56,334 nt of DNA, taken from the NCBI GenBank assembly GCA_000320545.1, contig ADNK01003043.1, positions 1 to 56,334 of the forward strand, read 5' to 3'. The translations under genes and the position numbers were made by a program. This DNA comes from Bigelowiella natans CCMP2755. Taxonomy: Eukaryota > Protista > Cercozoa. Shown here piece by piece: positions 1 through 56,334 of this stretch. The notes beneath the pieces are model-generated. The model had not been told where the DNA came from. It did not search any database and worked only from the letters and a program-made list of their open reading frames with translations. The stretch's first letter is position 1. Every line of letters starts with the position of its first letter.

Positions 1-348
1 GCCCCCCCCTCCCCTCCTCCTCCTCCTCCTCCTCCTCCTCCTCCTCCTCGTATTCGTCATTGTCGTTGTCATGGCCATTATCAGCCGCTGCTGCCATCAT
101 CTCAAAGTCGAGGCAACGCTCCATACACTCGTCTAATAGCAGTCAAAGCAGCAGCAACAACAACAACAACAGTAGCAGTAGCAGAACCCAGCCGCCGCCG
201 CCAACAACGACAACGACAATAACAACATGAAGTGAGGATATAACATCAACTCACCACTAGTGCGGGTTCAAATCGTGGGTGTTCTCTACCAACACGCCGC
301 TCGGCAGCATCGATCGTATCCTCCACAGCGCCGGATTCCTTTGGAGAC

Positions 349-385
<37 letters not shown>

Positions 386-801
386 CTCACACAGAGAGGC
401 GGTGGTAATGAAGAGGAGGAGGAGGGAAGGGAGGGGGTTGGGGGGGGGAGGATATTGTAACAAGAAGGAGCACTCTCTCTCTCTCTCTCACTCTCTCTCT
501 CTCTTACTGCGGTCGTTTATCACTGTTGAATCTACCTGCAAATCAGCGAGTTTCCGAGTCGCCGTCTCCAATTCATATTGCGCAACCTTAGGGTTAGAGA
601 AGGGGGGAGGGGAAGAGGAGCGAGGAGCGAGGAAGGAGGAGGAGGAGGAGGAGTGTATTGAACAACAAATGTTTGTAGTAGTAGTAGCAATAGTAGTCGT
701 TGTATCGGCGTGTTTCTTATTAGAATCTTCTTCTTCGTCTTCCTCTTCTTCTTCAGGTCTTTTATTGTTGAATAATAATTATGCAAATGCACGCACACAC
801 A

Positions 802-858
<57 letters not shown>

Positions 859-2013
859 ATCCATGCAAACACACTCTTTACATGCAAACATGCTCTCATC
901 GCATACGTCGCGCTTGAGCGCGCCATCCGCCCTCCTTCCTCCCCCGTCATTGTCCACGAAGTTCCCCCCCTCCTCGGCTGCAGCGCCTCCATAGGCGATG
1001 AGGCCGTTCCAGAATACCTGCAGCGAAGATGAAAGCAAGCCAAGGGAAGATTACGGTGCCAATATCGTAGACGTAATAGCGACGAGACGCGGGCAGAGAC
1101 GCGAGCAGAGACGACGACTGCAGCATCGCTCGCCCACCTTCGAAAGACGTCCGTACGTGTGCATCTTCTCGGCGTCACTTGGGCTAAAAAGTGTGAAGCG
1201 CTTCCTCCCTCTGATGTGATGATTGTGACGACGACGGTGACGATGATGACGATGATGGCGATGATGACGATGATAGTAGCAGCATTAAGGGCACAGGGAG
1301 GGAGGGAAAAGCACGTAGGATAATACCGAATTAGTATGTAGAGGTTGTCATGGAAGTCGTGGTGTAGGCCGGAGGAGGCTCCTATGAAGAATAAATGGCG
1401 ATTATGATGGGTGATAGTAAGCAACGAAGCAAAGTAAACACCCCCCTCCCCTTCCCCTCCCCGAACGAACGAGCGTTCTCTCTCTCTATTGCTGCTAAGT
1501 ACTCTATTTTCCCGCCTTCAAGTCTTATCATAGCCGAGAATGAGAAGAGGTATCATTGATATCCTCATCGTGAAAATGTAATTTACGATCTATACCTCAA
1601 GTTTTTTTTATGGAAAAATAATTCATTTTTACACTTTTTCTTCTCCCCCTCCCCCTCCTCCTCCTCCTCTTCCTTCTTCTAGTAAGCAGCTCGACGTATA
1701 TTCGCTCAAAACCACCTTTTGCCGAGCAGCCCATCCATAGGTTGACTCTATGTGGGAGCAAATTGCCCAAGATCGAAGGCCGCGAGGGAATGTCGCCTTT
1801 GCAAAGGAGCAGAGAGGTGTGTAGTATTCAGTGTAAAGAATGAGCCAAAGTCAGAAAGTCCCCCCCCCCTCCTACTAGCGTCATTTCATTCCGCGCTGCT
1901 TCTATTCGCAGTAGAAGCTGCATAGATCATGGCACGACTACCTTTAAACATACATGCTGGTGGCGCTACAATCGGGCCGTCCTCCTGTGTAATGTCACGG
2001 TGAATGAGTGCCA

Positions 2014-2048
<35 letters not shown>

Positions 2049-3225
2049 GCACACATACTTACACACGCGCGCGCGCGCGCACATACAAATAACCAAGAAT
2101 TCTTTCTCAAGATTCTCAGCAAAGTCCAACCTCTCCTTGGGTCGTCAGATATAAGCCGGTGCTCCCTTCTGATATTGTCTCGATGAAGTTTTTGAACTTC
2201 ATTGCTCTCTTCGGGAGGCCTGGTTATGCATTATTCGCTCAAACAACGTTCGCATCGACACTGCGTCTACTAACGCCAAACCTGTGCCAAAGTTCCCGTC
2301 TCTGTCTTTGATTTCGACCTAATGAAGGAGATTAACATTGGTTACAACGTCTAAGCGCATAGAATCGCTTGCTCTTGCCGCCACAAAATCCAAATGTGCT
2401 TCTTCGCAGGCACGGAGGTCAGGGACGGCAATACCTCCAGATCACAGCTTCCAGCCCGGCGTTTCAGATAATCCAGGCCTGAAAGCATATAGAATGATCG
2501 TTAAGGGGATGTTAACTGGTAGGGAAGTGAGCTTCGCTGCCAAGCATTGACGCATTATTCATCTTTTAATTCCTCTCCCCTCTCTCCCCCCCCCATCTCT
2601 ATTTCATATTCAATTCCAACCTTCTGGCCCTTTCCACTTGTTTAGATTGAATTGCTTACAGTCTGTGCGACAATAAAAATCGAATCACACAGTAGCTATG
2701 GTGAGGATGGAGGGAGGCCAAAAGCAGCGAATGACGGGCGAAACGCCTCAACACGGGGAAAGGCGCAGCGTCAATATATTCGTTTCATCTACCCTCACCT
2801 GGGGTGCTTTTGAAAATGGCCGGCCGTCTCTTCGCTACATACTCGTCGAAAAATTGCCTGGCGGTAATATTATTCGGATCCAGCCGAGGTATCGTCTCCC
2901 CCCTCTCGTGAACCACGTGACCTACATGGAGGGGGAGGAGGATAATTTACTTAAGCGTGTATAAGCCATTCGGGCAATGTACGTGCAAGGGCACATTGTT
3001 GCGAAGGCGTTGAGGTGCTTCTTGTCGTTGTTACATGTGAAAAGTCACAACGTAGCATAGAATGCCATCATAACCTTGGTACTCGTTAATCTTTGAGTTC
3101 TTTTGGGGCCTGCGCTTCTTTGCCTTTGGTCGTCGCAATGGATTAAGAGGTGTGTAAGAAAGAGCCTGTTGCCTACGACCGCCTTCCTGATTCCGTCGCC
3201 GCTTTCTTTTCCGCTTTTTCCCCAT
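1..3225 (-). CDS. JmjC/cupin-like 2-oxoglutarate/Fe(II) oxygenase; multi-exon, 3' end beyond window start
   Basis: Spliced minus-strand exons give MGKKRKRK... ITARQFFDEYVAKRRPAIF... LDYLKRRAG... LYLTTQ... RPSILGNLLPHRVNLWMG... SSGLHHDFHDNLYILIRGRKRFTLFSP. This contains the HxD Fe-binding motif and the GRKRFxLFxP JmjC signature. ATG at 3225; at least 11 GT-AG introns. Confidence 0.9.
795..853. repeat. Compound (CA)n(GA)n intronic microsatellite, representative of dozens in the window
   Basis: Directly visible; others at about 350, 2018, 6049, 9017, 11410, 20286, 22290, 23102, 28328, 29327, 30160, 36158, 37227, 39617, 55953 and 56092. Confidence 0.95.
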
Positions 3226-4196
3226 CGTTGCTGCTGAAACATCATAGTGAAAATATTGGTGTGAAGAGCATGCTCGGCGGTTGAAATGAAGGAAATAGGA
3301 CTCCACAGCTGTAAAGGGCCACTAGACCCCTTGCAGCTGTGCAGCTTCACATCAAATTCCTCGAAGGTTGCATGCTTGTAAACGACAACAAACATTTCTC
3401 TTTTTAATTTGCAGGGTGTGGGGCGGCGAACCAGATTATCCAGATTTCGCACCACTGAGGAGACTCCCAAATGGGAAATAATTTAATCGGAATATAATTA
3501 AAAACTGTCTTCCTCTCTGTTCGATGATAGTTGGGGAAACTGGAACGAAATTATGCGAAATCATTTTTTCTTGTTCGAAGTATCTCGCGATAATTCCAGT
3601 CTAGGTGCCCCCATTTATACAGCCGCGAAATCCAAAAAGCATTTTATTATTTGTTGGCAACATTTCGAAGGAAATAGATGTTCCATGTGCGAAGTCCAAT
3701 GATTGCTAATTTTTCGCACGCGACAACAATCAGGCGCAGTCGTCCGTTTTCTTTGTCCAGATAAAATTGAAAAAAGGGGGAAATGGTTTCTGAGCTTCAC
3801 TTCCAAGCGACAAGAAATTGTGGATGTCTTTATACAGAAATGCCATAAATTTTTCATTAATCATCGTTTCGGCTCCGATACCCTTCGTTGGGAACCACTA
3901 TCCTTGCCTCGCTCACGATAAGGTATGGACATGGCATGGAGGTTCCTTTTCAATGCATAATTCGAGGATGCAGTTCGCCAGCACGAATTGAATTTGTTGC
4001 AACATGGGTTTGGTTATGTGTCCCCCTGTAGGAGGTCTCCTTTCAACTACCTCATCTCATTTCAATGTCCTAAGTTCTTCCATCTACTACCTTTTCAACT
4101 GCTGTGCGTCTCCCGTAATATATTTGGAAAAAAATAGGATTGATGAGGAAGGAAAAGAGGTTCTAGGACAAATCACAATCGGAGAGGGTAATCGTT

Positions 4197-6047
4197 ATGT
4201 CCCATCGTGAGAGTCGCCGAAGTCGTTCTGGCGTGAGGCGGCAGGGCAGGAGCTCCCCTCGAAGCCTTGTCCGAAGAATGAGGACCCAACCTATGCCGAC
4301 TTGGAACGGCAATCGTATCTACCAGCTCCTTGGAGCCTACTTTCATGACCCTGAGAGCCTAGTAAACGTCGTCAAAAACTTCACGAAGGAGGAGATCCTC
4401 AACCTACACGCGGCAGCTCGAGTGACGGAAAGGGCAGCGGTCCCATATTATAGAGTGTGCTCCCAATTGCTCCCATCCATATCCTGGGCTCGTCGCCTGC
4501 ATATATACCACGTGGTGGACTCGATCTCTTGGGAACCGCTGGAGTCGTTTTCGGGCGGCTGCGGGCTGCACTACCGCCACCGCTGCATCTTTGGGGCAGG
4601 ATATGAGAGCGGTCATGGGAACTTGCAGTATTATGGGCGCGACATCTTGACGACAATGCAGGACGAGAGAACGTGCTCCATTGAGATCGATCTATTCACG
4701 CAAAGTCCTCATTTTCGTGGGCTATCATCCATCCAACACCTGGACATCGATGAGGTAAGGGAGGTGATGCACGTCAAGACTTTCGTCCGAATAGGCGATG
4801 TCATCGTGTCCGATACCGCCCTCGTCGTGGGCGGGGGCATTGGCCTTGAGGATATGGCTGTGGATGAAAGGTGCTGACCTTGATAATAGTGGAAGGTGGT
4901 GAGCGAGAGAGGGGGGGCGGAAGATTCACACTTATGCTTGCTGCCCACTTGACGCATGAAATATCTCCAATATTACAACAGGGATTTGGCAACTATCGCC
5001 CGTGCCCTTGGCCTTGAACCGACCCCATTATTCGCCCAAGAATTCAGTCGCGTAATATACTGCATGGCCATGAGCATGGTAGGGAGAAAATGGGGTGTCA
5101 CTGCCCATGATGCATTTTCCCGCTTAATCTTCGTTGAGCGCGACCACTTCCTCAACTCTGACGCTAGTAGCAGCAACGATGATGGGGCCTATAGTTCCGA
5201 CAATCATACGCATGCAGATAAGGTGGTGGCAGCATATGGCCAGTCCATCTCACACGAGAACGAGCAACACCACCATCAGCATCAGCATCATCATCATCAT
5301 CATCATCACATGTTTGATGAGGGAGGGAGCATGGCAGAGGCGGAAGGCTACGGTAGCGACGAGTCGTCTGATACAGAATGCTGCGGTAAGATGTTTGATT
5401 GAGCGGAAATGAGAGCGAAGGATTTCTTTTGTCTAACGATTTTCGTAAAAACGATTGGGTGCTGCTTATAACTCCCTCTGGCAAAAGTAGAAGTAGTAGT
5501 AGTATTAGTAGTTGTTGTTGTTGTTGCGGCATTAAACGTACGCTCACAAACTCTTCCTGCTTGCTTCCTACACGGACAGAGGCCAAGCGTTTCGCGGTCG
5601 AATTTGCGTCTCGGAACTCGCAGTTGGCGGAAATCATCTTCCAATACGTCAATGTAAGTGGTGCCACCAGCAGTAGAACAATCGACCCTGTCCCCTCAGA
5701 ATCCCTTCTTCTCCGCCCCGTTTTGCACGTACAACGTAGGACCCCGCGGACGTGTGGCGCTCTTTGCGTTTCCACCTCGGCAGCTCTGGCGTGAGGGAGT
5801 TCCGAGAGGGAGTGGACACGTTGGCTCTCGCCGTTGACTTCTACGACGCCACTCGCCGCGAGTGCAAGCTGGCAGCCATTCCGTGGATCGATGGCGTTGC
5901 GGTGTCGCAGGTAGTCGCTCAGCGCGCCATCATGATAAATAGATGAGATGCATTCCGAGCCGTATCAAAGAAGAATCGTCACGATCAATGAGAAATGGCG
6001 GTGGGTGGGGTGGTGATAGCGACCGGCTGATACTGCTTTTGGAACAC

Positions 6048-6091
<44 letters not shown>

Positions 6092-7220
6092 ACAACCCAT
6101 CATAAACTCAAAACTTCATTCGGAAATCGAGATCGCGAACATCATCCATTCTTATCAGGTGAGCGCGTACGTCGACAGCGAGATTAAGGGCTCTCACGAG
6201 TGCGGATTTCGATGCGACTTCACGTTGGGGGGCGGGGCGTTGGGGGGGCTGGAAGGGTCACTCCGGCAGAGGTTATTCAAGTGTGCGTTAGTTGTCGAAG
6301 GCTCCTTTTCCGGGCCCTCCACGCAGACAAAGAATAAGAAGAAGAGCCTTCACTACGGCCATAGCAGCAGCGGCAATATGTCGAGGAGAAATAAGAAATG
6401 GGCGGGCAGCTCGGAAGAAAAGCTGCGCGGCCGTGACGGGGAGTCTGGCGGCTGCAGTAGCGCAAACCGCCACCACCGTCGCTCCTTCCCCTCCTCCTAC
6501 TCCTTTTCATCGTCATCGTCATCCTCTTCCTCCTCCTCCGCGAACCCCGACAACAGCGGTCAGTACCAGATGCAGCTGTACGTCGACGGGGTGCCCATGA
6601 ACAGGCCTGTCGACGGCTACGGCCGCATTAACGCAGGGGCTGTCTCGGCTTTGGTGGCGCAGAACCGATCTTTCCTCTCCCGAGTGATGGCCACGGAGCT
6701 AGGCGATTCATCCTCCTCCTCCTCCTCCTCCTCCTCCTCCTCTCACACTAGCGGAGAGGACTTCGCATTCGAACTCTCCTCTGTCCTGTGGGAGCTCCTG
6801 AAGCATTGTCACACGGAAGATAGCATCGGCGGCGGTGGTGGTGGTGGTGGTGCCTCCGCCACTTGTGATAGTGCTGCTGTAGGGACAGTGCTGTGTCGCA
6901 AGAATAACGCAGCAACTCGCTTCCGCAGGGTCGCGCTGATTCCCAACTATTCCTCGTCCGCCTCAAATCCGTTCTATTCGAGGAGGAGTACTGCCATTCT
7001 TGGGGGTAAAAACGCATGGCGTGAGGGAGAAGAAGCCACAAACTGTAGCAGCAATGGCATTTTCTACGACGACGGAAGAGGAGACTACTTGGAAATTATT
7101 AGGGGAGAGAAGAAGAGGTCATCCTCGGCTACTAGTAGGTCTTTAGAGGGATTAGATGCGGGGCCGCAACAGACAACTTGGAAGCCCCGCAGATTACGAA
7201 CCTATTCGCATAAGAGCTAA
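4197..7220 (+). CDS. Hypothetical protein, 5 exons (about 4197-4870, 4982-5385, 5580-5653, 5740-5910, 6159-7220), with His- and Ser-rich low-complexity tracts
   Basis: Four GT-AG introns join the separate ORFs 4197, 4956, 5399, 5752 and 5943 in frame. No family recognised. Confidence 0.75.
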
Positions 7221-7997
7221 AATAAGGTGGCACCTATGCGAGTGCGTGAGTAACATATCCCAGCATCGCAGCTTAGAGTAGCGCATACAAGTAATTTTTA
7301 ATAGTGCTGTCCAATGGTAGCCTGTTGCTTTTACCATGAACGGAAAATATCACTGGCGAGTCCTTGTAAAATTATTTTTGTTATAAAATTACTGATCTCT
7401 AGATCTGCTACTAGGTAGCTAGCTCTAGAGCTAGCTAGATTTCTTAAGATTTACGACATCGCATGAAAAGTAAGATGTGTAATCTCGAGAAATACTCCAT
7501 GCCCCACTCGCGCAGTAGGCGTACGTAAAAGTGCTAGAGTGGTCGCACATCTAGATGCATAATAAGATCTGCACCGTCAATTACCACGTCACGCACATAT
7601 CATAAAGCAAACATGTCAGTTGTACAACAACACAAACATCAATAGCTATATAGCGCGCGCAGATACGTACATACATGCGCGTATGGCTGTGACAGTCACA
7701 TGTGCTGTATATGGACTATAAGTCCCTATATATAGCTGGCATGCATCACGCTCTAGCGCTACAATACCATTAGACATCGTGAACTTTACAACACATGCAC
7801 GCGACAGTTTGCAAATGACGTACGTACGTGTTGAAATATAACAAAGCCTATTATATGATAAAATGTGCAATGTGCTAAAGCTTGCAATAACTAGATTCTC
7901 ATACTGAAGTCGTGACCCAGTATCTAAGGGGGAGTAACAAGACGTCGGTTTATTTTGAATAAATGTTAGCTTCCTTCAGGTGATGTCACAATGACCA

Positions 7998-9013
7998 CTA
8001 CTTCTTCTTGCTGGCATGTTCTGCCTCGATTTTTAGCCATTTTTTGACAGCATCCAATTCTCCGACCTTTTCATAGATTGCCTGATGAATATAGTGGCAA
8101 GTGGTTGAGTTAGTATGGCAGGACAATGTTATGTCTCTGGCAATTCTTCTCGCTAAGACATGGCAAACATGATTATATGTTACCAGCATTGTTGGGTATT
8201 TATCGATGAAATCTTTAGGAACTCCATCAAGAAATCCAGATTTTAATGATTTGACAGTTACGAAAATTCGAATATCAGCAATGGAAAGTGCTTTCCCAGC
8301 CGCATACCTTCAAAATATTATTCCAATGAGTGCAGGAAAGCGTTTCCTTATTATAGACTTACCCCGTTTCCTTAAAGTTCTGCTTTAGAAATTCCTCCAT
8401 TTTGGCGAACTTCGCTGGCCAAATCTGATCGGAAATTTTTCATATTCAATTCTCGTAGGCATATTCTCGTTGACAGGCATAATCTATTGTTGTGTTACAT
8501 TCTCAACGATGTTCTTGCGCATTTCAAGTTTCTCTTTCTCCCCTTTCTTTTCTCCTTTGAAGGGGGGGAGTCCGTAACGTTCGGGGCCGCTATATTATAA
8601 ACAAAGTCGAAAGGTTTTAAGATGCTGTCGCCGTAACCGTGAAGAAAGTTACGTACAATGAAACGATAATAGGGGTCATCAGGTCCTCCATGGTATGGAT
8701 AATTATTTCGCAGTCTGAAAAGAGATCAACATCAATTCTTTCAACTCACCATCGAAAGTATCGAATTCAAACCCATTTGCTCGCTTTCATCCTTGGGGAA
8801 AAGGCCTGCTTTTTTGCCGATGTACTTTAGTATCGGCATGGACTGAGCATAGGTTTTCCCGGCATCTTTCAAAATTGGGACTTGTCCGAAGGGTAGGGAA
8901 GGCTTCAGCTTAGGGAAATCTTTGAACTCAATACGGGTGTCCTTGAACTGAAGCTCACCAATGGCAGCAGCCAAGCGCAAATCCTAAATTTTGCACGCAG
9001 TGTTTTCAACAAC

Positions 9014-9069
<56 letters not shown>

Positions 9070-9108
9070 CAGTGCGCGGCCTTCGATGTTGAAATAGACA
9101 ATCTCCAT
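7998..9108 (-). CDS. Glutathione S-transferase, sigma-like class; 7 exons
   Basis: MEIVYFNIEGRA (N-terminal catalytic Tyr), LPFGQVPIL (cis-Pro motif), YAQSMPILKYIGK, and C-terminal LSIADI...GFLDGVPKDFIDKYP. Stop at 7998. Confidence 0.93.
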
Positions 9109-9529
9109 GGTGTTCTTGGCTGGATGTGACGCAGTTTGAAATCTGACCTCTCGGCTCGGAAGGAGGGTGCTTGCTTTGCAACTGGCCGCGGAGATCTCAC
9201 AACAAACCCACCCGTCACTTTCCAACTGCGACAACCAATATTTTCAGTCTCAGGAGGCTGACCGAGGGTGTTTTCTCAAAGTTTGGAGCGGAACCCAAAG
9301 TCGATTTGATACTAAACAAAGAGAGGCAGCAGGTCTTCCCCTCGGCAAGCAGAAAGCGTGGTATTTTCGGGGCCAAAAAATGATGAACAGGGCACGTCAG
9401 GACTACGACATATGTCAGTGGCTGACGTACCGAAATGATTCTTGTCGCAGGACAAATACCACATGCGTTTTCGCAGATTGGAGCACACAGAGAAAAGTGC
9501 GGAGTTAGTTTGCGGGAGCCCAAATCACA

Positions 9530-9910
9530 ATGTCTTCTGAGGGGAAACTCACCGTGCTCGTCGCATCAGCGACCGCGAATGCAGGGTCAAAGGCTGTCAT
9601 CGCATTGTCGAAGAAAGGTTTGCCCCCGTCGATTGTGTTGCAGCATCACCGCGCGTGTCATCAAAAAATTTTCCGTCGCATGCAGGTGACATCTCCGTCC
9701 GTGCTAGCGTGCTGTGCTAGCTGTAGCCCGCAATGTCGAGAAGGCGAAGAAGATGCTCGGCGATCTTCCGATTGTGACAATTGTGAAAGGCGATTTCGAA
9801 GACGAGAAGTCGTTGGACGCAGCCCTCGCAGGCGTCAACCGTGCTATGTTGGTTTCTGGCGTTGGCAAGCACGAACAACACGATGTTGAGTGCGACTTTC
9901 TCCTCAAATG
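9530..9910 (+). pseudogene. NmrA-like/NAD(P)-binding Rossmann protein, truncated and frameshifted
   Basis: LTVLVASATANAGSKAVIAL, intron 9618-9685, then GDISVRA..VARNVEKAK..TIVKGDFEDEKSLDAALAGVNRAMLVS. A 17-nt insertion at 9706-9722 gives an in-frame TAG. No recognisable C-terminal half. Confidence 0.7.
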
Positions 9911-10469
9911 CAATCCAAAACTTGCCTTTACGCAGCATCGTTACAGCACGCACCATCTTTGCTACGTTCACATCACGAAGCAGCTACTACCTCATCTTTG
10001 TCCTTAGCCTTGTAATGGAAATATTCCATGCGCCATGAACACAGCGCTCAGCGCAATCTAGCAATGAACGTGCTGCACAGCAAAAGCACAGAGCAGTCTG
10101 CAGTGTTCGGGCGAAATGCGAGCTGCGAGTGCACAACACTATCGACGCACAGCGCAACACTATTCAAAATTTGTAAAATTTCAAAATGCGTATCGGTGTG
10201 AATATTAATCGAATACTAGTACAATACGTATCACAGAGACTCTTAATCAAATAATTACTGCTCGGACTGTGCCTTCTCTTCTGATGATTAATGACTATAT
10301 TGCTTGGGAACGAACGCGTGCTTGCTGCGCGATTACACGCAGCAGATTGATGAGTTAACACCCCGCTAGTCAACGGGGGCCTCTGAGGCGTTTCGTACGT
10401 GTTTCCCCGGTTTCGTCTGATACAAGATGAGCACATCCTCAAAAAAACGATAATATACATGGGGACGAT

Positions 10470-11406
10470 CTAGACGATGACGACAAAGATGTAATTGAGC
10501 ACGGCAGTGAAAGCAATGATGGTGAAGGTGATGACTTCGTCTGATGGGGATACAGGATTTTATCGGATATATCTATCATCGTAGGTGCGGGAGTAAATGT
10601 GTTTTGAACATCACGACATGAAAAAATATCAGCACCCTTGGATGAATATCATCACCTTCTTCTTTCCACCATTCTTCTCGGCAGCTTCGTCTTCGTCCTT
10701 TATCCTTGTAATTGCCTTCAGAAGCTTCACAATCTGTCCGTACTTCAGCCCCATCGCCTTGAAATCTGATCGTTCTAGTTCGAAGAGATCCTCCTCATCA
10801 AGGTCCTCCTCGCCCAGGATCCTGAGCGTTTTGGCGTCGATTTTGAACTTCTCCACCATCGAAGCCAACCGAGGTAGTTTTGCTTCGTTGTGGGGGAGGA
10901 GGGGGGGGAAAGGGGGGAGACGGGAGAGCGATAAATAACATTGCCGCTTTCGTTCGATTTCATCACTGCTTTGGTACGATCATGATTATCATTATAAGGC
11001 GTGTGCTTCCTATCTACCATGCCGAGTTTCATATACCGGACGGATCCGCGGCCTTTGCGCGTGGTGGTGGAGGGCCAGGATAGGGGCCAGGTGGCGGCCT
11101 TGGCTTGACGTTGCTCTCGCCGCTACTGCTGAGTAGATCATGTGCAGGGGTCGGCTGTCGTCGTAGAACGACATTTGGCTGCTGCTGTGTGACATATCAT
11201 AAATCACACTCTTCGTATATCCATTGCTAATCTGCACTAATGTACACGTGCACGCAGAAGCAACGCAGCTATCGTCCAGGGGTGGGGGGAGAAAGCATAG
11301 GAAGTTTAATGGGACGTTTTGAAGGCGATGCAGGGAATAGATGGGAAAAATCACGAAATGAAACTGGCAATGGCACAACTGTGCGTGAATATATGTATAT
11401 GCTCTG

Positions 11407-11453
<47 letters not shown>

Positions 11454-14400
11454 AGCCATTATCGTTGAAAAGCTACAGAATATTGCTGCTCGTCTTTGTA
11501 GTCCGCATTCTGGTCATCAGCAGCATTTTCATAGGCGCTGCCAGCCTCGTTGCTTTTCTCCGGGGCGGCAGAGAATATATCATTGAGCGAGTCCTGGAAG
11601 CTGACGATTTCGGACATCCGAGGTGCCCTGCATTTGTCAAAGATTGGCGAGGAAGTGAGAGGCGGGGTCATCCGAGCTTTGCTCCGGGTGGGTTTGGGCT
11701 CAAGATGCAAGTTGTGTTACGCATCAATTGGAACGGCAAACAACACGGAGGGACAAAAAAAAATAAAGAAGATAATATGGCAAACAGGAAGTGTCGATGG
11801 CCTCGTATATCATGTGACGTCAGACAAGACGCCGAGGCAAGATTTTGTGGTATATTCGGTGCGGCGTATCATCATCTCTCCTGAAAGCTTCTCGCTATAT
11901 CAATCGGGGAAGTTGTGTATACCCGTCGCCATACGACGAACCAAATTTCCTGGATTGGGCTGCGGATTGTAGAGTAAAAGTCAAGGTCTAAACAACACTT
12001 CAATGGCGATTTCTCACAGTCCTTAGACGGCAGCTAGAGCTAAATATAACCCAGATATTTGATTCGACATGCTAACACAGATGTCCCTGTTCTCTTCCCC
12101 CCCCCCCCCTCATTTTATCATAATTATCATCACCACCATCACCACCACCCTACTATATCTCTGCATTCTCTACATTTTACTACTGACGTATGCTCTCCTC
12201 AAGGCGACTGTCTCTAGATGGGAATCTAACGTGTCGTTTGGATCCCCCCTCATCACCAAGCTTCTTCCGCCTCGGACTTAAGATCGATTTCGGAGCGGCG
12301 GTAGCGCTGTTATCCTCCTCCTCAATTACCTCTACTCGGATCGACGACTTGAATGGAAGCGCCCGCCCCTCGGCGCGGCCATCCTCCCCCCCCCCCCCTC
12401 CTCCCGCATAGAGAAGGTCATCCATGGCCGTCTTGGCGCCGGGAACAACTGGCGGGGGAGGACGTGTGCGGCGCAACGTGGCACTACCCCCGATATCACC
12501 GCTGCTCTTTGTGTGTGTTAACTGGCTCGTGCCGACTGTATTATCACAGCCGCCGCTCTCTTCGCCCCCCCCCGGCATCGCCTTCTGGTAAGCGGTGGCG
12601 GCGGCCGCGTCTGCGGCGGCTCTTTCCTCCTCCTTCTCCTCCTCCTCCTCCTCCTTCCTTTTCCTTGCGAGGACAGCCGCTGCGGCAGCGGCTGCCGCCT
12701 CGGGGGAGGGCAGAGGTGGAGCAGCGTTCCTCTCCGCATCCTTCGTCCCATTGTCATCACTGTTCGCCTTGGGATTGCCTTTGTTTATTCCCTCTGATCG
12801 TGTCCTCCCCTTGCTGATTTCGGTGGATGCTGACTTCGTCTTGGAGGTGCTCGAGGAGCTAGCAGCAGCTGCAGAAGAGGGGGCGGGGGCGGGGGCGGGG
12901 GCGGGCGAAGGCATGTCTCGACCCTACGAGGCATTATGTAGAAATCAGAGAAATGAGCAGCAGCGGAGACGGCGGGATCAGGTCTCAACTACTAAATGTA
13001 ATGAAACCGATGATGATGAGTATGATGAAGATAATGATGCGATTACCTCTTGCACTTTCCGGCCGGGAATCGACCCGAAAGTCGCGAGCTTGGGACATGT
13101 GCATAGGGAAGCGAGCCACGACTAAACGCACATACAAGGGAGAGAGAGGTGAAGGGAGAGGGGGGGGGAAGGGGAGGAGATATTTAAACTTCGTCTTTCA
13201 TGTTTCATTTGAAACAATTTTTTAAGGAAAATTCGAAAGATCGGTTTGGTTTCTCACGATACGATCCAGCAGCACAAGGATCAAAAGCTAGGCGCGTAAA
13301 TAGCAGCAATGCGCCTCTGGCAGATGATACCAGGAAATCGTCTTCACTGGGTGCTCGGAGATGATAAGTGCGTATACCGCTTGTGATTCTAAACCTGAGC
13401 GACGTAGTGGGAAAGGCGCTGTGTGACAAGTAGTACGATTCCTTCCGAACCAGCACAGGAAAAAGGCAAAGGCAAAAGCAAGCGCGGCATTCACAGCACG
13501 ATCGCTGCTCACTCATGGTTGGCGGCGTCCTTCGAGTCGGCGAAGAGCGTAGCGCCGTCGAGATCGATAACGCCCTTCGGCGTGACGTTCTCCTTGTCCT
13601 CGTAGTAGTGCAGCTTGTTTATTTGAAGCCGGCAGAATCGCTTCTTATAAGACGTGTTGACTAGGCCTTTCTTCAGAAGATATCCTGTTTTTGCAGGATC
13701 GCCGGAGCCTCCATCCCCCCCCCCCGCTGTGCCACTTGCCACCGCGATACTGGACTTAGCGCTTTGTGGAGCGGTGTTGTTGCCTGAGGGGATCGGTGAC
13801 GAAGATCCGCCCTGGTATGATATACGTGTTAGTGCTGATGTGAAGAGGAGGGTGGGGTGTTCCTGCTGCTGGCACTGGCGTTCTGTTTTTTGTCTTTCTT
13901 ATTTTCTATCCCGAACACACGTATATGCGAGGCGTACATGCCTTCCCTCCATGCATAACCCATCACAATATTGCACGCTACCCTTAACTGAGTGGCAGAG
14001 CGGTTTCCTTTTCCTCGAAACCAAGAGAATATCCCGGATTTGTTTTGTTGATGCTCCGCAGGATTCCCAGACCTGTTCTGTGCAACCTCCTCCATGTCCA
14101 AAATCTGGTTAAAAGCTTGGCGCAGCGTCCAAGCGTTGTCCTTGTGGTCGCGGTTCGTCCGGTGCACGGCCACCATGGCTTTCTCTGTGATAGGGCAGCG
14201 CAACAGAAATCACATCAGACTCAAGGAACAATGGTTCAAAACCCAGCCCAAAAATCCCCCATAAAAGGAGTAGATAGGTGAAGAGCCTTTGAAGCCTTAG
14301 TCCGAGATATTACGTTCGAAGTTGCGCTCACAGCTTTTTCTTATGATAAGCTAGATACTAGGTTGAAGCTATGAACGGCATGGACAGACGTCAACCGATT

Positions 14401-14789
14401 ATTTGCCGAATTTTTTGAAGATTTCTGTCCCCCCTGCCAAATCCGTTCGCTTTCAGACCGTAGAGCAACTCCTCCGCCAGACCACGGTAGACCCTTGCAC
14501 ATGCGCTGATCTGCATATTTATATACACACACACACGCACGCACACACGTCCACATACATGTGCATACATGTTCATTTAAAAACTGTACAATTATGTAAA
14601 AATGAATCTCATGAAAATAGCAAATGGACAACATATTCAACCATCCTTGAACTCCTAAGCGATTAAAACTAATGAATCCACCTTTCCATCGTTGTAGGCC
14701 GGCGCCCCGACGTCGATCGTGTCGCGAATGTCATTTTGAATCACGCTAAGCAACCCCCCCTGCTTTGCAAAAAGGCTATCCGTGGACAT
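10470..14789 (-). CDS. Signalling adaptor: N-terminal helical domain + PH domain + Pro/Ala/Glu-rich linker + SAM domain; middle exons (11450-12020) and last exon uncertain, could be two genes
   Basis: ATG 14789 MSTDSLFAKQ..IRDTIDVGAPAYNDGK|ISACARVY...AWTLRQAFNQIL. PH: KTGYLLKKGLVNTSYKKRFCRL..LHYYED..PKGVIDL..FRITSGIRTYHLRA..SWLASL (about 13050-13695). Pro-rich PRPPPGPYPGPPPP. SAM: ILGEEDLDEEDLFELERSDFKAMGLKYGQIVKLLKAI (about 10700-10860). Confidence 0.75.
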
Positions 14790-14943
14790 GCCTCCCTCGG
14801 TCGGTGCGTTTGCCAGCCAATTACACGTTTAATGCACAGAAAAATAGAGGAAGTAAAGCGACTCGGAAACGCACTTGCTTCTCCGTCGGCACTCGACGGG
14901 CTGGATGCCCTGCGTGTGCGCGACGCGACTCACGGCAGCAGAG

Positions 14944-15500
14944 ATGGGCATTCCAGAAAGCGGCAACATGCTTCGGCGATTTTGTTACGAAAACACGTAA
15001 ATTCCCATGTTTTAGGGTTAAAGTGTCCTGAATTCCGTGGACAATTTGGAATTGGGCTTAGCTTTCGACTGCGTCATCCATGTCGCACAGAAGAATCCAA
15101 TGGGGTTGTGAGGAGATCGTCGTTCCATCGCTGTCCGGCTGCCTCGCATGAGCTCTGTCTCTGCCGGCCGACGGATGTGAAACCAACGCTTCAATTCCCT
15201 CTGTTGCACAACTCTTCGCATTGTGGTGATGATGTGATGATCCAGAATTTGCTTTTGCCAAATGGACAAGCAATGCATTGTTCCCCTTGTGAACGATTTC
15301 CAGGAGAACAAAACCCACGTCGTTTGACGTGGTGACTTGCTGCAAACAGCATTGCTCATCAGCTGTTGGAAGGCAGGGTGAAAAGAGAAGTGCACAAGTG
15401 CAGTGAGGTGCAGCAAGACGCGATGAAGGAGCAAGTTGCGCAAGTCTTCGTGCCGACTGCAGAGTTCCGTGAACTTTGGTGCTTCCACGATGCAAGGCAG
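14944..15500 (+). pseudogene. Hypermutated pseudogene of unknown family
   Basis: ATG 14944 MGIPESG, intron-like segment 14963-15015 starting GCAACA and ending TTTAG, then about 160 codons with one TGA, 0 Tyr and about 10 Cys + 9 His. Confidence 0.65.
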
Positions 15501-16320
15501 TCCAGCAGTGGCAGTGGTTGTGGCCGCACAGCAGTGGTGGCAGCAAAAGAGAAGAAGAAGAAGAGAAAGTGCAAAAACGATGTTGGGAGGTGTTGGAGAA
15601 AGAGGGAACACCCAAGGCCATGAACAAGAGCGATCATCACAAGATCGAAAGATGACGTTGTCGTCAACTGTGCATCTTGCGAGTGACATCGTCATTGCTA
15701 GATTGCCATCATGATCATCATCTGCATCTTCGTCCATGTGTTGTGATGGACTGCTCTGGTGCTAGACATGCGTGCATCACAAGGAAGAAGCACACTGCAT
15801 GCATGACGTGCAGCACGAGTGCTGCACTGCAGATGCTGCTGACTGTCCACATTGCATTAGTGTCAAGCGTAAAAGTGCAGCTGTGAGATGACAGATGTTC
15901 AACAGCAATCAGAGCTCAATCATTCCGTCTAGCTGTTGCCGACAACATCGAGAAACAGAAAGCAAGCCTTCTGGCCTTGAAAATGCGCATGCGTGCCATG
16001 CGACTGCTGGAAAGTGAGAGAGCGCACACATGTGCTTGTGCTCACTACCGTCCATTCTGGCATTGTGAACACACTAGCACACGACAAAACGGGAGTAGCA
16101 TGCAGACTTTTCTTTCCGCATGCTAGCATGTTTGAAATTTGGCCACATGCGCGCTGCAACGGAATGGTGTGTTCAAGCATGCATCCTGTCCCGGTGACAA
16201 CGAGTGAGGCAATGTGAAGGGATGATTGTTGCAGACATGTGGCGTGATGTGATGCATGCTAGCATGTGCTGCACAGCTGACAATGCTGTGTTGTGTCCAT
16301 CATTGTGCACTGCTTCCATT
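15061..16320. other. TpA-depleted, TpG/CpA-rich hypermutated tract
   Basis: No TA in 15061-15698; about 10 in 1260 nt, 6 of them in CTAG. CpG abundant. Confidence 0.9.
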
Positions 16321-16326
16321 CATTGA

Positions 16327-19800
<3,474 letters not shown>

Positions 19801-19815
19801 TGTGTGCGTCCAATC

Positions 19816-20284
19816 TCACAGACATCTTTTCTCATTACATCGTACATGTTGAACAGATTTCTTCTGGGCCATTATGGTAAACATGAGAGCGCATCGATTT
19901 CGCTGATGCTCTGGAAGCCGGTAGAATCCATCGTCTCCCTTGACCATCGATTCCATGAACTTCCAATCCAGCATCCTATGTTCTTGAACCTTTTGGATGG
20001 TGAATCCAGCATCGATTAATGCCTGAATAATCTCGAAAAGACTATGGTTCCACTCATAAGTCCGTGTATTACAAAGCCGTTCATTTGACTCCATAGCAGT
20101 GTACGTGTAGCCAGAGTCGAACACCATCGGAGACTTTGTCTCAAAGTAAGGATAGGCGAGAAGTAGATCCTGTCCGCCCTTTTCATCTAGCTTTCGATCG
20201 TCATATCCTGACAAATTGACATGTCACTTATTCTGCTCTAATACGTGCTCTATTTGAAATTGTTGTTGTTGCTGTTGTTATTAT

Positions 20285-20318
<34 letters not shown>

Positions 20319-21058
20319 TGCGTGTGTGTGTGTTGCGTTTATTCGTAGTCGTCAATGAAACCTGGTGTGTCATCATCAGCCAGCGCGTTTAGCATCGGAT
20401 GGCCATCTCTAATGTAGAAGATCCCGCCATCTGCCAGCACTTTGGATACCTGCTTTGCCCATGCTCTAATATCAGGAAGCCAACAAATAGCTCCGACTCC
20501 CGTGAAGACGACGTCGAACTGTCGCCCACAAAGCGCTTTTTCTGCATTGTACACATCGCTGACGACAAACTCCGCGGGAATTTTGAGTTCCTTGCTAAGG
20601 TTTCTGGCCTTCTCGATCGCAGTTCGGCTGAAATCAAGCCCAACCACCTCTGACGCCCCCTCTCTGATCCAGCTCAGCGTATCAAGGCCGAAGTGGCATT
20701 GGAGGTGCAACAGTGATTTGCCTTGCACATGTGGGCCCAAAGCCTCACGATCTATTGCCGTGATACAAGAGCCCGAGCTTGATGACGAGGAGGATATATT
20801 TGACTTATGATTGGAAGAGACTTGCTTTCCCTCGCTGATTCTTTTCAAGCAATCTGCGTAGAAGGTCGCACAAGGCTTGATATGATGCTTAACCCTCTCG
20901 TCCCAGTTGCGTTCGTTGGCCAGCCGCATCTGTTCCCATGACTCCCCACCAGTATCAACATCATCAGCACTATCACTATATGTCTCAGCTCTCTTAAGGA
21001 CTCGGTAGAGAGCTACAGCGATGGTCCCCAGTGCCAGGGAAGGGGGGGCGAGGAGCAT
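19816..21058 (-). CDS. Class I SAM-dependent methyltransferase of bacterial type; 2 exons (intron about 20209-20361)
   Basis: ANERNWDER; motif I variant GKSLLHLQCHFGLDTLS; VVGLDFS; FDVVFTGVGAICWLPDI..W; GGIFYIRDGHP; YPYF; YEWNHSL.EIIQALIDAGF. Confidence 0.92.
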
Positions 21059-21361
21059 GCTGGTTCAGTTCTGAGAAGCCGATGCCGACAGAACTCGGAA
21101 GTTCACCCGTAAATTCTGGGAACTACCTGATTTCTTGTCGCAGAAAGAAAAATCCCGCTTATTTCATCGATCCCAATGGGGGAAAAAATCCTGGAGGAAA
21201 CGCAGTCCGATTTTACAGCTCGGAGCGCGGTCACTTGAGAAAGCGTTTCAAATTTCCCACAATTAGTTCTGGGCGACTTGATTTGATTTTATGTATTATG
21301 CATCTAAACATATCATGTCGCAGGGCAAAATTCCAGGACGCTCGCATCTACAAAAGGCGAA

Positions 21362-22287
21362 ATGGAGTCGACGTGGTCCCGGCCACAGATGATGGCGCTG
21401 TCCACGTCGGTCCGGCCGTTCGGTCCACACCCGTCCTCACTCTTGGCTGCAACCTCCCTCCCCAACCATCGTCCTCTTGAATCTACTCATCTAAGGAACC
21501 GAAAGGCCCTGTGGGCCAAGGGAAACCGCGCGGTGCAGATCCGAGCCTCCAACGGCGACGACATCGAGGAGTTACAGAAAAAAAGGCTGAGGAACAAGCA
21601 GGTGAGTGTACGCTCGAAGGGGAGACGAGCCAGCTGAAAAAAATATTATACCTTCAGGATCGGTCACAAGCGGCACGCGACTTCCGAGTCATAAGTATCG
21701 CTGTGAGCGCCCTCTTCGCGGGGCTTGCAGTTTTCCTCCGATATCAGGTAAATGCTCGGATTACGTTGTGGTTCTATGACTTTTGAAGAGCATTCGATGG
21801 AGCAACGAATATATGACTAATGCCTCCTTCCACATACTCGCAGGATGCAGATCTTTTCCTCGACGAAGACTTCAACCTCGACGCAGTGCCGGTTATCGCC
21901 GGGCTCCTCCTTGCCATATCCTTTCAATACTCAAGGTAGCAGCCCCCGCCATTATCTCTTTAGCCATCGTGGTTCTTCACGCACTGTCACCGACCTTACA
22001 TGACATACCTCACAGCCCCTATCAGCTCCTAATCGTGTTTTTCGGCCGGTTCGAGACGGAAAGGCCTGTCGATTGGGTTGCGGATCGATTGGCTGGCAAG
22101 GGGGGCGGGGCGGGAGAGAGTGATGCTGTCGCTCCTTCCCAAAGTACCACTGCGGCAATGAAAGCAGCCAGCGCGGCTCTGATTGGGGCGGGGGGTGTGA
22201 CACTTGCAGCGTTGATTTCGAAGTATGTGGGAGACACGTGGGCCTTGAGCCTAGCGATCGGAACCGGCTTCTTCTCCTTTCTCTACG

Positions 22288-22358
<71 letters not shown>

Positions 22359-23051
22359 TGTGTGTCCGCAATGAGATACATGGCCAATCGCTCTGCATTC
22401 TCAACCCTCCCGTCATTTCTTCACATCTCTGGTTCTTACTTATCAATGCTGGTATCGCTCAGGTCGGTCGCCCGCGTCAACTCAATGCTGATGAGGTAAC
22501 AGCTAATACACAACCGCCTCCGCTGCTGCGGCTTTGCTATATAAGAAAGGAACTTACGCCTGTTTGACTCTCGTTCTCTCCCCAGACCGCTGCGCGAGAG
22601 GAGGCGTGGGGTGACTTCGAGGTGTTCGCCGAAACAAGGTCTGCCAACCAAAAACGATTGGGAGAAGTATTTACAGATCATCGATGCCCCATACATAACG
22701 AGCTGCCTATTAACCCCCTGCCCCGCTAGTTGACACTTGCCCCGTCGCCCCTCCCTCCCTGGTTCTACTATCCCTTCCTCGGCTCTGATATGATTCATAA
22801 TTTCAAAAAACCGGTCAATTATAATTGTTAGCCTGGTGAGGGCTGGAAGCTGTCACGAGTCAGAGATTATGGCGGCATTTGTGAGGGAGTATCCTAAATA
22901 TAAGGACGAATCTGAGGGCGAGCAAGCGCGAAAGCAGATGCGGCGCTTTGTCTCGCGATGGAACCCATACGCTGAGAGAACCCCTTACGGCTTCTTCAAG
23001 AATGTCGCGTTTTCCTCTGCCTTCAAGGAAGGGATGACAAAATCGCTTTGA
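21362..23051 (+). CDS. Multi-pass membrane protein of unknown function, probably plastid-targeted; about 7 exons, true start may be upstream
   Basis: Basic Ser/Arg-rich leader ending VQIRAS; several hydrophobic segments; spliced TWALSLAIGTGFFSFLYE|VGRPRQL..FEVFAETR|LVRAGSCHESEI..RTPYGFFKNV. Intron phases are consistent. Confidence 0.75.
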
Positions 23052-23097
23052 CAGGGGCAAGAAGCGAGGAGGCGGAAGATTGAATGGGAAAGAGGGA

Positions 23098-23146
<49 letters not shown>

Positions 23147-24431
23147 GAAAGAAAGGTGACATTTTGCGGTTGTGGTAAAGCAATTAGAACTATGCGATTT
23201 CAGCGGGCTTTCAACATCATGTTGTAAATATAACCGTAGATTACTCTCATTCGGCACGTGAACCCCGCCGAAATAACAACAACAATGCGGAAGATGATGA
23301 GTAGATGTTGCGAAGTTGCGTTGTTGATGCTTAGTAGTAACAAGAGAAGTTAAGTATTCGCGATGATCATCATGTATAATAAAAGCCAAACGCAAGGGTG
23401 CTGTGCACGTGCGCGCGACGCATCATTAGCTAGAGGGTGTGCGACTGATATAGCGACTGCATGGCGCATTTAGCTTGATGCTGTGTGCCATTTTGTTAGC
23501 AATCGTTCATCACAGCAGCAGATTGTGCAGCATGGCATCGTATCGCAGAGCACGACGCAACAATAACAAGCGCGTCTAGCCACGCAAGCAAGCTAACGTA
23601 CGGATGGCAGCGTGTCGACCAATGCAAATTCGTTTTATTGAGGCCGATGTCGCATTTAACTTTGGTGTGCTATGCTATGCGCTTTTATTTGCTACTAAAA
23701 TGCACGCGCGCTTTCTCCTTCATCCAATCATGTTTCTAGAGTCTCCTGATGCGGCATTGCATATAATATATAATCTAAGGTTGCAAGGGGCAACAGCCGC
23801 GTTTCGCGAAACGCATCAACGCCACAACAACTACATTGCCAGAGAGTTGTTACGGCTGGATTAAAATATACAGACTGTGTGCATTTCTTAGCAAAAACGT
23901 GGGAGAGCAATAATTCAACACAAACCAACAACATAAAAGAATCTATCATCCGAACACAACGCACGTACCATCACGACCGGAGTGGGGCACGCCATCTTAT
24001 TCCAAATCGTCGTTTGATGAGTACACAATAATACCAAATCTTTCTAAAATTCCGATATTGCCCTCTTTCCCTAAAATTCTGCGCACGATTAAACCCCCGC
24101 ATACATTTATATCTCAAATACTGCCAACTCTGCTCCCGGTAGGGGGGGCGGGAAATGAAAAATTGTAACGGAACGAGTTGTAAGCGGATTCGGTCTGCAG
24201 GGGTCGGTCGGCGCACAGCGAGTGCGTATGTTCTTTTTTTTTTTTTTTTTTTTTTCCCTAATGCTCTCTTCTCACCAGCTCTTGCTTGATCTATCCACAG
24301 CATATCTACCAATAGCCTTCTACTTGAATTCTAGAGATCCCGAGGATCCCTGCGGCGTTTCAGGTTCACCATTCTCTTCACCACAGCTCTAATAAGCGCA
24401 GTGCTTCCTTCTGTCTATCTTGCTAGCAACT

Positions 24432-27400
24432 CTAGTCGCTGCTGCTGCTTTCGCTGTCGCTCGCAGACGTATCGTCCGACACCTCCACTACGACTTTACC
24501 GCGGACTGTCAGTACATTACCACACAGTCGTCAAAACACTTCACGGTACAAACACAAGCACGTTGCTGCGGGGGAGTGGATATGTCATGTATTATGTGCA
24601 CGCGCGCGTCGTTGCCGCTGTTAGACATGGACGCATTATTACCTGGAGTTTTGCCTCTATTCACTGCTCCAGGCATTGAGTCGGAGTCCGACGACGACGA
24701 GGCCGATGTAGAGATATCAGCGTTCTTAGCCCTGCAACATCAAGGTCGATGGAAGGGGGGGGGGGGGAGCAGGATGAGAGCGCCGAAGAAGTGAAACAAA
24801 CAAGGCGACTCCGATTACGATTCGCCTTATTATTATCATTATTTGTATCCCCGCGACATGTGGGGGCTTCAGAGCGCGCGCAGTTGTCACTGGGAAATAT
24901 CTGCGGGTTTTCAGCCCGCAGGATCGATATCCCCAGCCATATTCTTTCGAAAGAAGGTCGGCATCTTCTCTTCTTCTAAAAAAATGTCAGCTTCTAGTCA
25001 GACCTCTTCTTATCTCTGTTGAAGAATCGGTCTACGAGTCCTTTCGGGTTCTTCTTCTCCTCTCTGAACACCTCCTCCTCATCGATGGATGAGCTGTGCA
25101 GCGGCGCGGCGAGCGACAACACAAGGCCATAATGATTAGGTTTGGCTTGGATGTTGATGGTGGTGATGATGGTGGTGATTCCACGCGGGAAACTCGTGTC
25201 GGAAGAGTGTTAAAAATTTTATTTTCACGGGGGTCAGATATAAGACGAACGCGCATGTTTCGCCGAACCTGAGATCGGTCGAACTCGTCTCGTCGGCATC
25301 GTCGATGACCACGCCTGCAAGCATTGATTTGCCAAAAATAAAAGATCCCAGCAACAGAACCACGGCGTCATGAGAGGAATGTGATGAAGTACACACCACC
25401 CCATACAACTATGTGCGACATAGAAATTATTTCTGAAAAATACGAATGTGTGTATATCCGTATATGTGTGTGTATTCAATCAAAAGCGGGGGCTATAGCA
25501 GACGCCCAGGGCATCCTGATCGTCGCTCATATGGGTATGGGCACCTTTAAGCGCGCGCTTTGCGTCATCACGCAACGCCACCGCGCCTTTCGTCCATTTG
25601 TTGACCACGTTGGGTCTTGGCTCGATATCTTCAGATGAGGAAGCTATTTGATCCCTCTCAGCTTCAGAATCGGTGATGTATTCGCCTGTGGGCGTCGTTG
25701 TGGTAAACATATCACTCCGATGAGGATTTCACTCTTAACGCAGTGGGAGAGGCTTTTGCCATCAACCGCCGACACGCACCCGCACACGCACACGCACACG
25801 CACGCGCGCGCGCTTGCACTCGCAATTCATAAAATAAATTCCCAAAAAAATGCTCTCTTCCCTCCATTCAGGGGAAGAAAACCGTCTCTCCTACCCGCGT
25901 TCGGCTTGTGCTTCTTGTCATACTCCAGCTGGTAGTTGACCCGGTTGAGGTGGTCCCGAATTCGCCGCGCGCGCCAGCACAACCACATCCCGATTATGAT
26001 TGCTGCAGGAGAGGGGCGGGTGGAAGAAGCAGAGGGGGGGGGGGGGAAATCAAAAGGTGGGATTAGGTGGGATTCGCAATCAATCGGCGCTTGGAGCGAC
26101 GCTTATTATTATGTCCTCTAATGCTGCTACCTCCGATCAAGATGATAGGGAAGACAGATGCCCAATTCTTCTCGAGCCTAATCGAAGATTCACAAGACAA
26201 AGCGCACACGCGAAGCGACCATTACTCGTCAATGCTACCCCGTGCTCCGCCCCCCGCTCAAGATTCTGATGACTTCTACTCCTCCTCCTCACTTAGTAAC
26301 AAACTAGTTGTGCGCGAACAACAGACCATGAGGGCTCCGGCTTGGTGTAATTTTCGCAATAAAGCCCCTCGTAGTATTCTTGGCATTTGCACGTGTCTAC
26401 ATAGGGAAGATAGCCATCGATGAAGAAATACGACTTCTCCATCGGCGGAGGATGCGAGTAGATGTTGGAAGGGGGATTGGGGATTGGAGGGGGGGAGGGG
26501 AGGGGCGGCGAGCTACATACTTGGAGCGGTGCATATGCCTCCGTTCAAGCACTGAATGTCACAGACGGGCTTCTCGCAAAAGGTGCCTGTGTTGAGAGTC
26601 GGGACAAGAGAAGAGAAAGCGCCACGGTCAGGAATGGAATATATACAAAATGCTGCTGAAAGGGGGCAGAGGATAGGGGCAGGCATGTATAAATCTCCCC
26701 CTCCCCCCCCCCCCCCCTCTCTCTCTCTCTCTCTTCCTTTGATATAGGTGTGTGTTTGTGTGTGAGAGAGTGCTTCTACCTGCCCAGCCGACATGACAGG
26801 TGCAGTTGTTGGGCGTAGAGCAGTCCCCGTTCGTGCAATCAGACTGCAGCAGCGGCAAAGAGTACGCGTTAGCAAAAACTTATATAATGTGTACATTGCA
26901 TTCGTCACCACTGCAATACTACTAGCAATGCTGTCATTTTATGTCAAATTCGCTCTCGTCGCACCGTCCTATTCATCCAGAAGTCATCGGGACGAAATGG
27001 CTTTAAGCACAGAGGCACATTGCAGTTGGGCCCCACCTAGCCAAGCAAGACGAAGTATTTAAGGTATTGATTTGCGTTACTCACATAATCACAAATCTCC
27101 GTCTTCTTCGGATCCCTCCCTCCCCCCCCCCTTACACTCACCCATCCTCGCGTGCAGGCGCAGAAGTTCGGCGCGATGCAGAGCCCTCCGTTTTGGCAGG
27201 TCACTTGATCGCAAACTGCCGTGTCGCACGCATCACCTGCACGAGAGTCATTCGTTGAGCGAAGTAGGATACACACGTTGGGGGAGGAGGGGAGGGGAAT
27301 GAGGACGCAACCCAAGAGTTTGCGGGGGATCGGAAGATTTTGACAGGCGGGTCAAGAAGAATGATCCCGATACGGATAGAGAGAGAGAGAGGGGGGGGGT

Positions 27401-28336
27401 AAGGGGGAGCACTCACCACTCCATCCTGTGTTGCAGACGCAGTTGTCAGGAGAGACACAGTTTCCTCGCACACAACCGTATCTTCGGCAGTATGCTTTCG
27501 AGCAATCATGCCCTTTCCAACCGTTGATGCAAGTGCCTACGGGTTGTAACAGGCAAAGGGGGCGGAGGGGACACGGATAAAAGTGAAAGACAAGCTCAAA
27601 TACGTTCGCGCTTATATTAGCGCGCTGCCTAAGTTTCTCTCACACACAAACATACACGTTCGCTGCCCTCGACTCCCCCCTCCTTCCGTCCCCTCCCCAT
27701 CCCCTTACATGTATTGATGTCCGTGCAGTATCCCCCATTCACGCAGGTTTGCGCGCACGCCGAAACGCAGGTGTCGGGCGCTACGCACAGCTGCCCCAAC
27801 CCACACACTGGGTTGTCGCATATCTACCCGTGGAGAACATGGAGAGGTACAGACAAAAGAACTCCAATTAAGAACCGCGAAGTTGCTTCTTGCATTCAAC
27901 GACGGGGGGTAAGAAGAGGGGGGGAGGGGCGAAGCGACACAATGAGTTGTTGGTAGGAAGAAACAATGCCCTTACCGGAATGGTGCAGTTAGTGCCCACA
28001 TAGTTTGCGGTACATGTACAATTGTCCGGACTGGAGCACACGCCTGAGGAGGGGAGACAAACACGCGCTCGTTCGTGTATTCAAAGAAAAATAATACCTT
28101 CATCCTCCCTCCCCCCTCCCCCGCCCTCCGCAGTGGATATGCGCGCCGTTGTACCTCCGTTGAAGCACTTGTACTTCCGACAAACAGGAGTCTGACATTG
28201 GGGGCCTTGCCATCGGCTCGTGCACGTGCACGTGTTTGGGAGCGTGCAGTTACCTGGAGGGGGTGGGAAAGGAACATGCTCAGAGGATGGATACGAACAG
28301 CACTGTTGATGTACTCGAGGTGGCGGAGCGCGCGCG

Positions 28337-28380
<44 letters not shown>

Positions 28381-29320
28381 GGACGCACCGTTATTGTAGC
28401 AAGGAAAGTTGCAAATTGGAGTCTCGCACAATGGCCCAGTCCACCCAGGAGCGCAGCTACACGTGTCTGGCCCCACGCAAGTTCCTGTGGGCGGTTGATA
28501 TCAAACGACGTGAGTGGAGAATAGCAGGAGAGAGATTGGGTGTGCTGCTGATGTGCAGTGAAAGTGCCATTGATCGCGAAAATAGGCCTTATCTCCTCCC
28601 CCCTAACGTCATCGTTCGTGCCCTCATGTCTATTGTGCGGACCTCCATTTTGGCATTGTTGTGTGCAGATCGGAATTTGGCAGGCCACTCCCTCCCAACC
28701 TGCAGGAAGAATCGGTTAGGTTCTCACAGCTCACATCACACGCCACACACGCCACACACACACACACACACACAAACACGCGCGCGCGCGCGCGCACATT
28801 CACTCACATACATTGAGGCAACAAGGCAGGTGTGCTAGATGGAAGTTAAGACTTACCGGGAGCTTGGGTGCAGTTGCATTGGTCGGGCGCCATACAGGTT
28901 GAGCCTACGATGATGATGATGATGATGGTGGTGGCAAAACGGATTGTGCGAACAGCAATTATAGGGGCGGGGGTGGAGCAAACGCAGAATAAATTGTACA
29001 GAATTCTCAGTAATCCCCGTCCCATTTTCATGTTTCAAGCAAGATTTTATTTTAAACGTGATGATATTACCGTGCTGACAAGGCATATTGCACACGGGGG
29101 CTTCGCACTGAGGGCCCTGCCATTGTGGAGGGCAAGTGCAGGTATCTGGAGCGCCACAGACTGAGCCTGGGAACATCCAGAAAAGCACACAGAAGAGAAC
29201 GAGAAGAACAACGGGTTTCAATATAGAGCCACAATTATATCTTCGATTGGCTCGAACGCGTGTGTGCTTGTGTGTGTGTGTGTATGTGACAAAGTGAGAG
29301 AGTGAGAGTGAGAGAGAAAT

Positions 29321-29365
<45 letters not shown>

Positions 29366-30157
29366 AGAGGAGAAGTTAATGCAAAGCTGATAATTAAGAT
29401 AGCGGCGAGTGATATCATTTGTTGTCTTTGTTGGCTGTGATTTTGTAGGCCAAACCGTGGTAGCACGCAAAATTGCAGATGGCGAACGAGCAGTCAGCGT
29501 CGCCCCATCCATGAGTGCAGTTGCAGGTGTTGGGAGCTGTTCACGGACACGAGAACGAAGCACACAAAACACATCGCATTGTCAGGCCTTACACGATTTA
29601 CAATATCATATTTATATCGATCTCTCGCTTTGAAGATGTGAGCAAACACAAGCCGTTTTTTTTGTGAGATTACCGACGCACACTCCGTTGGCACACGTGG
29701 GATTGCAAATGGGCGTCGCGCATCCCGGTCCTGTGTAGCCGGCAGGGCACTCGCATCGATTCGGTGCGGTGCAAATCTTACCTCCGGTGCACGTGGGAGA
29801 ACATTGCTGAAAGGGAAATAAAGGGGGTCATAAGTACCGCAAGCTCTTGGCTGCTCTCCTTTTTTCCCCATTCCAGAAAGCAGCGATCGATCCAACGAAC
29901 GCATGCCACTGGGGGGGTAAAGGTTTTCCTTTTCGATTCGCGTTTCTAGCGCGCGCTCTCTCTCTCTCTCGCTCTCTTACCCACCCCTCTCATTGCGCGC
30001 TATAGATGGATCTTCGCACTACTAGTTTATAGCTACTGCTTACTACCGGGACGGAGCAGTCCTTCCCGGTGTACCCAGGGGCTGTCGTGCAATCGCCTAG
30101 GCCGTTGGAAATGGAGGGAGAACCAAACGACACCCGAATTAGTTGAAGTGCGAAAAC

Positions 30158-30203
<46 letters not shown>

Positions 30204-32861
30204 GGGAAAGAGAGATACGGACACACAGAGAGAGGGGGGGGTTCGAAAACGAATCAGCTGTCGCACATTTATCTGTCTCCTTGCAGACTCCGCCGTTCTG
30301 GCAACTCTTCGCGCACAACGCGGTGGCGGCCTTGATGCGGTGGTGGTTGGTATCGGAAATAAAGAACCAGGTCGTCTGCGAGGGGTTCGCCGTCCCCCAC
30401 ACCCCGCTTGCTTGATCGAGTGTGGCAATGCTGGTGTGCCCATCTACATTGGCAGGTTCAGGATCGCCCGTCCCCACGAGCGTTTCTACATAGCCAGAGG
30501 CGACGTTGACGTAGCGTAGCAGAGAGTGCGACTTGTCGCTGATGTACACAGTGCCTTCCGGAGCAACCCAAAGGCCGCGTGGGTCGAAGAAACGCGCAGA
30601 GCTGAGTGCGCCATCCGCCCAACCGTTCTGGACCGTTCCCGCAATGGTCGATATAACATTGCCCTGCGAGAAGGAAAATGAAAATTGGAAGGGAGACGAA
30701 GAGAACAGAAGAGAAGAGAAGAGGAGAGCGTGTGGATGAATCCTGATACAAATTCCAGCACATCTGCTAGCCGAGCTCTAAAATCTATACATTGGCGAAT
30801 TGCACGCCCCCACATAAAGTGTACGATGTGGAAGAGGGGATTTTTTGCTGACGAACCTCGATCTTACGCAGCGAGTGCGCCTGGACGAAGTATATCTTAT
30901 TGCCGAACGCGTACATCTCCGAAGGGTACGTCAGTGTCGCAGTCGCTGAGGGAAACAAATATGCGGCAAATTAGAAAGGCCCTTGCTTCATCGCTAAAAC
31001 ATGACAAGTGAGGTAAGGTAAGGTGCGCGAACGCGATCACTCTTCTACCACACCCCAACCCCAGTGAATTCTGTATATTGCGTTATTGAAAACAACCTAA
31101 TGGCCCATCAGCACCACCCGGGTTCGAAACGCTGCTTGCAATCTGGTAGGATTTGTATGTTAGAAGAAGAGGTGGTGGTTAGCCTTGTGCGGAGTAGGAA
31201 CAATAAGCTCTGCTCCCAGAATCCTTCTGTCTATATCGGTACCGTGGAAACAATTCCTCCGTCTATCCTGCGGATCGCGTGGTTGTGTCGGTCTGTTTAA
31301 GAAGAAAGTGTCATCAGCGAAGAGTGTGCCGAGTGGCTATAAACTCTGGTGCAAAAAAGCGAGGTTGATCTCGAACATCGCAGAGATTAAATTGCGCACT
31401 AACCTGCCACGAGATAGCCCTGGAGACCTGCGACTGTGGAGAACGTGACTCCTGGAATTAAGTAGAAATGGAGAAAGTTAATTCCTAGCGTCTCATAGTT
31501 ACTCATTTACGTTGAATCCTATCTTACCCCATGGATTCCTGAACTGCGCGATTGCGACTGAGAGTCATTAAAAGGGTGAGGAGCCATAGGGCGATGTGTG
31601 TTTGTTTGTGTGTGTGTGTGTGTGTGTGAGGAAGAGGAAGGGAGAGAGAGAGAGAGATAGAGAGGGGGGGGGGAGGGAGAGTGGAGAATGGTAGTTGCAG
31701 CAATTTTACCAGCGCCATCTGTAAATCCTTCTTCTCCTGCCTTTCCACCCAAGGTAATTACCTTGATTAAAGTAATCGAACATACTGAGTTTCCGAAAGT
31801 CGTGTCAAAAGATTGCATAGACTGTACCTCTCCAGTGCCTGTGTGGATCTGGCGCACCAGATGGTTCTCGCTGAGAAAACAAGTGCAAGGTGAGGAGGAC
31901 GTTGGGCACATTCGCCACGGGGCAAAACAACAGAAGGATGCACGAAGAAGATGTAATCGTTAGCCGCATCGCTCGGCGAGGCCGAAGAAATCATCGAAAT
32001 CAATGATAACTGAAGCACTAAGGGCTATGGTAGTTACCTGTCCGCTACGAATAGCAACGGGAGGCCCGTTATTATCGAGAGACCACGTGGCATATAGAAC
32101 CTAAAATAGCATGAGTTTGTTCATATCTATGAATTCTATGGTATCTATTGGTTTTGGGTAACCTGGAATCTAGTCGGGGCCCATCCACAGCTCCATTGCC
32201 GACAGGAGCGGGAGCGCACAGCCCTGAAGTAAGGTTAGCTCGTGAGCATAGTCGTCAATATGTATTTTCTCATGGAGGGTATATCGCACACTAATCTTTT
32301 CATGATTTTTCATTTCTGTCGCACATGAACATGCCCGCGCACCCACCTGCGTATGTCTGAACTTGGGGGGACGTGGTCGTATAGCCCGTCATTAATCGGA
32401 TACAGTTATTGTTCCTGGAATCAAAAATCCGATGCAAAGAAGAAGGATGAGGATCTCAAGACAACCAGGAGGAATAAATTCCGTAGCATTTTCATCTTCA
32501 CTAACGTTTTGTGTTTATACTAGGACGGCGACTTACGTGTCCGAGATGAAAAGATGAGCTCCATCCCCTACTATGCCTACCGAGTTCAGATACGAAATTT
32601 AAGACGGATGCGAGCGTGTTCGAAAGGGAATGAAGGGAAATTTCTAAAAAGCACGCTGAGGAGGACACAAGGATAGATTTACTGACTTCCTGGGTTACGG
32701 AAAGTTGACGTTGGGCCGGGGCCGTTTGCATTCCCAGCGGTGTCACTGCCAGCTATCGTCCATACTCTTCCTTCTGTTATAACACTACCCTCTACCACTT
32801 TCCAAGTGGTGGTAATGATAGATGTAAGGAAGAGGGCTAACAATCCCCGTATCCGCAGCAT
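24432..32861 (-). CDS. Type I membrane protein: signal peptide + NHL-repeat beta-propeller + about 10 EGF-like repeats + TM + acidic Ser-rich tail; more than 25 exons
   Basis: MLRIRGLLALFLTS signal. NHL pieces: VWTIAGSDTAGNANG, VITLGGKAGEEGFTDG, YISDKSHSLLRYVNVASGYVETLVG, FFISDTNHHRIK. Repeated CxNGGxCxxPxxCxCxxGWxGxxC. TM SVFPIILIGAIIIGMWLCW followed by RARR (about 25970-26180). Tail ends SDSESSSSD* at 24432. Confidence 0.88.
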
Positions 32862-33170
32862 ACTTGTAACAATAATATAGAAGCGGAGGCCTGATCATAA
32901 CATGGTTTTCGCATTTGCGTCATTTGCTTCTTGAAAAGATGGTTCTTTGATGTTTTTTTCTGCGGACGAAACCTTCCTAGAGCTGAAGGCTTCCTCTAAC
33001 CTTGAAGCAAACTCGAGCCGTCTGAATATATGTAAGTGTTTGAGCTATGTGGGAGTGAGGAATGTGCGTATATCGTTGCATGAATCCGCCAAAAAATGAA
33101 GTTGCCCAATCTTACCAACACCGCCTCTTATTCTCTTCTCTTTACTGAATGATACAAAACGGAAAGGGTC

Positions 33171-34675
33171 ATGAGAGACTCAATACCCAAGACTCCTGTA
33201 GTCTGGGGCGAGCAAAGTAGAAGGCTTCCTGCGTCGGGGGGGGAGAACCTTGAAAGGTTTACAGGGCGCGACACATGCGGTTACGTTTCGCTTGTAACTG
33301 CCAGACCAAATACGAAAAAATGTCCTATATTTAAATCAAAACCATATTAAATCGATTGTCTCACCCTAGAATGCCATTGATAGAATTTGTGGACTGAACT
33401 TCACTGCTGAACAGATGCCGTCCACAGAAGAGCGACAAAGAAAGGAATTGCTGGCAGAGGAGGGCTTTCCCCTTGAAGAGGAAGGAAAGTCTTGCATGCG
33501 ACAACCTAATTAGCTCATATCCTTTGAAGTTGATATTTTTTTTGAAAACAGGGAAATCCTGAAATTACCTCGGTTTCTCTAGGACGACAGCTCTGACACC
33601 CTTTGTTATCGGATAGGTCAGATGCCCACATCGCGGATATAAAAGCCAGAGAACGTAAGAGAACGGAAGGTCTGTCACTCCGCCACATTCGCATTCGCAG
33701 ATTTGCATCATGAATACGTGCAGCAGGGAGTTGAGTATAGTTTCCCTTTCATTCAATTGATTCCCAATCGTGCTGCGTGACCATGCTTAAAAACATCATC
33801 TCGAACAGGCTTTCAGTGGAATTTGGCAACCCTGAGTTGACTGACACCGACGACCAAGATTTCGAGGAAGAGGCTGACGTCATAACGAACATGGACGGAA
33901 AAGCGGTCCAGCTTGCAATTGAACTTCTAGCTCACGGTTATGCAAAACGGCATGTTTCAGGTTGGAACGCATCATCCTTAAAATCGAGTCGCAGTGAAAG
34001 TGTTGTTGACTCTTTCCATGTGGATCAAAATCTGAGCAATTCCACTATAGAGGGGTCTTAATTTTGTTTTTTGGGCCTTGGTGCTGATAAAAACCAGGAA
34101 ATTTCAACTTCAAAGTCACCGGAGCAAAGATCAATGTGAGCGATGACAGGGTTTTGAGCGCCGCCTGCCAGCTTACGTTTACAGTGCCTCCCGAAGCATG
34201 CAACACATCGGGGGCCATGTTCGGAGGTAATGTTCCCTGCATCACCGATATTATCACAACATGCTTACTTATAGCCGCGGATATTAAGTCCAAAGGGGAG
34301 TGGGTGTACTCTACTACAATGGCGCTCAATTCAGAGTTCGTGCGCCCATCGCGCGCAGATGAAGAAGTTATCATGCAGACTGGCATCGAGAAATATGGGA
34401 AGATGATGATATTCACCTATGCCGATTACTTTCTGAAGGACGAGGACGATAAGCCCAACCCTCTGACAGGACTCTACGATTGCAACCTTGGCAAGCTTCT
34501 CTATCGAACTCGACACCAGAAGTATGTCACTAAGCTCCGCCTTCGGAGAGAGATGATTCCAACGAACCGAGCTAGGGCAATTTGGGATGAGTTGCTGGTT
34601 ATGCTCGGCAAATCTAAAGGATTGCCCGTGGAAGCGAAGAACGATAATAGCACTATGCTTCGCTCGAAACTCTAA
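33171..34675 (+). CDS. Hotdog-fold acyl-CoA thioesterase (PaaI/ACOT13-like) with C-terminal SKL (PTS1); middle exons uncertain
   Basis: Last exon from 34098: FTVPPEACNTSGAMFGGNVPCITD..STTMALNSEFVRP..IEKYGKMMIF, ending RSKL*. Upstream exons MRDSIPK..GY|NAIDRICG from 33171. Confidence 0.75.
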
Positions 34676-35547
34676 TATTGGTCATACTAGAATTGGCTGA
34701 CCATTCCACAATAGACACTACGTATATACTACTTTACAGCATAAGCATTTACTGTATACTGTGCCTACAGTTTCCACGAATGCGCGGCGAATATAATCAA
34801 GATTTAAAGAACTGACCTTCCACTAGCTATATGAAACTTTAACTTGTGCTATATTTACTAAAATAAATCTCTCGATCAATAAATAACGGAGCCAGCAACG
34901 GTAGCTGCTGTACGTGGCTGGCATTTTATTGTTTTATACTGCTCTCCAAAAAGGCTTATATTCTTTATTATAGAGAGACCTATCTAGCTATATATTATGC
35001 GCGTGACTAACTACTCTTGTTTTGCGCACTTTACAATTTTGGTGATTCCATGAGCTATATCACCCGCGTAAATGAGCACATCGCAACATATGCATCATTG
35101 CACATGTTTTCATCAATAAAGGGCATCTAGCTATGCTAGTATGCTATGCCTGATGACTCTGGGACTGCACACATGCACCGCATCGTTGAAGCTACTCATT
35201 AGAGAGGGTTAGGCATGCTCCATGCACACGCTACATCTAATCAGTAATGTCGTATGTATGATTTGATCCATCCGCGCATATATGATCACCAAACGCGTAT
35301 CCATAACTCATAATGACTAGATGAGACAAATTTGGACGAGTTGAAAAATTTAGAAGCTTTTTGATGTAATAATTCTGAATTGTTCACCGCTCGAGACTGA
35401 TGAATATTGGGTCCTGACATTCAGTTGACAAACTGCTCCATTTACCGTTGACGACACTATAAATTGCCCATACTTTCAGGATAAAATGCAATCTGTAGGG
35501 TGCATTAAATAAGATGGGCCCTTTGGCTCTCGGCTAATCTCCGAGCT

Positions 35548-36152
35548 TTACCTCCTCTCTTCAAGAAGCTTTATGCGCTTATCGAATTGGATCAAAATTT
35601 GCATCATCTGGTATAAAAATTATCAGGGTCGAAAACACGGACCATTCTACGCGTGAGCGGCAAGATTCAGGTGGTTTTAAAAGTTTGAACGCATACCTGG
35701 GTGTGCCGCACCCGGAGACGTTGTAGAATTCCAAAGGATTCAAGTGGACTGTTTTCGGCCATTTCCTCCAGTCTTCCGACCTCATAACTGACGGTGAAAT
35801 AGGAATTGTGATCTTTTTATAAGGTAATATCAGAGGGAAGAGACCTTTCTAGGGCACTAACATTGAAGCAGTAACGCGATCTGAAATAAATATTATAGAG
35901 GAAACATTGGTATTTTGTTCCAAAGTGGTGAGTGCAGCAGCCAATAACCTTGCGGAGTCTAATTGCTGAGGCGTGGTCAAGTATTGCTTGCCGAGGTCGC
36001 AATCGCACGCTTCGCACACCAACTTCTTGTAGGTGCTGTGTATGGATGGTAGAAGCAACACTCTTACTAACTTGCAAATATGGCTGTTTTAGCTAATACA
36101 TAATGTTGAAAAACATGTTTAGTTATGAAAAAAGTATGCGGTATAAAATATT

Positions 36153-36237
<85 letters not shown>

Positions 36238-36874
36238 AACTGGTGCAATAAAAGAAGATCCAATGAATTGGATGAAGTGAACATAGAGCAAGTCCGCGCG
36301 CAGCGATGCGTTAACACCTTCCGTATTCCTTCGAGCTCCTCGAAACTAAAATTTTGTCCGTCACCCGTACCCCTCGCGCAGCTGAGAAAGGCATGTAGAA
36401 GCGGCTCAGTGCCGCCATTGGACACCAAGATATGGTGGCTGCTGGAGGAGGAGAAGGAGGGGGGAGAAGGAGGAGGAGGAGGAGATGCAAAACCTTTAAA
36501 GGTAATCGTCTTGGAGTCCTCGTCCATTTCCACAAGGTAATTGCTATCCGTTAAGATCCTGCGGCACTTGTGGCACTGGGGAACGAACACGAATCAAGAG
36601 GTGTGAACGTGCGTGTTTGCAAGAAAAGAGCGAGTAATCTTCCAAATGCAAACCTGGAAAACGATGACGTTTTTAACTTCATCGACCCTGCTAGCGGAGC
36701 CCTGGGACGACTGTTGAATAGTTGAACCATCATCATTTCCATCTCAGCACCACCGGCATTGCGTGATACGAGGGCGACAGGCATGCTCGGGGAGGGGCAA
36801 GCAAGGAGAGCGATCGCAACAGGAACAAAGTCGAGAATGACCGTGCGTGCCCTCTTGCTGCTTTTGGTCGCCAT
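35548..36874 (-). CDS. MIS18: Mis18-like (Yippee/Mis18 zinc-binding) centromere protein
   Basis: Spliced IVFQ|CHKCRRILTDS..TITFK|AARGV..YGS|TYKKLVCEACDCDLGKQYLTTPQQLDSAR|SRYCF..LES|YEVG. Two CxxC motifs plus a C-terminal coiled coil MMQILIQFDKRIKLLEE. Confidence 0.85.
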
Positions 36875-37138
36875 TTTTGGAGAAGAGGCGAAGAAGAAAT
36901 GAGCTCGTCGGTTGCTCCCCCCTCCTGCTTTGACGTATCGTACAACCCGAGCCGGGAGGAACTGGAAGATGTCAGTCGTTGTTTAATGGTGTAGGCATCC
37001 CGTTTTTATCATTGCGACAACAAATTTCGGTAATATATTATTAAAAACCGCATGAATTTAGATAAATTTCCGTGTTCCAGCTGCCTCCTGGTTGCTGAAA
37101 CTGATCTGGAAACTGATCGGAGGGCGACCGGCGGAGGG

Positions 37139-37225
37139 ATGGGGGAACGTCTCGGAGGGTGTAGGACTCTCCTGTTGAGCAGCAAGTACAAACAGGAGGG
37201 AGATCGTGGAGGGGATCCATATCAT

Positions 37226-37283
<58 letters not shown>

Positions 37284-37624
37284 GTGTTGAAATGCTAAGA
37301 GTGTGTTGCACTCTGCACGAATGGCGCTCTGGAGGGGAGCGCGACGAGGGCTCTGATCATCACCGGTGGAGCTTTTATGGGAACTGCGTGAAAATATCAG
37401 CGCGAACGATGGGCTATTACGGTCGCCGTGTGAAGTGGGTACATGCAGTCCTGAAGCAATCTTCAGAAACGGAGGGGGGATGCAACAATATACTGATTCG
37501 AGGCGGTAAGTATGGAAATCAGCGGGTTCTACTTGGCTGCGAAAGCGAACGTTTTGCTGCCGCATGAATTTTAGTGCTTAAATTCCGATTTCACTCCATC
37601 GTATCGAGAGTTCTGGCTCTTTGA
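37139..37624 (+). CDS. Possible small hypothetical gene
   Basis: Exon-like MGYYGRRVKWVHAVLKQ...RG followed by a GTAAGT donor and a TTTTAG acceptor; head-to-head with Mis18. No homology recognised and strand uncertain. Confidence 0.2.
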
Positions 37625-38680
37625 CGGGGCCGCAAGGTTGAGGCTTAACTGTAGGTTCTCCTACCAAATGTGGAGTTGTATGTCCCACGTTATAACAATT
37701 AGAATGCCATATATTTAGCCTTATTGGACGAATGAATACCCGGAAATTAATCTGTGTATTCGTGCAAAAATTATGACTGGGTTCCCGAGACTGCAATGCT
37801 GGAGGGTTTGTTAATTTAAAATTTTTCCATGTTGTGTTTACAGGTTAGCTGTGCGGCAAAGTGCCAAGATGCTATGTGAAGCTACAGCTTGCAAGTTGGT
37901 ACATGTCGAAGCAGCAAATCCAGCACACCATCGTGCGTTGCTATGGTAATGATTTACATGATAAAAATGGTGACAATGATGAGAATGGAACGTCTGTGAA
38001 TGAAAGAATGGCATTACCTAGTGAACCAAAGTCCCAGGCGCATCAGAGCGTTGCCATTGATTGGCCCCATCAACATCATCTCATCAAGCAAAAAGACACG
38101 CACACTGGTGCGCATGAAGATGCATGTTGATATAGCGTTGCTTGTCTATGACGTACTGGCACGTGCGCACGAACAAGCGTGACATTAGTCAACTTGCGCA
38201 ACAACTTTGCCATTGCTAGATTGGCTACATAAAGATTATGCGCTTTTACGCTACCTGCAGCTATGTTTCATTGACCATTCGCAACGACTTGCTCACTAAT
38301 CTCGTGCCATGTTGCCTAACGTGATTAGATAGCTGGTACGTAACAATGCCCGCGCATTGATGAGGCGCGCGAGTATTTGCGCGCAAGCTGCATGTCGCAC
38401 GCACTGTGCATGATGCTATCAAAATTGAATTGTGTTTTTAGAGCTCTTTATTGGATTATATGCTGTATAACTTCTGTTTCCCAATTAAAATATAGATGAT
38501 GATACGAAAACGCGTATATATTCCAAGGATCAACTTCATGGCTGTTCTATACTTTGGTTCTATTTAAATTGCGCATATGAAACCACACGATGAGTCCTTA
38601 GGTACTACGCACCACAGCTGGCAGCTCAAGCTTCTGGTACTAACACATATTTGTCATAATATCTACACATGTGGCAATCT

Positions 38681-39615
38681 TCATTGCCTTTCATGTTCGC
38701 TTTCGTCGCCGTCGTCATCATCTTCGTCATTGGAGCATAAAGCAAATCCATCCTTGGAGACAACGCCTGCTGGTTCCTTTCTCTCCTTAGCTTTCGACCC
38801 GTCTGTGTGGATTGGTCGGCAAGTTGCCTCCACTGCATCCTTCCCACCCGAAGCCTCATCGTCTTCGGCCGCGTTGTTCCTGGCATCATCCTTGCGGCGT
38901 CCATCCTCCGCAGACGGGTCAGAAGTGTCTTGGGGATTCCGTTCGAGGTTTGTCTTCGGCTGTTTGTCGAAGCTTTTGTGATCGTTCGACGGGCTGCTGT
39001 TCTGAAGTGAGCCTTCCTGGAAGAATGAGCTGGACGCAGTCGCTGGGCCGAATGACTGGAATATGTTTGCATTGCCACTGATCATGTCTGCGTCGTCGTG
39101 GCTACTCGGCTGTAGCGTGGCGTTGTTCTTGCCATTACTGTCAATACCCCTGGCATCTTCAACATTCAATAGCCTCTCATCATCGCCGCCCCCCATCTGG
39201 CCGACGAGTTGTTTGAGACCTGCTTCATTGCCTGAGAGAGACGGATATCACTGAGTCATATCAATGCGGAAGGAACTAGTATTGTGTTTACCGTGGTTGC
39301 TTTCGAGCGAATGTCGTCTCGAGGAGTAGTCTTCAGCGTCGTCAGCGTCAACAGCAAACAAAACAGGGCGGGACCACGTAGTCTTGCCTGATCAATAATG
39401 TTAAAATCCAATTAGTCATGATTTGGACAGGGAGAATGGAGTAGACGAAATCGGCCATTCGCCAGATTCGATTCCCCAGAAGTGTGCAAACATCTACCCG
39501 TTTTCAGGTTCCTGAAGTATTCGGCTTTGGTGTTATCATCAACATATCTTATCCATTCTGTTGCCTGGAAAATCGTTTTGACATAGCTTTATTTCATGCT
39601 ACACGTATGTGCGCG

Positions 39616-39648
<33 letters not shown>

Positions 39649-39666
39649 TGTGTGTGTATATGTAAA

Positions 39667-39709
<43 letters not shown>

Positions 39710-40375
39710 CGTGGAATCGTGCAGTGTTAGGAAATGCAGTATCACCTTCATCCTTTCCTTGATATCATCGTGGGTATCTTCTTGGTCTTCATCTTCATCG
39801 CCCGTCTTTGCTGAGAAAAAAACATATTCAAAAACACACTATACAACGTTGGGAAAGCATACCAGTGACTTCATCTTCCAGTGTAGTCTTATTGCTCTCG
39901 GGTAATTTGTTGCCAACGACAATAGGCGAGCGCGGCCGCTCCCATTTGGTCAAGCCTACAAAGTGAGGTAGAGGATCATTGAAAGCACAGTCGTATAGAT
40001 GGATCTAGTCTCGATCTCACCAGTGTCGGTATCAACATAATACGGCACGCCATCTTCCGTTGTGTACTGCACCCAATGTACATTTTTGTGCTTCTTTATC
40101 GTCGGGAACGTGGGCATGGGGAGAAGCTCTTCGTTGGAATCAGGGCTCATGGGATTGTTAACCTGCGTCATCCTAAAGTTCTGGGTCTGGTCATAAGAGG
40201 GCGGAGGAAGGCCCTCGAGCGTCCGCTCACTGCTGTTGATACGAGTCATCTTGTTTACAACACGTTGAAATCCGTCCTCGCACACGTCCGGGTCATCCTC
40301 TAGGCGCTGATGATTCGTCAGCTCGTCGCTGCAACAGCAGCACCCTTCGCAGAACGCGGCGGCAGTTTGTCCCAT
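38681..40375 (-). CDS. Protein with two WW domains and predicted N-terminal acylation; 6 exons
   Basis: MGQTAAAFCEGCCCC; WW1 WVQYTTEDGVPYYVDTDT|GLTKWERP; WW2 WIRYVDDNTKAEYFRNLKT|GKTTWSRP; acidic disordered tail. Confidence 0.88.
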
Positions 40376-40676
40376 CTATCCCCGTCCAGGCCTGCGAGTT
40401 TTTGGGCGTGTTGTTTCTCTCAGACGGGAAGGGAAGGTTGGGCATGCGAGGCAGTTAGTGCACGCGCTGCTGCTCGAGAAAAGAACGACGACAGAACACG
40501 TAGACGAAGGAAGGAAATATGCCGAAAAATGGGTGCGACAACACATTTCCTACGATTTCTAACGGAACAGGGCAGTCAAGATGTGTATTAGTACAGGCCT
40601 GTAGAAAATGGGAAATAAATCCCCTTTAGAACTAGAAGAAACCCTTCGGAGTTCGTAGTCGCCTGTTCGTGATGCC

Positions 40677-40968
40677 ATGCAATTTCCCTCGTTGGAATCG
40701 CTTCAATCGATTGTTTCGGGATGTAGATTTACGTGGTTTCTCAATCTGCGACAAAACATTTCCTCTCTGTGAGGACCCTTTTTCAGCCTGCGACATTCCC
40801 GGCACACATGTGCGACAACGGCAGGGTGTGAGCGAGTACGAAGTAGGAAATTTCCGAAGCAATGCATACCAATCTGTAAATTGTGATTGCAGGAAGATAA
40901 AAGCTTCGTGGACGACGTTACGAGTTCCAATGGGCCTCTGCGCGTCTAGGGAAGCGGTGCCAGTAAAG

Positions 40969-41002
<34 letters not shown>

Positions 41003-42950
41003 TATAACAATACCCGTATTATGATTCATTTCCCTCGTCCATCGACCAAAGTCGTCGAGGGCTGACTGAGGAACTCTCTGATCATGTCATCAGGTCCAAA
41101 TCAAGTCGGCTGTAAAAAACAAGAAGCCGGTACATGCAATAAAGCCAGCGGCTAGAGTAGCTGCAAAAAAACCGGTTGCAAAAAATTCAGCAACTAGCAC
41201 GGTTATACCGAACGCTGTCCAAGAGGGAGGACCGATGACTACCAGACCTACTACTACCTCGGGGTTGGGGCAAGGATTGGGGGAAGGGGATAATAAAGAA
41301 GACGGAAAGATGGCGAAGAGAACAGCAGATTGGATATGCCTCGAGCAAAAAATGAGCATTAAAAGGCATGGAGCAGGGGCTGTGGTAGCAAAGGGCAAGC
41401 TATTTGTCGTCGGTGGTCTCCAAGGCAGTGGTGATGCTGCGCCAGAGTCATTCGACCTGAGAGAACGCAAGTGGGAAAAGCTTCCCCCCAACAAATGTGG
41501 TTCTCGTCGCTGGTGTACACTTTCAGTCTCGGGTGACCAAACGAAGGTCTACGTCGTCGGGGGTTGTAGGAGCTCTGTTGAGGTGCACAAGCTTGATGTT
41601 CTCCCAGTCGAAAAAAGGACCGAACTGATGTGATCCTTCTCTCACTACTGAATCTCATAATTTGATTCCGACAGGTGTACGACATCGGAACAAAGGAATG
41701 GAGCTCACTACCAGACATGTTACAACCTCGAGATGGCGCGGGGGTGGCGTTGACTCGAAAATACATGTACGTTGTTGGTGGCTGCGACATGGGAGGCAAG
41801 CCTTTGTCGAGCGCAGAGGTGTACAATTTTTCCGAGAAGAAATGGGTATTGATACACCAGGCCACGAAGTTGTCAGATATTCTATTATTGTAGTATGAGC
41901 ATTTCACAACATCGTCGGTCATGATTTCATGCATCTGACTTCCGTTGTTGTTGATTGCAATGCGGAATATATACTGAACGCAGACGATGATGCCTGAGAT
42001 GAATAAACCACGGGAAGGTGTAGCAGCTGTGGTCTCCAACGATGGGAAACGACTCTATGCGGTTGGTGGAAAATCTGGAGGTCTGTAAATTCGATGATGA
42101 TGATGATGATGATGATGATGATCTCACACGATAACATACCTGCTTCTATCCTGCTTCATTTGCCACAATAGGTCGGCTCCCAGCCCATTTGAGGAGAGCA
42201 TCCAGATCTACTTACCACACTCACTCCACTGCAGAGGTATTCGAGGACGGCAGCTGGAGAATGCTGGAAGCCACGATGAGTGTCGGACGAGAGGGACTCG
42301 GAGCTGTCATCACACCACAAGACGTTATATATGCGATAGGAGGCTGGGATAATGCTCGCCTTGAAATTCTAAATAGTGTTGAAAGATTAGACACAAGTCA
42401 CGTTGGGACGAAACCTTCAAGTAGCGGTTGGGAACTTTGCAGCAACGTAATGACACGAAGAAGGGACTATACGAGTGCAGCAATTGCCCCAGATGGTTCT
42501 CTTGTATTTGCAGTTGGTGGTCGAAGTTGTACAAATCCAAAAAAAAATGAAAACACAGTGGACGTGCTACGCCTTGACGACATGGTCGGTGAGAGGAGGC
42601 TAACGTTGTCATTTTTGCATGATATATGCGGATCTTGCAAGATGCCATGCGTGAGAATTCACTCTACTTCATGTGTCCATGTGCATCACAAAGGAAAGCA
42701 AAGTACGGCCCGTGTTGAAGCGAGATCTCGACCAAGTCTCCATGCTTGCGAGCGAGGTAATGAAAGCAATTGGAATAATCCCAGGGTCATATCTGATATA
42801 GCACGGAGCCGTACTTCGTGCAAAAAATGCTCCGGCGGAAAGAATAAACTTCATATAGGTGACACTGTGTTCAACATTCATCACAGATTTCTGCTTCATC
42901 ATCAGAATCATGAAGTGAATTGTCATCTCCTTCGTCGCTTTGTGAGATGA
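40677..42950 (+). CDS. Kelch-repeat beta-propeller protein (six repeats); start and 3' end uncertain
   Basis: Repeats LFVVGG, VYVVGG, MYVVGG, LYAVGG, IYAIGG and VFAVGG, with downstream E..D....W spacing, in 41330-42590. Lys/Ala/Pro-rich N-terminal region. Confidence 0.85.
40972..41002 (+). repeat. (TAA)n microsatellite, intronic
   Basis: About 10 perfect TAA units. Confidence 0.9.
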
Positions 42951-43199
42951 TGATACTTTTCTCTGTAGCAGAGTCGACGCAGCAGGCACATGCTTGCAAC
43001 ACGATTTCCGTCGTCACGTTGATTCGTTGATTGGCCAGAGGACGAATAATGAGAAAAAATTAAGGGACTTGAGAATCAAAGGCGATTCACAACGTCACCT
43101 AAAGGAAGCAATCATGATATACTCCATCGATAGCGACATCGTGTACAATGTCATGCATGTTGTTGTTCGTTCATCGCTGCTGCAGGCTGCTGCCAGCTG

Positions 43200-44400
43200 C
43201 AAAGTATAAGTCCATTTCGAAGGAGAATGAAGCGCGGAGCGACTCGGCTCGCGCAGCCAGCACAATTCCGCACGATGCACGACCAAAGCGCGGAAAAACG
43301 AGGATGTGCGTGCGCGCAATTTTGACACATCCAAATAAATTCTCCCGCCGCAGCATGCAACCACACATACTGCACAGTACACTGCTGAGCAGGACTGCAA
43401 TGGGCTTCATTCTTTGCTCACAATGATCACAATTCATCGATGTGCAAACATGCACATGCGCACTTGCTAGCTTGTTCTAGTGTTCAATGCACATGCGGAA
43501 TTTGCGCTACACAGAGCGATTCTCATGGATGGATGACACATTTGACAAACAAAATTCTCGTTGTCATGTGCGTTGATTTGGTTGTCACATGCTGAAGCTG
43601 GAAGTGTGCGTTCAGTGTGCTCAATCATCTATGATCTTCTGTGTACTACATCTAGACTGCAAGACATGTGTGTGTGTGTGTGTGTTGTGTGCGTGCATGT
43701 GCATGTTCGACCTACATGAATCCGAGGAGAACATCAGATCGATCAAGATCACTCCTGCTAGAATCTGAAAACAAGCCTGATTCGCGGTCAACTGGGAAAA
43801 TGTCGATGGCCACATGCAACGCATGCGCTGTGTGTGCTAGTGTGGTGGGCATCTCACAGCACGTGCATCCTCTTAGAACACTTGCATGCGCATGTGATGT
43901 CAAGTGCATGCACGCACATTCTGCATTCCTTCATTGTTTAATGGTTTTAGCGCAGATCTAGAGATGCAGATGCATGCGCGATCAATTGATGATCTCCTCG
44001 TTCCTGTGCAAGCAATTGAGATGACACACACAGACATGATGCATGGATCATTGAACTTGTAACACTTGATGATAGTTGTGTCATATTTTTTTCCATGATG
44101 ATGGACAACGTGTTGTCATGATGCATGCTAGCGTGTGATGCACATGTGACACAAGACACAATGCAATGTGACGTGCACATTGTACTCGTGTGAAATTGCA
44201 GTGTCCATCATAACATAGCAGTACATCTCATTGATGTACATCACAGACATGCATGCTGTGTACTTGTTCACCATACTTACGGAGTTAGCAGCGTAGATAG
44301 ATAATACCCTTAACGTGCAAGAATTCTCGTAATCATGTCGATTTGATTAACACATGATACTGCACATGAACATTCAGTGTGCTCAAGCATCTCGTGTGTG
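43200..44400. other. TpA-depleted, TpG/CpA-rich intergenic tract
   Basis: About 20 TA in 43381-44200 despite AT-rich composition, about a third of them in CTAG; dense CATG/TGCA. Confidence 0.75.
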
Positions 44401-45086
44401 CGTATTTACATAAATCCGATGAGAGTGACAGATCACTCTGAAATGCGAAGACAGACCTGATTTGAAAATGTCGGTGGCTACAACGCATACGCTACAATAG
44501 GTATCTTGCGTATGTATCCTCTATGTACATAGATTTGATATAAATGTAGATATACGCGATAAATTGTTCCCATATAAGCGAATATATGATGCATGGAGTA
44601 TTGAATACTTAATGATGATATCTTCTTTTTATAGAGTAGTATATGCCAACAAAATGTACAAGCTTCGCATATAATTCTCCATTGATGTCCTCCTCTGTAT
44701 AATGATGCTCCTCTTACTACTCAAGAGGGGCGACGATAGACGACGTACGGCGATATGTCACATATGAAGTTTCCTCCTAAAGTCAAGTTCCGTGAGAGAT
44801 GGAGATTAAACGACCTAACCAAGTACCACTGAGCTTAGTAATGCGTACATTTTATATGTTCCCTATATGTATATTAGAATTGATTACAATCATTGTTTAC
44901 CGAGTTTCGGTCTCTCCCCACCATCGAATCGCGATCGCCAACAACAGAGGCTCCTTTCATGTCCTGAGAGATTTAAGAATGCTTTAAGAGGCAACGCGGC
45001 GGAACTCAAACCCAACCTTGGCCCTCCCTCTCTTATCGTTCTAATTTCTCCCCTCATCTTCTGAGCAACCTCTCTCGTAGCTAAAT

Positions 45087-48000
45087 CTATGCGCGCGTGT
45101 GCTCTGGTTGAACGTTTATCCTCACCGTCGCGGAGCCGCGGGCCTTCATCGGGGAAGGCCCCTCCTTGCCGCTCTCGCCCTTCTTGTTGAAGATGACAAC
45201 CCGCTGCTGCTGGTTTTTCAAGAGGCAGTGCCACAGGGCGAAGTTGGCGAGGATGATCACGCTGAACATGATGACGAGGGTAACGATGACAGCAATCGTA
45301 TCGTCAGACAGCCCCTTGTCATCGTCGTCGTCCTCCTCCCCAACGCTCGGAGCTCCGACCAACGTCACCGTCCCCTCTCCATAAGAGCTTGCATCCCAGC
45401 CATTCGCAGCCGAGAACGCGGTCAGGAGCGCGGTCTCCACCTCCGCCACGCGACCGAAGGTGACCTGCAGGCTGATTGAAACGAGGGTTCCCGTCCCCAT
45501 GTTGGCTAGATCCGTCACCGTGACGCCCGACCTCGCCACGGCGAGGAGGGAGGCGGCCTGCTCGACTAGGGCGAATGTGAATCCGGCCTGCGCGGCCGGG
45601 CTGGCGCTGAAGTACTCAAAGTCAAACTCGACGTTGGCGACGATGCTGCTGACCCCGGAGGTCGGGTCGCCGTTAGGATATCCGATGCTGACGACGCGGC
45701 CGTTGAGGGGCTGCACGGGGCGGTTGGTGTTGCCGAACATGCTCGCCTTCTCCAGCCCCCGCAGCGCCCCGATGAGGATATCGAGCTGCTCCCTCGACAT
45801 GGTGATGGGGTTCCTGAAGACGTGCCAGTTGACGCCCTCCGAGCACGGAGGCGTGGTGAGAGAGCCCGGGTAGTTGTAGAAGGTCATATCCGCAGGGAAC
45901 ATCAGCGAAGGGTCGACGGTCACGGTGGAGAAGGTGTGCGACACGCCGGTGGTGCCCGGGAGCATCTGCCTCAAGGTGCGGGCGCTGGGGAAGCCCGGGT
46001 TCGCCTCCCCCTCCACCACCATCACCCCCAGCACCGCCAGGTTGCCCGCGCCGTCGACGTGGACGAAGTGGATCTCGGCGTCGAAGCCGCCGCCGTTGAA
46101 GAGGTGCTCCGAGATGTGGTGGAAGTGGATGTTGAACATCGAGTAATTGGTGCCGCCGACCTCCAGCGTGTTCCCGCCGACGCTGTTCATCACCAGCGTC
46201 TTGCCGTTGTTGGAGATGTCCACCCCAGTCGGGCCATACTGCATAGCGAAGGGCGTGGGCACGCCGCCCACAGCCTCGGACTCGACGATGTCGATGGGCG
46301 ACTGCTGCAGGCCGCTCTGGCAGATGGCCCAGGCAGGGTCAAGGGTGTGCCAGACGGCAGGTCCCTTATCCGGCTGGTAGTTCCAATCGGTAGTCGTGGC
46401 CGGCTGGTCCAGAGTCAGCACGCCCTCGTCCCTGGGGATCTCCGCAGGAGCTGCTCCTCCAGTCGCTGGGTTGCCTACGGGGGGGCCCTCCGCAGTGTAC
46501 CCGAGCGTCACCGTGCGGCCGTTCAGAGGCTGAAGAGGCCTGTTGGACTGCCCGCGGGGGCCTGCGGTTTCCACGGCGTTCAGCTGTGCCAGGAACACGT
46601 CGAGCTGCGCGGTGGCCATCTCGATGGGGTTGGTGAAGACGTGCCATACGACGTTCTCCGAGCAGGGGGGGGTGGTGAGCGATCCCATGTAGTGGTAAAA
46701 GCTCCTGTCAGCGGGGAAGAGGCTGTCGAGAGTGAGCAACTCGCTGGTCCTGTAGGCTACCCCCTCCTCGTCCGGCATGATCTGGGCGAGGCGCCCAGCC
46801 GAAGGGAAGGCAGGGTTGAACGCCCCCTCCCGGACCTGTACTCCGAGGACGGCGAGGTTCCCGAGCTCGTCGGCGTGGACGAAGTGGATCTCCATGGGGA
46901 AGAGGCCCCCGTTGAATGCGTGCTCCGAGAGGGTATGCACGTGGAACTGGACCAGATTCCAGGAGCGCCCGCCGATAACCACGGTGTTATCGACGGCGGC
47001 GAAGTCAAACACGAGGGAGACCCCGGTGTTGGTGACGGAGAATGGCGCGGGGCTGTAGTTGAACACGATGGCGGTGTCGACGCCCCGCACGACATCTAGC
47101 TGGACTATGTCAATGGGCGACTGCTGCAGGCCGCTCTGGCAGATGGCCCAGGCGGGGTCGAGGGTGTGCCACACAGCCGGCCCCTTATCGCTGTCATCGT
47201 AGTTGTACGAGGTCTTCGTTGGATCCGCCCCCTCAAGGACGACCGTTCCGACTGCCTGCGGAGGCTCAGGGCCCGGGACGAAGGGGGGCTCGACGGTGCC
47301 GTTGTTGTTGAGAGGATCATCGCCAGGGAGCGGGTAACCCAGGTACACCGTGCGGCCGAAGAGAGGCTGCACGGGGCGGTTGGTGAGGCCGGTCTCACTC
47401 GCATACTCGAGGTTCTGCAGCCGGTCCAGGAATATCGACATCTGGTCCTTCGAGAAGGTGATGGGCTCTCGGAACACGTGCCACTCCACGGCCTCCAGGC
47501 AGGGAGGGGTGGTGAGCGAGCCCTTGTAATGGTAGAAGGAGAGGTCGGAAGGAAACAGGCTCAGGATGTTCTCAATATTGAAGCTGAACGTGTGGGTGAT
47601 GCCGGTATCCCTGGGCAGCATTTGGTCGAGCTGGCGCAGGTCCGCAAAAGCAGCATTCGGAGCTCCCTCGGTGATCATCACGCCGAGGACAGCGAACTGG
47701 CCGATCGAAGGGCACTCGTGCACGAAGTGCAGCTCCATCGGGAAGCTGCCGCCGCTGAAGAGGTGCTCCGAGGAGTGGTGAAGGTGGGCCTGGAGGAGGT
47801 TGCATCGCAGGTTGCCGATGTCGGCGAACCCATCCAGCTCGAGGTCAAACTGGATGGTGTGCCCGTTGTTGATGACGATTGCGTCGGGGTTGCCGTAGCT
47901 CAACGTGATCGGGGTGATGATGCCGGGCTGGACGGTGTCGATGTCAATATCGATGGGCGACTGCCTCTGCCCGGTGCCGCACACCTCGGCAAAAGCGCTC

Positions 48001-49331
48001 CAGTTTGCAGGGCCGTTCGGTCCCATCGTCCAGTCGTACGTCGTCGCGGTGGAGATGGCGTCGAAGTTGAGCAGTCCCACGTTCTGTGCAGGCGGGGCTG
48101 GGGCGGGACCTCCACCACCAGTAGCAGGAGCGGCGGGGCGAAGGCCGAAGGGCGATTGCTGTTTCGAATGTAATCGGGGTATATGTAAGGTGAGGATGTT
48201 AATGCTCAATTAGGAATTCTAATCTATCTCACACACATGACGTGAATTTAAATTTTTGATTACCCCGACAACTACGGTGCGGCCGTTCAGAGGCTGTACT
48301 GGACGATTGGTCTCGCCTTTCTCCCCAGCATCGGCTAGATTCTCCAGAGAAGTGACCAGAATCTTCAGTTGCTCCCTCGAGAAGGTGACGGGGTTTTGCA
48401 TGACGTGCCAGCGGACGTCCTCAGAACATGGAGGCGTGGTCAGGGAGCCATTGTAGTGATAGTATGACCGCGTGCCTTCGGTGGGGAGGAGATCAAGCAG
48501 ACGAAGACCGAACGTCGGCTGCGAATATGTGGTTCCAGCAGCATCAGGGAAGATCTGTCGCAATCTGTCATCGATGGGGAAGGCAGGGTTCTCAGCCCCC
48601 TCGACTGCCATCACGCCGACGACAGCGAGGGCTCCATCCGCGTCGATATGCACGAAGTGCATTTCAACCTGAAGTGTGCAAAGAAGTGAGTTACTTTCGT
48701 GCGATTCCTAGAATGGACAGACTATCTCTCTGGCATTGGATTGCATTAATCAAGAAATCAAACGGGGTTTGCGAAGAGACCGGGAAGCTTCCTCCATTGA
48801 AGGTGTGCTCCGAGCGAGAGTGCATGTGCATCTGGAGAAGAGTGAATACTCGGCCGTCGATGCTCATCGAGTTTGGGCTCAGGTCGTTAAAAATCAGCGT
48901 CTTGCCCTGTTATGTTTGGAAATATGGCTAAAGTTAGTTCAGCATCTATCTCAACCAACGAAAACCATTGATTACGGTGTTGGAAACGGAGAATCCGGAG
49001 GCGACTCCATAGTTGAACAAAATCGGGGTTTGTACTCCAAGAACCGCAGTTTGGGCGACGATGTCAATAGGAGACTGTTCGAGTCCCGATTGGCAGATCT
49101 ACAAAAGAATTTAAGTTCAGCTCCATTTGTTATCAAGAGACGCGATCTTCTGCTCACCCCCCATGCAGGATCCAAGAGGTGCCATACGTCTGGGCCTTTG
49201 TCCTCCTTGTAGTTGTAACTCGTTGCAGTGCTAGCTGCTTCGATAGTGACTGTTCCATCAACAGGACCTACGCTGTCGAATGCGGAGACGGTTGCAAGGC
49301 CGCACGCTAACAAGGTCAAAGTCCGCTGCAT
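45087..49331 (-). CDS. Membrane-anchored alpha-carbonic anhydrase with four tandem catalytic domains
   Basis: Signal peptide MQRTLTLLACGLATVSA. Four copies of C..G..QSPIDI, HxH..SEH...G, E.HFVH, Y.GSLTTPPC.E.V.W and N.RP.QPL.GR. C-terminal TM IAVIVTLVIMFSVIILANFALW. Confidence 0.96.
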
Positions 49332-51682
49332 CTTAACCTGATTCAAAGAAAGCATGCAGCGGCACGATGTGAGCCAGAGGATATAGGAAAGTGAACGTTC
49401 GCTCTCCTCAGACAGCTCATGATCATCTAGGTGTGCGGGTTAGGGGATGAGTTTGGCCTCACAGGCGGGCTAGGCTTTTGAGCTCTGCGGGCCGCGGGAT
49501 GAGGACAGGTTCAGCGTAGCGACGGGCTCTCTTCTTTGCATTGTCAGGGTATCCACTGAAGCAATCTCGCGCAGCACCATTTTCAATCGACCGACAGAGA
49601 GATTCTTGTGGCTCCGACCACGAACCAGAGCGGTTTCGCGCAATCCCGGCTCGACCGCCAGGAGATTTTCTTTCGCCGGGCTCCTTTCGAGTGTTTCTCT
49701 TGGTGCGGCGGATGCTTGTCTCTCCTTCGTTTGGTGACTGGAGTATATCGAAATGCCAGTGGCAGGGGGCCGACGAAATTGGGATGAAATCCACTGTTAT
49801 TCTTCCGAGAGACAATTATTAATTGTCTCTTTTGGAAGGCAAGTGGCCTTCTAATTTTCAAAATGTGGCCGTAAACAGCAAACGTAGCCAAGATTCACTT
49901 CCATTTTTCTGCGAAACGATCCGTTTGCTGTATACCCACCCACGTGACACGCGCTTTTGACCATGAAACATCGCATTTTCCATGACGCACACGAGCGAAC
50001 AGTCTTGTTTTGCGATCGTGACCTAAAAATAGAGCTTTTCCGTGCAAATCGGGCCAAATAAAGTGTAAGATTTGCTTCGATGCTCAGAGCACACTTTGCT
50101 TAAAGCTTCGGGTCATCTTCCATAGTGCACGTAGTCTTGCGCAGTCTTGGTGAAAGGGGAAATATGTGAAAAAAATAAGATTTACGAGACGATTGTCTAA
50201 GGTGTTGGCTTCGAACTCATGTCGCAGTCAAAAATTCCATTATGTTCGTGCTCCCTAAGCAAAGCCGCTTGCGCTCTATCCACGTTCAAGCGACGTCGTC
50301 GCCGGGCGGGAACAAGCAAGCGGGCGCGAACGGATAGGGGAGTTCCTTTGGAAGTTAATTGTTCCTCTTCGGTTGGGACAGGGGTCGAAACTCCCATGGC
50401 CAACTTCGCCAGCTGTGAGTGGTTGCTCTCCTCTGCAATACGGCTATCGATCCGTAGCGCGTCACTGGACAAAATTAGCGCTTTCAGCTAGGTTGTGCGA
50501 TGCGTGAAGAATGGTTAAAGGATGTGGATCACTATGCAAACACGCGATAAACTACATGTATATGTGTGCTGCGTGTATCATACATGTTTAATCTTGCATG
50601 ATAGACATGTAATATAATATATATACTATATATGATATTATTGTGTCTATTATTTGCTTCATATGTGTGTTTGTGTTTGTGTTGTGGTACCTGGATGCTG
50701 GAAAGGTCATGGAATGGGGCATTCATAAGCAGCTTATGAATAATAAAATGGCTATCATTCCACATTACTACAGAAGCAATTTCCTTGCATCAATTCGTGT
50801 GATAAAAATCTTGAGTTGATATGTGTTAACCATACACGTAAGAGTACCAGTTTTGACTGCTTTAGGGTAAAATTTACCGGATGCCAACACATTACAGAAA
50901 GATCTGATGAGTACAGTTTAGGGATAATCTTCAATTTTGCTTGCTGATAGTTGCAGTAGTCGTCACTGACGCTACGTTCTTAGGATGCCATTATAGCACT
51001 ATGCGTTCTGCTCTGTTACGCATTGTAATATTTATCTTGTGATTCTCATCGATCGCATTCATGTTGCGGTATACCATTCTGCCCATACTAGCATAAGTAT
51101 GTTGGCATTCGAAGTTGATTGGTTGATAGGAGCGCATTCATTCGCTACATATGTACGTGAGTGTCCCCGCGCTGCGCAGCCAAGCGCGTGCATGATTTTA
51201 TGAATTCACGCTTGTCACCCTGCAACAATGGCATGCTGCTGTGCTCTCTCACTACTCCCATGCTGGCATGTGCTGTGAAGCTTCATACGCGAGTGCCATG
51301 CACTAGCTATGTTTAGATGTACTTACACAACCTTACATCACCAATGATAATAGACACAGTCATAATGCATTTGAACATATCGAGACATGTAGACACAGTC
51401 GTGCTACAATCGCACAAAGTAAATCTTGATCTTTTTCAGGTGCTTATAGATTCACATCATGCGAACACTTCATTTAAATTTACGCAATATCATTCCCGTC
51501 TCCATCTAGTTCATTGTGTGCAAAGGAAAAAAATCGCCCCAAGATTTGCATTGTTTTATTGTTTTCATTACCATGTCAGAGAGGGATACGTTTCTAGTGA
51601 TGCTCTATCCTTCCTGCCCACTGACCGTCGAACCTTCCGCACCTGTCGCGAGTCGTGTATCTTTCCTAGCTTTAACAACATA

Positions 51683-53989
51683 TCAATACCTGCTGGATGA
51701 GTTTGTATCTTGAACCCTAACGATTATCTCCAGCCGGTCTTTTCTGTACAGCACTTTGTAATGCTTAGAGAGCTCATACGAGGGGATTCTCCCGCGGATG
51801 TTGCCGTCTCGAGCTCGGATCAGCCAGTCGTGCATCAGATCCATAGACTTGTGAGAAGGAAGGGGAAGCGACCACCGCTCCATGAGCCTTTTGAAAATCC
51901 CAGGCCACATAGGCTTCGACGAGTAGATCCACGGATTCAGCGGCAGCGAAACGGTTCTCTCCTCGTCGTTGACCTCGACAGTCCCCCAGTACGCCTCGAG
52001 CTGCGCGCGGAACGACTCGGAGAGGAACTCAAGATGGTCAGAAAGGCGCTCCAGGCCCGGGATGAGGAGGGGCATATTAGCGTGGAGGAACGGCAGGACC
52101 TCGTCCCGCATCTTCCCTCGATCGCACCATTTCGGCGTTGAGTCCCATAGGTGCGGGATACCTAGATAGTCGGCGTCGTGGTACAGCTGTGCCTTGTTCA
52201 CGCGCAAGAGCGGCCTCCAAATCACCACGTCTTGCTCCTCTCCGATCTCCGCCATGCCGCGCAGTTGCTCGTACTTCTGGCCTTTGGCCACGTTTGAGAG
52301 CAAGTTCTCCCAGGTGTCCTGTCGGTTGTGGCCAAGCAAGACTGGATTTTGCATTATCATCTCATGTGTGATAGGGGCCTCCTCCTCCCCCCCCCCCTCC
52401 CCTCCGTGTGCTCTCATCGTCACCCGGAGCGTTTCTGCAATGGCAGCCTTGTAGACGTCGAAGCGAATCTCGCGGGTAATCTCCTCGTAGAAGCTCCTGT
52501 CCTTATCACGCGTCCGCTGAACCTCGGATATCCGCCGGGTAAACAGCGGCACGTCGAGCATTCGACACCAAGCTTCAACGAAACTTGCCTCGTGGTCCGC
52601 AGTGATGCGGTTAGCATAGTTAATGTGCACAGCGACGAGCACAGGTTTTGGCTGCTGCTCGGTAGCTCGAATCTTCTCCAAAGCACACTTTGCAGCGAAA
52701 AGCAGCGCCATCGAGTCAACGCCACCTGACACCGAGACCGTCAGTACACGCACGCCGCTGTCGGTAGGCTGCTCAAGCTGTGCCTTGAAGAAGCGGCAGA
52801 CCTCCTTCACGGTATCCAGCTCATACACGTACTTCCCGTCTTGGGTTTTACGGTCATTCACGGCCATAAGTGTCGTATTGATATCGGGGGTAGATTCGAG
52901 GATGGGTCGGAAACTCTCCCAACTGGCCCCCGCGCCCACGGCGGTACGCTCACGTTTCTGCCCGGCGGCTTCTAAGCTGACCATCAGGATGCTTTCCCGG
53001 TTAGCTACTTTGGCCTGAGCTTTCAACGTCGCTTTCTCGAACCGGTTCCAAAGAGCCTCGTCCTCTTCGCTGAGGCCGCCTTGCGCCACTCTTTGCTTCA
53101 CGAGTTTACGTTGCCACTGCCTCACGTGCTGGAGGGCGTCAGCACTGAAGAGGTGCCGCCAGGGCATCAGCAAGAATACCTGCCAGCTCGTCGGCCATCG
53201 GTAAACCTCATTGAGCCGATGTTGTAGTAGAAACCTCGTGCAATTAACAGCGTACGGCGATGCGATGTCCACAACTTCTAGAGCGCTGTGCAACCGTCGA
53301 TAGTGCCGCGACACCTGATCCCACAGAACGACGTGTGCAAGGAGCTGGTCCGAAGGCAAACTACGGAACTCTTTCTCAAGGGAACCCGCTTTCGTTCCGA
53401 GCAGACTCTGTGGAATTGAGGAGATTTCAGGCAAAAATTCTGCACATATTTTCTCGTCGAAGCGTTGATCCGTGCTAAACCAATGCCTGGAGCTTTCGAA
53501 CCAGAGAGCCAGGAGCCGGCTACACGTGGATTTCGACATCAACCAGCTCGGGCGCGCTTCTTCTGTTTGACTTCCTTCCCCCCTTTCTCCCACTGGTTGA
53601 GCCCTCTCCATCCCTGCCCCCCCAGAACCCCCAGCAAAGCCTTCCAGATTTGCCTTTGGCGGACGGAAGGATGATAGCCGGGATGAAACTCCAGAGATGC
53701 CTCCCAAGCCCCATTTTCCTGGGAAAACTCTTCTGGGCAGGTTGGTAGAAAGCCTCTGTTGAGTGCGGCCTCGAATCTTCACCCTGGCCCTGGAGGTGAA
53801 CGTCGGCCTTGAGCAGCCCACCCCCGCGGTGGTTATCCCCCCCCTGCCACCAACAGCTTTCGCATCAGCGCCGAGGCAGCAGCCGCCATTGTCCACCTCC
53901 CCGCAGTGGCTCCGCCAATTTACGAGGAAGACCCAGACTATCAGCCAGCGCCAACAAACCCATCCCTCGGAGCAGCGGGGGGGGCGCAT
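51683..53989 (-). CDS. tilS: tRNA(Ile)-lysidine synthetase (PP-loop) fused to an N-terminal DUF924-like helical domain; intronless, probable bipartite plastid leader
   Basis: VSVSGGVDSMAL, VHINYANR, R.IRFDVY, LGHNRQD..EN, IWRPLL, DSTPKWCDRGKMRD. N-terminal WF..FDEKI..VVLWDQVSRH..FLLMPWRH. Likely start MRPPRC at 53989 with a hydrophobic stretch and an Arg/Ser/Gly-rich segment. Confidence 0.9.
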   Translation of the reverse strand: MRPPRCSEGWVCWRWLIVWVFLVNWRSHCGEVDNGGCCLGADAKAVGGRGGITTAGVGCSRPTFTSRARVKIRGRTQQRLSTNLPRRVFPGKWGLGGISGVSSRLSSFRPPKANLEGFAGGSGGAGMERAQPVGERGEGSQTEEARPSWLMSKSTCSRLLALWFESSRHWFSTDQRFDEKICAEFLPEISSIPQSLLGTKAGSLEKEFRSLPSDQLLAHVVLWDQVSRHYRRLHSALEVVDIASPYAVNCTRFLLQHRLNEVYRWPTSWQVFLLMPWRHLFSADALQHVRQWQRKLVKQRVAQGGLSEEDEALWNRFEKATLKAQAKVANRESILMVSLEAAGQKRERTAVGAGASWESFRPILESTPDINTTLMAVNDRKTQDGKYVYELDTVKEVCRFFKAQLEQPTDSGVRVLTVSVSGGVDSMALLFAAKCALEKIRATEQQPKPVLVAVHINYANRITADHEASFVEAWCRMLDVPLFTRRISEVQRTRDKDRSFYEEITREIRFDVYKAAIAETLRVTMRAHGGEGGGEEEAPITHEMIMQNPVLLGHNRQDTWENLLSNVAKGQKYEQLRGMAEIGEEQDVVIWRPLLRVNKAQLYHDADYLGIPHLWDSTPKWCDRGKMRDEVLPFLHANMPLLIPGLERLSDHLEFLSESFRAQLEAYWGTVEVNDEERTVSLPLNPWIYSSKPMWPGIFKRLMERWSLPLPSHKSMDLMHDWLIRARDGNIRGRIPSYELSKHYKVLYRKDRLEIIVRVQDTNSSSRY

Positions 53990-54099
53990 GGTAGCCGGTG
54001 CTTCAAGTCGTAAGAGTGAGACTTGCTGAAGTATTAGCGCTGTGGTTTGTTGTCGCAGAGCAAAAATGAATGGCGTTTTATGGATAAAATAAAAGGATG

Positions 54100-54376
54100 T
54101 TTTTCTGATGACCGAACTGCACAACGTCGTGGGTGCAGAAGCAAAACCCAGGATGAGAATCTCAGTGGCCGCGCTTGCGCGCATGCTTGTAGCTTGTGCT
54201 GGCTTGCATGGAGGCATCTGCAACGCTTCGGATGGATTTAGAATGCGCAGCTTCGCCCAAGTGGTGTGGTGTTCACATGTGATCCAGTGATGACTGCATC
54301 AATGTGGTGTTCATTTTTCTTCCGTCACGTACCCGTCGCTCACTCGATCAGTGCCAGAGTGAGGAGACACGCTTCG

Positions 54377-54410
<34 letters not shown>

Positions 54411-54900
54411 GTGCATGTGCACATGCAACACAATGACACGTCACAATGCAAAGAAGCAGCGCTGGCAAAACTTCCTCACCATCAACCCCTGAAACGCGCT
54501 CTGGCTAGCTAGCTAGCTGGCTACTTTGATTCGATTCAAAAAAAATGAAACGTTCTCCAGCAAGCAACAAATGGTGCACTTTGGGCAGGCCGCACGTGTC
54601 TTGCGATGACAGACATGTAATGTAATTGCGTGCGCGCAACATGATACGCAGGGCTACCAAGCTAGCAAGTACACGGCCGCGTGCATTGAGTTAACAATGC
54701 TGCTGTGGCTCGATGGCATCGATGCGGTCCGCGACGAGCATGCAAGCACGTCGTGCACGACACAGCGCAGCTGCGCACAGCAATTGCCTGACAGCGACAC
54801 GTAGCTCATGCACAAGGTGCCACAGCATGCATTTTCTGAGTGCATGATAGCATTTAGTTCGAAACCCCGGAATGAGCACGAGCTTTGTCATGTCGTAGAA
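54100..54900. other. Partially TpA-depleted intergenic tract
   Basis: TG/CA-rich; several 60-nt lines have no TA; gctagctagctagc retained at about 54504. Confidence 0.6.
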
Positions 54901-55011
54901 ACGCCACAGCAAACAGTGCATCCAAATGGTTCTGTTTTTCTCTGCCAGCCGGCCACATGATTTTCACATCGCTAGATCGCACAAATGCACATCGAATTAT
55001 GTCTCTCACTA

Positions 55012-55950
55012 TTACTTTGTGGCCTTGATCTCGGTCTTTCCCGTCTTCAAGAATTTCTTTATGTCGACAACCTGGGGGAAAATACAACTTTGATTGAGGT
55101 ACACTGAACACATGCAGGCCCTCTACATTAAGACACCATTCTTGAGAAGGGAACAACTATCCTGTCGCTCCCAATGCTTCTATGAACTATACGATACTGT
55201 GATATCACACACACTCTCTCTCTCCTTCCCGCTCCCTCCCTCCCTCCCTCCCTCCCTCCCTCGATAATACCCAGTCTACGAGCGCATTCTCCGTCTTTGT
55301 GCGGAAGGTATGTCTGCGAACAGATATAGTAAGCGATATGGCCAACGCGTATACAGAACAACAACTCAACACTGCAACGAAGGGATAAAGGCAGAAGATG
55401 TTGTTGTCAAGACGAATATAATGGAGCTGTGTTGTATGATGCTGCTGCCGCTGCTGCTTCTCCCACATTTTCGTCCCCGATCCGAAGAACCCTGACGTCG
55501 CCTCTTCAATCTCAAACGCGTGCTGGTCAATTTTCGGAGCCTGCAGAAGGCAAAGGAGGGGGAAAGGGGAGAGACAGCTCTGTCAATCTGGGCCTTCATA
55601 CGAAGAGAAATGAGCAGAAAAGTAACATCGTTCATGCGTGCGAAATTGCCGGAAACCGGCCATTTTCATCAATTGAAACAGCAGCAATGGCAGCGCCATT
55701 TCTCACCAAACGTATAACGGACTGGTGCAGCTGAATGGAAGAATGGGCTGTGCTAGCGTCCCTGATCATTTAATAAGCAAAGAGGTGCACAGAACACTCA
55801 TATAAGGATCTTCGTCGGCCGCCGTTCCATTAAAGATGATACGGGGCATGCACTTCACGTTGTGTGTTCGAGGCGAAAATGTCACCCCAACGACCTGCTA
55901 TTCATGACGTGCATGATCCCGGAATTTGTGATGACGCAATACATCTGAAT

Positions 55951-55982
<32 letters not shown>

Positions 55983-55986
55983 CATA

Positions 55987-56026
<40 letters not shown>

Positions 56027-56088
56027 AAATATGAAGACGGCACACAGATATATGTATTTTTGCTTCTAATAATTCTGCCTGCATTTTA

Positions 56089-56127
<39 letters not shown>

Positions 56128-56334
56128 TCTCCCTCCCTCTTTCTCTCTCTCTAGATCGTCGCGTAATCTATTTCGGTCGGCAGATCCTGCCCTTCTAGCA
56201 CCTTCGTCCACGACGAAAACCCCATCGTCTTGCTCATGCGGGAAAGATCTCCCACCTAATGTTTCCATGTACGTGCACACACACACACACACACACACAC
56301 GTCACCAATTTCATCTAACTGTATGAATAATATA
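55012..56334 (-). CDS. PH-domain protein, 3' exons only (5' part beyond window end)
   Basis: Spliced VGDLSRMSKTMGFSSWTK|MYCVITNSGIMHVMNSR|DASTAHSSIQL..IRL|APKIDQHAFEIEE..|HTFRTKTENALVDW|VVDIKKFL..KATK*. Complete PH pattern with the conserved Trp helix. Confidence 0.8.

Follow-up and report, generated by a model that had tools for sequence, protein, structure and literature searches.

Repeat-induced point mutation (RIP) of fungi consists of C>T changes, creates TpA dinucleotides and requires a duplicate. In Bigelowiella natans, hypermutation of the type TpA>TpG/CpA, affecting both strands, has been reported from mutation accumulation (Mettrop et al., bioRxiv 10.64898/2026.01.13.699255). According to the main text of this preprint, 231 of 302 nuclear mutations, found in 11 of the 15 lines, fell into two integrated viral regions and were nearly all TpA>TpG or TpA>CpA; at two regions that are silent or viral, and only in some of the lines, de novo mutations at TpA arose about 1000 times faster than the background. 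The same text reports 324 TpA-depleted CDS and 124 genome-wide clusters, many of them unannotated, and puts forward ADAT2/3 as a hypothetical enzyme. A literature search retrieved no other paper on the TpA hypermutation process. Deaminases of the TadA/ADAT2-3 type and the A-to-I mRNA editing of the fungal sexual stage (PMC11156358) are further related systems. Passages of PMC11702641 yielded no usable deaminase context.

Here we describe a saturated new instance of the process already described in B. natans, located in a stretch of 56,334 nucleotides (contig ADNK01003043.1, forward strand; referred to as the window). A protein encoded in the window matches a JGI Bigna1 model at 100% identity and an Amorphochlora protein at 47%, which identifies the DNA as nuclear DNA of B. 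natans. The features considered are the following.

14682–14883, minus strand: transcribed first exon of a divergent PH-domain gene, forming the left limit of the TA-poor block (an RNA piece ends at 14883).
14944–14962, plus strand: putative first exon, whose ATG at 14944 lies at a distance of 61 nt from the point where the 5' end of the divergent PH-domain gene was mapped.
14963–15015, plus strand: candidate intron with donor GCAACA at 14963 or canonical donor GTTACG at 14984 (32 nt) and the shared acceptor TTTTAG.
15016–15623, plus strand: likely dead reading frame of 201 codons with 0 Tyr in its translation, an in-frame TGA at 15333–15335 and a basic run, KEKKKKRK, near its end; no homologue found in the searches described below.
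15060–15698, no strand assigned: TA-free core of the hypermutated tract.
15329–15349, plus strand: possible tiny intron bounded by GT..AG, with a length of 21 nt if it starts at 15329 or 18 nt if it starts at 15332; it would remove the in-frame TGA and may be due to chance.
15621–16326, no strand assigned: TA-poor, strongly TG/CA-rich non-coding tail, recognized by its composition, in which the ubiquitin-fusion gene has its transcribed 3' end (RNA contigs from position 16098 and from 16205).
16327–18267, minus strand: ubiquitin-repeat fusion gene without introns, expressed and located within the TA-poor block, with silent TpA depleted and Tyr kept (RNA contigs; orthologue in Chlorarachnion reptans).
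18570–19760, no strand assigned: second TA-poor, TG/CA-rich tract by composition, upstream of the ubiquitin-fusion gene, forming the right limit of the block of about 4.9 kb.
43474–44879, plus strand: old non-coding tandem duplicate used as internal control, with a TA-poor copy (43474–44246) and a TA-rich copy (44260–44879).

The core at 15060–15698 contains no TA over 639 nt, compared to 37.8 expected from base composition, and is flanked by TAs at 15059 and 15699. The probability of such a run is about 8e-9 after multiplication by the window length, and the gap is the longest for any dinucleotide in the window. Observed/expected ratios at 15001–15500 are 0.10 for TA, 1.51 for TG/CA and 0.79 for CG. 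Loss of TA extends from about 14.86 to 19.76 kb, i.e., over a block of about 4.9 kb which includes the TA-free tract and the ubiquitin-fusion gene; left of about 14855, TA is frequent. Assembly error is not the cause, since a single contig of the DNA run, which may be the source of the same DNA, spans 14300–16500 with identical letters. Four sequence runs over the locus showed no variant letters, in a tract where almost no TA remains to mutate.

The cut-offs of the preprint (rho TA 0.43, rho CA+TG 1.52), applied with our own implementation and window phase, are passed by three of the 56 one-kb intervals, including 15001–16000 (rho TA 0.13, rho CA+TG 1.67) and 19001–20000. The block passes in two of its five intervals, the three between them failing, and hence does not form a run of at least three consecutive passing windows, the rule which the preprint applies to clusters rather than to single CDS. 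Another TA-poor, TG/CA-rich tract (54090–55030; rho TA 0.44, rho CA+TG 1.66) is located immediately upstream of a TilS-like gene (51683–54298, minus strand), an intronless DUF924 + PP-loop fusion with a counterpart of 47% identity in Amorphochlora amoebiformis. Other genes in the window comprise a GC-rich frame of 1040 codons (45087–49439, minus strand) that encodes three domains of the alpha carbonic anhydrase type and probably a membrane anchor at the C-terminus; more carbonic anhydrase-like frames come after it. A short TG/CA-rich motif, possibly the end of a small repeat, is shared by 16245–16309 and 44119–44151 (88% over 33 nt) and occurs in two other contigs of the DNA run.

The data support A>G changes which affect TpA on both strands and turn it into TG and CA. 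A>G mutation of both strands had been proposed in a preliminary description of the locus, and agrees with the de novo spectrum reported in the main text of the preprint and with an excess of 35 vs 1 in the duplicate pair. At the locus itself the direction is indicated indirectly, by TG (68) and CA (57) both being plentiful in the tract of the reading frame, because no ancestor or paralogue was found; internal controls were used since no intact copy of the locus is available. The two copies of the tandem duplicate are about 71% identical, and their alignment, with TA versus TG/CA scored neutral, reached a score of 212 as compared to 122 for the best of 200 shuffles. At the 59 TA sites of the TA-rich copy, the other copy has TG (21), CA (11), TA (6) or other dinucleotides (21). 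TA-type differences numbered 35 (23 TG-type and 12 CA-type) versus 1 in the opposite direction, in an alignment that is gappy and has no outgroup; a transition-weighted alignment gave 27/34. The same transition was seen at 15 of 233 A/T sites outside TA. The immediate adjacency of a TA-erased and a TA-rich copy suggests that the boundary of mutator action is sharp.

Decay of CpG also produces TG and CA, and CG is below the window background both in the frame (26 vs 34) and in the tail (28 vs 43), as is CC/GG in the tracts. Methyl-cytosine deamination (CG>TG/CA, Arg>Cys/His) combined with ordinary TpA avoidance, in the absence of any A>G process, might thus be considered. However, TA is reduced to a tenth of expectation while CG is much closer to it, seven CGY codons for Arg are still present in the frame, C>T changes would make TA rather than remove it, and the duplicate pair sets TA against TG/CA. 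Moreover, TA>TG/CA changes make no CG, so that an AT-rich ancestor would be expected to yield low CG values even without deamination. We therefore consider this explanation highly improbable.

Recounting of the frame from 15018 to 15500 (161 codons) gave 0 Tyr, 10 Cys and 9 His, as compared to 3.7, 2.4 and 4.7, respectively, expected from the genes of the window, and reproduced the composition of the preliminary description (0, about 10 and about 9 in about 160 codons); the peptides quoted there, AMHCSPCERF, EVHKCSE and LWCFHD among them, are present in the translation. The in-frame TGA at 15333–15335 had not been mentioned. However, this amino acid pattern is not specific for the frame. Tyr is absent from all six frames because TA is missing from the DNA, and with Cys counts of 10/10/10/5/13/7 and His counts of 9/2/2/10/6/13, several frames are equally Cys- or His-rich, so that the pattern alone cannot show a gene. 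The same mutator, acting on a stretch of intergenic DNA that was never coding, might have generated long Tyr-free, Cys/His-rich frames by chance, since erasure of TA removes TAA and most TAG codons. Consistently with this possibility, Cys and His are still more frequent in all frames of the non-coding DNA further downstream, and two antisense frames contain no stop. Of 2000 dinucleotide shuffles, 25% yielded a frame that had one stop or none (4.6% if plus frames are counted). The codon-model score of the frame (–0.14) is slightly below that of one antisense frame (–0.08); it lies above the values of non-coding tracts (–0.4 to –0.8) and below those of real genes (+0.04, +0.22).

Codon phase argues against a stretch that was never coding. 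Within 15018–15620, CAY (10 of 15, P=0.009) and TGT+CAT (15 of 23, P=0.002) concentrate in the frame, and TGA avoids it (1 of 15, P=0.019), TGY not being enriched (13 of 34, P=0.33), while base periodicity is apparent for 15018–15332 (P=0.038; 0.15 overall); all of these tests were selected after the sequence had been seen. In addition, the ATG, the acceptor and the position at a divergent promoter are gene-like, and the composition differs from that of the flanking non-coding tail: the excess of TG+CA is gene-sized in the frame (109 vs 76) and far larger in the tail (175 vs 96), which fits coding ancestry followed by AT-rich non-coding ancestry. A coding origin of the frame thus appears probable, and the frame is likely the remnant of a dead gene, either host or foreign. 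That the stretch was never coding is unlikely, albeit the most serious competitor.

Searches for relatives of the frame did not identify an intact homologue bearing the ancestral residues in the protein, viral, metagenome or atlas searches, a result that would also be expected of DNA that never coded for a protein. A word-based protein search with the natural translation gave no match at E≤1 among 39 candidates. HMMER, run over 1.84 billion representatives, returned three matches, one unnamed repeat protein and two bacterial LapA/RTX adhesins; all are tandem-repeat proteins whose scores were summed over 7–13 weak stretches, and they were rejected as repeat artefacts. Best matches to Pfam (12 six-frame readings, E 0.015) and PHROGs (7 readings, E 0.014) were likewise rejected. 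Viral and metagenome contigs contained no homologue of the frame, and the best score in the protein atlas was 0.79 (recognition 1084). A single-sequence fold had a pLDDT of 50.5 and was without Foldseek match at E≤0.001 in PDB or BFVD, which is uninformative. The family and homologue searches gave no match of the tract to a viral or transposon family, and a comparison for terminal repeats at the block edges was marginal, one direct match out of 20 comparisons barely exceeding the shuffle maximum (77 vs 73), and was not counted as evidence. We consider it probable that the loss of TA is due to the TpA-targeted A-to-G hypermutation known in B. natans, and that the frame is what remains of a gene of host or foreign origin.

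The first intron had been described as having the right phase and acceptor and a donor altered from GTA to GCA. Its start (GCAACA), its end (TTTTAG) and its phase were found as described, and the acceptor at 15015 is plausible as judged from the sequence; as evidence for a GTA>GCA change, in contrast, the donor was not upheld, an intact in-phase GT being present at 14984. Given the ATG at 14944 and the acceptor at 15015, there are three in-phase donors, namely GCA at 14948, GCA at 14963 and the intact GT at 14984; GCA occurs 23 times in 14884–15500, and without any intron the frame is open from 14676. A GTA>GCA change is therefore possible, but carries no weight as evidence. The putative intron at 14963–15015 retains three TA. 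Likewise, the designation as an intron-bearing host-type gene is unproven, considering the canonical alternative donor and the failure to find a homologue. Tiny nuclear introns may occur in B. natans; a paper dealing with them was not found in the literature search.

Transcription of the region was assessed from three RNA runs. Two RNA contig sets, which cover both neighbours and contain a spliced GT-AG joint at 14511–14681, have zero coverage of 14884–15510, noting that RNA contigs show presence and cannot prove absence. In the third run, represented by raw reads with about 6% of the reads sampled, only the right neighbour was covered, which is weak evidence. Low-depth RNA contigs at 15511–16047 indicate that the 3' part is not wholly silent. 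Expression and splicing of the locus as an intact gene, which would have contradicted the fossil-gene view, was thus not observed for 14884–15510 in any of the three runs. Since the sequence allows in-phase introns to be placed, and since only three RNA runs, one of them at about 6% of its reads, were available, the locus might be an intact orphan gene rich in Cys and His that is expressed under other conditions; its first intron would be of the GC or GT type, and a tiny second one would remove the TGA. Nevertheless, TA is missing at silent and cross-codon positions and from the non-coding tail as well, and the RNA contig sets that include both neighbours have zero coverage of 14884–15510; an intact gene is accordingly hardly to be expected.

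Duplication had been suggested as a possible trigger of the process. The DNA run, whose contigs likewise cannot prove absence, contains no second copy of at least 80% likeness, and one contig spans the tract; the locus is thus single-copy in this run, making a recent duplication an unlikely trigger. This state agrees with the single-copy viral region in the main text of Mettrop et al.

The ubiquitin-fusion gene within the block is expressed, and the C-terminal part of its product is 75% identical to a protein of Chlorarachnion reptans. The product comprises three tandem ubiquitin-like repeats, where its relatives have one, and a domain in common with fungal entries named “integral membrane protein”, together with a short ubiquitin C-terminal remnant. 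A diverged paralogue family (50% identity) includes another Bigna1 model, indicating an old paralogue of the gene in B. natans. In the ubiquitin-fusion gene, T occurs at third positions preceding A in 18 of 97 cases, compared to 135 of 251 elsewhere (P=2e-9), the deficit being spread over the entire length of the gene; Tyr remains at 2.3%. Among five control frames, a silent T-before-A deficit was mild in one (carbonic anhydrase, P=0.02) and absent from four. Two of 17 polarised single-step changes are of the type expected from the mutator, Tyr>His (CAT; Tyr in three of three close relatives) and Val>Ala (GCA). TA-type amino acid differences amounted to 5 of 52, as compared to 1 of 51 in the TilS control, which is not significant (P=0.20). 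The only DNA relatives available for a control of silent sites, four distant loci of 34–45% identity, were left out. In the ubiquitin-fusion gene, which stayed under selection, TA was probably lost for the most part at silent positions; alternatively, the silent TpA deficit may reflect selection against UpA, the mRNA being well expressed.

In four tracts picked for their TA loss (15061–16326, 18570–19760, 43380–44200 and 54090–55030), the numbers of sites with TAG on 0, 1 or 2 strands are 20, 27 and 22, compared to expected values of 117.6, 63.5 and 8.7; CTAG persists in all four tracts (22 vs 8.7 expected). Among silent NTA sites of the ubiquitin-fusion gene, TA was found in 6 of 13 cases before G and in 5 of 38 before other bases (P=0.02). 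Sparing of TAG was observed neither at the NCT-A sites of the gene (4 of 21) nor in the duplicate pair, where several changes from TAG to TGG rule out an absolute sparing. Support for an exemption of TAG from the mutator is thus mixed.

These observations raise the question of how far the mutator reaches. It is conceivable, though doubtful at present, that its action goes beyond foreign DNA, and that small blocks of native genes are swept by it, one gene being killed and an expressed, vertically inherited neighbour silently scarred, with TAG being disfavoured (target T-A-H). If so, B. natans would possess a DNA A>G mutator coupled to the silencing of loci, whose former reach could be reconstructed for each gene from its synonymous sites, and the context disfavouring TAG would narrow the list of candidate enzymes.

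As a possible course of events, the block would have been silenced episodically, and an A-to-I deaminase, hypothetically ADAT2/3, would have acted on either of its DNA strands, inosine being fixed as G at replication. The frame at 15016–15623, without selection, would have lost every TA, turning Tyr codons into Cys or His codons, and the ubiquitin-fusion gene, kept under selection, would have lost TA mainly at silent sites. From the counts given in the main text of the preprint we computed a rate of about 1.1e-5 per TpA per generation. At this rate, the erasure of 38 TA would take about 3e5 generations, a time in which a stretch of 640 nt should acquire 0.02 indels. An indel-free frame is thus predicted by the known process and only bounds the age to less than about 2e7 generations; the fast episode that had been deduced from the scarcity of indels is what the published rates predict.

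The locus represents a saturated end-point example of natural genomic A>G hypermutation at TpA. The refinements it offers are a likely collateral effect on a host gene that is expressed, and a possible exemption of TAG, which might help to identify the enzyme. It also serves as a warning that Tyr-free, Cys/His-rich open frames in the B. natans genome can be artefacts of TA erasure.

Like the targets described in the main text of Mettrop et al., the locus belongs to B. natans, was affected at TpA on both strands, and is single-copy and transcriptionally silent. Unlike the viral targets of that text, it is a tract of about 1.3 kb in a block of about 4.9 kb among ordinary host genes, in which we found neither a match to a viral or transposon family nor terminal repeats; moreover, the silent-site signature is seen in a gene that is expressed and has an orthologue in another chlorarachniophyte, and CTAG survives. 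Silent TpA loss in an expressed neighbour and survival of CTAG are absent from the main text of the preprint, which does not contain the words TAG, synonymous, intron, pseudogene, trinucleotide or flanking; the locus or a wider context may already be included in its Tables S2, S6, S8, S10 and S11. RIP resembles the process in imposing a local, dinucleotide-specific load of transitions on two strands, by which reading frames are killed quickly. It differs in its opposite chemistry and in its need for a duplicate, whereas at the B. natans locus TA is absent and the DNA run shows a single copy. TadA/ADAT2-3-type deaminases and fungal A-to-I editing (PMC11156358) share the chemistry and the U/T at the –1 position; however, fungal editing acts on RNA, often at UAG, whereas at the locus described here it is the DNA that has been changed, and TAG is apparently the context least affected.
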